Assembly (NCBI GenBank): GCA_043753995.1
Contig: JAYUVP010000249.1
Coordinates: 39,684 to 103,683 of the forward strand
DNA from: Fibrobacterota bacterium
Lineage (GTDB): Bacteria > Fibrobacterota > Fibrobacteria > UBA11236
Reading direction: 5' to 3'
DNA length: 64,000 bases
A program made the position numbers and the translations under genes. Positions 1-64,000 of this stretch are shown in pieces; position 1 is the first letter of the stretch, and each line of letters opens with the position of its first letter. A model generated the notes under the pieces. It worked only from the letters and a program-made list of their open reading frames with translations. It had not been told where the DNA came from and ran no database searches.

Positions 1-9346: not shown

Positions 9347-10777
9347 ATGGGGAAAGAAACCATCGCGGCCCCGGCCACTCCTCCGGGAATGTCGGGGCTG
9401 GCCATAGTCCGGCTTTCCGGACCGGATTGCCCCGCTGTTCTATTACACTGCCTGGGGCGTACTCTCGGAGTTACCGAAGCTCCGGAGTTACCCAAGGCCT
9501 CGCAGAAGCCGGTGCGCCCTCGGCATATGCATTATGGCGAGTTTCGCCATCCCGAAACCGGCGAAACGCTGGACCGGCTCACCTTCGTCTATTATCCCGC
9601 GCCTAAAAGCCCGACCGGCGAGGATGTGCTTGAGCTCTTCCCCCACGGCAATCGCCTGCTGGTCGAAAATATTCTGCATGCCTTATTGACCTTACCGGGC
9701 TTACGCTTGGCCGGCCCCGGCGAATTCACGCGCCGCGCCTGCGAGAATGGCAAGCTCGATTTGGTGCAAGCCGAAGGCCTCATGGCCTTGGTTCATGCCC
9801 AGTCGCAGGCCGCCTTGCGACATGCCGGACGCGTGCTGGACGGCGCCCTCTCGAAGCGCTTCTTGGCTTTACGGGGCAAACTGATTGACTTGCTGGTTCA
9901 CCTCGAACTCGATGTCGACTTCGCGGAAGAAGAGGCCGATCCCGACTATGCCTCTTGGCGTCCCCGCGTGCAAGACGCGCTCGCCGACATCGAAGCCTTG
10001 CTCCGCAGCCATGATCGCGGCGCCCGCCTGGAGCGCATCCCCCGCGTGGTCTTGCTGGGCGCGCCTAATGCGGGCAAAAGCAGTTTGATCAATGCCTTGC
10101 TGCGCGAGGAAAGGCTTTTGGTTTCCGACATTCCCGGTACGACGCGTGACTTCGTCGAAGTGCCTTTGCATTTGCCTTCGGGGCTAGTGCATTTGGTCGA
10201 CACCGCGGGGCTGGGCGAAGCTGTCGATAGCCTGGACGCTCGCGCCCAGGGAAAAACACGCGAGCAAGCCGACAAGGCCGATTTGCGACTCTGGGTTGCC
10301 AATGGTAACGCACCGGTCGATGCGCTTGCGTGGGCGGGAGATCCGCTCCAGACACTTGCAGGGGACGTCACTCCAACCATACGGGTGCGCACGCGCCGTG
10401 ATCAGCCTGGCTTTTGCTCTGAGGTCGGAGCCCTAGCCGTCGCCAATACCACCGGCGACGGTTTGCCTGAATTGATGGAAGCCCTGGAGACGATTTTGTT
10501 TGCGCCCGCCAAGGTTGTCAGATTAAAAGCTCCCGATGGGCAAGCAGGGGAAGGGGCCGACGAGGTTTTCCTCACCACGGAGCGTCAGCGAGAGGCCTTG
10601 GAAAAGGCCGCCGCGAATTTGCGCGCGGCATTGAATCAGCTCGATGGCCAACCCGCCATTGAAATTCTCGCCTTCGAAGCGCGCGAGGCCGTGCAGGCAC
10701 TGCGCGAATTGCTGGGCGAGGTGAGCGCTGACGATGTGCTCAATCGCTTGTTCTCAGGGTTTTGCATCGGGAAATAG
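9347..10777 (+). CDS. mnmE: tRNA modification GTPase MnmE (TrmE)
   Basis: 476 aa. G-domain motifs (GAPNAGKSSL, DTAGL). Ends with the MnmE-specific C-terminal FCIGK. Confidence 0.9.
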   Translation: MGKETIAAPATPPGMSGLAIVRLSGPDCPAVLLHCLGRTLGVTEAPELPKASQKPVRPRHMHYGEFRHPETGETLDRLTFVYYPAPKSPTGEDVLELFPHGNRLLVENILHALLTLPGLRLAGPGEFTRRACENGKLDLVQAEGLMALVHAQSQAALRHAGRVLDGALSKRFLALRGKLIDLLVHLELDVDFAEEEADPDYASWRPRVQDALADIEALLRSHDRGARLERIPRVVLLGAPNAGKSSLINALLREERLLVSDIPGTTRDFVEVPLHLPSGLVHLVDTAGLGEAVDSLDARAQGKTREQADKADLRLWVANGNAPVDALAWAGDPLQTLAGDVTPTIRVRTRRDQPGFCSEVGALAVANTTGDGLPELMEALETILFAPAKVVRLKAPDGQAGEGADEVFLTTERQREALEKAAANLRAALNQLDGQPAIEILAFEAREAVQALRELLGEVSADDVLNRLFSGFCIGK

Positions 10778-10837
10778 TCCGATCGCAGTAGACCCAAACA
10801 TATGGGCGAGGGAAAATTCCGCGCTGGGTTCCGGGCC

Positions 10838-11758
10838 CTAATGGGTTGAAGCTGGCGTCGAAGTGCGTCCCGCTTGGGCTCGCTTCAATTGTCGCAGCAT
10901 ATAGTGCAAGGATTCCGAGGAATAGCCGTGCAGCAGCAATCGGAAACCTGCGCGTAAAGTGGAAAGCGGCAACATGGGGTGGCGATTGTTCACTCGCCAC
11001 AAACGCGAATCGTCGTCTAGCAAAGTCGAGACATATATTCCAATTGTTTCGTCGAGTTGCAGGGAATTCGAAGCCCGCCAAAAGTCATTGTCGGAAAGTA
11101 GGAACTGGAAAATCGGAGTATAAATCTCGATGGCGGTTTCGACGTCCATGAAATTATGCCAGGAGTCGGGCAATTCTTCGAATTCGAAAGGCCCGTCGGT
11201 AATGGCTTGCAAGTTTATCGTCGTGACGGCATGCAAAACCTTGCCTTCTTTCTGCAAGGTTTGATTCAGGCGAATGATGAAATTGAAGAGATTGATATCA
11301 TGAAACAGGAAAAGGTGGTCTTTCACATCGGCCAGTCGCTTGGGCTTGAGTGGGTTGAGTGGAATATCGACCCCGCTATTGTCTCGAATGAATTCGAGAA
11401 TTTCGGAACCAATGTGGAAATGCCTCATGATCAGCAAATTCGCTTCGCGGCTGGCAAAATACCGGAGTCCCAAATAAATGAGGTGATGCAAAAGCCGTGA
11501 CGACTTGAAAGCAGAAGGAAAGGGTGTTTTCAGCACCATAATTAGGCAAATCAAGGTGCGCATGATGGGCCGGAGCAGGGGCAAAAGGAATTGCCGAGTC
11601 TTGGATTGCAGCCCAAACAGCAAGGCGCCCTTCACTTCGGGATCTATGGGCGTAGAATTGTCGAGAAACAAAGCTTGGGTAGGCAGCGGATCTTCCGGAT
11701 CATGCTTCAGCCCGTTGAAATAACTTTGATACCGGGTATGGCGCGTATTTTCAGTCAT
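10838..11758 (-). CDS. Hypothetical protein, last gene of the lipid-tailoring operon
   Basis: 306-aa ORF whose start overlaps the stop of the upstream KASIII-fusion gene at 11758. No recognisable motifs. Noticeably more AT-rich codon usage than its neighbours. Confidence 0.4.
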   Translation of the reverse strand: MTENTRHTRYQSYFNGLKHDPEDPLPTQALFLDNSTPIDPEVKGALLFGLQSKTRQFLLPLLRPIMRTLICLIMVLKTPFPSAFKSSRLLHHLIYLGLRYFASREANLLIMRHFHIGSEILEFIRDNSGVDIPLNPLKPKRLADVKDHLFLFHDINLFNFIIRLNQTLQKEGKVLHAVTTINLQAITDGPFEFEELPDSWHNFMDVETAIEIYTPIFQFLLSDNDFWRASNSLQLDETIGIYVSTLLDDDSRLWRVNNRHPMLPLSTLRAGFRLLLHGYSSESLHYMLRQLKRAQAGRTSTPASTH

Positions 11759-13635
11759 TAGTAATTGCCTATTTCTTCGAGTTGCAACCGGTAGAGGCGT
11801 GCCGTGGTTTTGGCTGCTTTTACGATTTCATCGGCAAGCATTGGGGTCAAGGGTAAAAGTTTCATCGCCGTATGCATTTCTTCGAGGTGATGCTCGTCAT
11901 TGTGACCGTGATAGAGAAGAAAGGACACCGCATCGGAACTCAGTTGAAGGGCCCTTTGGATTTTCTCGCCCCAAGCCTTGGCCAGGTTTTTTCCAAGTCC
12001 TTCGATGATAAAAACCGAGCCTAGCATGTGAAAAGGATTTTCCCTTCCGGCCTGGTGAAACATATAAGCGGAAAAGGCCTCGGATCCAATATTCTTGGGA
12101 TGGGAAAGTATGTCCCCGCGTTCGCCCCCGGAGGCGACATAGTTGGCTTCGAGCATGCGGAAATCGCGGTGCTCATCCCAGGAATGCTTGAGATAGAGAG
12201 AGCGCAATTCAAAATGCTCCGTGGTGATATTCGAGGCCGCTTTGGAAATCCAGCGACTGCCCTCCATGACTTGCTGGCGCAGGTTGAGAAGCAATTCCCT
12301 GTAGTCGGATCGGGTTAAGTTTCCGGTCTCGATTTTGTGGATGAGGGATAACTTGCTTAGTCCCAATTCGAAATCCGACCACACCAGGAAGAGGCGACGG
12401 AAAAGGGAGGCCAGTAAATCCTCGCCCGGCTGAAGCGGGATGTCGCTCGGAGTGGCGGATATTTCTTGTTGCGCCGGTAACAATGATTTTTTTTCCGTTG
12501 GCGATTCGCCGACTACGGTCAATAGCATAAAACTGGTGATAAAGCGACCGCTCTCGGGGACTTGGCAAAGGATTTTCTGCCCGGATTGAAGCCGTCCCGA
12601 TTGCCATAGTTCTTCGAGCATGATCAACAGGGAGGCCGCGCCTGTATTGCCCTTGTGATATAGGTTGGTGAACCACTTATGCGCAGGAATGTCGGCCAGG
12701 CATTTCTGCAATAGGTCGACGATTTGATCCTTGAAGACATGCGAGGAATAGTGACAAAGAAACCAGTCGAAATCGGGTTTGAGCTTGCCCTCTTCGATAA
12801 GCGAGAGATAATGCGACACACCCAAGGGGACGATTTTGTCGAGCATGGCGAGATCTTGTCTTAGGGTAAACAGACCTTGCCGAACGGCGTCACCATAATT
12901 CGCCATTTCTCCCGTGGTAACCCGTATGCTTCCGTCTTCGGATTTTTCACCGCCGGCATACATGCAAACATCCAGGCTATCGGCATGTGATTTCAAGTCT
13001 ATCCACTCGATACGGAGGGATAGGCCACTTTCCTTGGGCCGGTCTTGCAGAAGCGCGGCGCCCGCACCATCCGACAACATCCAGCGTAAAAATTCGGTGT
13101 CGAGCGGTATGCGCTTCTCATTCTGAAAGCTGTCTAGTTCTTCGAGTATCGGGGCCCGGAATTGACGGCTGGGAAATTCGCTGCCGCAAACCATGCCGGT
13201 CTTGTGCTTGCCGCAGGCAATGGCGTGATAGGCCCCTTGAAGCGCGGACATGACGCTCGCGCAAACACCTTGAAAAGAGGCGACATCGCAGCAGGCGATC
13301 TTGGCTTCGCCTTGCACCATGCTCGAAAAGCCGGGTACGAAGAGATCGCCTTGGGTGGTGGCGGTGGCCAAATAGTCAATACCCTTGGCGTCGATGGAGG
13401 AGTCTTTGAGGGCGGCGTGAATGGCGAGGGAAGCCATTTGCGCATTGCGATGTGTGGGTTTGCCATTTTCGTCGAGAGCATAATGGCGGGTTTCGATGCG
13501 ATTGAGTTTGAGCACTCGCTTTTTCGCGATCGATGGCTTTCCTCCCACGAGTCCGAGTCGCTTCTCGGCGGCTTCGGAGTCTAGCGCGGGTCCAGGAAGA
13601 AAGGCTCCGAGCGAAGTGATATAAACGGGTCGCAT
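11758..13635 (-). CDS. FabH-like 3-oxoacyl-ACP synthase III (KASIII) N-terminal domain fused to a C-terminal heme-oxygenase-like (TenA/PqqC/CADD-type, putative di-iron oxidase) domain
   Basis: Residues 1-~370 have the KASIII thiolase fold pattern: MRPVYITSLGAFLP, DYLATATTQGD, KIACCDVASFQGVCASVMSALQGA, CHYSSHVFKD. The C-terminal ~230 aa are helical with E/H/D clusters (WDEHRDF, IIEGLG, LLYHGHNDEHHLEE) reminiscent of heme-oxygenase-like di-iron enzymes. This domain assignment is inference. Confidence 0.6.
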   Translation of the reverse strand: MRPVYITSLGAFLPGPALDSEAAEKRLGLVGGKPSIAKKRVLKLNRIETRHYALDENGKPTHRNAQMASLAIHAALKDSSIDAKGIDYLATATTQGDLFVPGFSSMVQGEAKIACCDVASFQGVCASVMSALQGAYHAIACGKHKTGMVCGSEFPSRQFRAPILEELDSFQNEKRIPLDTEFLRWMLSDGAGAALLQDRPKESGLSLRIEWIDLKSHADSLDVCMYAGGEKSEDGSIRVTTGEMANYGDAVRQGLFTLRQDLAMLDKIVPLGVSHYLSLIEEGKLKPDFDWFLCHYSSHVFKDQIVDLLQKCLADIPAHKWFTNLYHKGNTGAASLLIMLEELWQSGRLQSGQKILCQVPESGRFITSFMLLTVVGESPTEKKSLLPAQQEISATPSDIPLQPGEDLLASLFRRLFLVWSDFELGLSKLSLIHKIETGNLTRSDYRELLLNLRQQVMEGSRWISKAASNITTEHFELRSLYLKHSWDEHRDFRMLEANYVASGGERGDILSHPKNIGSEAFSAYMFHQAGRENPFHMLGSVFIIEGLGKNLAKAWGEKIQRALQLSSDAVSFLLYHGHNDEHHLEEMHTAMKLLPLTPMLADEIVKAAKTTARLYRLQLEEIGNY

Positions 13636-13649
13636 GAATGTCCTGAGGT

Positions 13650-14582
13650 TTAGACGGGCGAAGGGGAATGGGCAGGTGCAGGAGCTTGCAAGGAATCGGA
13701 TCGGCGAAAATCGAAAGTTCGATAGCGGCGAACGAAATGCTGTAAGACGAAAATTTTCAAGAAGTAAAAGGCGAGACTAGGCTCATTCAATTGGGGATGG
13801 ATCCAATGACGTAGGCGATCGTGTTCCTTAGGCCATTGCGACCAATGCATGTTGATATTGCGGTGATGGACAAGATGATAACCGTGATTAAAGGTGATGC
13901 GGTTCAGCCAAACGCCGACGAAATTTCGGCTGGAATCATAGGGGTGATGGGGGGCTGTGTGATGATGTTGAAAATAGCCGGTGCCTACCATGGCCAAAAC
14001 GCCGAAGGCTTGCGGCAAGAGTAGGGCATAGGCGGTGGTCTTCGCGTCGATTCGCCAGAGATAAAGGGTCAAGGTAAGCCAAGCGGCGATTTGCAGCGAC
14101 CAAAAAAGGCCGAGCCGAAATCCCGAGGTGTTCCGAGGTTTCGCCATCAAGGAAAGCCAATAAAGGAAGCTTGCCCGAAAGTAAACCCTGACTCCATGCG
14201 CGAGATAACGAAAGAACTGCAAAAAATTATTGTGATGGGAATAACGGTAGGTGTAAGTGTAATCGTCGCTGCTGTTGGCATAACGGTGGTGATTGGCATT
14301 GTGCGTCGCTTTCCAGGCATAGCAGCCATCAAAGCGGTAGAGGGTGAAGAGGAATTCGATGGCGCGATTGGCCAACCTGGAGCGGAAAAAGGGCCAATGG
14401 CCGTGACAATGCTGAATGCAGCCGACCACATAGGTGATTAAAGCGGTGAGCACCGAAAGCCACAGGCGCGGCCCTATCAGGAAGTGCCAAGTCACGAGTA
14501 GCGGATAAACAGCCAAGACGCCAAGGCAGCGAAGGTCTTGTTTGTTTCTAAGGCCTAGAACGGAAGAAGACGCCTGCGGCAT
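13650..14582 (-). CDS. Membrane fatty-acid desaturase family protein (FA_desaturase-type histidine boxes)
   Basis: Multiple TM segments plus three His boxes: HCHGH, HNANHH, HGYHLVHH. Confidence 0.7.
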   Translation of the reverse strand: MPQASSSVLGLRNKQDLRCLGVLAVYPLLVTWHFLIGPRLWLSVLTALITYVVGCIQHCHGHWPFFRSRLANRAIEFLFTLYRFDGCYAWKATHNANHHRYANSSDDYTYTYRYSHHNNFLQFFRYLAHGVRVYFRASFLYWLSLMAKPRNTSGFRLGLFWSLQIAAWLTLTLYLWRIDAKTTAYALLLPQAFGVLAMVGTGYFQHHHTAPHHPYDSSRNFVGVWLNRITFNHGYHLVHHRNINMHWSQWPKEHDRLRHWIHPQLNEPSLAFYFLKIFVLQHFVRRYRTFDFRRSDSLQAPAPAHSPSPV

Positions 14583-14585
14583 GAC

Positions 14586-15350
14586 TTATTCCGCCGGGCT
14601 ATGCGCGCGACGACGGTAGCCCGAGGCCAGCCAGCGGTCAAGCCAGGGCGTCCAGAAGCCGAAATTGCGTGTCGCCTTGCGGTGGTGGGTGCCATGGCGC
14701 CAATTGTTTTCCAGAAAACTCGCGCCTTGAGTGTGGGTTGGCCAGGAGAAATTGGCATGCCCGAAAGTATTGGCAGTCATGCTGATAGCCGGCCAAAGCA
14801 TGATGGCGAGGATGTCGAAGTCATGCACAAGCATGATGAGAATCATGGTTCCGCTATAGAGTAAGGCCTCGAACCAGTGAAAGCTAAGGCTACTGAAAGG
14901 CGTAGTGGTCACGCTGTAATGATGCACGGAATGCACACGACGAAAAAGGAAAGGTCTATGCAATAACCAATGGCAGGAAAAGAAATAAAGCTCATTCCAA
15001 GCGGCGAAGAGAAGCAAGTCGCCGAGTGCGCGTACTAGGGAAAAGTCTTTCCATAAAATGGTGAGCATTCCATGCTCTTCCAATTTGAGCGCTAAAACCG
15101 CGAAGAAACTGAGAAAAAGCATGGCACTCATGGACTTCCGAATTTCATGGCCTATTTGACCCGCCTTGATTGGGCGGTTGTCGATATAAAATCCCAGTTT
15201 CCGTTTGATCAGAACGTCACGAATGAAAAGGAAAGATATGGCGGACAAGGAAAAATAAGCCACCAAAAAACCCGCAATATGCCAGGCATAGTATTCGGGC
15301 CAACTCAGACTATGCGACAGCGTTTGCAGGGCGCCGAAGTCGAGCATCAC
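14586..15350 (-). CDS. Fatty acid hydroxylase / sterol desaturase superfamily protein (paralogue 2)
   Basis: His boxes HWLLH, HSVHH, HGTHH embedded in TM helices. Paralogous to 15347..16117. Stop/start overlap with its neighbours. Confidence 0.7.
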   Translation of the reverse strand: MMLDFGALQTLSHSLSWPEYYAWHIAGFLVAYFSLSAISFLFIRDVLIKRKLGFYIDNRPIKAGQIGHEIRKSMSAMLFLSFFAVLALKLEEHGMLTILWKDFSLVRALGDLLLFAAWNELYFFSCHWLLHRPFLFRRVHSVHHYSVTTTPFSSLSFHWFEALLYSGTMILIMLVHDFDILAIMLWPAISMTANTFGHANFSWPTHTQGASFLENNWRHGTHHRKATRNFGFWTPWLDRWLASGYRRRAHSPAE

Positions 15351-16117
15351 GATTTCTCCAAGGGCTCGTCATAATTGAAGCGGGCCGAACGCGTCCGGAA
15401 AGTTTCGTCGAACCAGGGAAAGGCAAAACCGTAATTGCCCTTGATATGGGTGTGATGCAAGGTGTGTCGACGGCAAGAAGAGAAAAGATGATTCAAGGCG
15501 AGCTTGGGAAAAACGGCATAATTCATATGGCCGATATTGTTCATGAAAAGACTCAAAGCCGGGAAGAGAATGATGGCTCCCATGCTCAGAGGCGCGAAGG
15601 CCATATAGGTCACCATGACGCTGCTCAGCAAGACGGCTTCGAACCAGTGAAAGCTATAGGTCGAAAAGGGAGTGGGCACAACCGAAAGATGGTGATGCCG
15701 ATGCACATGTCGGTAAAACCAGGGTAGGTGCAAGAGATAATGCGAGGCATAGAAATGAACTTCATTCCATAAGGTGAGCAGAATGAGATCGAGGACTAGA
15801 CGCCAGGGTGAATGAATCCAATCGATGTGAATCAGGCCCAGCCGCTGCAAGCCCAAGGTCAATCCACCATAAGCGCCGAAGACGAGAATGGAGATTAAGG
15901 AAAGTCTCACTTCACGCGTGATTTGCCGGGGTGGAATGGGGCGTGAATCGATGACGCGGCCAATTTTGAAAGTCGGAAGGACTTTTTGGGTGAGCTGAAG
16001 CGTGATAAAAGCCAGGGCGAAGTAAATGAAAGCAAAACCGAGTGCAACTAAGGCGGCAATTTGCCAGAGCCTAAGTTCGAACATGAAATCGCGTAGTCCG
16101 ATTTGCAAGGCCGTCAT
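15347..16117 (-). CDS. Fatty acid hydroxylase / sterol desaturase superfamily protein (paralogue 1)
   Basis: His boxes HYLLH, HVHRHHH, HTLHHTH. Shared motif FSTYSFHWFEAVLLS vs FSSLSFHWFEALLYS in paralogue 2. Confidence 0.7.
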   Translation of the reverse strand: MTALQIGLRDFMFELRLWQIAALVALGFAFIYFALAFITLQLTQKVLPTFKIGRVIDSRPIPPRQITREVRLSLISILVFGAYGGLTLGLQRLGLIHIDWIHSPWRLVLDLILLTLWNEVHFYASHYLLHLPWFYRHVHRHHHLSVVPTPFSTYSFHWFEAVLLSSVMVTYMAFAPLSMGAIILFPALSLFMNNIGHMNYAVFPKLALNHLFSSCRRHTLHHTHIKGNYGFAFPWFDETFRTRSARFNYDEPLEKS

Positions 16118-16356
16118 GCTGCGCTTTCTAGGCGAAGTATCACATCGCCAATGGTGGCGGCGGCCATCAATTCTTCCAAAGGGATTTCAGCCAGGCCGCT
16201 TTGATGCAGTTCATACTCCAATTCGAGAGCGCTTAAAGAGTCGAGCCCTAAATCCTTTTTCAAGGACATATCATGGCTCAGGGATTCGACTGGGCGATGG
16301 GAGACTCGGCTGATGGCTTGCATCACCTTGATTTCAATAGCAGGCATACGGGTCAA
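16114..16356 (-). CDS. Acyl carrier protein
   Basis: 80 aa with the phosphopantetheine attachment motif DLGLDSL. Start overlaps the KAS stop and its stop overlaps the hydroxylase start (ATGA). Confidence 0.75.
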   Translation of the reverse strand: MTRMPAIEIKVMQAISRVSHRPVESLSHDMSLKKDLGLDSLSALELEYELHQSGLAEIPLEELMAAATIGDVILRLESAA

Positions 16357-17567
16357 TCTTGATGACGCGAAAAAAGGAGGGAAACATTATTCGAGCCGAA
16401 ACCGAAAGAATTCTTGAGGATGTTTCGCAATGGCGCATGTTGATTCGCCGATTCAGTCGCTGTCATACCTTCCTGAAGGTGAAAGGCTTGCGGCAATTGC
16501 TGCTTCATCAAGGCTTGGACGCATAGAATGGATTCGAGGATACCACAAGCCCCAAGACTATGTCCGATTTGGTTTTTTGGAGCCACCACGAGCTTGCCGC
16601 CGAGTTCCTTGCCAAATACCGAATGCATGCCGAGATATTCGACTTCATCATTCTTCAGGGTACCGGTGCCATGCGCGCAAATGGCATCGATATCTTTGGC
16701 CTCTATTCCGGCGCAAGCTAAGGCTTTGTGCATGACGGCAATAATATCGCTCGCATCGGGCTTCGGTGCGACTGGATGATATGCACCTGAATTCTGTGCC
16801 ACGCCGGAAAGCTTTGCCAAGATCGGTGCGCCACGCCTGCGCGCCGACTCTGGTGATTCAAGTATAAGGAAGCCAGCTCCCTCGGCGAGTATAAAGCCGT
16901 CGCGCTCCGGGTGAAAGGAGCGTCCCGGCTGCAGGGGATCGCGTTGGGCGCTGAGCACTTTCAATTGCTTATAAGCATGATAATTGAAGGGTGAAAGCGG
17001 GGCTTCTGCGCCGCCCACCAAAGCGATGTCCCATTGCCCAGTAGCGATTTTCCAAAAGCCTTCAGCAAGGGCATTTGCGCTTGAGGAGCAGGCCGTAGAG
17101 ATGCAGAGGTTCGGACCGGTAATGCCGGTTTGTTGGGCTATCCATGACCCCAGGGCACTGGGCATCACCTTGGGGACGGTGAAGGGATGTATCGCGCGCA
17201 TGCCTTCTTGCAAGGCTTTGGCGATCATTTCTTCATGAAAGTCCAGACCACCGAGACCACTGCCCAGGCAAATGCCGATGCGATAGTCGGAAGTGTCGCC
17301 GGACAAGCCCGCTTGATCCAAAGCCTCGCGGGCAGCGATGATACCTAAGTGTACGCAGCGAGCAGAGCGAGCGAGAATTTCGGGTGGTAGTCGCTTGGCG
17401 ACATCGATATGGACCTTGCCAACCAAAACCGGATCGATAGCAAAACCGTCCTGAAATGAGAATTGGGCTTTGCCGGAAGACATTTCATCCCAAAAAGCAT
17501 CTACTCCGCAGGCGCGGCCGACGAGCGCACCCAAGCCGGTGATGACAGGAAAGGTTACCATCAACAA
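16353..17567 (-). CDS. Beta-ketoacyl-ACP synthase (FabF/FabB-like KAS I/II)
   Basis: 404 aa. Active-site Cys motif ISTACSSSANALAEG. His motifs (AHGTGT, IGHSLGA) in the expected order. Confidence 0.85.
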   Translation of the reverse strand: MLMVTFPVITGLGALVGRACGVDAFWDEMSSGKAQFSFQDGFAIDPVLVGKVHIDVAKRLPPEILARSARCVHLGIIAAREALDQAGLSGDTSDYRIGICLGSGLGGLDFHEEMIAKALQEGMRAIHPFTVPKVMPSALGSWIAQQTGITGPNLCISTACSSSANALAEGFWKIATGQWDIALVGGAEAPLSPFNYHAYKQLKVLSAQRDPLQPGRSFHPERDGFILAEGAGFLILESPESARRRGAPILAKLSGVAQNSGAYHPVAPKPDASDIIAVMHKALACAGIEAKDIDAICAHGTGTLKNDEVEYLGMHSVFGKELGGKLVVAPKNQIGHSLGACGILESILCVQALMKQQLPQAFHLQEGMTATESANQHAPLRNILKNSFGFGSNNVSLLFSRHQD

Positions 17568-17576
17568 CCCCTCAAA

Positions 17577-18158
17577 TCATTGCTCTTGCTCGGGCATATC
17601 GAATAAAAAACCGATCTGAAAAAACATCTCTAAGTTGGCTGACGCCCCACGCCTAACAAACGAGTTATTGTTCGATCCCATGGGAATAAAAATCTCGATA
17701 GCATTTCCGGCGGCCATCTTAAAGTGACCCGCCTGAAAATGGAATTTGCCCCCTGGTGCAATGAGGGCGTCCTCGGATTTGAAGGAACCATAGTAGTCGC
17801 GCTCACGATAATACCGATATCCGAATTCGATTTCAGGAGTAAAGCCCCAGCGGTAGCCCTGCCAAACGCTATAGCCAAAATAGATGGACGGGCTAAGGTA
17901 TTTGCTTGTCTTCGACTGGGTCTGAATTTGAATCAAATTGATAATTCCCGGCTTTAAACCGAATTCAAAGCGATCCACATGTCTTTCCAAAAAAAGTTCG
18001 ATGGGAAAAATGCCAACCGTGCCTCCGCTATAGCTACGGTCAACCTGGGATTCTCCAGCGGAGGACAAAATGAAACCGACTTGATTATCATAGGCGCTTG
18101 CTCCAGAGTGAAACAAGGGCAAGGTGCTGAGCAGGAATAAAAACCGCGGTAGGAACAT
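17577..18158 (-). CDS. Hypothetical secreted protein (Tyr/Gly-rich, possibly beta-rich), first gene of the lipid operon
   Basis: The ORF extends to 18251, but MFLPRFLFLLSTLPLFHSGASA at 18158 is a plausible signal peptide and avoids overlap with the divergent ferredoxin. No family assignment. Confidence 0.4.
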   Translation of the reverse strand: MFLPRFLFLLSTLPLFHSGASAYDNQVGFILSSAGESQVDRSYSGGTVGIFPIELFLERHVDRFEFGLKPGIINLIQIQTQSKTSKYLSPSIYFGYSVWQGYRWGFTPEIEFGYRYYRERDYYGSFKSEDALIAPGGKFHFQAGHFKMAAGNAIEIFIPMGSNNNSFVRRGASANLEMFFQIGFLFDMPEQEQ

Positions 18159-18183
18159 GGGGTGCAAAGTAATATTCCCAATC

Positions 18184-18483
18184 ATGAGCCAGCCTTCGTC
18201 ATCCCATGATTCTTGTCGCCAAAAGCCGGGTCTTTTCAAACCCATTGTCAATCATTCGCGCTGTGAAGGCAAAAGCGATTGCGTGGTGGTCTGTCCGGTG
18301 AATGTTTTCGAAGTGCGCCGCATCGAAGATTCTGATTTCGCGGCACTAGGCATACTGGCCAAGGTCAAAGTCATGGTCCATGGCAGAAAAACGGCCTATA
18401 CGCCCCGCGCCGAGGCTTGCGAAGCCTGCGGCCTATGCGTCACGGCTTGTCCGGAAAAGGCGATTCGCCTGATGAAGGTTTAA
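18184..18483 (+). CDS. 2x[4Fe-4S] ferredoxin
   Basis: Two Cys clusters: CEGKSDCVVVCP and CEACGLCVTACP. Divergently transcribed from the lipid operon. A start at MSQPSS (18184) is preferred over the listed 18124. Confidence 0.65.
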   Translation: MSQPSSSHDSCRQKPGLFKPIVNHSRCEGKSDCVVVCPVNVFEVRRIEDSDFAALGILAKVKVMVHGRKTAYTPRAEACEACGLCVTACPEKAIRLMKV

Positions 18484-18489
18484 GCGGTT

Positions 18490-21400
18490 TTAATTCGGCG
18501 GGGTTCCCCATTTGAACCAGGCATTCAAGGTGGCCAGTTCGGTGGGAGTGAGTTGCACACCCGAAGCGGGCATATATCCTGCGGATAGGAATGGACGATT
18601 GATGCGATCGTAAACCTTGCTTCGCGTCAAGGAGTCGGCGACAGTCGTGGAATCGCAAACCGCGGTGGCGTTCACCTTCCCGGGCCCGTGGCATGTCAGG
18701 CAGTAGGTGTTTAGAACGGTGGAAACGCCGGAGTTAAAAGGCGGCAAAACCGTATTGCGAGCCAAGGCATGAATAGGCCCGTCCGTGGCGGTGGCCGTGA
18801 TGGTTGTCGTGCCGGTGATCATTTTCAAGACTTGAACTTGGGTGGAGCTCACCACTTTCAAAACCGCAGGATTGCTGCTGGTCAAGGCATAGGTCTTGAG
18901 CGTGGTGGAATCTGGCGCGAAAACCGCTGTGCTTTGCACCGTCGTTCCCACCACGAGCCGTGGCAGGGTTAGGGCGATTCCCGTAGCCACCACATTCCCC
19001 ACGGTTACATTGAAATTCGCTGTTTTCGCCCCGTCGGTCGAAGTCACGCGCCATACCGAATTCCCCGCCGCTGTTCCCGATAATTGAGTTGTTCCTACCA
19101 GAGTGGCACCTGTACCTGACACCAAGGAAAGGGTATAGCCCTTATTTGTCGCCGATGACGGCGTCCAGGATAAAGTTGGCGCCTTGGTACTGCCAACAAA
19201 AAGGCTGAGGTTAGCCGCGCTCACGCTCTGCACCGGGACCGGGCCCACGACCACGGTGAAGGTGTCCTTGACCGTGGGATTTTGCACCGAAGTCGCGACA
19301 ATCTTCACCGAGCCCAATGCGGATGCCGTCACCTTGCCTCCGGGCAAAACCGTGACGCCCAAGCCCAAGGAGGTGAGGGTATAGCTCTTACTCGTCGCCT
19401 CCTCAGGAAAGGCGCCTACCTGTGGAATCACGGTGTCGCCGACTTGAAAGGAAGTGTCTGCTCCGACCAAGCTGTCGACGGGCCACGGAATCACGGTCAC
19501 TTTAAAGGACTTGGATTTCGCTCCTTCTTCGGTGGTCAATCCGACATTGGCCGATCCCACGTAGGCGCCATGAATTCGAATACCCGTGGGCGTGGTCACT
19601 GTGGTATCGAAGGAAACCAAGCTATAGCCCTTATTGCTCGCATCCCCCGGCGCAAAAGTCACCTTGGGGAATTTCGTGTCGCCAAGCCTCACCGTGTCTT
19701 CCGCCACCGTCACGTTTTGCAAGGGGACGAAATGGGCATTGAGCCAGCCCAGTAAAATGCCCAGCTGGCTGGGAGTCAAGTCGCCTTCAGCCGGCATGCG
19801 ATCCTTGTCGGTTTTCGCGAGTTGCAAGCGCCGTAGCGATTCCGCGCCCTTGATCAAGAAAACGCTGGAGTCTTGCAAGTTGAAAGTAATGGTGGGGCTA
19901 TGGCATTTGCCGCATTTCTCGGTGGTGATGGGCTTAACATGCGCGTCGAATTGCGGCGTCACGGCCATAGCGGTGAAGGTGGCCGTCTTGTCTCCATCTT
20001 CGGCGCGCACCGTGATTTTTGCCGAGCCCAATACCCCGGCCACCAGGCGATTGCCGACCGGTTTGATGGCGGCGCTATTGTCGCTTTCCAAGGTGTAATT
20101 CTTATTGGTGGCGTCATTCGGTAAGAAGACCACTCTGGGCGTGATGGTGTCGCCGAGGGCGATGGCGGTGTCCTTGGCAGAGAGGCTAAGCACCGTTTTC
20201 ACATTGCGGCCCAACCAGAGCAGCATCAAATCGAGATCGCGCTTGTCCATGGTGGTGTCGGCAGGCATATGCGCCGTGTTTCCGAAAGGCAAGGACAATC
20301 GCGCGAGGGCCTTGCTTCCACGGCCGACGAGTACAGCCGAGTCCTGCAGATTGAAGGTAATGGTGGGGCTATGGCATTTGCCACACCACTTCTTGGAAAT
20401 GGGTTGTATATCGGCAAAGGTTGGGCCTCGTACGGTCACCGTAAAGGTGTCCTTTGCTCCGCCGGCAGTTGCGGTAACCGTCACCTGCGCCGAGCCTTCG
20501 GCGCGCAAGGCGAGGCGCTTGCCGACGACACGGACTCGGGTGGTATCATCGCTTGCTATTTCAAATTCGCGCTCGGTGGCATTGGAAGGCATGAAGACGA
20601 TGTTCGGTGTAAGGGTGTCATAAAGCAAACCCGTGGTGTCCACCGCGTCCAGCGCAGTCGGGGCGATGCTCTTGTCGCTAATCGAGAATGAGAAGGTGGC
20701 CTTGGCGCTGCCACGGTTGGCCTGCACCGTCACCTGGGTGCTACCTGCGGCGAGAGCGACGAGGCGAAGCCCGCTCAGCACCTTGGCCTTGGTGGTGTCC
20801 GCTACGATCAATTGCACGCCCTTGTCGGTGGCGCCGTCAGGCTCCAAGGTCGGCGTGACTGTCACGGTATCACCGGTTTTGGCGCCGAGATTCGATACCG
20901 AGATGGAGCTAAGCAAGATCACCTTTTCGGTGATGGTCACTGAGAAAGACATACGGGCCGTGTCGCGATGGGCTCGCACTTCGATAGTGACCTTGCCCGT
21001 ATCACGGCATAGCACGGCATGGCCGCGCGTTCCCGCGCGCAAGGTGTCGACGGCATGCAGGCTGTATTCCTTGTCGGCGGCGGTGTCGGGACGCACGGTC
21101 ACCCGGGCATTCACCGTGTCTCCCGCCTGGCAGTCCAGATCTTCGGCTGTCAGTCGCGTGCGCGCCCTGTCTACCTGCGCCAAGCTGTCTTGATGCGCGA
21201 CACTATCGGCGAGGATGACGCTGTCCTTGCGGGCCTTGACGTCCACCACGGCGCTGTCGCGCTTCTGTCCTTTTTCGGCATAGTCGAAGCGCTTTTCAAA
21301 GGCCACGGCATTGTCTTTCAGCCCCGTGATGACGGCCGAAAAATTGGGCGACACGTTTTCGGGCAAATCGAATTGCACCGTGCTCTGGCCCGGCTTCAAA

Positions 21401-21597
21401 ACAAAGGTTTTGCTGAACAGGGTTTTGCCCGTGTCGAGTCCCTTAGGATAAAGCGAAACCTTCACGCTGTCGAATTTCCCCACCAGAGTGGAATCGAGCT
21501 GGAATTGCAATTCGGTTTTTTCCTTGGGATTGCTCAGGCAGGAAAATAGCCCGAGCAAGACAAAGCCGAGAAGCGAAAGGGAAAGCAGGGTTTTCAT
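18490..21597 (-). CDS. Giant surface lipoprotein with multiple Big_2-type Ig-like domains and three embedded CxxCH (PSCyt1-like cytochrome c) modules
   Basis: True start MKTLLSLSLLGFVLLGLFSC (lipobox) at 21597 overlaps the stop of the upstream gene (TAATG). Repeated Big_2-like segments (for example TLESDNSAAIKPVGNRLVAGVLGSAKITV). WCGKCHSPTITFNLQDS occurs twice, plus CLTCHGPG near the C-terminus, each followed ~40 aa later by MP...W, matching the PSCyt1 pattern. Confidence 0.6.
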   Translation of the reverse strand: MKTLLSLSLLGFVLLGLFSCLSNPKEKTELQFQLDSTLVGKFDSVKVSLYPKGLDTGKTLFSKTFVLKPGQSTVQFDLPENVSPNFSAVITGLKDNAVAFEKRFDYAEKGQKRDSAVVDVKARKDSVILADSVAHQDSLAQVDRARTRLTAEDLDCQAGDTVNARVTVRPDTAADKEYSLHAVDTLRAGTRGHAVLCRDTGKVTIEVRAHRDTARMSFSVTITEKVILLSSISVSNLGAKTGDTVTVTPTLEPDGATDKGVQLIVADTTKAKVLSGLRLVALAAGSTQVTVQANRGSAKATFSFSISDKSIAPTALDAVDTTGLLYDTLTPNIVFMPSNATEREFEIASDDTTRVRVVGKRLALRAEGSAQVTVTATAGGAKDTFTVTVRGPTFADIQPISKKWCGKCHSPTITFNLQDSAVLVGRGSKALARLSLPFGNTAHMPADTTMDKRDLDLMLLWLGRNVKTVLSLSAKDTAIALGDTITPRVVFLPNDATNKNYTLESDNSAAIKPVGNRLVAGVLGSAKITVRAEDGDKTATFTAMAVTPQFDAHVKPITTEKCGKCHSPTITFNLQDSSVFLIKGAESLRRLQLAKTDKDRMPAEGDLTPSQLGILLGWLNAHFVPLQNVTVAEDTVRLGDTKFPKVTFAPGDASNKGYSLVSFDTTVTTPTGIRIHGAYVGSANVGLTTEEGAKSKSFKVTVIPWPVDSLVGADTSFQVGDTVIPQVGAFPEEATSKSYTLTSLGLGVTVLPGGKVTASALGSVKIVATSVQNPTVKDTFTVVVGPVPVQSVSAANLSLFVGSTKAPTLSWTPSSATNKGYTLSLVSGTGATLVGTTQLSGTAAGNSVWRVTSTDGAKTANFNVTVGNVVATGIALTLPRLVVGTTVQSTAVFAPDSTTLKTYALTSSNPAVLKVVSSTQVQVLKMITGTTTITATATDGPIHALARNTVLPPFNSGVSTVLNTYCLTCHGPGKVNATAVCDSTTVADSLTRSKVYDRINRPFLSAGYMPASGVQLTPTELATLNAWFKWGTPPN

Positions 21598-22418
21598 TAT
21601 TTCACCTTGGTCACGACGGTCGTCGTTTGCGTGCCGGGATCGCTCATGAGCATAATGGTGGTGATGCCGACTAGAGTCACCGCAGCTGCACCTCCCGCCA
21701 CCCACAGCCAGGTTTTATTGCCTTTGCCGTCGCCGGAGGTCGCAGCGGCGTTACCCCCCGCCTGAGATGCCGGATCCGAGGTCTTGGCACCTGCCGACCC
21801 AATAACCGCATTAGCTCCCGTGTCAGGCCTCACCTCGATGAGATTACGCCCGGTCGAGTCAATGGGATAGCCGAAAGTCTTCAAGTTCTTGCGTACGCGC
21901 TCGCGCTCGGCCACGCTATCGCTGTCGCTGGCGGTGCGATCATAACGCTTGCGCACCTCACGAAACATGTCCAGAATGGCATCACCCACTTCGAGGTCTT
22001 CCAAATCTTGGCGCGGATCGAGCTTAAGCATTTGATACAGAAAAGATTCTGCCTTGCGACGCGTTCCCATGTCGGCGCCATACACCACACCGAGGTATTT
22101 ATAGATGAAAATGCTGTCTTCCTTGTCGCGAATGCGGCGATCGCGGCGCATGTTTTCCAAAAGGGCGATGAGTTGATCGAAGTCGCCGCCATGATAAAGC
22201 TCTTCCACCGTTTTTTTATCGAGCACGGCTGATTTTTTCAACTTGGTCGCCGAGGTTTTCGCGGGCGACGCAGCGGGGGTGGCCTTGGTCGTGTTCGTTG
22301 AGTTCGCGGTCGTAGTTGCGGGCGTGGCTTTTTCGGGTTGCGGCGTTGCCGACCATGAAGTCATGACCCCAAAAACCGTAAGCGCGAGAAACCCGGCCAA
22401 GGTGCTGAAAAACCTCAT
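21597..22418 (-). CDS. Hypothetical secreted, C-terminally membrane-anchored protein with TPR-like core (module A small subunit)
   Basis: Signal peptide MRFFSTLAGFLALTVFGVMTSWSA, then a Thr/Ala/Pro-rich linker, a conserved core (DSIFIYKYLGVVYGADMGTRRKAESFLYQMLKLDPRQDLEDL) and a C-terminal TM helix (WLWVAGGAAAVTLVGITTIML). Paralogue of 25268..25936. Confidence 0.5.
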   Translation of the reverse strand: MRFFSTLAGFLALTVFGVMTSWSATPQPEKATPATTTANSTNTTKATPAASPAKTSATKLKKSAVLDKKTVEELYHGGDFDQLIALLENMRRDRRIRDKEDSIFIYKYLGVVYGADMGTRRKAESFLYQMLKLDPRQDLEDLEVGDAILDMFREVRKRYDRTASDSDSVAERERVRKNLKTFGYPIDSTGRNLIEVRPDTGANAVIGSAGAKTSDPASQAGGNAAATSGDGKGNKTWLWVAGGAAAVTLVGITTIMLMSDPGTQTTTVVTKVK

Positions 22419-22582
22419 GTGTACACCCCTTTTCACTACGCAAAGGTATCAAAGCGATTCGAACGGCTTCAAAGCATGATACACTTGCGGGGGTGGCTTC
22501 TGCCTCCCCCGGCTTGGCCCGCAAATATCTCCAAGCCCGGTCGGCCTCGCCTTCCCCACCGGCGACCTACCTTTGCCTGCCT

Positions 22583-25150
22583 ATGTTCTCGCCAAATTCA
22601 AATGCGAAGCCCCGCCCCGAAGTGCTGGCTCCCGTCGCCAGCATGGAAATGGCTCAGGCCGCGGTGCAAAACGGCGCGAATGCCATCTATGTGGGCTTTC
22701 CCGGTTTCAATGCGCGGGGCCGCACGCCGGATTTGGATCCCACGGCTTATGCGGAATTGGCCCAGCTCTGCCGCTTTCACGGGGTCAAGGTTTATGTGGC
22801 CCTCAATGTGCTCGTTTTTGAAGACGAGCTCGCCTCCCTCCTCGACACGGCCCGCACCCTCATCGCCTTGGGCATCGATGCCTTCATCGTGCAGGATTTG
22901 GGGGTCGCGCGCCTGTTACGTCGCCTGCATCCGGGCGTGCGCTTGCATGCTTCGACGCAAATGACGGTGACGGCTCCCGAGGCGGTGGCCTTGACCGAGG
23001 ATTTGCATCTGGCGCGATATGTCCTAGCGCGCGAGCTTTCCCTGCAAGACATCGAAGCGGTGCGCCTTGGCACCGATAAAGAGCTGGAAGTCTTCGTGCA
23101 CGGGGCCTTATGCGTTTCCTATTCCGGGCAATGCCTCACTTCCGAAAGCTTCGGAGGACGGTCGGCCAATCGCGGCCAATGCGCGCAAAGCTGCCGGCTC
23201 GACTATGATTTGCTCGTCGACGGAGAAAAGCGAGATTTAGGCGAGAAGCGCTACTTGGTTTCCCCGCAAGATCTCTGCGGCCTCGACGAAGTGCCGGCTC
23301 TCGCCGAATTGGGTGTGAATAGCCTCAAAATCGAAGGCCGCCTCAAGACTCCCGCTTATGTGGCCGCCGCCTCCAAAGCCTATCAAGAGGCCGTGCAGCG
23401 GGCCATGCCTGCGAAGAGCGAGGACGGCATTCCCACCGTCGATGCCTTGTCCGCCAAGGAAGCTCGGCGTGATTTGGCCGTTACTTATTCGCGCGGCTTT
23501 TTCTCAGGTTGGCTTCACGGCGTGGATCATCAAGCCTTGGTACCCGCTACCTTCAGCCATCATCGCGGCCTAGCCCTGGGGCCGGTGCTTCGGCGCGAAG
23601 GCGATGCCGTGCTGGTGGCCGGGCCGCGCCGGCCGCAGCGTGGCGATGGCGTTTTATTCGTGGCCACCGAAGGCATGCCTTCGGATGACGGCGTGGCGGG
23701 CCGGGTTTATGAGGTCGAGTTCGCCCGCGAGGGGAATTGGCTGCGCTTCGACCGTAACTTACCCGTGACGCGCATCGAGGCCGGCTGGGTAGCCTATCTC
23801 AATGATTCTCCGGCCTTAGAGCATGATCTTACCGCCTCCTGGCGGGATCGCGAAACCCAGACCCGAGTCCCAGTCATTGCCGCCGTGCAAGCCATTCCCG
23901 GCGAGCCCTTGCGCCTCACTCTCGACGATGGTCTCCGGCAAGTGACGGTGACGGGCGAGGAACCCCTCCTGCCCGCGCGCAATGCCCCGCTCGATGCCGG
24001 GCAATTAAACGAAGAGCTGGAGCGCATGCAAGGCGAGGGCTTTCAGCTCGAAAGCCTCGACGCCCACATCGCCGGGCCCGTTTTCCTGCACGGCAAGGCC
24101 TTGCGCAAATTGCGCCAAGCCGCTGTCGCCGAATTAAAAGCGGCACGATCCCTGGCCGCTCCTGTGGCGCTGGCCGAGGACGCGGCCGTGCTGTCCTGGA
24201 TGGAAGAACAAGCTGCCGAATTGCGTTCGTCGGCTTCCCTGCCTGCCTACGCCTCCGAGCCTGCACCCACCGCGGCCCCCCGCCTTCATGTGTTGCTGCG
24301 CGAAATCGCCCAGGTCGAAGCCCTGACGCGCTTGGCGGAGAGCGGCGTGCATACGGTTTATCTCGATTTCGAATATGGGCGCGACTATAAACCCGCCCTC
24401 GAAGCCTTGCGCGGCGCGGGAATTCGAGCGGCCTTGGCCACCACGCGCATCATGAAGCCGCTGGAAAAGCACAATCTCACCGTCATCGAAAAACTGCGCC
24501 CTGACGCTGTGCTAGTGCGCAACTTGGCAGCCTTGCAGGCCCTGCGTGCCACGGGACTACCCCTGATCGGCGACTTCAGCCTCAATGCCGCCAATAGCCT
24601 CACCTCGGGGTATTTGCTCGGCAAGGGTTTGCATCGATTGACGCCGAGCTACGATCTCAATCAGGCCCAATTGCTGGACTTGATCGGCGCGGCGGGGGGA
24701 CGTCACTTCGAAGTGACGGTGCATCAATTCTTGCCCGCCTTTCACATGGAGCATTGCGTTTTCGCGGCCTTCCTGAGCCAGGGGCATAGCTTTCGCGATT
24801 GCGGCAAGCCTTGCGAACGCCATCGCCTGGCTTTGCGCGATCATACCGGCGCCGAGCACCCCGTCAAGGCCGATCAAGAATGCCGCAATACCATGTTTCA
24901 TGGCCAACCGCAATCGAGCGCGCGCCTGGTGCCCCAGCTTTTGGCTGCCGGCGTGCGCGACTACCGCGTGGAATTGCTATGGGAAGGACCGGCCGAAATG
25001 GTACGGACCCTGGGGCTTTATCGCGACCTGCTGACCTCGGCTCGACCCGCCGCCGAGGTTTACGCCGAATTGCGCGTGGGCGAGCGCTATGGCGTGAGTG
25101 AAGGTCAATTACACCAAACTTCGGTATGGAAAGACCGGAAAAAGAAATAG
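22583..25150 (+). CDS. Peptidase U32 family protein with two tandem U32 domains (collagenase/PrtC/RlhA-like)
   Basis: First domain: PEVLAPVASMEMAQAAVQNGANAIYVGFPGFNARG...VFVHGALCVSYSGQCLTSESFGGRSANRGQCAQSCR. A second, U32-like half follows (VYLDFEY...HMEHCVFAAFLSQGHSFRDCGKPCERH). The listed ORF start (22493) is probably an N-terminal extension. Confidence 0.8.
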   Translation: MFSPNSNAKPRPEVLAPVASMEMAQAAVQNGANAIYVGFPGFNARGRTPDLDPTAYAELAQLCRFHGVKVYVALNVLVFEDELASLLDTARTLIALGIDAFIVQDLGVARLLRRLHPGVRLHASTQMTVTAPEAVALTEDLHLARYVLARELSLQDIEAVRLGTDKELEVFVHGALCVSYSGQCLTSESFGGRSANRGQCAQSCRLDYDLLVDGEKRDLGEKRYLVSPQDLCGLDEVPALAELGVNSLKIEGRLKTPAYVAAASKAYQEAVQRAMPAKSEDGIPTVDALSAKEARRDLAVTYSRGFFSGWLHGVDHQALVPATFSHHRGLALGPVLRREGDAVLVAGPRRPQRGDGVLFVATEGMPSDDGVAGRVYEVEFAREGNWLRFDRNLPVTRIEAGWVAYLNDSPALEHDLTASWRDRETQTRVPVIAAVQAIPGEPLRLTLDDGLRQVTVTGEEPLLPARNAPLDAGQLNEELERMQGEGFQLESLDAHIAGPVFLHGKALRKLRQAAVAELKAARSLAAPVALAEDAAVLSWMEEQAAELRSSASLPAYASEPAPTAAPRLHVLLREIAQVEALTRLAESGVHTVYLDFEYGRDYKPALEALRGAGIRAALATTRIMKPLEKHNLTVIEKLRPDAVLVRNLAALQALRATGLPLIGDFSLNAANSLTSGYLLGKGLHRLTPSYDLNQAQLLDLIGAAGGRHFEVTVHQFLPAFHMEHCVFAAFLSQGHSFRDCGKPCERHRLALRDHTGAEHPVKADQECRNTMFHGQPQSSARLVPQLLAAGVRDYRVELLWEGPAEMVRTLGLYRDLLTSARPAAEVYAELRVGERYGVSEGQLHQTSVWKDRKKK

Positions 25151-25267
25151 CGGGAAGGAGATCACCTTTTTTCTTCTCAAATGTCAAAAGGGGATGTCCG
25201 TGTACACCCCGCAAATCGGCCCGAAATGGCTATCTCCAGGGCCTCGCCTTAGGTGGAGACTTAATAC

Positions 25268-25936
25268 ATGTCTAGTCCTATTTCCCCCGTTTCTGTCCTG
25301 CTCTTTGCCCTTGGCTTGCCCGTATTCGGTGCAGCTCCCCAGCCATCCTCGGCGACGACTTCGGCACCGATGGCGAAAACCACCTCGTCCCCGAGTGTCT
25401 TAGATACCGCGGTGATTCATGGCGCCTATGCCGACGGCGATTTCGAAAAGGTGACGAGTTCGCTAGAGCCCATACTCGCCGCGAAAACCGTTTTGCCCAA
25501 GGCCGACAGCATTTTTCTTTTTCGCCACCTGGGCGTGATTTATGCCAAAGACCCAGGCACGCGCGAAAAGGGGAAATACTGCTTTCGCAAATTGCTCGAT
25601 GTCGATCCGCAAGCGCAAATTCTCGATCTCTATGCCACCGATGAGATCTATCAGGTCTTTCGCACCGTCCAGGCCGAATGGGACTTGTCTCATCCCAATG
25701 CCCAAAATCAAGCCGCCTCCTCCTCCAATCGCGTCTCCGCCGCTCCTGCTCCAGTCATGGAGCCCGCCGCTCCCCCTGCGGCCAAGCCCGCGAAGACGCA
25801 ATCCTGGAAACGCTATGCCGCCGTGGGCGGAGCCGTTGCTGTCACCGCCGGGTTAACCACCTGGTATTTGCTTTCTTCCCAAAAAGCCGACAACAAAACC
25901 GTGACTGTGGAAGTCGATCCCGCCCAGCCGAAATGA
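25268..25936 (+). CDS. Hypothetical secreted, C-terminally membrane-anchored protein with TPR-like core (module B small subunit)
   Basis: Signal peptide MSSPISPVSVLLFALGLPVFGAAP. Core DSIFLFRHLGVIYAKDPGTREKGKYCFRKLLDVDPQAQILDL is homologous to 21597..22418. C-terminal TM helix (YAAVGGAVAVTAGLTTWYLL). Confidence 0.5.
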   Translation: MSSPISPVSVLLFALGLPVFGAAPQPSSATTSAPMAKTTSSPSVLDTAVIHGAYADGDFEKVTSSLEPILAAKTVLPKADSIFLFRHLGVIYAKDPGTREKGKYCFRKLLDVDPQAQILDLYATDEIYQVFRTVQAEWDLSHPNAQNQAASSSNRVSAAPAPVMEPAAPPAAKPAKTQSWKRYAAVGGAVAVTAGLTTWYLLSSQKADNKTVTVEVDPAQPK

Positions 25937-28900
25937 ATAACATGAAAAAACTCTGTTTGCCCCAGTTTTTACGCCGCGCTGGCCTGCTCACGGGCATGGC
26001 TTTCGGTTTTGCCTTGCTGGCTTCTTTCGCCTTATTGCCCACCGCCTGCACCAGCACCGAGGGTGGCACTGATTTCGAAATTGCCTATGTCGATCGAGAT
26101 AATCTCACGTCTTTCGACTCCATTGTCGTGCTTCTCAATAAGGAGGGCTCCGAAAAGCCGGACACCCTTTTCAAGGGCAAGCTCACCGACAGCACGGTCT
26201 TGCGTCACTTGAAAGTTCCTGGTAACTTGCAAGGTACGGTGACTATTTCCGTGCAGGGCTTCAATCATGGCGAACTCGCCTTGGAACGCCATACCACGGT
26301 CGACGCGGACAAGCAAACCGTCGCCGGCACCGATTTGAAGCACAGCTCCCAAGGTCGCATTCGCTTCGCCGAACCTTCCCTGAAAATGAAAATCGGCGAT
26401 ACCGCTGCCATTCCAGCATTGGATATCGAGCCCTCCGAATGGAAAGACAAGGAAGTCACCTTCAGCTTTCAGGAAATCAAGGTGCTCGCTCTCATCGCCA
26501 AGAACAAGCTCGTGGGTTTAGCCCGCGGATCGGCGCGCGTGGTGGCCACCCTCGTCGGCGATAGCACCGTCACCGACACCCTTTTCGTGCAAGTCGTTGA
26601 TCCCGAGGCCGATAAAATCACCGTCCGCGTCTCGCCTGACACCTTGCGTCTCACCGCATTGGGCGCCTCGCTTTCCCTCAATGCCGAAACAACGCCTCTC
26701 TACTCGCCTCTCACCTGGAGTAGCGCCGATGATACTGTGGCCACCGTCGATGCCAATGGCTTGGTGCGTGGTTTGAAGGTCGGCAAGACTTGGGTTCGTG
26801 CCCGTTCTACTACCGACAGCTCCGGCGCGGACTCGTCTTGGGTCGTCGTATCGGGAGCCGTGCCAGTGGAAAGTGTCCGTTTCGCCCGCTCCACCCTCAG
26901 CTTATTCGAGGGCGGCGCGGCCGACAGCGTCAGCGTTCAAGTGCTCCCGACCGACGCCAATCCCGCGACTGGCCTGCGTCTCATCGGCAAGGCCGTGACG
27001 CTCAATGGCCGCCGCTTCATTCCCGTCGATACGGGATCCGCCATCGCCATCGCTTATTCCCTGGTGGACACGACCAAGACCGACACCTTGCGCATCAGCG
27101 TGAAGCAAGCCTTGACCATTCAATCCTTCCGGATTAAGCCGGACACCTTGCGTCTCTATCTCGGCGGGCCGGATAGCGCTTTCTCCATAGTTGTCGATCC
27201 TGCCTCGGCGGGCCTGGACGCGGTATGGCATTTGGCCAAGCTTGGCATTGCCAGAGTTTCCGATTCTGGCTTGGTGAAAGCCATTGGCGAAGGCCAGGTT
27301 TTAGTCTTGGCCCAAGCCCTCGCCGACAGTAGCAAGCGCGATACCTCCCTGATTCAAGTCGTGCGCGATATGCCCAAGCTCTCCGTGGGCAATGCCGTGG
27401 TGGCCAGCCCGGAATCCACGATCGATTTCGTGCCCAAGGTCGAGCAAGAATTCGGCGGGGTGACTCGGTTCTGGTGGGATCTCGATGGCAATGGCACTTG
27501 GGACGACAGCAGCGATGGCCTTAAAAACCTGAGCCGCAAATATGACGCCGTTGGCGAAACCACGACGCATTTCAAGGTGCGCGATGCCGAAGGCAATGAG
27601 GGAATGGCCGATCGCAAGGTGACCATTACCAAGGGGCCCCATGTAGTCATCCTGGTTCCTCCGGACGGCTTTGTCACCAATAAGAAAACCGTCGAGGTGA
27701 ATTGGGAAGTCGACCATGTCAAGCAAGACAAGCAAACTCAAGAGCAATTGACCCAAGAGGGCCCCAAGACTTTGGTGCGCTCCGCCAAGGATGCCAATGG
27801 CAATGAAACCGTCATTTCCATCACGGTATTTCTTGATACCAAGGCGCCCGAGCGACCCCTGGTGAGTTCGGTGTCGCCCACCAATAGCAAAACGCCGAAC
27901 TTCAGCTGGCGCAGCGGCGGCGGAAAAGGTGCCGGACTCTATCGGTATCAAATCGACGCTGAACCCGGCGCGAACCAAAGCGAAACCGGCGACACCACCT
28001 TGACCTGGCCCGCCGATTTGAATGCGGGCAGCCACACCTTGTTTGTACAGGAGCGCGACACAGCGGGCAATTGGTCGGCTAGCGGCAGCGCCAAGGTCAT
28101 CATCGACTTGACCGCCCCGCCAGCGCCGACGGTAAGTGCCGTCAGCGGCCCGAATAGCACGAATCTCCAGGTGACCTTTGTCTGGAAAGGCGCCGAGGAA
28201 GGTGCCCTGCGCTATCGCTATCAAATCGATAAGGAAAAATTCGAAGGCGGTGCCGTCGAGGTAGGGGACACCACGGTGACGGTGATCTTGACCGAGGGGC
28301 ATCATGCCTTTTATTTGCAGCAGCTCGACAGCGCCGGCAATGCTTCGACGCCGGGCAAGGCTTCGGTGAATGTGGATGTGACGGCCCCCAATAAGCCTTC
28401 CCTGCGTTCGCTCACGGGCGTCTGGTCCACGAATGGCAAACCCACTTGGATTTGGAAAACGGGTGGCGGCGCCGGCAATGGCAAATTCCGCACTCGCCTC
28501 GACACCGCCGACTTGAGCGCTAAGAGCTTTTTCACGGATACGTCCTTCACCCCCGCAGCTGCCATCGGCGAAGGCCCGCATCGACTCTTCGTGCAAGAAA
28601 TGGACAGCGTGGGCAATGTCTCACCTGCCGAATCTCTCACCATCACCGTGGACACCCAGGGGCCTTCAGCTCCGATTTGCCTTGAGCCCGCCGACAATGC
28701 CTGGGTCAATACGCAAAAGCCGACCTGGAAATGGAAAGGCGGCGGGGGCGGTGACGGACGTTATTATGCCTTCATCGCGGCAGCTTATACTCCTGACACC
28801 TCGACCCGGGTCACTGACACCACCCTTACTCCGCCGGCCAATCTCCCCGAAGGCCAAAAAATTCTCGGAGTGAAGGCCTATGATGCCGCAGGCAATGTCT

Positions 28901-30546
28901 CGCCCCTTACTACTTGCCGCGTTCGCATCGACGTGACGCCGCCCGGCACACCCGTGAGCGATACCAGCAATCACTTTTATGTCACTTCCGTGTTACCTAC
29001 GCGGAAATGGTCCCGCGTTGGCGGCGGCTCGGGCATGTATCGCTTCAAGCCCGATGATTCCACCTTGACTTCCGGCGCTACTTCCTTGGTCGGCCCAGGA
29101 AGCTGGACGGCACCTGCACCGCTTCCAGAAGGCAATCACTTCCTCGGCGTGCAAGAAATCGACAGCGCAGGCAATGTGTCGGCGCCGCTTTTCATGCCAT
29201 TCAAAATCGACACCACGGCTCCTGCCGCACCGGTCATCACCCAAGTGCAACCCGGTCCGTCTATCGGTTGCCCAAGCACGGTCGCTACGATCTGGAGCTA
29301 CACAGTTGCGGCGGATGCCAAAACCAATTATTACCAAATCGACTCGGCTGCCTTGCCCAGCCCGGTAGCTTCTCCGGTGAGCATCACCAGCTATCAAATA
29401 CCGACAAGCCCGTGCATTGCTGAAGGAGCACATTCCTTTAATATTCGCACGGTCGACAGTGCCGGTTTGCAGTCGCCCATAGCCTCTTCGACAACGCGCT
29501 TCATCACTAGGCAAGAAGCGACGGGGTTAACAGGAACGAGTGCCACCGGGCTGAATCTGGGTGTTTATAAGACGCTCTATTATTTGGGATACATCCGCAG
29601 TGGCGTAGTCAACGTGCTCACCGGAAAAGAAGTGGGCGAGATCCCGCTAAATTCAGGCACTTTGTCCACCCTTGTCAATCCGAATTATTTGCGCATGGCC
29701 GTAGGCCCCGGTGGAGAGCTCGGCATCCTCGACGGCATTCAAACCTCGGAAGGCACGGGCAAGGATTATGAATTGCATGTTCTCCTTCCCAGTGGAGAAA
29801 ATATTACCGTGGGCCTGCCCCGATGGCTGACCCTTCCCACCTGGTTCGCTTTGGATTTCAATGCCAAGGGTGATTTGTTTTTAGCCTACAATGACCTCGA
29901 TAATGAGGGGCGACTTTCGATTTGCATGGCAGTAAATCCCACAGGAGGAAAATCCACTTGCGTGGAACAGGTCCAGGGCATCAGTTCGCCCGGTGCCAAG
30001 CACATATTCATGACGGCGCGTCCCGCCGTTTTGGTCACCCTCGTGACTGCCGAGGGTTACCCTGAGGTTTATGGCCAGACCTCGGTGGAAGAAACAAAAT
30101 CTTATCCCCAAGTCATCACCGGATTGGAAAAAACCCCCATCAATCACTTCGGCTTGGGCGTGGTGAAAAGCACGGCTTCCATCATGAACTTCTCGCCCAC
30201 TGGTAGTCCGTTTTTTCAGGCCATCACCTTTAGGAATCTCACCGGCTGGACCGCAGGCAAGGTGCAAAGCACACCCGCTGCATTGGGCTCGGGCATGGGC
30301 GTCATGGATGTGGATCCCAGCGGCCGACCCTATGTCGTCATGGGGGGCAAAATGTGGGGTTATTCGGGCGGCAACTGGTATTCGGTTTCCACCAATGGCC
30401 ATGATTTCTCCGCCACACCCATGCTGGATTTGAAAGTGCGCGACGACGGCACGCCGCTGCTTTTCTATTCCACGGGCAATGCGGGCAAGCTCAATACCAA
30501 TCTCTTACGCACCGGCTTTGAATTGCCAGCCACCCAGGCGAGGTGA
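25933..30546 (+). CDS. Giant surface lipoprotein: N-terminal Big_2-type Ig-like domains, six tandem ~90-aa repeats, and a C-terminal ~350-aa domain of unknown function
   Basis: Start MNNMKKLCLPQFLRRAGLLTGMAFGFALLASFALLPTAC (lipobox) overlaps the stop of 25268..25936 (ATGA). The listed ORF 25678.. is an out-of-frame-context extension. Repeat consensus: TAPxxP...P(T/N)FxWxxGGGxG...YRYQID...(E/A)GxHxLxVQExDxAGNxS. Confidence 0.6.
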   Translation: MNNMKKLCLPQFLRRAGLLTGMAFGFALLASFALLPTACTSTEGGTDFEIAYVDRDNLTSFDSIVVLLNKEGSEKPDTLFKGKLTDSTVLRHLKVPGNLQGTVTISVQGFNHGELALERHTTVDADKQTVAGTDLKHSSQGRIRFAEPSLKMKIGDTAAIPALDIEPSEWKDKEVTFSFQEIKVLALIAKNKLVGLARGSARVVATLVGDSTVTDTLFVQVVDPEADKITVRVSPDTLRLTALGASLSLNAETTPLYSPLTWSSADDTVATVDANGLVRGLKVGKTWVRARSTTDSSGADSSWVVVSGAVPVESVRFARSTLSLFEGGAADSVSVQVLPTDANPATGLRLIGKAVTLNGRRFIPVDTGSAIAIAYSLVDTTKTDTLRISVKQALTIQSFRIKPDTLRLYLGGPDSAFSIVVDPASAGLDAVWHLAKLGIARVSDSGLVKAIGEGQVLVLAQALADSSKRDTSLIQVVRDMPKLSVGNAVVASPESTIDFVPKVEQEFGGVTRFWWDLDGNGTWDDSSDGLKNLSRKYDAVGETTTHFKVRDAEGNEGMADRKVTITKGPHVVILVPPDGFVTNKKTVEVNWEVDHVKQDKQTQEQLTQEGPKTLVRSAKDANGNETVISITVFLDTKAPERPLVSSVSPTNSKTPNFSWRSGGGKGAGLYRYQIDAEPGANQSETGDTTLTWPADLNAGSHTLFVQERDTAGNWSASGSAKVIIDLTAPPAPTVSAVSGPNSTNLQVTFVWKGAEEGALRYRYQIDKEKFEGGAVEVGDTTVTVILTEGHHAFYLQQLDSAGNASTPGKASVNVDVTAPNKPSLRSLTGVWSTNGKPTWIWKTGGGAGNGKFRTRLDTADLSAKSFFTDTSFTPAAAIGEGPHRLFVQEMDSVGNVSPAESLTITVDTQGPSAPICLEPADNAWVNTQKPTWKWKGGGGGDGRYYAFIAAAYTPDTSTRVTDTTLTPPANLPEGQKILGVKAYDAAGNVSPLTTCRVRIDVTPPGTPVSDTSNHFYVTSVLPTRKWSRVGGGSGMYRFKPDDSTLTSGATSLVGPGSWTAPAPLPEGNHFLGVQEIDSAGNVSAPLFMPFKIDTTAPAAPVITQVQPGPSIGCPSTVATIWSYTVAADAKTNYYQIDSAALPSPVASPVSITSYQIPTSPCIAEGAHSFNIRTVDSAGLQSPIASSTTRFITRQEATGLTGTSATGLNLGVYKTLYYLGYIRSGVVNVLTGKEVGEIPLNSGTLSTLVNPNYLRMAVGPGGELGILDGIQTSEGTGKDYELHVLLPSGENITVGLPRWLTLPTWFALDFNAKGDLFLAYNDLDNEGRLSICMAVNPTGGKSTCVEQVQGISSPGAKHIFMTARPAVLVTLVTAEGYPEVYGQTSVEETKSYPQVITGLEKTPINHFGLGVVKSTASIMNFSPTGSPFFQAITFRNLTGWTAGKVQSTPAALGSGMGVMDVDPSGRPYVVMGGKMWGYSGGNWYSVSTNGHDFSATPMLDLKVRDDGTPLLFYSTGNAGKLNTNLLRTGFELPATQAR

Positions 30547-30627
30547 TTCTCATAAACCACCGACCTCTTATTTAGAGGCCCGGCGGCTGCCTTCAACCTG
30601 CCGCAAGGGAATTACTTTAAGCTCTCT

Positions 30628-30704
30628 GCACTCTTAGCTCAACTGGATAGAGTACCGGCCTTCGAAGCCGAGGGTTGGGGGTTCGAATCCCTCAGGGTGC
30701 ACCA
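30628..30704 (+). tRNA. tRNA-Arg (anticodon TCG), CCA encoded
   Basis: Hand-folded cloverleaf. Acceptor stem gcactct/agggtgc (one G-U pair). D-arm gctc/gagt. Anticodon stem ccggc/gccga with loop cttcgaa (U33, anticodon tcg, A37). T-arm ggggg-ttcgaat-ccctc. Discriminator a, then cca. Confidence 0.8.
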
Positions 30705-30802
30705 AGTTTTCGCGGCATTGCCTTCCATCCCGTTACGGATTAAATTCTTACACCTCGCATGACTTTAGTGAGAAAGCATGCACTCATCCCAAGAGGTGTC
30801 TA

Positions 30803-31027
30803 GTGGCTAAATATTGTATTGAGAAATTCGAGAGCGATACCGGGCTTGAAAAAAAGGTCTGGTGGCGGCAGGACAAGCATGTCCATGACGCTGGCTTCAT
30901 TTCCACCATTAAGCAAAGGCTAGGGACGCGCTATGGCGGAAATTGGGATGTGCGCGTGAATAGCTATGAGTCGAATCAGTCCTCGCCACCGGTGGGAGGC
31001 GTGGACTACCAAGAAGAATTGGCGTGA
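30803..31027 (+). CDS. Small hypothetical protein (74 aa) downstream of tRNA-Arg
   Basis: Only ORF in the 370-bp tRNA-proximal gap. No motifs. Could be non-coding. Confidence 0.25.
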   Translation: MAKYCIEKFESDTGLEKKVWWRQDKHVHDAGFISTIKQRLGTRYGGNWDVRVNSYESNQSSPPVGGVDYQEELA

Positions 31028-31072
31028 CGCCAGGCCGATGCCCCCAAGCTTTGGGTCCCGGGGCTTCAGCCA

Positions 31073-31660
31073 TCACTCCTCCATAAATACCGGGGCCGCC
31101 AATTCCAAAACAAAGGCTTTCACGTCTTCCGGCCAAGCCCCGATTTGTTGCGTGAATTTTTTCTCTTCCTTTCGGTATAAGGCGCGCAGGGCTTCTTCAT
31201 AGCCCGGCATGTCCCCCGCCATCACCGTTAAGAATTTGTAGGCCCTTTCCTGAGCCTGCTTCACCGCATTCCCTTCGGCCGATTTTTTCTTGGCTTCGTC
31301 CACCAGCCGACGCAGGACGGCCGAGGCTCCGCCAGCCTGGGTGGCCAGCCATTCCCAATGCCGGGGCAATAAAGACACCTCGCGGGAAATCACGCCCAGC
31401 TTGGGCCGACCCGGCCCTGAATTTTCCAGGGGCGCGTCACTTACAAACACTTCCAAGCGTTTTTGCACGTCTTTTTCCGAGCCATGAAAATGGAAGTCGA
31501 TAGCCTTGCCGGTGGCATCGCTGAAAATCGTGCAAGGGTTGTGATCCGACTTGCCCAAACGTTTTTTGACCTTGAGGACGACCTCGGTCAACGACCCCCG
31601 AAACAGTATTTTGGCGCCTTCGAAAACCGTATAGGCCGTGCTGGTATTGGCTTTTTCCAT
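31073..31660 (-). CDS. DUF2239-like hypothetical protein
   Basis: MEKANTSTAYTVFEGAKILFRGSLTEV...CTIFSDATGKAIDFHFHGSEKDV resembles the DUF2239 family N-terminus. The listed ORF start 31708 is probably an extension; MEKANTS at 31660 is preferred. Confidence 0.45.
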   Translation of the reverse strand: MEKANTSTAYTVFEGAKILFRGSLTEVVLKVKKRLGKSDHNPCTIFSDATGKAIDFHFHGSEKDVQKRLEVFVSDAPLENSGPGRPKLGVISREVSLLPRHWEWLATQAGGASAVLRRLVDEAKKKSAEGNAVKQAQERAYKFLTVMAGDMPGYEEALRALYRKEEKKFTQQIGAWPEDVKAFVLELAAPVFMEE

Positions 31661-31678
31661 GATAACCCCCTTGCCACT

Positions 31679-31720
31679 AATATTACCCGGGTTTAATTTG
31701 ATTGTCAATATTACCCGGGT
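31679..31720. promoter_or_regulatory. Direct repeat of a 14-bp element aatattacccgggt (x2, 28-bp spacing), each containing the 8-bp palindrome acccgggt; candidate operator in the divergent DUF2239/rfbB promoter region
   Basis: Seen directly in the sequence: taatattacccgggtttaatttgattgtcaatattacccgggtaaatta, located between the 5' ends of divergent genes. Confidence 0.3.
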
Positions 31721-31792
31721 AAATTATTTCGAATCGGAGCTGCCGGTACCCGTACCGACCCTTTCCCTGCCGACCCTGCTACTTTATGGGCT

Positions 31793-32773
31793 ATGCATAT
31801 TCTCGTCACCGGCGGCTGCGGCTTTATCGGCAGCAATTTCGTGCGTCTTGTCCTCGCTCAACGTCGCGACCTGCGCATCACCAATCTCGACAAGCTCACC
31901 TATGCCGGCAATACGGCCAACTTGGCCGATGTGGCGCAGGACGCAAATTACCGCTTTGTGCAAGGCGATATTGCCGACGAAGCCGGCATGGAAGCCCTTT
32001 TCGCCGATGGGCGCTTCGATGCCATCGTGCACTTCGCCGCTGAGTCGCATGTCGACCGTTCGATTACCGGACCGGGCATTTTCGTGCATACCAATGTGTG
32101 GGGCACCCAGGTTTTACTTGAAGCCTCTCGCCGCCACAAGGTGGGTCGTTTTCTGCATGTTTCTACCGACGAAGTCTATGGTTCGCTCGGCGCTACCGGC
32201 TTATTCACCGAAACCACGCCTTATGCGCCCAATTCGCCTTATTCGGCCAGCAAGGCTGGGTCCGATATGTTAGTGCGCGCCTACCACCACACCTTCGGCA
32301 TGGATACCGTCATCACGAATTGTTCCAATAATTACGGTCCTTATCAGTTTCCCGAGAAATTGATTCCCCTGCTCATCACCCATCTCATCGACGGTCTCAA
32401 AATTCCGATTTATGGCGACGGGCAAAACATTCGTGATTGGCTGCATGTGGAAGACCATTGCCGGGGCATTTTGCTGGCCTTGGACAAGGGCAAGGCGGGC
32501 GAGACTTATAATATTGGTGGCCGTAATGAGCGAAAAAACCTTGAAATCGCCCATAGCCTACTGTCCCTTCTGGGACGCGATGCGACCTCCATCGAATATG
32601 TTCCCGATCGCCTAGGTCATGATCGGCGTTATGCCATTGACGCCGACAAGATTCGCCGCGATCTCGGCTGGGAGCCGGTGCACACCTTCGAAACCGGTTT
32701 GCCGGCCACCGTGAATTGGTATAAAACCCATGAAAGCTGGTGGCGTCCACTAAAGGTCCGTAAAAAGACCTGA
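31793..32773 (+). CDS. rfbB: dTDP-glucose 4,6-dehydratase
   Basis: MHILVTGGCGFIGSNFVR; YSASKAGSD catalytic motif; full-length RmlB pattern. Confidence 0.9.
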   Translation: MHILVTGGCGFIGSNFVRLVLAQRRDLRITNLDKLTYAGNTANLADVAQDANYRFVQGDIADEAGMEALFADGRFDAIVHFAAESHVDRSITGPGIFVHTNVWGTQVLLEASRRHKVGRFLHVSTDEVYGSLGATGLFTETTPYAPNSPYSASKAGSDMLVRAYHHTFGMDTVITNCSNNYGPYQFPEKLIPLLITHLIDGLKIPIYGDGQNIRDWLHVEDHCRGILLALDKGKAGETYNIGGRNERKNLEIAHSLLSLLGRDATSIEYVPDRLGHDRRYAIDADKIRRDLGWEPVHTFETGLPATVNWYKTHESWWRPLKVRKKT

Positions 32774-32802
32774 ATCTTTTTTGCCCGATTACCTTTTCCT
32801 GC

Positions 32803-35800
32803 ATGAGGAAGGGGTATCTCCGAAAATCCGGGGTGGAATCGCTATTCCCCAATTCCGGAATTAGGCAGGGCCTGCGCCTGGCTTGGCTGGGCCTTTTTTT
32901 TGTTTTTGCCACTTCTTTGCGCGCCGGGAATGTGGTGGATACCATAGCCAAGGCCGGCGATTTGGCATCCATTGGAACTCGTTACAGTAATAAAACCTTG
33001 GCCGCCAGCGATACGCTTTTTTTGCGCTTTGCCATACGTAGCGGATTCGGGTCTCTATCCCTGTCGAATTTCTCCGCTGCCGCGGTGGTGCTTGAGCCGC
33101 TGGAGCCATTCGATTCGACCTTGGCCTTGCATTTCACAACCGAATTCATGCGCATGGATTCGGTTGCGGCCACCGTGGTCATTCGCAATTTGAATATCAT
33201 CGCTGATGGCGCCAATCCCCGCTGGATAGTAGGCAACAACAACTATCCGAATGGTTCCTTGCTGATCTCGAAAGTGCAGGTATCGGGTTCATCGAGTTGG
33301 CCTGAAAAATTCATGGGTTGGTGGGGCGACTCCACTTCAACGGTGACCTTTCGTCAATGCGCCTTGGTGGCGCCGGCGGCCACCGGGATTTGGCGGTTCC
33401 TCAATCTGGGCCGGTTTGAAATGAGCCGCACCTTGATTCGCGTTGCCGGGCAGTTCAAGGTAGAGGCCTATGATGCCGTGACCTTTCAGGGGAATACTTT
33501 GGTGGCTTGCGGTTTTGATTTGGATGGATTGCCTACGGGCTATTCAACGGGTGTCGTGCAAGTGCAGAACAATCACTTTGTGCAAGCGGGCAAGGCGGCC
33601 ACTGAGCCCATAAATGTGGTGTCCAGTTTCGCCCTGCTGGACCCTACCTTGCAAACCGGTAATGTCCGTGCTGGTTATTCGGCTATTTTCAAGCCGGGCA
33701 ATGTCACTAATATTCTTGAGACGCCCAAAGACCGCTTCACTGCCGCCGACGGCGTTCCCGATTCCTCCGAAACCTGGCTGTGGCGTATCCCAGGCGATAC
33801 CCTGCGCGGCGCCTTCGCCTCGGGCGGCCTCCCGGCTTGGAATACGCGCCCCGGGGAGACCTCGCGGATATTCTCTCCGGGACTTCCCGCCGATTCGGGC
33901 ATCAAGCTGTCCTTCGCCGCCTGCGAAGTTCCCCGAAAGCTGGGATTGGTCTATGCGAAAGTCACTTATCCCCAGGAGTTGGTGTATCGTACGCGTTACC
34001 GTAGCGACACGGCTTTGCGGGTCACCGGCCCCGTCAGCGTCACCAAAATCCAATTCCCCGATGCCTTGCCCGTGGGCGACAATGCCGTCTTGCTTTTCGG
34101 GTCGAATCCCTTGCAAATCAAGGCCAGCAGCGATTCGTCGCGAGCGGTGTATACCTGGCCTCTCGACTATGTCGAGCCCGTGGTACCCGCGGCGGCCTTA
34201 ACCAGAGGAATTTCACGCGGTAAAAACATCGTTTTTCAGGCGGGAAATTCGGGCTCGGTGCAATGGCGCTTTCCGGAAGTGCAACGCGCCGGTCATGTGA
34301 TTATTACCGCCGACCCTGCTAAGAATTTCACTCGCCCCAATTTACGCCTGCTGACTTTAGAGGCGGGCAATACCGCCATCACGCTTTCCGGTGATTTCGA
34401 ACCGAAAACGGGCGACTCCATCACCTTGGGTCTCAAAGTGGTGAAAGCCTCTTGGCCATTCGATGCCGACAAAGTCGAACTGTGGCGGCAAACCGGTGGC
34501 GGCGATCCGGTTTCCCTGGGGCATTGTAAAGTGGATCCCGATTCGGGGCGATCCTTTTATCGCTGCGGTTGGGTATTGCCCCCCAAGGCGGGGCAGCCCT
34601 ATGGCGATATCAATGGAGCCTATTCGCTGACCGAAAAGCTCGCCGTGCCGGTAGGCAAAAGCGCGATGACCCCGTTCTCTTCCGCGTCGCTCAATGGCAT
34701 CAGCATGGAGTTCACCGCCAATCAAGGCTTTCAATTTTCAACCAGCTCGCAATTCCTCGATTCCCTGGCGTCGCCTTCCTTGGCCTACCTGTCCAACTTC
34801 AGCAAACGCGCGCTCTGGAAATGGCCGGGTCGCGAACAAGACTCTCTTTCCAAAGCGGTATTGAAGTGGACCGTGGCCGACTCGCAAGCGCAGCTCTTTC
34901 GCTTGAATTCGAAAACGGGCGAAGCCCTGCTTTATAAGGGCCAAGGTCGGCAGAATGGTGTCCTCTCCGTGGATTTGGGGCTGCATGATACCGATGTCTT
35001 TTTCGCCCGCAAATACAGCCTACCCCGCTATCTCAGCGGCGAAGGCTTTGACACGGCTTTTCGGGGTTTTGAGGTGAAGCATTTGCAGCTGCAGAATCCC
35101 TCGGATATGGCGATTGACTCTTTTTCCGTGTCAGGGAAAAAGTGGAGAACCGAGCGCGACATACGTAAAGCCTTGCGACTTTCCGGGCGGGGCCTGATTG
35201 TCTTGAGGCCCTTCGATATGATTTTGCCGGCGGCGAAAGACACGGTGGATTCGGTTTATTGGGTTCGCAGCCTTGGAAATGAATCGGAGATTCTGGATTC
35301 CGCAGCGGCCAATTGCAGCGGAAATTCCTGCACGGTCAAGGTTCCCAAATTCAAGGATAGCCTTTGCCTAGTCATGGTCGGCAAGTGGCCTACGAAAAAG
35401 CCCATCGACACGTTACCGCCAATAGACACCACCCAGAAGGGTGATACGGCCATTGACTCTATTCCCAAGCCGCCGGATCCCCAAACCAATCCGACCCCCG
35501 ATCCCCCTAAGGAACCCGAAATCAAGGTGGCCGTGCGTGATCAAGCGCAGGTCCTGGCCAACGGTACCATTCTCCTCATTCCCGGCATTCCCGATTCGCT
35601 GGCCAAGGCAACGAAGTCCATTACCGTGACTTGTTTAACCTTGAGTCCGCTCGGCGGGCCCCAGGCGGTGGCTTTGAAACCGCTAAAGCCAGGAGATTCG
35701 ATTTTACTCCGGCAGGGCAAGGCATGGGACTTGGGGTATCGTCTCAGTTACCTAGACAAAAAAGCAACGGTTTTGGCCCAGTCCGCCGATTCGCTTTTGC

Positions 35801-37065
35801 ATCAGCCTCTCAACTTGGTCATGAAGGAAATGAATGACACCTTGCCCAAATTGGCGAGACTGAATCGCCATTTAATGGGTTGGAGCTTGCCCGAAACTTC
35901 CGTCGACTCGGCCTTGGCCCTTTGGCTGGCAACGCCGAATCCGGCGGCCCGCGCCGATTCGCAATTGGAATTGCATGCCTTGAAGGCCGATGCGTGGAAG
36001 CCCTGGAGCCGCAATCAGCGGGTCAAGCCCGGCCTAGGGCTTTTGATGGCGTCGAAAAGCGAATTAAAACCTCGCTTTCCCGACAGTCTTCCCTTCCATG
36101 GAGAAGCGATTTCCCTGCCACTCGATAGCGGCTGGAATCTGGTCGCCAATCCTTTTCCTTTTCCCATAGCCCAAGCTTCCATCGTCGACACGACGCGACT
36201 CGATCGCTTTCAAGCCTTGAATACGAGTGAAGCCCAGCCCTGGCGGCAAGCCGACACGCTTTGGCCCTTTTGCGGCTATGCCGTATTCGCTACGCGCCGA
36301 CAAAATTTGGTTTTCGATCCGCTGAAATCGGCCGCGCCTCGCGCCGCCTCTAAAACCGCCGCCGCCGATGGCCGCGCCGCTGATTTGCTTTTGCGCATTG
36401 CCAGCAATGTCGGGGATGAAGCGGACTTGCGAATCACGGCTTCGCCGCGCGGAGCCGGTCATCTCGACGGCATGAAAACCCAGGCCATGGAGGCTTGGTT
36501 CGATGGAGGTAGGCCTTATCGCATTTTACCCGATCGCGACCCGTCGGCGACCCTAGCCGAACTGACTCTTCGATTGCCCGGAGCACGTCGCGTGCATGTT
36601 ACGGTAGCGTCTCTATTACCTGACGCCGCCGCCGGCACGGGCGCGGCTTGGCTTGACAAGCAAACCGGACTTTGGCGTATGCTTGAGCCGGATGCCTTTC
36701 TCGATTTGCCAGCTGGCCAATGGAGCTTTCAAATCAAGACGGGCCCTCCCGCCTCACTCCGGCAGCAATTGGCCCTCATGCAGCCGCGCGGGCCAGGTAG
36801 ACTGGCCCTGGCGCCCATGGGCCGCGATCGGGGCTTATGGCGCGTGGGTGTTCCTCCCGAATTGGGTTATGCGCGCTTGCGGGTCACGGTTTTTGATGGC
36901 ATGGGACGCATGCATTGGCGACAAGCCTTGTCGGTCTCGGGAGCGGGTTGGCATGCCTTTGTCCTGCCCGCCTTGCCGCCCGGGGTTTTCGTGAGCGTGA
37001 CGGCCGAACAGGCCGATGGCCTGCGACAAAAAATCACTCGTCGCGTCGGGCTGGCGGGGCCATGA
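32803..37065 (+). CDS. Very large secreted hypothetical protein (1420 aa), possibly beta-helix-rich, with a C-terminal beta-rich tail that could be a sorting domain
   Basis: N-terminal hydrophobic signal-like segment (LAWLGLFFVFATSLRAG). No catalytic motifs recognised. C-terminus: ARLRVTVFDGMGRMHWRQALSVSGAGWHAFVLPALPPGVFVSVTAE. Stop overlaps the start of the next gene. Confidence 0.5.
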   Translation: MRKGYLRKSGVESLFPNSGIRQGLRLAWLGLFFVFATSLRAGNVVDTIAKAGDLASIGTRYSNKTLAASDTLFLRFAIRSGFGSLSLSNFSAAAVVLEPLEPFDSTLALHFTTEFMRMDSVAATVVIRNLNIIADGANPRWIVGNNNYPNGSLLISKVQVSGSSSWPEKFMGWWGDSTSTVTFRQCALVAPAATGIWRFLNLGRFEMSRTLIRVAGQFKVEAYDAVTFQGNTLVACGFDLDGLPTGYSTGVVQVQNNHFVQAGKAATEPINVVSSFALLDPTLQTGNVRAGYSAIFKPGNVTNILETPKDRFTAADGVPDSSETWLWRIPGDTLRGAFASGGLPAWNTRPGETSRIFSPGLPADSGIKLSFAACEVPRKLGLVYAKVTYPQELVYRTRYRSDTALRVTGPVSVTKIQFPDALPVGDNAVLLFGSNPLQIKASSDSSRAVYTWPLDYVEPVVPAAALTRGISRGKNIVFQAGNSGSVQWRFPEVQRAGHVIITADPAKNFTRPNLRLLTLEAGNTAITLSGDFEPKTGDSITLGLKVVKASWPFDADKVELWRQTGGGDPVSLGHCKVDPDSGRSFYRCGWVLPPKAGQPYGDINGAYSLTEKLAVPVGKSAMTPFSSASLNGISMEFTANQGFQFSTSSQFLDSLASPSLAYLSNFSKRALWKWPGREQDSLSKAVLKWTVADSQAQLFRLNSKTGEALLYKGQGRQNGVLSVDLGLHDTDVFFARKYSLPRYLSGEGFDTAFRGFEVKHLQLQNPSDMAIDSFSVSGKKWRTERDIRKALRLSGRGLIVLRPFDMILPAAKDTVDSVYWVRSLGNESEILDSAAANCSGNSCTVKVPKFKDSLCLVMVGKWPTKKPIDTLPPIDTTQKGDTAIDSIPKPPDPQTNPTPDPPKEPEIKVAVRDQAQVLANGTILLIPGIPDSLAKATKSITVTCLTLSPLGGPQAVALKPLKPGDSILLRQGKAWDLGYRLSYLDKKATVLAQSADSLLHQPLNLVMKEMNDTLPKLARLNRHLMGWSLPETSVDSALALWLATPNPAARADSQLELHALKADAWKPWSRNQRVKPGLGLLMASKSELKPRFPDSLPFHGEAISLPLDSGWNLVANPFPFPIAQASIVDTTRLDRFQALNTSEAQPWRQADTLWPFCGYAVFATRRQNLVFDPLKSAAPRAASKTAAADGRAADLLLRIASNVGDEADLRITASPRGAGHLDGMKTQAMEAWFDGGRPYRILPDRDPSATLAELTLRLPGARRVHVTVASLLPDAAAGTGAAWLDKQTGLWRMLEPDAFLDLPAGQWSFQIKTGPPASLRQQLALMQPRGPGRLALAPMGRDRGLWRVGVPPELGYARLRVTVFDGMGRMHWRQALSVSGAGWHAFVLPALPPGVFVSVTAEQADGLRQKITRRVGLAGP

Positions 37066-37895
37066 ATAGGATTTACGACGCCTTCGCCTTAGGGCTTGCC
37101 GCCTTTGTCGTCCTGGTTTTGGCCACGCCTTTGCAAGCAGGGCAATGCTTGGGCGACAGCCTGCATTATCGCATTCTCTCTTACGAGGTGGGATATCCCA
37201 ATGTGAAATCCATCACACCCGTGCAAATGCCTTGCGATACCATGGTTGTCGAGGAAGGCAGAATCACGGAAATCTTTCCGGGTACGCTTTTGCATTTCGG
37301 CGACGACGCCCATTTCGATTGCGTTCTGCAAGTGCGCGGGCAATTGGTGGCCAAGGGCACGCCCACCAGGCCTATTTACCTGGCGGGCAATTCGGTGAAA
37401 ACCTCGGTCGGTGTCGTGCATGGAAAAGCGAAATGGGGCGGCCTGCAAATCGACAGTTTGGGTTCCCTCAATTTTCGCCATGTGCGAACCATGAATGCCT
37501 CGACGGCCATCACTTTTTTGGGCAAAGAAAGCCAATTGGACAGCGTTTTCTTTTCCGGTTGCTTTGGCCTCATTCTTCCCGGCGGACGCAATTATGCCCT
37601 GGATCCCCAGGGAAGCTTTTACCCCGAATTCGATATTCTTCGGCCGCCACGCAAGTCCAGTCCTTTGCCCATTTTCACGGTGGCCTCCCCCGTGGCAAGC
37701 AAGAAAGACAGCGCGGCCCATGCGCCTTTATGGGCTTGGGGAGCCGCGGCGGGAGTGTTTTTAGCGGGCGGTGCTGGGGCTTATGTTTGGTGGGAAAATC
37801 AGGATGGCGGCTTGGCTCCAACGACGGATAAGCCTGGGCCCGGGGAATCCTTTCAAAGCCTCCCTCCCACGCCGGGTTCCCTTCCCAGAAAATAA
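37062..37895 (+). CDS. Hypothetical exported protein with C-terminal TM anchor and Pro-rich cytoplasmic tail
   Basis: MNRIYDAFALGLAAFVVLVLATPLQAGQC signal peptide. Start overlaps the stop of 32803..37065 (ATGA). C-terminal helix WAWGAAAGVFLAGGAGAYVWW. The listed ORF 36915.. is an extension in the same frame. Confidence 0.45.
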   Translation: MNRIYDAFALGLAAFVVLVLATPLQAGQCLGDSLHYRILSYEVGYPNVKSITPVQMPCDTMVVEEGRITEIFPGTLLHFGDDAHFDCVLQVRGQLVAKGTPTRPIYLAGNSVKTSVGVVHGKAKWGGLQIDSLGSLNFRHVRTMNASTAITFLGKESQLDSVFFSGCFGLILPGGRNYALDPQGSFYPEFDILRPPRKSSPLPIFTVASPVASKKDSAAHAPLWAWGAAAGVFLAGGAGAYVWWENQDGGLAPTTDKPGPGESFQSLPPTPGSLPRK

Positions 37896-37909
37896 AGCAG
37901 GAAAAAATC

Positions 37910-38860
37910 TTGGCCTTAAGCATTGTCTTCATGGGCACGCCGGAATTCGCTGCCCCTTATTTACCGGCTTTGATTGCCGATGGTCATAAGATTTCCTTGG
38001 TGGTCACTCAGCCCGATAGGCCCAAGGGCCGGGGCCAGCAATTGGCGGCTTCGCCGGTCAAGCTTAAGGCCCTGGAATTAGGTCTTGAAATCGCGCAACC
38101 GGTTTCTCTGCGCACACCCGAATTTCATGATTTGATCGCCGCGCAAAAAGCCGATGTCCTGGTGGTGGTGGCCTTTCGCATTTTGCCAGCCTCTCTTTTT
38201 CCTCTGGCGCGGTATGGCGCGGTGAATGTGCATGGTTCGCTTTTGCCCAAGTATCGCGGTGCCGCGCCGATACAGTGGGCCATCGCCGAGGGCGAAAGCG
38301 AAACCGGCGTGACGATTTTCCAGCTCGATGCCGAAATTGATCATGGCGCACTTCTAGCCTCGGCCTCCTTGCCTATCGGGCCCGATGAAAATGCCGGAGA
38401 ATTATTCGCGCGCCTTTCGGCCCTAGGCTTGAATTTGCTGCGCGAGACCTTGCCCAAATTCGCCGCCGGCACCTTGCCGCCGCGAGAGCAAGCCCATGGT
38501 GAGGCGACGCCCGCGCCCAAGCTGAAAAAAGAGGACGGCCTGCTCGACTTTTCCAAGCCCGCCGCCTGGCTGCACAATCGCGTGCGCGCTTTGAATCCGT
38601 ATCCGGTGTGTTACGCTACCCTGGAGCCCTCCCACCGTAACCTGCGTGTTTATAAGACGGCGCGCCTCGCCGCGGGCGAAGCCCTGGCCTTGCAGCCGGG
38701 GGAATTGGCTGTGGATGCCACGCATTTCCCCCTCGTGGGCACCGGCGACGGCGCCTTGCGCCTCCTCGAAGTGCAGCTCGAAGGCCGCCCCCGCGTCACG
38801 GGCGCGGAATTCGTGAATGGCTTGCGGGGCTTGGAAGGAATGCGCCTGCAGGGGGTTTAA
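37910..38860 (+). CDS. fmt: Methionyl-tRNA formyltransferase
   Basis: IVFMGTPEFAAP; NVHGSLLPKYRGAAPIQWAI; full Fmt pattern. Confidence 0.9.
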   Translation: MALSIVFMGTPEFAAPYLPALIADGHKISLVVTQPDRPKGRGQQLAASPVKLKALELGLEIAQPVSLRTPEFHDLIAAQKADVLVVVAFRILPASLFPLARYGAVNVHGSLLPKYRGAAPIQWAIAEGESETGVTIFQLDAEIDHGALLASASLPIGPDENAGELFARLSALGLNLLRETLPKFAAGTLPPREQAHGEATPAPKLKKEDGLLDFSKPAAWLHNRVRALNPYPVCYATLEPSHRNLRVYKTARLAAGEALALQPGELAVDATHFPLVGTGDGALRLLEVQLEGRPRVTGAEFVNGLRGLEGMRLQGV

Positions 38861-39612
38861 GGGTTCCGGCGCAGTTCGCCTACCCCCTCGATCCTCACCT
38901 CGATATGATTCCAATCGAGCCCGTCACGGAATAGACCAAGGCCGACTTCCACTACCCCGGCGGCACTGCGCTGCTTGCCTTCGGTGGTGTCCCCGTCGAC
39001 GAGATTCCAAGCCCGATTCATGGCCGCTTCCAGGTGAGAGGCTCCTAGCATGGCGGCGAGATTACGTATCACCGCGATATGCCCCAGGGCGCGGCGCGTC
39101 ACTTCTTCGGATAGGGGTCCGCGTAAGAGGGCGATGGCCTCCTGGCCTTTGTGTATTAAGCCTTCGAGAGTTTCGCCATAGCGCTTCGGATCCAAGCCGA
39201 GTTTTAGGCGAGTGCGCGCTGGCGAAGCCACCAGGCTTTCTATGAAGGTATTCAAGACAGGAAAAACGCGCACGGTCACCTGCCGGCCTTCGACGGGTTT
39301 GACCAAAAGGCCTTCCAGCCCTAGGCCGCTGGCCTTCATCACCACCTCGCGTGCGGCTGTCGATGTGATCAACATCGCGGGTATTCCTAAAAATCGGGGA
39401 TCCTTCCGGGCTTTCGCTAAAAGTGAGACTCCATCAATGCCAGGTAAGCGCACATCGAAGAGAAACAAAGCCGGCGCTAATCCTTCGTCTAGGGCTTTCC
39501 AAGCGGCCTCGCCGTTTTCGAATTCGGCGAATTTGAGGCGTCCTTGGGTGGATAATGGCTCGCGCAGGGCAGTGCGCGCAATGGCATCGTCATCGACTAG
39601 CATGACCTTCAT
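38857..39612 (-). CDS. Response regulator (REC domain) with C-terminal domain of unknown function
   Basis: MKVMLVDDD...LFLFDVRLPGIDG (phospho-acceptor Asp context). Start overlaps the stop of the upstream hybrid kinase. Confidence 0.7.
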   Translation of the reverse strand: MKVMLVDDDAIARTALREPLSTQGRLKFAEFENGEAAWKALDEGLAPALFLFDVRLPGIDGVSLLAKARKDPRFLGIPAMLITSTAAREVVMKASGLGLEGLLVKPVEGRQVTVRVFPVLNTFIESLVASPARTRLKLGLDPKRYGETLEGLIHKGQEAIALLRGPLSEEVTRRALGHIAVIRNLAAMLGASHLEAAMNRAWNLVDGDTTEGKQRSAAGVVEVGLGLFRDGLDWNHIEVRIEGVGELRRNP

Positions 39613-41732
39613 GTCAGCGCCTCCATTTCCTTGAGCGATTCTGCGATAGCGGATTCAACGGCGGCCTTTAGGACTTCCAATTCCGTCCAAGTGGCGCCAT
39701 GGGCTCCAGTCTCATCGGCAGCGCTTTCCAAGCGACTGGCCAAGGCAACAAGCTGCGGCAATTTCAAATAGCCAGCAGAGCCTTTGATATTGTGGGCCTC
39801 GCGGGCGAGGCTTTCGCGATTGCGGTTGCTTTGCGCGAGACTCAAGGCGGAGAGTCGTTTTTCGGCCTCTTTTGGCCATAACTTCGCTAAGGCGGTGGAA
39901 AGGGAGGAGTCTTCAGCATTCGCCTTCTCGCTTTCGGAAGGTACGGCAGTCCAACCGGAGTCGCCGGTTTCATTTAAGGGCGGCAGAATAAAGCCTCGCA
40001 GCCTTTGACGGGTGGCGGTCTGTATGAGTTCCCGGCGTAAGTCGGAAGAGCGCAGAGGTTTGGTGAGAAATCCGCTCATACCCGCATCGAGGCAGGCTTG
40101 ACGATCGGCTTCGCCGGCATTCGCGGTCAAAGCGATGATTTCGACTTCAGTGTCCAGCACGGGAGTGTCTGGAAAGCCGCCGCGCCTTATGCATTGGCTC
40201 GCATCAATCCCATCCATCACGGGCATAAGCATATCCATAAATACCAGATCGTAACGAATTTCAGATAATTTACGGCAGGCCTCGGCCCCGTCTTCGGCCC
40301 AATCCACGGTTTGACCCAGCGCTTTCAACATGTGCAAGGCGATATACCGGTTGGTGGGGATGTCCTCCACCAGTAGGATTCTCAGTCGATAGTGCAATTC
40401 CTGCGGAGCTTCCGCAGGCGCGACGACCTTGGGAGGTTCGGACGCCACCAAGGGGAGATCGGCGGTAAATGCGCTGCCTCGCCCGACCAGGCTGTTCACG
40501 CTGAGGGTACCCCCCATGGCAAGGACTAGGTTATGGGTGATGGAAAGGCCGAGACCCGTACCACCGAAATGACGTGTCGTCGAGGTTTCCCCCTGTTCGA
40601 AGGCCATAAACAGGCGGCCTTGGGCCTCGGTGGAAATACCAGGCCCAGTATCGGTCACGGTCAGTCGAATGCCTCCTTTGCCTGTGAATAAATCAGGCTT
40701 GGCTTCGAAGGCCACTTGAATCGATCCCGAGGTAGTGAATTTCACGGCATTGGAGGCGAGATTCAGTAGGATTTGGCGCAAACGCAAGGGATCCCCTTCG
40801 AGCCAGGCGGGGACGTTTTCTTCGACTTTCCAAGAGAAAGCCAGGCCTTTGCCCAGGGCCGTTTGATGCAGGGCATAAAGGCCTTCGGAGAGCAAGGTCC
40901 GAGGATCGAAAGCGATGCACTCCAGGGACAGTCGTCCCGCTTCGACTTTGGCTAGATCGAGTACGTCGTTGATCAAATCCAATTGCGCCTCAGCCTGTCT
41001 GAGCGCCTGCTCGATTTCGGTGCGCGCTTCGGCGGGCAATTCTCTTTTCAAGGTGAGGCCAAGCAGGCCAATCACTCCGGCCACGGGAGTACGTAATTCA
41101 TGGCTCATTTGGGCAAAAAAACGGGACTTGGCTTGTAAACCCACCTCGGCCAGGTGGCGGGCGGCTTCCAGGCGAGACATGGTTTGAAGCAAAAAATGAC
41201 GTAAGACACTTTGCAATGCCAAGGCGACAAGGCCGTATAGCACAAGGTCGAGGGCATGGTTTGAAAAGGGAACAACGGGCTTTACCTGCTTTGAGAACAA
41301 CAGATCGCCCCACCGTCCATAGGCCGACCACAAGACCAAGCTGAATAAGATGTGCAGCAAACCTTCGACGGGACCGAGCAGAATACCGGCGACCATGAAG
41401 ACCAGCATGGCGCAAATAGCCGGTTCGTAGAGGCTTCCGAAATAAAACATGGATGCCCCGAAAAGCGCCCCACTCAATAAGGCGCCATTGGCTGCGAGGC
41501 GATAGTGGCCCAGTCGATTAGCTATAAACATGGTGGCGAGCAAGGTGTAAAGCGCGGCTTTGGGCTTCAGAGGCTCCCATGGCCTTTGCTCACTCTGAAT
41601 AAATAAAAACGTGTCGAAAGTGACGCCGAGAATTATGGCAACCGCAAGCACTCCCCCGAGCACGCGCGCATTGTGATGATCCACGGCGGGACCGGGAGGC
41701 GGCAAAATCCAATGGGAAAGACGTTTTAGCAT
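39609..41732 (-). CDS. Hybrid sensor histidine kinase (multi-TM sensor, HisKA, HATPase, REC, C-terminal Hpt)
   Basis: H-box MSHELRTPVAGV. G-box GGTGLGLSI. Receiver ILLVEDIPTNR...DLVFMDMLMPVMDG. Hpt-like HNIKGSAGYLKL at the C-terminus. Confidence 0.85.
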   Translation of the reverse strand: MLKRLSHWILPPPGPAVDHHNARVLGGVLAVAIILGVTFDTFLFIQSEQRPWEPLKPKAALYTLLATMFIANRLGHYRLAANGALLSGALFGASMFYFGSLYEPAICAMLVFMVAGILLGPVEGLLHILFSLVLWSAYGRWGDLLFSKQVKPVVPFSNHALDLVLYGLVALALQSVLRHFLLQTMSRLEAARHLAEVGLQAKSRFFAQMSHELRTPVAGVIGLLGLTLKRELPAEARTEIEQALRQAEAQLDLINDVLDLAKVEAGRLSLECIAFDPRTLLSEGLYALHQTALGKGLAFSWKVEENVPAWLEGDPLRLRQILLNLASNAVKFTTSGSIQVAFEAKPDLFTGKGGIRLTVTDTGPGISTEAQGRLFMAFEQGETSTTRHFGGTGLGLSITHNLVLAMGGTLSVNSLVGRGSAFTADLPLVASEPPKVVAPAEAPQELHYRLRILLVEDIPTNRYIALHMLKALGQTVDWAEDGAEACRKLSEIRYDLVFMDMLMPVMDGIDASQCIRRGGFPDTPVLDTEVEIIALTANAGEADRQACLDAGMSGFLTKPLRSSDLRRELIQTATRQRLRGFILPPLNETGDSGWTAVPSESEKANAEDSSLSTALAKLWPKEAEKRLSALSLAQSNRNRESLAREAHNIKGSAGYLKLPQLVALASRLESAADETGAHGATWTELEVLKAAVESAIAESLKEMEALT

Positions 41733-41926
41733 GTCGGTTTTGTTCAGTCAGCTAAAAAACCGTATCACGGCCGGGGGCAGACGCGATAGCCGGTTTTTCT
41801 AGATGCCCTTAAGCTTATCCCCGGGCAGCGGTGACCATCAAGGCTGGAGTCATTTCGAGATCAGAATCACGGAATTGACGCATCCCAGACTTCGGAAAGG
41901 GGGTGGCAAGGCGCTAGAATGAGAAT

Positions 41927-43828
41927 ATGCCGACCTTGGGCCAAGAAGTGCTATGTCAAATTTTGACCGAAGCCCTGACCGCGGTCGAAGGTAAAGGGGT
42001 GGATGCGAATGCGGCCTTGCAGCGTCAAGGTTTGGATGCGGCCCAGATTCGTCAACCGAAAAACCGCATCGCATGGGAAACTTTTGCCCTGATTTTACGC
42101 GCTTTCGGCGATCATCTCCACGAGTCGGATTTTCGCGCTGCGGGTGAGAGATTTTGCACCCAGGGCGGTTTTGCTCTGAATGCCTTTCTCTTTCGGACTT
42201 TTTTCACGGTGCGTCAAGGCTATGCCGACTTTTTCGGTCATCCCGGCGCAGCGGGATCGGTCTGGAAGCGCCAAGTCGACTGCCTGGAAACCCGCTGCGA
42301 GGATCGTGGCGCGCGCGGATTACAAGTGACTTTGAAATTGTTGCCCGGCTATGCCATGTCGCGTGAGTTTTTTTGGTTGACACAGGGCATTGCCATGGGC
42401 TTTCCCCGCATTTGGGGCCTGCCTTCGACCTGGGCTGAAACCACTTGGCGTGGCGATGGCATTGTTCTCGATTTTGCCGTGCCCGAGAAAAGCCCTTGGT
42501 TGGCCTGGCTGGGACCTTGGTTGGGTTTGCGATCCGTGTCGCCAATACTTTCACGTGAAACGTTATTGGCGAATCAGGCCCTGCAGGAAAAAAACCGGGA
42601 ATTGGAAATCTGCGTGACGAATTTGAAAACTGCGTACGCAGCTTGTGAGGCCGAAAGGTTACGGGCTGAAATGGCAAATAAGGCCAAGAGTGATTTTCTT
42701 TCGGCTCTAAGCCATGAATTGCGTACTCCTTTGAGCAATATCCTCGGCTTGTCGGACCTGCTCGCCGAGGCATTGCCGCAAGGCGAGGTTCGCAGCGATG
42801 CCCAGGCCATCGCAGAATGCGGCGATACTCTGCGTAGCACCCTCGATCGCCTTCTCGAATATTGCCAAAAGGCCCAGGTTCAGGAAGCGGCGCAAAGCCA
42901 TGAGGTCGATGTGCCCGCCTTGCTCAAAGAATTGGGCGAAGGGTATGCCCCCAAGTGTTATGCCAAGAATATGGATTTTCAATTGACCATACCCAGCACC
43001 TTGCCGCCCTTGTATGGTGATGCACGACGCATGCGCGGGATTTTGGCGGCTTTTCTCGACAATGCAATCAAGTTTACGGACAAGGGCAAGGTGTCACTCA
43101 CCACCTACTTCGAAGGACCGGCCTTGATCTTCACCGTAGAAGACACTGGGCCGGGAATGCCATCGCAGCAAATACCCCGTCTTTTCAAGCCCTTAGAAAT
43201 GGGCGAGACTTCGCCGAACCGATTCCTAGGCGGGACAGGCAAGGGCCTCGCTTTGGCGGCCAAACTTTCCGAATCCTTAGGCGGCGCCATCAGCGCTTCC
43301 AGTCGGCTTGGCGAAGGTGCAAGCTTCAGCCTGCGACTGGCTTTGAGCCGGCTGCCTCCCAAGGTCGGCGCGGCTTGGCCGGATTGGAACGCGGCAAGCC
43401 ACGATAATTCCCCGACCCCATCGGGATCCATGAAGGTTTTGTTGGCCGAAGACAATGAGTTTAATCGAGATGTGACAAGACGTATTTTGGAAAAAGCCGG
43501 ACATCGCGTCGATGTCGCCAAGCATGGACTCGAAGCCGCCATCTCCGCCAAGGCCCGGGCCTATGATGTCATCTTGCTCGACATACGCATGCCGGTCATG
43601 GACGGCCTCGCTGCCGCGAAATCCATTTTGAGAAGCGTCTCGGTAAAACCCAGGCTTATCGCCCTGACCGCCAATGCCGGCGAGGAGGATCGACAAGCTT
43701 GCCTCAATGCAGGATTTGAGCTTTTTTTGCCCAAGCCTGTGGCACCGCTGGAATTATTGGAAGCCTTGACGGGCAATCCAGGGAAAATCCAAAGGGGCAA
43801 GTCGGCCGATGGAGACGGACTCCGGTAA
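41927..43828 (+). CDS. Hybrid sensor histidine kinase (cytoplasmic/peripheral sensor, HisKA, HATPase, C-terminal REC)
   Basis: H-box LSALSHELRTPLSNILG. GGTGKGLALA. Receiver VLLAEDNEFNR...DVILLDIRMPVMDG. Confidence 0.85.
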   Translation: MPTLGQEVLCQILTEALTAVEGKGVDANAALQRQGLDAAQIRQPKNRIAWETFALILRAFGDHLHESDFRAAGERFCTQGGFALNAFLFRTFFTVRQGYADFFGHPGAAGSVWKRQVDCLETRCEDRGARGLQVTLKLLPGYAMSREFFWLTQGIAMGFPRIWGLPSTWAETTWRGDGIVLDFAVPEKSPWLAWLGPWLGLRSVSPILSRETLLANQALQEKNRELEICVTNLKTAYAACEAERLRAEMANKAKSDFLSALSHELRTPLSNILGLSDLLAEALPQGEVRSDAQAIAECGDTLRSTLDRLLEYCQKAQVQEAAQSHEVDVPALLKELGEGYAPKCYAKNMDFQLTIPSTLPPLYGDARRMRGILAAFLDNAIKFTDKGKVSLTTYFEGPALIFTVEDTGPGMPSQQIPRLFKPLEMGETSPNRFLGGTGKGLALAAKLSESLGGAISASSRLGEGASFSLRLALSRLPPKVGAAWPDWNAASHDNSPTPSGSMKVLLAEDNEFNRDVTRRILEKAGHRVDVAKHGLEAAISAKARAYDVILLDIRMPVMDGLAAAKSILRSVSVKPRLIALTANAGEEDRQACLNAGFELFLPKPVAPLELLEALTGNPGKIQRGKSADGDGLR

Positions 43829-44048
43829 CTCTTTTCTTGATTTTGAAGTTGCTCTTGATCGGGTCAATTTGGCGGGATTCAGGCTTGACCCGTTTCGGCG
43901 AAGAGAAATTTTCAATACCAAGCCAATCGTGAGTCGATGGCATCGTAACCGCTTGCGCAGCAATTGGTTATTAAGTTATTTTCAAGCAATCAGATCTCAA
44001 TTATCGTCTCATTCCCATAGTTACGCCTTCTATGCAGGAGAGCCCACA

Positions 44049-45542
44049 ATGCGGCAGCTTTTATCCTTTCGCGCTAAAACCCTAGCTCGGCCCATCGGTC
44101 TTCAGAACCGGATCCTCGCCACGGTGGCTGGCCTAGCTATGGCTGCCCAGTTTACTTCCGCTCAAATTGTGCCTGGCATACGCAATTTTGATGCTGACTC
44201 GATTGAAACCACCATGACCGCCGTGCCCGCCCTTTTGTCCCAGACCGGCATTTACACCGGCATCGCCACCAGTGCCCGTAAAATCTCGGATACCAATTCC
44301 ATCGTTTCTTTCGAAGTAAATAGCCCGCTTTGGACCGATGGGTCAAGCAAGGAAAGGTTTATCTCCTTGCCTCCTGGTGCAGCCAAGGTTATACCCACCG
44401 ATACCTCCAACTATACCTTTCCCCCGAAAACGGTCCTAATCAAGAATTTCATGATAGACACGATATACGGCAATCCCGCCAGCCGCATTAATGTCGAAAC
44501 ACGAATATTGGTTTATCAATCGGGTCTAAAAACTTGGTCGGGTCTCAGCTATAAATGGCGACGGAATCAAACCGATGCCGATCTCATCCCCCCTGAAATT
44601 GACTCGACCTTTGTCCACGGTGTTTGGTTGAATGGCACTCTGGTAGGCAAGCGTTGGCTCTATCCCTCCTCCTTTAGTTGCAAGGCTTGCCATCTCGGGA
44701 AAGAAGCCAATGGCAAAAGGGGAACCCTTGGATTCATCACGCCCCAGCTCAATCGCATTATCAATGGCACGAATCAATTGCAAAGGCTCGTCGACAAAGG
44801 CGTGCTTTCCGTCAACCCGGTAGCGGGCAAGCCGAATGCGCATCGCTGGTATGGCTTAAAAGAAACTTCGGCGACCTTGGAGCAAAGAGCCCGCTCCTAT
44901 TTTGCCGCGAACTGCTCACATTGCCATGGAAACAATAATGTGCTTACCGTCAATCATCGGTTTGATTATTTCAATCCAGCCAAGAAAATCACCACGGCCG
45001 ATGACGAAGGCGGTTTTGTAGGCCTCCATCCCATGGGCAATACCCCGCTTATCACTCCCGGAAATGCGACCACAGACAGCTCGGTCCTTTTGGAGAAAAT
45101 GATGTTTCGCGACGATCAGTTCAACTCCGTCGACAATAGACAAATGCCTCCTATCGCCACTTCCCAACCGGACTCAACGGCCATCCTCTTGATCAAGGAT
45201 TGGATTTGCTCCATGAAGCCTAGCGCGACTTGCAATTTGTCCCCTTGGCTGCCGGACGAAACCTTTTGGACGGGAAAGGAGGAAATCACCGCAGGAATCG
45301 GAAAACGCTCCTTGGCCCATCACCAGGGCGCGGCCTTCCAGCCGCGAATCCTGAATCACCAGCTCTTTATTCCGGTCAATATCGCCGCCTCCAGCAAGGT
45401 GGTTCTGCGCGACTATAGTGGCCGTACCATTCCAATTCAATCCATGGGCAGCGGTTTTTACAAGCTGCCTGCTGGTTTGAAGCGGGGCGTCTATTTGGTC
45501 TCAGTCGGCACGGTTCAAGTGCGATTGAATTATTTGCCTTAG
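44049..45542 (+). CDS. Secreted CxxCH-motif protein (PSCyt1-like cytochrome c module), tandem paralogue 1
   Basis: Start MRQLLSF is preferred; the listed 43809 start is an extension. Signal peptide. CKACH and CSHCH motifs followed by QMPPIA...IKDWI. C-terminal beta tail GVYLVSVGTVQVRLNYLP. About 85% aa identity to 45740..47251. Confidence 0.6.
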   Translation: MRQLLSFRAKTLARPIGLQNRILATVAGLAMAAQFTSAQIVPGIRNFDADSIETTMTAVPALLSQTGIYTGIATSARKISDTNSIVSFEVNSPLWTDGSSKERFISLPPGAAKVIPTDTSNYTFPPKTVLIKNFMIDTIYGNPASRINVETRILVYQSGLKTWSGLSYKWRRNQTDADLIPPEIDSTFVHGVWLNGTLVGKRWLYPSSFSCKACHLGKEANGKRGTLGFITPQLNRIINGTNQLQRLVDKGVLSVNPVAGKPNAHRWYGLKETSATLEQRARSYFAANCSHCHGNNNVLTVNHRFDYFNPAKKITTADDEGGFVGLHPMGNTPLITPGNATTDSSVLLEKMMFRDDQFNSVDNRQMPPIATSQPDSTAILLIKDWICSMKPSATCNLSPWLPDETFWTGKEEITAGIGKRSLAHHQGAAFQPRILNHQLFIPVNIAASSKVVLRDYSGRTIPIQSMGSGFYKLPAGLKRGVYLVSVGTVQVRLNYLP

Positions 45543-45587
45543 GTGTTCGGGCGCCCTTAACTACAGCGCCCTAAGATGCGGACCTGA

Positions 45588-45618
45588 AACAGATGCCCAG
45601 GATAACTAGGCATCTGTT
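45588..45618. terminator. Perfect 10-bp stem / 11-nt loop hairpin (aacagatgcc-N11-ggcatctgtt) preceded by a GC hairpin gggcgc-N11-gcgccc (45549..45571)
   Basis: Seen directly in the sequence. Lies between the tandem paralogues. The GC hairpin is repeated after paralogue 2 (about 47259..47281). Confidence 0.3.
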
Positions 45619-45739
45619 CTCGCCCTGGTTGTGCTCTTTCGGATGTCGCCAAGCGGATTTATTAGTTAAGTGCAAGTAGTCAGGTTTTATTTATCACGCG
45701 CGCTAATTTTTGTATGTCCGAAATGCAGGAGAGCCCACA

Positions 45740-47251
45740 ATGCTGCAGCCGATCTCTTTTCGCCCTAAGACCCTAGCCAGGCCCGCCGGTCTTCAAGGCC
45801 GGATTCTCGCGGTTATTGCCTGCCTGACTGTGGCTGCCCAGCTTACCTCCGCCCAAATTGTTTCCGGCATACGCAATTTTTTCTTTGACGAGATTGAACC
45901 CAATCCCGCCATCCTGGCTGCCGTGCCCAAGCTTTTATCCCAGACCGGCATTTACACGGGCATCGCCACCAGTGCCCGAAAAATTTCAGATACCAATTCC
46001 ATCGTTTCCTTCGAGGTGAATAGCCCGCTTTGGACCGATGGGTCAAGCAAGGAAAGGTTTATTTCCTTGCCCCCGGGGACTGCCAGAGTCATTCCAACCG
46101 ATACGGCCAACTATTCCTTCCCCGCGAAAACGGTTCTGATTAAGAATTTCATGATTGACACTATAGTCGGCAATCCTGCTAGCCGCATTTATGTTGAAAC
46201 GCGAATCCTGGTTTATCAATCGGGGGCAAAAACTTGGTCGGGTCTCAGCTATCAATGGCGGCGGAATCAAAGCGATGCCGATCTCATTCCTCCCGAAAGT
46301 GACTCGACCTATGTCCATGGTGTTAGGTTGAATGGGACTCTAGTAGGCAAGCGTTGGCTCTATCCCTCATCCAAAAATTGCAGGTCATGCCATATCGGAA
46401 ATGAAGTCAATGCTAAAAGGGGAGCGCTTGGATTCATCACCCCCCAACTCAATCGTATCATTAATGGCGCGAATCAATTGCAAAGACTCGTCGACAAAGG
46501 CGTGCTTTCCAACAATCCCGTGGCTGGCAAACCAAATGCGCATCGTTGGTATGGATTGAAGGAGACTTCGGCGACCTTGGAACAAAGGGCCCGCTCCTAT
46601 TTCGCAGCCAATTGTTCACATTGTCATGAAAACAATCATGGGCTCACCGTCAATCATCAGTTCGACTATTTCAATCCGGCCAGGAAAATAACCACGGTCG
46701 ATGACCCCATAGGTGGTTATTTGGGCCTGCATCCCAAGGGCAATACGCCACTCCTCACACCTGGGAATGTGACGTTTGACAGCTCAGTCATTTTGGAAAA
46801 AATGATGCATCGCGTGGATCAGCTCCCTAGCACCTCGCTCGAAAATTCCCAAATGCCTCCCATCGCCACCTCCCAACCGGACTCTGCGGCCGTGCTCTTG
46901 ATTAAGGATTGGATTTGCTCCATGAAGCCTAATGCGACCTGCACTTTATCACCTTGGCTGCCGGACGACACCTTTTGGGCAGATTCTTTGGAAATCTCCG
47001 TAAGTATCAGAAAACAACAGCGGGCTCATCCCCAAGGCATGGCCATTCAGCCGCAAATTTTAAATCACCAGCTTTTCATTCCCGCCAATATGACCGCATC
47101 GAATAAGGTGGTTCTGCGCGACCATAATGGCCGCACCATTCCAATTCAATCCATGGGTAGCGGTTTTTACAAGCTGCCTGCTGGTTTGAATCGGGGCGTC
47201 TACTTGGTCTCGGTCGGCACGGTTCAGGTGCGATTGAATTATCTGCCTTAA
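45740..47251 (+). CDS. Secreted CxxCH-motif protein (PSCyt1-like cytochrome c module), tandem paralogue 2
   Basis: MLQPISF start; the upstream sequence GAGAGCCCACAATG is duplicated from paralogue 1. CRSCH and CSHCH motifs. Identical C-terminal tail to paralogue 1. Confidence 0.6.
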   Translation: MLQPISFRPKTLARPAGLQGRILAVIACLTVAAQLTSAQIVSGIRNFFFDEIEPNPAILAAVPKLLSQTGIYTGIATSARKISDTNSIVSFEVNSPLWTDGSSKERFISLPPGTARVIPTDTANYSFPAKTVLIKNFMIDTIVGNPASRIYVETRILVYQSGAKTWSGLSYQWRRNQSDADLIPPESDSTYVHGVRLNGTLVGKRWLYPSSKNCRSCHIGNEVNAKRGALGFITPQLNRIINGANQLQRLVDKGVLSNNPVAGKPNAHRWYGLKETSATLEQRARSYFAANCSHCHENNHGLTVNHQFDYFNPARKITTVDDPIGGYLGLHPKGNTPLLTPGNVTFDSSVILEKMMHRVDQLPSTSLENSQMPPIATSQPDSAAVLLIKDWICSMKPNATCTLSPWLPDDTFWADSLEISVSIRKQQRAHPQGMAIQPQILNHQLFIPANMTASNKVVLRDHNGRTIPIQSMGSGFYKLPAGLNRGVYLVSVGTVQVRLNYLP

Positions 47252-47293
47252 GTGCACGGGCGCCATTAACTACAGCGCCCTAAGCTACGGACC

Positions 47294-47734
47294 CTATTGC
47301 GCCGATCCAAATTGGCGCACCAGGTTATCCAGGCATCCATTCCAGCCGCGATTGTGATTTTCCCTCTGTTCCACGGCTAAGAACTCGTGGGTCAAGGTCA
47401 ATTCGGTCCCTTCTTTGACCTTGCGAAAGTGCAAGGTCACCACACTTTCTTTTGCGTATGGGCTGTTCCAGGTGAAGACCAGCTTTTCACCTGGAATGAT
47501 TTCCGTGTAGATGCCTTCATGGCGGACAATTGTATCCTTGTCTTTTCGCATTCCAATCACAAAGGCGCCGCCCTGGCGAAAATCATTGGTCACCTCGGAT
47601 GACCAGCCTTGGTCGGCGAAGAACCAGCGGCACATTTCCTTGGCATCGGTGAAGGCCCGGAACACGACATCGGGCGCAAAGGGCAAAGTGCGCTTGACGA
47701 CTAGGGCTGCGGTTTGGGTGGTTGTGCTTTCCAT
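47294..47734 (-). CDS. SRPBCC family protein (Aha1/activator of Hsp90 ATPase-like domain)
   Basis: 146 aa with typical SRPBCC/AHSA1 pattern (VVKRTLPFAPDVVFRAFTD...WF; EGTELTLTHE). Classic partner of the adjacent ArsR-family regulator. Confidence 0.7.
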   Translation of the reverse strand: MESTTTQTAALVVKRTLPFAPDVVFRAFTDAKEMCRWFFADQGWSSEVTNDFRQGGAFVIGMRKDKDTIVRHEGIYTEIIPGEKLVFTWNSPYAKESVVTLHFRKVKEGTELTLTHEFLAVEQRENHNRGWNGCLDNLVRQFGSAQ

Positions 47735-47738
47735 AACA

Positions 47739-48077
47739 TCATCCTTTGGATTGGGTTTCGTGCAAATACTTTTCCAGGGCGTCGAATTGGTTCTCCCAGA
47801 ACCGTTTGTATTCCAGTAGGAGCTTGGCTACGCCTCCCAGTGGTTGGGGATTGAGGCGGCAGTGTTGAATGCGCCCTTCCTTTCTTTTGACCACGAGCTT
47901 TGCCTTTTCCAGCACCTGTATGTGCTTGGAGACTCCCGCTAGTGAAATGTCGTAGGGCTCGGCAATTTCATTGACCGTGTACTCCCGACGTGAGAGCTGC
48001 TTGAGGATGGCGCGGCGGGTGGGGTCGGCCAGGGCCATCAGAACCGTGTCTAGCGAATCGGCTTTATTATCAACCAT
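47739..48077 (-). CDS. ArsR/SmtB family transcriptional regulator
   Basis: LADPTRRAILKQLSRREYTVNEIAEPYDISLAGVSKHIQVLEKAKLV: a winged-HTH ArsR signature. Confidence 0.8.
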   Translation of the reverse strand: MVDNKADSLDTVLMALADPTRRAILKQLSRREYTVNEIAEPYDISLAGVSKHIQVLEKAKLVVKRKEGRIQHCRLNPQPLGGVAKLLLEYKRFWENQFDALEKYLHETQSKG

Positions 48078-48209
48078 GTGGTTGAATATATCACAGGAGC
48101 GAGGGGATTGTCAACTGATTGGTTGAATATTCGGGTTCGAGCCCACCGCCTCCTGGCTTTCTCGGCAGGGTTTTCATAGAATCGGCTTTGAAACCCATCC
48201 AGGCAGGCC

Positions 48210-49616
48210 GTGCTCTTTAACTCGCTGGAATTCGCCACTTTCTTCCTCGCCTTTTTCGCGATCTACTGGCTGGTGCCCGAGGCTTGGAAAAAGCCCTTAC
48301 TTCTGGCTGCCAGCCTCTGGTTCTATGCCGCTTGGGATTGGCGTTTTCTTGGCCTTATTTTCATCTCGTCGGGAACCGACTTTCTTTGCGGACTCTATAT
48401 GGCCGAGTCGGAAAGGCCTCGAGCGCGCAAAGCCTACCTGCTTATCAGCCTTGGGGTTAATCTCGGCATACTCGGCTTCTTTAAGTATTTCGGCTTTTTT
48501 CTTTCTTCCTTCCATGCCGCCTTTCCATCCGTGCCCGTGCCGGTACTCGAGATCGTCCTCCCGGTAGGCATTTCTTTTTTCACCTTCCAGAGCCTCAGCT
48601 ATACCATCGACATTTACCGGCGTCAGTTGCAGCCGGTGCCTGCATTGGACTTTTTTCTTTTCGTCACCTTTTTCCCACAACTCGTGGCAGGCCCCATAGT
48701 CCGGGCTTCCGAGTTTCTGCACCAGCTCAAAGCCCCGTTACCATGGCTCAATTGGGACTTGGTCTCGGAGGGGGCCCTCCTTTTTGCCCGAGGCTTTTGC
48801 AAAAAGGTTTTCCTGGCCAATACCTTGGCTCACTTCGCCGATCCCATTTTCGCCAATCCCAAAGACTACGGCGCCTGGGACTGCCTGCTGGCCACCTATG
48901 CTTTCGCCTTTCAGATTTATTGGGACTTTTCGGGATATACCGACATGGCCAAGGGATCCGCGCTGGCCTTTGGCTTTCGTTTCCCGGAGAATTTCAACCT
49001 TCCCTATTTGAGTGCCTCGCCACGTGAATTCTGGCGGCGATGGCATATCACTCTCTCCACCTGGTTGCGGGATTATCTGTATAAGCCCATGGGCGGGGAT
49101 AGGGTTGGCCGAACGCGTACCCTCCTCCACCTTTTTCTGACCATGGCTCTGGGTGGCTTGTGGCATGGAGCGGGATGGACCTTTATTATTTGGGGCTGCT
49201 ATCACGGGCTCTTGCTGGCTATCCAGCGCGTCATTTCCGGATCGAGAGGTTTGGACGAAAATAGGGGTAACACCTGGAATACCTGGCGCCCACTGAAAAT
49301 CTTCGTCACCTTTCACCTGATTTGCTTAGGTTGGGTTTTCTTCCGGGCGGAAAACTTGGAAAAGGCCCTGGCCTTCCTGGAACGCTTGGCAAGTAGCGAT
49401 TGGGGTTGGAGCCCGGGCCTGGGCGCGGTTGCCCTAGGCCTCCTCGCTTGTGCGGCTTGGCAAATCCTTTCTGGTCGAGTGCAGGCCCGACGTATTGCAG
49501 GGCATCCTGAGGGAGCGCTTTGGCAGGTTTTTCACCTGGCTACGACTGCCGCGGGTGTGGCCCTGGCCTTTGTCTTTTCCACTGAGAATGCCCCCTTCCT
49601 CTATTTCCAGTTCTGA
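48210..49616 (+). CDS. MBOAT family membrane-bound O-acyltransferase (AlgI/DltB-like)
   Basis: MLFNSLEFATFFLAFFAIYWL N-terminus; conserved RRWHITLSTWLRDYLY...GGLWHGAGWTFIIWGCYHG (MBOAT catalytic His region). Confidence 0.85.
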   Translation: MLFNSLEFATFFLAFFAIYWLVPEAWKKPLLLAASLWFYAAWDWRFLGLIFISSGTDFLCGLYMAESERPRARKAYLLISLGVNLGILGFFKYFGFFLSSFHAAFPSVPVPVLEIVLPVGISFFTFQSLSYTIDIYRRQLQPVPALDFFLFVTFFPQLVAGPIVRASEFLHQLKAPLPWLNWDLVSEGALLFARGFCKKVFLANTLAHFADPIFANPKDYGAWDCLLATYAFAFQIYWDFSGYTDMAKGSALAFGFRFPENFNLPYLSASPREFWRRWHITLSTWLRDYLYKPMGGDRVGRTRTLLHLFLTMALGGLWHGAGWTFIIWGCYHGLLLAIQRVISGSRGLDENRGNTWNTWRPLKIFVTFHLICLGWVFFRAENLEKALAFLERLASSDWGWSPGLGAVALGLLACAAWQILSGRVQARRIAGHPEGALWQVFHLATTAAGVALAFVFSTENAPFLYFQF

Positions 49617-49619
49617 GTC

Positions 49620-50645
49620 ATGGCCTGGTCTCCGAAAATCCGACTCGCCGCAGGCTGCATTATTTTGGCGGCCTGCCTAGCTATGGTGGAGGCCTTTGCA
49701 CGGCGCATCGTCACCACCACGCCCGCCCGCCAAGCCCTGGCGCGCTATGCCCCGGAAAGCAACAATCACGTGGTTTTCCTAGGCAGCTCCCTGACCGACG
49801 CCGCCGTGCGCACCGACCACTTGGAAGGTCTCCTCAGCTCGCGATGGCCGGGTTTCAGGGCCTTCAACTTGGCTCTCGCCGGACTCAATGGAAATGAGAA
49901 TGCTTACTTGCTCTACAAGCATTTCATCCTGCCGAGGTCACGTCCGCGCTACCTGGTGGTGGAAGCTTCGGGCATTCCCTTTCTTCCCTCTGGCGCGCCC
50001 TTCCGCCTCGAAGGCCAGGGGCTACGCGTGGAGTCTTTCCGGTCCGAATATATCGACTACCGTGACTTATGGTATTTATCGGATGGATTCCCGGGGATTG
50101 CCTCGTCCTTGTCCTATTGGCTTCACAAGCATTGGTTCTCCTACCATTACCGCCTCGAAATTCAAGCACGCCTGCGCGAGAGGCTATTTCCGACGGCTAG
50201 GGCGGACCGGAGACTATCGCGGCCAGGGAATCCCTACCGAATGGTGGACGAGGCCGCGAGGAGATTCACCGATATGGCTCGGAAGGATTTGCATCGCCTG
50301 GAAAGTATGCCCGGTAGAAACGAGGCCATGCGCCAGCGAGAGGCTCATTTCTTGGACCTCGCCACCCTGGCTCGCCAAAACGGCGCCACCTTGGTCGTTC
50401 TGAAGCCGCCGCTTCCTCCTTCAGATTCCCTGCTTGCGGCCTCTCCGGTCTTCGCGGAATACCAGCGCGCCTTCACTAGGCTTTGCGATTCCTTGGGTGT
50501 GCTGTATTTGGATTTGAGTCGCAAGGCGGACTATTCCCAGCTCTATACCTATTCCGATGGCATACACCTGGACTCGGCAGGCGCCAGGGAATTCACTTTA
50601 TGTCTAGCTGCCCGGCTTGGGGAAGGCATGGCACGGAAGCCCTAA
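49620..50645 (+). CDS. SGNH-hydrolase-like partner protein of the MBOAT acyltransferase (AlgJ/AlgX/DltD-type), N-terminal membrane anchor
   Basis: Immediately follows the MBOAT gene with a 3-bp gap. TM anchor. VVFLGSSLTDAAV (block I-like). DGIHLDSAGAREFT (block V-like DxxH). The assignment is partly contextual. Confidence 0.5.
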   Translation: MAWSPKIRLAAGCIILAACLAMVEAFARRIVTTTPARQALARYAPESNNHVVFLGSSLTDAAVRTDHLEGLLSSRWPGFRAFNLALAGLNGNENAYLLYKHFILPRSRPRYLVVEASGIPFLPSGAPFRLEGQGLRVESFRSEYIDYRDLWYLSDGFPGIASSLSYWLHKHWFSYHYRLEIQARLRERLFPTARADRRLSRPGNPYRMVDEAARRFTDMARKDLHRLESMPGRNEAMRQREAHFLDLATLARQNGATLVVLKPPLPPSDSLLAASPVFAEYQRAFTRLCDSLGVLYLDLSRKADYSQLYTYSDGIHLDSAGAREFTLCLAARLGEGMARKP

Positions 50646-50651
50646 AACCGA

Positions 50652-52088
50652 CTACACGGTGATTTGCAAGAACTTGAGTACACCCGGGCAGAGGCCCAGG
50701 GCCAGGAGGAGAATGGCTAGCACAGCCATGGCAGCCTTTGAAGCGAAAGACAAAACGATGGCCGGTCGATCGGGCTCCGAGGGGGTCAGGTAGGCCTCCT
50801 TGACCAGCATCATGTAGTAGTAGAAAGAGACCACGGCATTGAGGACGGCTAGGGTAACGAGGATGTAACGTCCCTCCGCAGCAGCGGCGGAGAAGAGCAG
50901 GAATTTGCCGAGGAATCCGGCCAGGGGCGGAATGCCCGCCAGGGAAAACATGCTTAGGGCCAGCAGCGCCGCCAAGGCGGGATTGCGGCGGCCGAGGCCG
51001 CGCAGAGAAGCCATAGTCTCCGGGCCTTCGCGGCCGATAATGCCGATGACGAAGTATAAAGCCACGCTGGTGGCACCATAGGCCACCATATTGTATTGCA
51101 AAGCGACCCGAGCGGAGGTCGCTTCGCCAGTCAAGCCCACGAGGATATAGCCCACCTGGGCGATGGAAGAATAGGCCACGAAGCGCCGCAAATGGGTTTG
51201 CCGCATGGCGCCCAAATTGCCAACGACCATGGAAAGCACAGCCGCAACGGAAAGCACAAAAGTCAGAGAGGGACGAAGGGGGTCGAGCGGTCCCAGGAAG
51301 AGGACAGCCACGGCCGCCACGGCGGTGGCCTTAGAGCCAATGGACAGAAAGGCCATCACCGGAGTGGGCGAGCCTTGATAGACGTCAGGGGCCCACATAT
51401 GCAAAGGGACCATGGCCAGCTTGAAGCCCAAGCCACCCAGAAGCAGGAAGACACCAGCCTGAAGCGGACCACTGCCTGGATTCATGGTGACGGCTTCCAT
51501 TAAGGCGGGGAAACCCAGACTACCGGCCGCGCCATACAGGAAGGACATACCGAAGAGAGTTAGGGCCGAGGAGAATCCGCCCATAAGCACATACTTGGAT
51601 CCCGCCTCGATGGAATCGCCATCCTTGGGTTGGAAGGCGGCTAGAGCATAGAGCGGCAAGGTGGCCAATTCGATACCGATATAAAGCGTGAGAAGATCCT
51701 GGGCCGAGACCACGGCGAACATGCCGAAGGTGCAAAGCAATAGCAAGGCATAAAAAGTGCCGGGACGGGTCAGCAATCCCCGGGCGCTACCGCCTTCGCG
51801 GAAATATCCGGGGGATAAAAGCACGGTCGCAAAGGTCGCGAGCAGGAAGATTTGCTTCCAAAGGCCCGCTTCCGGGGAAATACGATAGCTTCCAACCACG
51901 GTCGTTACGTCCATAGCAATCAGGACTCCCTGAAGCACGAAAACGACGACAAGCCCTAGCCAGGCGACATGGAAAATCCCGCGACCGGACTGGTGGGCTG
52001 CCTTCCCGTCTTGACCCATTTCCAGGGCTAAAACGAGAATAGACAAAGCCAGCATGGCTATCTCGGGAAGGAAGGGCAGAAAATCCAT
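50652..52088 (-). CDS. nuoN: NADH-quinone oxidoreductase subunit N
   Basis: True start MDFLPFLPEIAMLAL; the listed ORF to 52295 is an extension. 14-TM antiporter-like subunit. Last gene of the nuo operon. Confidence 0.85.
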   Translation of the reverse strand: MDFLPFLPEIAMLALSILVLALEMGQDGKAAHQSGRGIFHVAWLGLVVVFVLQGVLIAMDVTTVVGSYRISPEAGLWKQIFLLATFATVLLSPGYFREGGSARGLLTRPGTFYALLLLCTFGMFAVVSAQDLLTLYIGIELATLPLYALAAFQPKDGDSIEAGSKYVLMGGFSSALTLFGMSFLYGAAGSLGFPALMEAVTMNPGSGPLQAGVFLLLGGLGFKLAMVPLHMWAPDVYQGSPTPVMAFLSIGSKATAVAAVAVLFLGPLDPLRPSLTFVLSVAAVLSMVVGNLGAMRQTHLRRFVAYSSIAQVGYILVGLTGEATSARVALQYNMVAYGATSVALYFVIGIIGREGPETMASLRGLGRRNPALAALLALSMFSLAGIPPLAGFLGKFLLFSAAAAEGRYILVTLAVLNAVVSFYYYMMLVKEAYLTPSEPDRPAIVLSFASKAAMAVLAILLLALGLCPGVLKFLQITV

Positions 52089-52095
52089 GAAGGTC

Positions 52096-53616
52096 TTACC
52101 GGTGCAGATTGTTGAGTATGGGCTCAAGAGCTTGATCGACCAAGGAGACGATGGGGCCTGGGTAAAGACCCATGGCAAGGATGCAGAGGAGCAGTAATAC
52201 CACCGGTACCTTTTCGAGAAAGGTGGCATCTGTGAGATGGGAGTTCTCTTCTCGCTCGGGGCCATGCAAAATGGAATTGGTGGCGCGCAGCACATAGACC
52301 GCCGCCAACACGATGGAGCCGATGGCCACTGCCGTTCCCAGGCGGGATAGCAGGCTTTCGGAGGCGAAGCCTCCCAGGAAAATATTCAGCTCAGCCGCGA
52401 AGCCCGCCATGCCTGGAAGGCCTAAAGCGGCGAAACCGGCGATGGCAAAGGTTACGCCGAGAAAGGGCATTTTCGCCATGAGCCCACCCATGTCCGGGAT
52501 ATGCCGAGTATGAGTGCGGGAATAAATCATGCCGATGAGGCAGAAAACGGTGGCCGTGATAAAACCGTGGGCCAGCATTTGCAGCACGGCTCCTCGCAGG
52601 CCAATGGTGGTCATCACCGCGAGACCGACGAAGACTAAACCGCAATGGCTTACCGAAGCATAGGCATTCAAATACTTGAGGTCCTTTTGCTTAATCGCCA
52701 CCACGGCGCCCCAGACTGTGCCCGCAACAGCCAGGACGAGGAAGACGCTCATCCATTGGCTGGCGCCTTCGGGCAGCAAATACATGGCAATGCGCAGGCA
52801 GCCATAACTGCCCAATTTCATATGCACGCCGGCCAGGAGCATGGAAATGGCCGTGGGTGCGGAGGCATGGCCGTCAGGCGACCAAATATGGAAGGGGAAC
52901 ATATTCCCGAGTATGCCGAAGCCCAGGAATAGGGCGGGGAAAGCCCACATCTGAAAAGAGCGATCGAAAGGGATTTGCGAGAGTTCGAGTATGTCGAAGC
53001 TGCGAATGCCGCTCTGAAAGAAAAGCCCGAGTATGCCCACTAGGATGAGAGCGCTTCCGCCCATGAGCATGAGGTTCAACTTCATGGCGGCGTATTCTTT
53101 GCGTCCGCTGCCGAAGAGTCCGATGAGGAGATAGGTGGGAATGAGGGTGAGCTCATTGAAAACGAAAAAGGCGAAAAGATCAAAGGAGATAAAGCTCCCG
53201 AAGACGCCTGCTGCGAGAACCTGGAAGAGGATGAAGAATTCCTTGGTCTTGTCCGTAATATTCCAGCTGGCTATAGTGCCTGTGAAAACAATCACGGCGG
53301 CCAAAACCATGAGGGTCATGGAAATCGCATCCACGCCGATCTGATAATAGATGTTTAAAGACGTGAACCAGGGAAGCTTGGTGGCAAAGGCCAAGGCCGA
53401 TCGGGTCGATCCCACTTCGGCGACAGGCGGATTCATCGCGAAGGCGATGGCCAGAAAGACCACGAGGGCGAGAACGGCAGCATTGGCGGCGAGGCTAAAG
53501 CGGCGAATGGCCTTGGCATTGCCAGCGGGCATGGCCATGAGCACCAAGGCCGAGGCCAGGGGTAATACCCAGGTGAGGGTCAGGAGCGAGCTTCCCATGG
53601 AACCCAATGCGTCCAT
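52096..53616 (-). CDS. nuoM: NADH-quinone oxidoreductase subunit M
   Basis: Start MDALGSMGSSLLTLTWVL overlaps the nuoL stop (ATGA). Antiporter-like family. Positionally between nuoL and nuoN. Confidence 0.85.
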   Translation of the reverse strand: MDALGSMGSSLLTLTWVLPLASALVLMAMPAGNAKAIRRFSLAANAAVLALVVFLAIAFAMNPPVAEVGSTRSALAFATKLPWFTSLNIYYQIGVDAISMTLMVLAAVIVFTGTIASWNITDKTKEFFILFQVLAAGVFGSFISFDLFAFFVFNELTLIPTYLLIGLFGSGRKEYAAMKLNLMLMGGSALILVGILGLFFQSGIRSFDILELSQIPFDRSFQMWAFPALFLGFGILGNMFPFHIWSPDGHASAPTAISMLLAGVHMKLGSYGCLRIAMYLLPEGASQWMSVFLVLAVAGTVWGAVVAIKQKDLKYLNAYASVSHCGLVFVGLAVMTTIGLRGAVLQMLAHGFITATVFCLIGMIYSRTHTRHIPDMGGLMAKMPFLGVTFAIAGFAALGLPGMAGFAAELNIFLGGFASESLLSRLGTAVAIGSIVLAAVYVLRATNSILHGPEREENSHLTDATFLEKVPVVLLLLCILAMGLYPGPIVSLVDQALEPILNNLHR

Positions 53617-55670
53617 CAGTGAATCGCCCTTCCGAGGAGATAAAGGAGAATGAGACCTAACATGGCGACAGCGATATACCGTTGCACTTGTCCATTCTGG
53701 AAACGGCATTGGAAGGCGGCGAAGCGCTTGAGCAGGCCGCTGCCGGCATCGAAAGAGCCATTGATGAGGGTGCGCTCGATACGATTTAATGGCGAGGCAA
53801 TCAGGCGACCCCCGACAACTCGAACCACGATCAGATAAAGCTCATCGATAAAAAACTTGTTGTGGATGAGGCGAAACCAGGCCGGTGATTGGCCCTCGGG
53901 ATAGCCCACCTTGCGGTTTTTTCCGGCGTAGAAAAACCAGCCTACTCCCGCACCCACAACTGCGAGGCCAATGGCCACTAGCGGCAGCCAAGCGAAGTGC
54001 GCGCCATGGCCTTCCGCTGCCGCCAGGAAGGAGGGAGGAATCACATTCGCGACGAAGAAATCTTTGGCGAACCAGCCGATGAGGGCGCTGGGCAAGGCCA
54101 AAATAAGGATGGGCAAAACCATCAGCAAGCCTTCGTGGGTCTTGGGCGCATGGGCAGAGGCATGTGACGCGGAGTGAGAATGTTCCTTGGCATGCGCCGT
54201 CTCATGGCCAGGGCCATGAAAAACGAGGAGGAAATAGCGGGTCATGTAAAAGGCGGTGAGGCCGCCCGTGAATAGGCAAGCCAGGAAAGAAGCGTAATGA
54301 CCATTGGCCAAGGCGGCTGTCATGATTTCTTCCTTAGAGAAAAAGCCCGAAAAGGGTGGGAAGCCCGCGAGAGCCAGCACAGCGATGAGGGTCGCGCCAT
54401 AGGTCATGGGCAACCGCTTGCGCATGCCACCTGCGTCACGAATATCATTGCTGTGAATGGCATGAATGATGACGCCCGCCGAAAGGAAAAGCAGGCATTT
54501 GAAAAAGGCATGGGTGAAGACATGGAACATGGAGGCCGTGAAGGCAAGGGGACTCGCAGCATGGGCCGCCGCACCGATGCTGGCTTCGGGGGCCCCGGCT
54601 CCCAAAGAAGCCATCATGAGGCCAAGTTGAGACAAGGTCGAGAAGGCGAGTATGCGCTTCAAGTCGGTTTGGGTGCAGGCGATGACGGCGGCGAAAACCG
54701 CCGTGAAGGAGCCCGTGATTTCCACCACGCTCAAGGTGCCTTGCGCCGCTGAGAACAAAGGATAAAGCCTTGCGGTGAGGAAAATTCCCGCGACCACCAT
54801 GGTGGCCGAATGAATTAAAGAGGAAACGGGAGTAGGCCCTTCCATGGCATCGGGCAACCAACCATGAAGCGGGAACATGGCTGACTTTCCCCAGGCTCCA
54901 GCATAGATGAGTACGGTCCCCAAGGTGAGTAGGTTCACGGTAAAGAGCCCCACGCTGGCGCTGTGATTGAGGGCCGAGGCGGCGCCGTGACTATTCACCA
55001 ACAGGAAGTCGAAGCCATTCGCTTGCAGGCCGACGAGGAGCACGCCCATGAGGAAGAAGGCATCGGCGAAGCGAGTCATGATGAAGGCTTTTTTGCTGGC
55101 GGCCACCGCCGAGGGCTTTCGATACCAAAAACCGATGAGCAGATAAGAGGCGACGCCCACCAGTTCCCAGAAGAAAAAAGTCTGAATGAGATTACTGGCG
55201 ACCACGAGACCGAGCATGGCGAAGGTGAAAAAGGAAAGAGTGGGAAAGAAACGTCCGGCTGCGGGATCACCGTGCATGTAACCGATCGAATAGACATGCA
55301 CCAGGAAGGAGATGAAGGAGACGACGAGGACCATCATCACCGATATGGGATCGAGGTAAAAGCCGAGCTTGGCGGCCTGGGCCGTGCCTGGGCCAAAGGA
55401 CATCCAGACATGGTCGAAGGCCACCGCGATATTGCCGGGGAAATTCGCATTGCCCAGGATCTCGGAGCGATAACCCAGGGCGAGAATCACAGCCATGACC
55501 AAGGTCACACCCATGAGAATGGCGGCAGTCCAACCCGAAGCCGTGGCATTCTTACGCCCCAGCCAGAGGCCATTGAACACGAAGGAAAGCAGGGGCAAAG
55601 CCAGCACGCCATAAGCGGCTAGAGTCATAGTCCCCGCCGAAGCGAGAGAGGAGAAGGGCGTATCAACCAT
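53616..55670 (-). CDS. nuoL: NADH-quinone oxidoreductase subunit L
   Basis: Start MVDTPFSSLASAGTMTLAAYGVLALPLL is preferred; the listed 55823 start would overlap nuoK by 160 bp. Long antiporter-like subunit with C-terminal extension. Confidence 0.8.
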   Translation of the reverse strand: MVDTPFSSLASAGTMTLAAYGVLALPLLSFVFNGLWLGRKNATASGWTAAILMGVTLVMAVILALGYRSEILGNANFPGNIAVAFDHVWMSFGPGTAQAAKLGFYLDPISVMMVLVVSFISFLVHVYSIGYMHGDPAAGRFFPTLSFFTFAMLGLVVASNLIQTFFFWELVGVASYLLIGFWYRKPSAVAASKKAFIMTRFADAFFLMGVLLVGLQANGFDFLLVNSHGAASALNHSASVGLFTVNLLTLGTVLIYAGAWGKSAMFPLHGWLPDAMEGPTPVSSLIHSATMVVAGIFLTARLYPLFSAAQGTLSVVEITGSFTAVFAAVIACTQTDLKRILAFSTLSQLGLMMASLGAGAPEASIGAAAHAASPLAFTASMFHVFTHAFFKCLLFLSAGVIIHAIHSNDIRDAGGMRKRLPMTYGATLIAVLALAGFPPFSGFFSKEEIMTAALANGHYASFLACLFTGGLTAFYMTRYFLLVFHGPGHETAHAKEHSHSASHASAHAPKTHEGLLMVLPILILALPSALIGWFAKDFFVANVIPPSFLAAAEGHGAHFAWLPLVAIGLAVVGAGVGWFFYAGKNRKVGYPEGQSPAWFRLIHNKFFIDELYLIVVRVVGGRLIASPLNRIERTLINGSFDAGSGLLKRFAAFQCRFQNGQVQRYIAVAMLGLILLYLLGRAIH

Positions 55671-55986
55671 GCAGCCCGTCCAAATCCACGATGTCGAGGC
55701 TGCGGCGATAGCGATGCAGGGCGATGACGATGGCGAGGGCCAAAGCCATTTCCGCTGCGGTGACGGCCACGGCGAATAAGGCGAAGATGGGCCCGGCTTC
55801 GCTGTCTCGGCCTGCCACACCAATACTCGTGCCGAAGCGGGCGAAAGCGATGAAGTTGATCAAGGCCGCATTCACCATGAGCTCCAGGGACATGAGGGCG
55901 GCGATCATATTGCGCCGCGTGAGAAGGCCGTAGGCGCCGATGGCGAAAAGCAAGGACGAAACGACGAGACAAACCGTGAGATTCAT
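55663..55986 (-). CDS. nuoK: NADH-quinone oxidoreductase subunit K
   Basis: 107 aa, three TM helices, MNLTVCLVVSSLLFAIGAYGLLTRRNMIAALMSLELMVNA. Confidence 0.85.
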   Translation of the reverse strand: MNLTVCLVVSSLLFAIGAYGLLTRRNMIAALMSLELMVNAALINFIAFARFGTSIGVAGRDSEAGPIFALFAVAVTAAEMALALAIVIALHRYRRSLDIVDLDGLHG

Positions 55987-56522
55987 GCGCTCGGCTCCGA
56001 TCCAGGCTTGCTCGGGGCTTCTACTCGGCCTTGCCGGGCAATGGCAATGGCGCCGACCATGGCGGCTAGAAGCAAGACGGAGATGAGCTCGAAAGGCACT
56101 AGGAATCCGTTGGGTCCTGGGTCCAGAAGGCGGAGGCCCAAGGATTTCACCGCAGCAATATTCCCTTGAGCAGATTCCGAACTAGGACCAGTCCCTCGGG
56201 AGACCCCGGCGAGTACGGCCAGGGTCGCCAACGAAAGCCCCAGGGCGGCCCAGGCCTTGGGGCGGGCAGGGGAGGGCATTTTCCCACCGAGCTCCGAGGT
56301 CAGGAGCACGGCATACAGAACGAAAATTAGGATGCCGCCGATATAGACCATCACCTGCACCAGGGCCACGAGTTCCGCCTGAAGCAGGATGAAAAGAATG
56401 GCGGTGCAAAAGAGCACGCCGAGTAGGGACAGGGCAGCCCGGAATAGATTACTGGCCGCCACGGTGAGCATGGCCAGGCCCAAAAGAACGGAGCAGACAC
56501 CATAAAAGAACAGGTCACGCAC
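55983..56522 (-). CDS. nuoJ: NADH-quinone oxidoreductase subunit J
   Basis: 179 aa hydrophobic, VQVMVYIGGILIFVLY motif; operon position. Confidence 0.8.
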   Translation of the reverse strand: MRDLFFYGVCSVLLGLAMLTVAASNLFRAALSLLGVLFCTAILFILLQAELVALVQVMVYIGGILIFVLYAVLLTSELGGKMPSPARPKAWAALGLSLATLAVLAGVSRGTGPSSESAQGNIAAVKSLGLRLLDPGPNGFLVPFELISVLLLAAMVGAIAIARQGRVEAPSKPGSEPSA

Positions 56523-56525
56523 GAG

Positions 56526-57008
56526 TTACCTGCCCTCTTTCTTGTTCAGGATCAAGTCCAATTCTTCCCGGGTCTTGGTGGCCATTTCGAAATCATGTCC
56601 CATGCGTATGGCGTCGAAAGGGCAGGCTTCGATGCAAAGATTGCAGAGGGTGCAGGAGGAGAGGCGGTACACATATTCGCCCAGGACTTTTTTTCCGGCG
56701 AGGTTGCGGGTATTAAGAACCGAAATGCTGCCATTGGGGCAGGCTTTTTCGCACAGGGTACAGCCGGTACAATTGTGATCGTCGTTCTCATCATGGGGCA
56801 TGACCACGCGACCACGGTAGGGTTCCGGGAATTTCAAAGTCTCGCGATTCTCGGGGTATTGCCTTGTCACTATTCTGGAAGGGCGGGAAATATATCGGAA
56901 GGTGACGCCCATGCCCTGGAGTAGGGCGACCAAGTCTCGCCACACTCGTCCAAGGGTGAATCGGCCCTCGGCGATGGCCACATCACGGGATTGAGTTTCC
57001 GTGCTCAT
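56526..57008 (-). CDS. nuoI: NADH-quinone oxidoreductase subunit I (2x[4Fe-4S])
   Basis: CTGCTLCEKACP and CTLCNLCIEACP ferredoxin motifs. Confidence 0.85.
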   Translation of the reverse strand: MSTETQSRDVAIAEGRFTLGRVWRDLVALLQGMGVTFRYISRPSRIVTRQYPENRETLKFPEPYRGRVVMPHDENDDHNCTGCTLCEKACPNGSISVLNTRNLAGKKVLGEYVYRLSSCTLCNLCIEACPFDAIRMGHDFEMATKTREELDLILNKKEGR

Positions 57009-57017
57009 GGTTGCCTC

Positions 57018-58100
57018 TTAGGGTAGGAGGAGGTTGTAGGTGACAAGGCCGGCTGCCAGGAGAAGATTGGCCAGGGAAACGGGCAGGAGAAACCGCCATT
57101 CCAAGGACAGCAAGTGGTCGATGCGCAGGCGGGGAAAGGACCAGCGAAACCACATATAAAGGAAGATGAGGAAATAAGCCTTCAAGCCGAACCAAACCCA
57201 GCCCGGTGCGAAATCCAGGATGCCATCCACGGTCGCAATGCCCACATGCGGTGCCAGGAAACCACCGAGGAAAAAAGTGGCTCCCAGGCCAGCAGCCGCA
57301 AACATGTTCACGAATTCCGCCAAGAAGAACATCGAAAAACCCATGCCCGCATATTCGGTATGGAAGCCACCGGTAAGCTCCGATTCGGCTTCGGAAAGAT
57401 CGAGGGGCCCGCGATTCAGCTCGGCGGTGGAAGAAATCAGGTAAACCAAAAAGGCCAGCAAGCCGGCCACCGGAAGCTTGAATATCCACCAGTCGAAAAC
57501 GGTTCCCTGTTGCGACAGGACTATGCCCCGCAGCGAAGCCGTGCCGCTCACCATCACCACCAGTAACATGCACAGTACCATGGAAAGCTCATAGGAAAAC
57601 ATCTGCGCTCCCGAGCGCATGGAGCCAAGCAGGGAAAACTTGTTATTGGAGGCCCATCCCCCGATGAGAATGCCGAGAACCCCGAGGCCGGAAACCCCTG
57701 CGATATAAATCACGCCCGCGTTTAAATCCACCGCTTGAAGATTGCTGTCGAAGGGCATGATGGCGAGCACCAAGAAGGACCCGGTGATAGGCAGCATGGG
57801 GGCGAGATAATAGGCCAGAATATCCACCGAGCGCGGACGCAAGTTTTCCTTGAGTAGCAGTTTAATCGAATCGGCGATGGGCTGCAGGGATCCATGCCAA
57901 CCCACGCGCATGGGGCCGAGGCGGGCCTGGAAATGGGCGCAGACCTTGCGCTCTAGCCACACGAGAAAGATGGCTGTGACGACGACGAGAGCCATGACTG
58001 AAACCACGGCGATGAGACCATTCGCAAGGGCCGCAGGCAAAGGTGGAAGCAGGTCGCGGACAAGATCGCCTATGGGATGATTAGCGGGATATTCCTTCAT
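57018..58100 (-). CDS. nuoH: NADH-quinone oxidoreductase subunit H
   Basis: 360 aa, 8-TM NuoH/ND1 pattern (WLERKVCAHFQARLGPMRVGWHGSLQPIADSIKLLLKE). Confidence 0.85.
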   Translation of the reverse strand: MKEYPANHPIGDLVRDLLPPLPAALANGLIAVVSVMALVVVTAIFLVWLERKVCAHFQARLGPMRVGWHGSLQPIADSIKLLLKENLRPRSVDILAYYLAPMLPITGSFLVLAIMPFDSNLQAVDLNAGVIYIAGVSGLGVLGILIGGWASNNKFSLLGSMRSGAQMFSYELSMVLCMLLVVMVSGTASLRGIVLSQQGTVFDWWIFKLPVAGLLAFLVYLISSTAELNRGPLDLSEAESELTGGFHTEYAGMGFSMFFLAEFVNMFAAAGLGATFFLGGFLAPHVGIATVDGILDFAPGWVWFGLKAYFLIFLYMWFRWSFPRLRIDHLLSLEWRFLLPVSLANLLLAAGLVTYNLLLP

Positions 58101-59260
58101 CGGTCAATATCCGGGACTATGATGTCCAAGGTGGAAAGAATGGTGACGAGATCGGCGATCTTGCCGCCCGCCGCCATTTCATTGATGCCGGAGAGATTGG
58201 AGAAATTGGGCGAGCGTGACTTGATGCGATAAGGCTTGACGCTATTGTCCGAAACCATATAGGTGCCCTGCATGCCACGGGCCGTTTCCACGGAAGAGAA
58301 ATAGGATCCTGCAGGGACTTTGTAGAGCGGCTTTTCCTTGGAGCGATAGGGGCCTTCGGGAAAGGTGTCGGCGGCTTGTTCCAAGATGCGTATAGACTGG
58401 CGCATTTCTTCCATGCGCACCATATAACGGTCATAACAATCGCCATTCCCGCCGAGAGGAATGTCGAATTGAAAGCGCTCGTAAATGGAATAGGGCTGAT
58501 TCTTACGCACGTCGAAATTCACCCCCGAGGCCCGGCCCACGGGGCCAGTGCAGCCATAGCTCAAGGCTTTCTCTTTGGAGAGGCATCCCACCAGGCGGGT
58601 GCGTTCCCGGATAATGGGATTGTGCGAAAGCAAGGTGTCGAATTCATGAAGGGAAAACTTCATGGCCTCGATGATATCCCTAACCTTGGGAAGGAAGTCG
58701 GCGGGCACGTCGGCATTGGAGCCGCCCGGGCGAAAGAAATTCATGGTCAGCCGCGCACCGCAAATTTCCTCGAAGAGAGCGGTGATTTTTTCGCGTTCTT
58801 TAAAGCCATAAAGAAAAGCCGTCACGGCTCCAAGATCCATGCCGAAGCAACCCCACCAAAGCAAATGGCTTTGAATGCGTTGCAGCTCCGAAATCATGAC
58901 GCGTATATATTCGCCACGTTCCGGAACCCCGATATTCATGGCTTTCTCGATGGCCAGACATACACCGAGATTATTGATGTGGCTGGAGAGATAATCCATC
59001 CGGTCCGTCAGGTGGATGTATTGGAGGAAGGTCTCGTTCTCGCCCATCTTCTCGATGCCGCGATGAATGAATCCCAAGTGGGGTACCACCTGGATGACGG
59101 TCTCACCGTCGAGACGTACCACCAGCTTGAGTACGCCATGGGTGCTGGGATGCTGCGGTCCCATATTGAGGAAGAATTCCTGGGACCCATCGGTGAGCGT
59201 TTGCCTAAGCGAGAATCCCGGTGGCAGCGGGGCATTTCCGAGGCTTGGTACGGAGCTCAA
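58097..59260 (-). CDS. nuoD: NADH-quinone oxidoreductase subunit D
   Basis: [20 protein letters not shown]; ...[11 protein letters not shown]...; 387 aa 49-kDa subunit. Confidence 0.9.
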
Positions 59261-60609
59261 TAGGGCCTCTTGACCACGCGGGTCGGATCTTCGAAGTCCT
59301 TGCGAAGCGGATGGCCGGGAAAATCGTCTTCTAGGAAAAGCCTCCGCAAATCCGGATGCCCGGCGAATCGGATTCCGAAGAAGTCATAGACTTCGCGCTC
59401 ATGCCAATCCGCGCCAGCGAATAGACTCGAAAGAGAATCGATTTCCGGATGTTCTTCGTGAGGTAAGCTGCAACGCACAAAAACCTTGTGCCCTTTATTC
59501 ACTGATAAGAAATGCGCCACTAAATCAAAGTGATCTTTCCAATCCACTGCCGTCACATCGATGAGGAGATCGAGCTCTAAGCGAGGGTCATCCTTGAGGA
59601 ATTGCACCAGAGACTTATAGTCTTCTCGCTTGACCGCGACATCGAGCACAAACTCAACTCCCTGCGCGGCGATCTTTTCTGAGATCGTGAGCGGAGCGGG
59701 CGGAATGGCTGGCGCTTCGGCTTTGGGTTCGACTGGGGCGGTGGAGGAAGCCGTCGGTTCCGCAGGCGCAGCGGCAGGCTTCTGGGCTGCGGCTGCCGGT
59801 GCTACGGCAGGTAAGCCATAGACGGTTGCGGTTGGAAAGGCCTTCTCTATAATAGGCCAGATTTCAGCCGCGGGTAAACCTCGCTCCGGCTTGGGCACAC
59901 GGGCCACTTCATCGAACTTGGGACCCACCACACGCTTAATGGTATAGCCTTTATAATCAGGATTCTCTTTCTTGAAAAGCTCCTGCGCTTCCTTCATCCC
60001 CTCTTGCTTGGCCTTTTCCTTTTCTTCCCAGGCCTTGGCGCAATCCGACCAAGCATCCTTGATGGGGGCCGTATGCAGAGGTCGCGGGACGGCTCCAGCC
60101 TTGCGGCCACTGGCGCGAATAATCTCTTGAAGCTGCATGATTCCGAATAGCAAGGACTCGGGGCGTGGCGGGCATCCGGGTATATAGACGTCGACGGGGA
60201 TGAGCCTGTCCGCGCCTTTGACGACGGAATAACTGTCATAATGAAAGGGACCGCCAGATATGGTGCAAGCACCCATGGCGATCACGAATTTCGGTCCCGG
60301 CATTTGCTCATAGAGAGTAATGAGTCGGGGCCCCATCTTCTCGACTATGGTCCCCGCCAACACAATGAGATCCGCTTGTCGAGGAGTCGCGCGCGCCACT
60401 TCAAGGCCGAAGCGGGCCCAGTCATTGTGCGACGCACCCGCAGCCATCATCTCAATGGCGCAGCAGGAAGTCCCGAAAACAAGCGGCCAAAGGGAATTCG
60501 CGCGGGCCCAGCCCACCACGTAGTCCACGGCATTGAGCATGGTTCCTTGCTGTTCGGCAATACTCGGATAAAGCAGGGGCGTCGGATTGGGTTGCGGGGT
60601 CAATCCCAT
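59257..60609 (-). CDS. Fused NADH-quinone oxidoreductase subunits B and C (NuoB N-terminal, Pro/Ala-rich linker, NuoC C-terminal)
   Basis: NuoB part: [29 protein letters not shown]...[12 protein letters not shown]...IPGCPPRPE (N2 cluster cysteines). The linker is about 110 aa, rich in K/E/A/P. NuoC part: [40 protein letters not shown]...[23 protein letters not shown]. Confidence 0.8.
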
Positions 60610-60992
60610 GTGAGGGCCTTTTTCCGCAGGGCATAAACTAGAGCAAAACCGAGTATGGCAATGAAAAGGATGACTTCGAAAAGGAGGAGGGTCGGTGGAA
60701 TCGCGACCGCCGATGTTTCGGTATCTCTTCGCATCACGGATAAGACTGGGAATAGAAAAATGGCTTCGACGTCAAACACCAGGAAGACGAGCGCGAATAG
60801 GTAATAGCCGACTTTGAATTGAATGCGGGCCGAGCCTATAGGCTTTTCACCCGATTCATAAGGGTCAAGCTTGCGGCCCTTGTCCGGGAATCGCGGAGCC
60901 AACAGGTAGGACACTAACATGGCCCCCCCTGCGAATATCGCCCCAATCAGGGCGAAGATACCGATGAGAATGTATTCAGACAATCTGGGCAT
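60600..60992 (-). CDS. nuoA: NADH-quinone oxidoreductase subunit A
   Basis: 130 aa, 3 [43 protein letters not shown]. Confidence 0.85.
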
Positions 60993-61216
60993 CCAATCTG
61001 GTGATTCATTGGAGCAAATCTTATGCCTTTTTCAGCGACAGAAACAATACATCCTTCACGCGGTTGAATCGACACAAGCAGTCGTGATTTCGCGGAAAGC
61101 TTGTCAGGATGTCTACAACGAGGCGCCAAATTGTCTGGGTTGAGGCGGGGGGCTTGTTAGGTGGGAAGAGCGGCGTGTATACTTGGAGGTAAGAAATTCA
61201 TATTTCGGAGGTCGCC

Positions 61217-61489
61217 ATGTCGCAACTGGAATTCGCCACCATGTCTTCACGGGGCCAAGTGGTCATACCTGGCGATATTCGAAAGCAATTGGGCCTGGAA
61301 GAAGGCACCCGGTTCATGGTATATAGCGATGGCGTGAACCTATTGATGAAGCCTATTGTCCCTCCCAGCATCGAGGCATTTGAGAAAATGGTTCGCGCCA
61401 GCCAAAAGCACGCCAAGGAAGCGGGATTGAAAAAAAGTGACGTAGCCAAAGCCATCAAGGAAGTGCGCAAGCGTGCTCGTAGTGCTTGA
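61217..61489 (+). CDS. AbrB/MazE/SpoVT-family antitoxin-like DNA-binding protein
   Basis: SSRGQVVIPGDIRKQLGLEEGTRFMVYSDGVNLLMKP is a SpoVT/AbrB swapped-hairpin motif. Its 3' end overlaps by 8 nt the start of a decayed PIN-toxin reading frame. Confidence 0.6.
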   Translation: MSQLEFATMSSRGQVVIPGDIRKQLGLEEGTRFMVYSDGVNLLMKPIVPPSIEAFEKMVRASQKHAKEAGLKKSDVAKAIKEVRKRARSA

Positions 61490-61703
61490 TACCAATGGGG
61501 TTGCCTCCGGGTTTTTATTAGGCGGCCACCCTTTGTCGCGATCCAGATGATGATAAATTTTAAGCTGTGCTGTTTCGACGAATGCCGCTTGGATTGTGTC
61601 GGGCGACAAAGACCTTTTGACCCTGAATGAAGTCGAGTGAATTCCCATCGTTAAGCCTGTGGACTTTATTAAAGCGAACTCAGCCTTGTTTGAGGCTAAG
61701 TAA
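61482..61703 (+). pseudogene. Frameshifted remnant of a PIN-domain (VapC-like) toxin gene
   Basis: Three consecutive frame segments together resemble a small PIN protein: VLDTNGVASGFLLGGHP... (canonical PIN N-terminus with catalytic Asp), then VSGDKDLLTLNEVE* in a second frame, then IPIVKPVDFIKANSALFEAK* in a third. Confidence 0.45.
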
Positions 61704-62471
61704 TCTGGAATGGCTTACCTGTGAGGTTAGCCTCAAACTCTTGGATGTAACGCACTTGCTCTTGGGATAGAAAGGCGGGATCGCTCATCAGCCCAATTTG
61801 TCAAGGCTTTTGCGATGGCGCTTGGAAATGTCGGCATAAACATCTTTGATTTTGTTTTACTTTCGTCATTAAAACGAGTCCACCGGTCCTTCTGTAATCT
61901 CTGAGAATTGTTTAAGAGCGATAATGCTGAGGTCGTTATCAAAATCGTCGACCATCATTCTAATCATTTGCCGATTCAGTGGACTTGAGGTTCGTGGATC
62001 GACCTACAAAGAGGAATACCTGACATTGCGGGGGGATTGGAGGCCTTAATCCTCTCGGAGGATAAACCCACGATCCCCACATTAGCAAAAAGGGCGAATT
62101 TGGCCTGAGAATCCCCATTCCTCGCCCAAGGTCACTCTACCGCTGCCACTGCCTTGGCTACGCCCAAGGTTCTCGAACTGCAATGAATGGCGGTTTCTAC
62201 GGAATAGGCACTGGGTATCGCCAAGTGGGAAATTGCGCATTGTCTGCCTCTGCATGGTTTGCAACCCGCATCCACCACAATGGTTTACAATCCCACGGCC
62301 TTGGTTTCCTTGTCAGAGGCTTTGGCGGATGAGGGTGTTAGGGGGAAGGGAAGGAATGCCTGAAAGACTCTACATCGGCATAGATGGGACCCATAATTAT
62401 TTGATCAAAGCTCCCCGTGCTCTAAAGGAGCCGGGCTACTTTAAGCATTCCCAGGCCAATTTTGCCAGGTT

Positions 62472-62783
62472 TTATTGGAATGTTTTCTCGTCCACCTTCT
62501 CACCTTCGATATTCCAATAGATCCAGATGCCACTCTGCGACCCATTTGTATACTGGCCTAGTGTTGTCTTTCGGTAAGATTCAACGCCCCCAAGATTCAC
62601 TGCAGGTTGGCTCCAAACCTCAAATGGACCGTGCAATTTAGCATTTGCGTTAAGACACGCTTTCATCCATTGGGCTTCATCTTTTCGCTCAAGAAAGGTG
62701 GTTCCCGTAGGACACCCGAAATCAGCTAGGCAGGGCAGGGTGCAGGCGAGAATACTAATCAGGAACAGGGGTGAACGAAGCAT
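62472..62783 (-). CDS. Hypothetical small secreted/lipoprotein (possible MORN-like repeat fragment)
   Basis: MLRSPLFLISILACTLPC signal/lipobox-like start. GQYTNGSQSGIWIYWNIEGEKVDEKTF resembles a MORN/YwqK-type repeat. Lower-GC region. Confidence 0.35.
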   Translation of the reverse strand: MLRSPLFLISILACTLPCLADFGCPTGTTFLERKDEAQWMKACLNANAKLHGPFEVWSQPAVNLGGVESYRKTTLGQYTNGSQSGIWIYWNIEGEKVDEKTFQ

Positions 62784-62800
62784 AGTGGGACCTCCTTCAA

Positions 62801-63994
62801 TCATTGAACGAATCGCAGGTTGTCGAACAGGAGAGGCGGCGCTCCGGCATTGACGTTGATATTGAATTGGAGGGAGAAATCACTGTAATCCCCCCGCAAC
62901 GCCGCAAGTACATCCTCGGGAACCGTAAAGGAAATCGTGGAAAACCGTTGCTGAGGCAAAGGCGTTAGCTCTACGTGGCCAAGATATGCGTTGTGGATAT
63001 TCGCCGAAGGACAGCTCGCCAACAGGTCAACCGACCCTAACCACCACGGATTCGGCTGGCTTCCCGGAAGAAAAACGTCTAGCGCAAGGGTCGCAAGCTC
63101 CCCGGTAATCCCCGCAGTAGCGATGGGCACGCTCTGAAGAGTAAACCAACCCGCTCCTGCAATGCTTAAGGATGCCTTCCCCTCGCTGTATGCAACAGTG
63201 TCCAGAGAAATTAAGGCTTGCGGAGCTGACCAATCAGCGACGCGTCCAAATCCAAGCACTGGATGCCGGTTCGCAGGTGGTTGGGGAGCGGTCGGTAAGT
63301 CGTTTACAACAGGCCAGTCCCCGTATAGAATGCGACCATCTGAGCCTAGAATTGTGATATTTCTGGTGACGTTGTAAACTTCTGAAATACCCTGCCATGA
63401 AAAGTCGTTGCTTTTCTTCCATTTGCCCGGCCAATAGTTCTGGAAATGAATGCCGAATTGGAACCCTGGATCCGATGTGGATTGCCCTGGATTAAGCTGG
63501 AAGGACGTAGGATAGGTGAAATCGGCGAAAACCAGGTTCGGATTCCTAGGATGGTATCCAACGGAAGCGCTTATTGACGAAGGTTCGGTATAGTAGCGGT
63601 CTACCACGATACTTTGGGAAGGCATCTCTCCCCTATCCATCCACATCCGTACGGTGAATCCTTGGAGTTGGCCTTGGGATTGATTTGTTACGATAAGGGT
63701 GGGTTTGGAAATGTCTGGTTCTGAAATTCCGGTTTCTTTCATTTGCACCGAGTAGGGCTGTTGTTGGCCGGGTTTGGAAAGCACCATATCCTTGACGAAT
63801 ACATCCACCGGATGGGTCACGTCGTCAACCATGTATGACTTGACGGTCATCCTGTACAGTCTGTTTTCCGGTAATTGGATGCCACTGTACACGCCAGTAT
63901 TTCCCTCCATTGCGAATGCGGCGTAACCCTTGCCGCCTCCGAAGATGGGAAGATCAGTAGGATTCTTAATCCAAACCACGGTCGGGTCTGCCAT
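62801..63994 (-). CDS. Hypothetical protein, probably secreted and beta-rich, possibly carbohydrate-binding; may extend 5' beyond the window
   Basis: 397-aa ORF with the first in-window Met 6 nt from the window edge, so it may be N-terminally truncated here. Rich in W/Y/N/G/T/S. No catalytic motif recognised. Confidence 0.4.
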   Translation of the reverse strand: MADPTVVWIKNPTDLPIFGGGKGYAAFAMEGNTGVYSGIQLPENRLYRMTVKSYMVDDVTHPVDVFVKDMVLSKPGQQQPYSVQMKETGISEPDISKPTLIVTNQSQGQLQGFTVRMWMDRGEMPSQSIVVDRYYTEPSSISASVGYHPRNPNLVFADFTYPTSFQLNPGQSTSDPGFQFGIHFQNYWPGKWKKSNDFSWQGISEVYNVTRNITILGSDGRILYGDWPVVNDLPTAPQPPANRHPVLGFGRVADWSAPQALISLDTVAYSEGKASLSIAGAGWFTLQSVPIATAGITGELATLALDVFLPGSQPNPWWLGSVDLLASCPSANIHNAYLGHVELTPLPQQRFSTISFTVPEDVLAALRGDYSDFSLQFNINVNAGAPPLLFDNLRFVQ

Positions 63995-64000
63995 TGTGGA

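What the first reader, a model, noticed from the sequence alone, without database searches (positions are those of the whole stretch)
61217..61703. Decayed type II toxin-antitoxin locus: intact AbrB/MazE-family antitoxin followed by a twice-frameshifted PIN (VapC-like) toxin
**Seen in sequence.**
- The antitoxin ORF overlaps by 8 nt a reading frame beginning VLDTNGV (a PIN N-terminus with the catalytic Asp). That frame stops after 22 codons.
- Two further frames downstream encode VSGDKDLLTLNEVE and IPIVKPVDFIKANSALFEAK, which resemble the middle and C-terminal pieces of a small PIN toxin.

**Inference.**
- Loss of the toxin with retention of the antitoxin is a common decay path.
- The locus marks the start of a lower-GC, gene-fragment-rich stretch (61.5-62.5 kb) just downstream of the nuo operon, suggesting an old insertion.
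Basis: seen in the sequence. Interest (0 to 1): 0.5.

Follow-up and report, generated by a model that had tools for sequence, protein, structure and literature searches.

The report
Decayed toxin-antitoxin pair beside nuoA
This is an ordinary eroding toxin-antitoxin cassette: the antitoxin gene is intact, the PIN-type toxin gene has lost 61 codons and picked up two more lesions, and a second, fully eroded Doc-type cassette lies next to it.

Summary
The finding is real and its interpretation is essentially right, but the lesions were misread.

- **Antitoxin.** ORF 61217-61489 encodes an intact 90-aa AbrB/MazE-type antitoxin, with dN/dS of 0.03-0.07 against relatives.
- **Toxin.** 61473-61703 is the remnant of a PIN_3/TIGR00305 toxin. 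A relative, L003, has a 93%-identical antitoxin and an intact 137-aa toxin. Against L003 the window shows:
  - a 182-nt deletion (junction 61531|61532) that removes codons 21-81, including the family-invariant Glu43;
  - a 1-nt loss in the T-run 61558-61561;
  - an in-frame TGA (61638-61640) where relatives have Gly.
The two downstream pieces lie in one frame, the same frame as the N-terminal piece. Correcting single-base errors could not restore vapC.
- **Second cassette.** On the minus strand at 61699-61967 lies a MazE-like antitoxin remnant plus the first ~30 codons of a Doc toxin.
- **Acquisition.** Both cassettes have lower GC than the window. Cassette 1 sits in a different context in every relative.
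- **Recurrence.** In 11 of 66 surveyed family loci an intact antitoxin sits next to a broken or absent toxin. This matches the documented toxin-first decay path.

The finding is ordinary and of low interest. One small oddity: independent toxin lesions cluster at codons ~15-22.

The parts
61154..61183 (+). Promoter-like site of cassette 1 (TTGTTA, 18-nt spacer, TATACT).
   Evidence: Consensus scan. The -10 hexamer and surrounding bases are invariant in relatives L001-L003. Function is inferred, not shown.
61193..61206 (.). Short inverted repeat GAAAT-TCAT-ATTTC between the -10 hexamer and the SD (GGAGG 61207-61211). Candidate operator for the AbrB-type antitoxin.
   Evidence: Read directly from the sequence. 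The region is conserved in alignment A1. The operator role is inference only.
61217..61489 (+). Intact antitoxin gene (90 aa, AbrB/MazE/SpoVT-type).
   Evidence: ORF. PF04014 at 8.6e-7 and TIGR01439 at 2e-9. 84-94% identical to P0001-P0004. dN/dS of 0.03-0.07 at dS 0.64-1.05 against L001, L003 and L004.
61473..61531 (+). Toxin remnant, piece 1: codons 1-20 (VLVVLDTNGVASGFLLGGHP). It keeps the catalytic Asp6 and carries V9G (GGG 61497-61499).
   Evidence: As it stands the frame runs on to a stop at 61548-61550.
61531..61532 (+). Junction of the 182-nt internal deletion. It removes toxin codons 21-81, including the family-invariant Glu43.
   Evidence: Alignment with intact L003 and L167. blastn shows window 61150-61531 matching L003 1264-1644, and 61531-61690 matching L003 1826-1986. 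Invariant residues.
61531..61561 (+). Toxin remnant, piece 2: LCRDPDDDKF (the Asp84/Asp87 motif), now in the +1 frame relative to piece 1.
   Evidence: tblastn matches residues 79-90. Also.
61558..61561 (+). T-run with a 1-nt deletion (T4 here; T5 in L003, L001 and L167). It returns the reading to the original frame, since 182+1=183.
61562..61703 (+). Toxin remnant, piece 3: codons 91-137 (LSCAVSTNAAWIVSGDKDLLTLNEVE*IPIVKPVDFIKANSALFEAK*). An in-frame TGA at 61638-61640 stands where relatives have Gly (GGG/GGC/GGT). The natural stop is at 61701-61703.
   Evidence: PIN_3 profile positions 86-115 matched.
61699..61788 (-). Cassette 2 toxin remnant: the first ~26-30 codons of a Doc/Fic (death-on-curing) toxin (MSDPAFLSQEQVRYIQEFEANLTGKPFQIT*). 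The remaining ~100 codons are absent from the window.
   Evidence: tblastn with the L165 Doc protein: residues 1-26, 58% identity, E 1.2e-5. L165 Doc matches TIGR01550 at 4.6e-16 and PF02661 at 5.6e-10. Alignment A3.
61791..61967 (-). Cassette 2 antitoxin remnant (MazE/doc-partner type). The C-terminal 20 aa (61791-61850) are 100% identical to P0044. Three in-frame stops lie at 61857-61871. The N-terminal half is degenerate and its homology is uncertain.
   Evidence: P0044 matches PF04014 at 1.5e-5 and TIGR02609 doc_partner at 3.5e-7, the latter below its cut-off. P0044 is followed by a Fic gene in L165 and L166.
61688..61738 (.). Perfect 12-nt inverted repeat (61688-61699 / 61727-61738) spanning the meeting point of the two toxin remnants.
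   Evidence: The fold is not better than shuffles (z = -1.2). Significance unknown.

Best explanation
The stretch 61150-61967 is a small islet of two convergent, horizontally acquired type II toxin-antitoxin cassettes at different stages of erosion. It lies upstream of, and divergent from, nuoA.

**Cassette 1 (+ strand)** is a VapBC-like pair: an AbrB/MazE-type antitoxin and a PIN_3/TIGR00305 toxin.
- The toxin gene is dead. A 182-nt deletion removed codons 21-81, including the invariant catalytic Glu43.
- A 1-nt loss in a T-run and a Gly-to-stop change (TGA) then followed. Their order is unknown.
- The antitoxin gene, its SD and its promoter-like site are intact.

**Inferred function of the surviving antitoxin.** It is probably still made. 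By analogy with AbrB-type antitoxins, its N-terminal domain would bind the cassette's own promoter region. Its C-terminal tail stays available to neutralise related PIN_3 toxins. It has no cognate toxin left to control.

**Cassette 2 (- strand)** is a MazE-like antitoxin plus Doc toxin at the later stage. The toxin is truncated to about 30 codons and the antitoxin carries internal stops.

**Shown:** homology, lesions, an intact relative, and purifying selection on the antitoxin over its history.
**Inferred:** expression, autoregulation, and any present-day role of the orphan antitoxin.
For: - **Family assignment.**
- **Intact relative.** L003 carries a 137-aa toxin next to a 93%-identical antitoxin, and the lesions are mapped base by base.
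- **Catalytic residues.** Family-invariant D6, E43, D84, D87 and D106. E43 lies inside the deletion.
- **Selection on the antitoxin.** dN/dS is 0.03-0.07. Window-specific amino-acid changes number 1 in 90 antitoxin codons against 7 in 77 toxin-remnant codons.
- **Canonical layout.** 55 of 66 family loci have an antitoxin followed by a full-length PIN_3 toxin. The other 11 have an intact antitoxin with a broken or missing toxin.
- **Close relatives also broken.** L001/L002 have an 83-nt deletion, seen in two separate samples. L168 has a frameshift.
- **Second cassette.**
- **Acquisition.** Cassette-limited homology, differing flanks and lower GC.
- **Literature.** Toxin-first, two-step decay is the documented pattern for chromosomal TA systems (PMC13617665; PMC7167474).
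Against: - There is no expression or activity data.
- Continued selection on the antitoxin after toxin loss is not demonstrated. The low dN/dS mostly reflects history before the loss, and the 1-versus-7 contrast rests on small numbers.
- No empty orthologous site was found, so insertion is not proven.
- No other PIN_3 gene lies in the 64-kb window for the antitoxin to act on. The rest of the genome was not available.
- Raw reads could not be inspected.
Confidence: 0.9

Rival explanations
1. Sequencing or assembly artefact: the organism really carries an intact vapC-like toxin, and the breaks are homopolymer or collapse errors.
For: - One lesion sits in a T4/T5 homopolymer.
- Independent short-read contigs from SRR23617192 break at about 61567 and about 61726, i.e. 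inside this region. That could reflect local heterogeneity.
Against: - The main lesion is a 182-nt deletion, not a homopolymer slip. Fixing both single-base lesions still leaves a gene lacking 61 codons and the invariant Glu43.
- The Logan contig runs 78 nt past the antitoxin stop, so it spans the junction. No partial toxin gene was called there, although a 21-aa edge gene was called on the other contig. This is indirect.
- Comparable deletions occur in relatives from two separate samples.
Confidence: 0.03
2. The antitoxin is retained by selection as an anti-addiction antidote or cross-neutraliser of paralogous or incoming PIN_3 toxins, or as a transcription factor. On this reading it is not simply waiting to decay.
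For: - The ORF, SD and promoter-like site are intact, while the adjacent toxin carries three lesions.
- The window lineage has 1 unique amino-acid change in the antitoxin against 7 in the toxin remnant.
- Orphan antitoxins recur in 11 of 66 family loci.
- The anti-addiction idea is established in the literature.
Against: - The numbers are too small for significance.
- The neighbouring cassette 2 shows that antitoxins here do decay.
- No partner toxin lies in the window.
- The toxin remnant itself still shows low overall dN/dS (0.04-0.08). That suggests the loss is recent and the antitoxin may simply not have had time to decay.
Confidence: 0.4
3. The remnant still encodes something functional, for example a 25-aa N-terminal peptide or a truncated PIN domain produced by recoding.
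For: The 182-nt and 1-nt deletions together sum to a multiple of three, so the C-terminal part is back in the original frame.
Against: - Three consecutive stops (TGA TGA TAA, 61548-61556) lie between the pieces, and a further TGA lies at 61638.
- Invariant Glu43 is gone.
- No recoding signal is evident.
Confidence: 0.02

Closest known systems
VapBC-type type II TA systems with an AbrB/SpoVT-fold VapB and a PIN-domain toxin; specifically PIN_3 (PF13470) / TIGR00305 'putative toxin-antitoxin system toxin component, PIN family'
   Same: - Gene order is antitoxin then toxin, with overlapping stop and start.
- The antitoxin has an AbrB-type N-terminal domain.
- Relatives carry a PIN toxin with the conserved acidic residues D6, E43, D84/D87 and D106.
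   Different: - In the window the toxin is a pseudogene: a 182-nt deletion, a 1-nt deletion and a nonsense codon.
- PIN_3 is a separate Pfam family from canonical VapC (PF01850, matched only weakly by L003 at 7.7e-6).
- No member close in sequence has a solved structure.
- No activity has been shown for this subfamily here.
Chromosomal TA erosion by the toxin-first, two-step path (ccdO157 decay in E. coli, Mine et al. 2009, as cited in PMC7167474; Photorhabdus survey, PMC13617665)
   Same: - Toxin inactivated by truncation or deletion while the antitoxin stays intact (cassette 1).
- Later loss of both genes (cassette 2).
- Location in a small TA-only islet of lower GC.
   Different: Nothing of substance. 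This is another instance, in an uncultured lineage.
Doc toxin with an AbrB/MazE-type partner (TIGR01550 DOC_P1 with TIGR02609 doc_partner)
   Same: The cassette 2 remnants match the C-terminus of a MazE-type antidote (P0044, 20/20 aa). They also match the N-terminus of the Fic/Doc toxin that follows P0044 in L165 and L166.
   Different: - Only about 30 of 132 Doc codons remain, and none of the Fic motif region.
- The antitoxin carries three internal stops.
- The remnants alone do not reach any profile threshold.

Membership tests
AbrB/MazE/SpoVT-type antitoxin (PF04014; TIGR01439) | Profile match above the curated cut-off. | tested here: met
   PF04014 scores 29.3 bits against a cut-off of 24.7. 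TIGR01439 scores 37 bits against 28.3.
AbrB/MazE/SpoVT-type antitoxin (PF04014; TIGR01439) | Encoded immediately upstream of, and overlapping, a toxin gene. | tested here: met
   There is a 17-nt overlap with the PIN_3 remnant in the window. Relatives have intact PIN_3 toxins in the same position: L003, and 55 of 66 surveyed loci.
AbrB/MazE/SpoVT-type antitoxin (PF04014; TIGR01439) | Neutralises the toxin and autorepresses the operon. | not testable with these tools
   Needs a kill/rescue assay and a promoter-binding assay.
PIN_3 / TIGR00305 toxin | Profile match above the cut-off. | tested here: met
   The frame-corrected 77-aa remnant scores 39.9 bits on PF13470 (cut-off 27) and 37.7 bits on TIGR00305 (cut-off 29.15). 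Only profile positions ~84-115 of 115 are matched.
PIN_3 / TIGR00305 toxin | A complete domain in one open reading frame. | tested here: not met
   The remnant is three pieces in two frames, with an in-frame stop. Codons 21-81 are deleted. It is a pseudogene of this family, not a functional member.
PIN_3 / TIGR00305 toxin | A full set of conserved acidic active-site residues. | tested here: not met
   D6, E43, D84, D87 and D106 are invariant in 54-55 of 55 family toxins. E43 is deleted. D84 and D87 are out of frame. D106 lies behind stop codons.
Doc/Fic toxin (TIGR01550, PF02661), cassette 2 | Profile match, including the Fic motif region. | tested here: not met
   The 30-aa remnant has no profile hit. 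Homology rests on tblastn to the L165 Doc N-terminus (E 1.2e-5) and on its position after the MazE-type remnant.

The most novel reading that the evidence does not exclude
**Observation.** Independent toxin-killing lesions in this AbrB-PIN_3 cassette family cluster at toxin codons ~15-22. This is the T-run plus G-rich stretch that encodes SGF(L/I)FGGHP.
- The window's 182-nt deletion and the 83-nt deletion in L001/L002 share the same CACCC left edge. The window's antitoxin is nevertheless closer to intact L003/L004.
- L168 has a 1-nt frameshift in the T-run.
- L151 and L153 keep only about 21-22 toxin codons.

**Possible meaning.** This may mark a built-in mutational hotspot, slippage or microhomology deletion, that lets hosts disarm the toxin repeatedly. 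Alternatively it may reflect selection to keep the first ~20 toxin codons for expression or termination of the antitoxin transcript.
Probability: 0.15. Interest if true: 0.35.

Novelty: already known. Interest (0 to 1): 0.15.

Why it matters
It matters little beyond annotation.
- **Annotation.** 61473-61703 should be marked as a PIN_3 pseudogene, not called as small ORFs. 61699-61967 should be marked as remnants of a MazE-like/Doc cassette.
- **Example value.** The locus shows both stages of the documented toxin-first erosion path side by side in an uncultured bacterium. In this sample of the cassette family, about one locus in six has an intact antitoxin with a broken or absent toxin.
- **Only mildly interesting lead.** The apparent clustering of independent toxin lesions at one short T-rich/G-rich stretch.

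Tried and rejected
- **Synteny test for insertion.** A genome-contig scan with the NuoB-C fusion protein found no close relative (identities of best segments 34-74%; most full-length matches under 65%). No orthologous empty site could be examined.
- **Independent assemblies.** Logan contigs from SRR23617192 carry the identical antitoxin, NuoA and the 110-aa protein, but their DNA was not retrievable. The lesions could therefore not be checked in a second assembly.
- **Profile scans of other fragments.** Pfam and NCBIfam scans of stop-to-stop fragments in 61.7-62.5 kb, and of the 110-aa and 397-aa neighbours, gave no hits even at E <= 10. The cassette 2 remnants were found only by the large protein search.
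- **ORF 62332-62520 (63 aa).** I suspected a DUF2235-like N-terminus ('LYIGIDGT'). It has no homologue other than itself among 5.8 billion proteins, and is probably spurious.
- **61950-62480.** There is no convincing similarity to any fetched locus or to the rest of the window. The only hit was a 37-aa tblastx match to L065 at E 0.008.
- **RNA genes.** No Rfam family and no tRNA/tmRNA lie in or near the region, so there is no tRNA-type integration site.
- **Inverted repeat at 61688-61738.** As a terminator it folds no better than shuffles.
- **Solved structures.** No close structure exists for the toxin. The antitoxin has only weak AbrB matches.
- **Shared ancestral deletion.** I considered whether the window's 182-nt deletion is an extension of an 83-nt deletion shared with L001. 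I rejected this as less parsimonious, because the window's antitoxin is closer to L003/L004 (dS 0.64-0.76) than to L001 (dS 1.05), and L003/L004 lack the deletion.
- **Not used.** Structure prediction and the exhaustive representative search were judged unnecessary.

Full report
**What is in the sequence**

ORF 61217-61489 (+) encodes a 90-aa protein. It matches MazE_antitoxin PF04014 (E 8.6e-7, above the cut-off) and the AbrB looped-hinge-helix domain TIGR01439 (2e-9).

Three-frame translation of 61473-61706 gives the following in frame 1:

VLVVLDTNGVASGFLLGGHPLSRSR***ILSCAVSTNAAWIVSGDKDLLTLNEVE*IPIVKPVDFIKANSALFEAK*

Frame 2 contains LCRDPDDDKF.

- Its two 'further frames' are one frame, the same frame as the N-terminal piece, interrupted by an in-frame TGA at 61638-61640.
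- A frame-corrected concatenation of the pieces hits PIN_3 (PF13470, 8.4e-10) and TIGR00305 (2e-9). Only profile positions ~84-115 of 115 are matched, which is the first sign that the middle of the gene is missing.

**Relatives and exact lesions**

A protein search with the antitoxin found 43 homologues. Four are 84-94% identical, and their contigs were fetched.

- **L003** has a 93%-identical antitoxin followed, with a 17-nt overlap, by an intact 137-aa toxin. That toxin matches TIGR00305 at 3.9e-20 and PIN_3 at 1.2e-22 over the full profile.
- **L167** is intact for at least 111 codons before its contig ends.

DNA alignments, blastn and tblastn place the window's lesions as follows:

1. A 182-nt deletion with its junction between 61531 and 61532. 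It removes codons 21-81.
2. Loss of one T from the T5 run, now T4 at 61558-61561. This returns the reading to the original frame, since 182+1=183.
3. TGA at 61638-61640, where all relatives have a Gly codon.
4. V9G next to the DTN motif.

In an alignment of 55 full-length family toxins, D6, E43, D84, D87 and D106 are invariant or nearly so. In the window:

- E43 is deleted.
- D84 and D87 are out of frame.
- D106 lies behind stop codons.

The gene is dead, and correcting single-base errors could not revive it.

**State of the antitoxin**

- Against L001, L003 and L004 the antitoxin shows dN/dS of 0.03-0.07 at dS 0.64-1.05.
- Its SD (GGAGG 61207-61211) is in place.
- A promoter-like TTGTTA-18-TATACT site lies at 61154-61183. 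Its -10 hexamer is invariant among the relatives aligned.
- A short inverted repeat, GAAAT-N4-ATTTC (61193-61206), lies between them. It is a candidate operator, by inference only.

The toxin remnant also shows low overall dN/dS against relatives (0.04-0.08). Most divergence therefore predates inactivation, and the loss is relatively recent.

Changes unique to the window lineage number 1 amino acid in 90 antitoxin codons and 7 in 77 toxin codons. This is suggestive of continued constraint on the antitoxin only, but the numbers are too small to be significant.

**Family context**

A metagenome scan with an antitoxin alignment returned 80 loci with 40-61% identity. Of these, 66 have at least 400 nt downstream of the antitoxin.

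- 55 carry a full-length PIN_3 toxin directly after the antitoxin.
- 11 have an intact antitoxin ORF with a broken or absent toxin: frameshifted, interrupted, truncated, reduced to 21 codons or fewer, or missing. Single-base lesions in metagenome contigs could be errors. The large truncations cannot.

Among close relatives:

- L001/L002, from two separate samples, carry an 83-nt deletion that separates the N-terminal 20 codons from the rest.
- L168 has a 1-nt frameshift at about codon 15.

Toxin loss with antitoxin retention is thus recurrent in this family. It matches the published toxin-first, two-step decay model (PMC13617665; PMC7167474 citing Mine et al. 2009).

**Surroundings**

Homology to every relative is confined to about 61150-61700, and the flanking genes differ in each case:

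- nuoA in the window;
- a 407-aa ORF in L003;
- a photolyase in L004;
- ParDE and Phd in L001;
- other genes in L167 and L168.

GC content also differs:

| Region | GC |
|---|---|
| Cassette 1 | 0.496 |
| 61699-61967 | 0.428 |
| nuo genes | 0.568 |
| Whole window | 0.555 |

On the minus strand, a search with concatenated fragments found P0044, a 68-aa MazE-type antidote.

- Its last 20 residues are identical to the translation of 61850-61791.
- In L165 and L166, P0044 is followed by a 131-132-aa Fic/Doc toxin. That toxin matches TIGR01550 at 4.6e-16.
- The window's 61788-61711 encodes the first 26 residues of such a toxin (58% identity, E 1.2e-5). The ORF ends at 61699, right where it meets the PIN stop codon.
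- The rest of Doc is nowhere in the window.
- The antitoxin remnant has three in-frame stops at 61857-61871 and a degenerate N-terminal half.

It is a second, fully eroded TA cassette, convergent with the first.

Beyond 61968, nothing recognisable was found up to the 110-aa gene at 62472.

The nuo operon runs on the minus strand with nuoA first. The islet therefore lies upstream of the nuo promoter side, not downstream of the operon.

**Artefact check**

Raw reads were not available.

- Independent short-read contigs from SRR23617192 carry the identical antitoxin next to nuoA. One of them runs 78 nt past the antitoxin stop, so it spans the deletion junction, and no partial toxin gene was called there.
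- Another contig ends at about 61726 with the Doc-remnant ORF called at its edge.

This is indirect support for the sequence as given. The 182-nt deletion is in any case not a homopolymer-type error.

**Mechanism and verdict**

- **Best explanation (confidence 0.9).** This is a horizontally acquired AbrB-PIN_3 (VapBC-like) cassette in the first stage of erosion, with the toxin deleted or disrupted and the antitoxin, promoter and SD intact. Beside it lies a MazE-like/Doc cassette in the last stage.
- **Role of the orphan antitoxin.** It may be kept by selection (anti-addiction, cross-neutralisation or regulation), or it may simply not have decayed yet. This question is open; I put selection at about 0.4.
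- **Novelty.** This is a known kind of thing in known families, so interest is low.
- **Observation worth a second look.** Independent lesions cluster at toxin codons ~15-22:
  - the window's 182-nt deletion and the 83-nt deletion in L001 share the CACCC left edge;
  - the L001 deletion lies between CACCC direct repeats that are visible in the intact L167;
  - L168 has a T-run frameshift;
  - L151 and L153 are truncated at about 21-22 codons.

  This hints at a slippage or microhomology hotspot, but it rests on few cases and was not tested statistically.

Noticed in passing
window 61506-61531; L001:835-855; L168:380-400; L151, L153: Independent toxin-inactivating lesions in this cassette family cluster at toxin codons ~15-22, the T-run plus GGCGGNCACCC stretch. 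The window's 182-nt deletion and the 83-nt deletion in L001/L002 share the same left edge. L168 has a 1-nt frameshift there. L151 and L153 keep only about 21-22 codons. In the intact L167 sequence, CACCC direct repeats flank the segment that L001 has lost.
   Followed up: partly
window 61688-61699 and 61727-61738: A perfect 12-nt inverted repeat (GTTTGAGGCTAA / TTAGCCTCAAAC) joins the 3' end of the PIN remnant (LFEAK*) and the Doc remnant (EFEAN). Neither L003/L001 nor L165 has this exact 12-mer at the corresponding place. It may be a trace of the rearrangement that truncated Doc, a templated quasi-palindrome correction, or chance (about 0.08 expected in 1.6 kb).
   Followed up: partly
window 59257-60609 (-): The nuo operon encodes a single 450-aa NuoB-NuoC fusion (PF01058 + PF00329) with a long Ala/Pro-rich linker, next to a separate 355-aa NuoD. 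The closest genome matches are only about 55-65% identical, mostly Planctomycetota/Phycisphaerae, Acidobacteriota and others. The organism therefore has no close species representative in the genome collection.
   Followed up: partly
window ~61567 and ~61726: Short-read (Logan, SRR23617192) contigs that carry the identical flanking proteins end at these two positions, inside the decayed TA region. This could reflect strain-level variation or repeated k-mers. The DNA was not retrievable.
   Followed up: no
window 62332-62520 (+): A 63-aa ORF is present as a predicted protein in NCBI (P0045, on a 106,114-nt contig). It has no homologue other than itself among 5.8 billion proteins, and it overlaps the 110-aa gene on the opposite strand. 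It is probably a spurious call.
   Followed up: yes
window 62472-62804 (-) and 62801-63994 (-): Two overlapping genes, 110 aa (with a signal-peptide-like N-terminus) and 397 aa, have no Pfam or NCBIfam match at E <= 10. They are uncharacterised proteins next to the TA islet.
   Followed up: partly
L112, L135, L151: Three metagenome loci with nearly identical antitoxins (MSELATTRMSSKGQVVIPDEIRKRLGLKEGSQF...) have each lost the toxin in a different way: replaced by a nucleotidyltransferase gene, truncated at codon ~49, or cut at codon ~22 next to a HicB-like gene. This shows repeated independent toxin loss within one subclade.
   Followed up: no
L001:1259-2425: In L001 the broken AbrB-PIN_3 cassette is followed by ParD/ParE and Phd/YefM-type modules. 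That is a TA cluster, consistent with these cassettes gathering in small TA islets.
   Followed up: no
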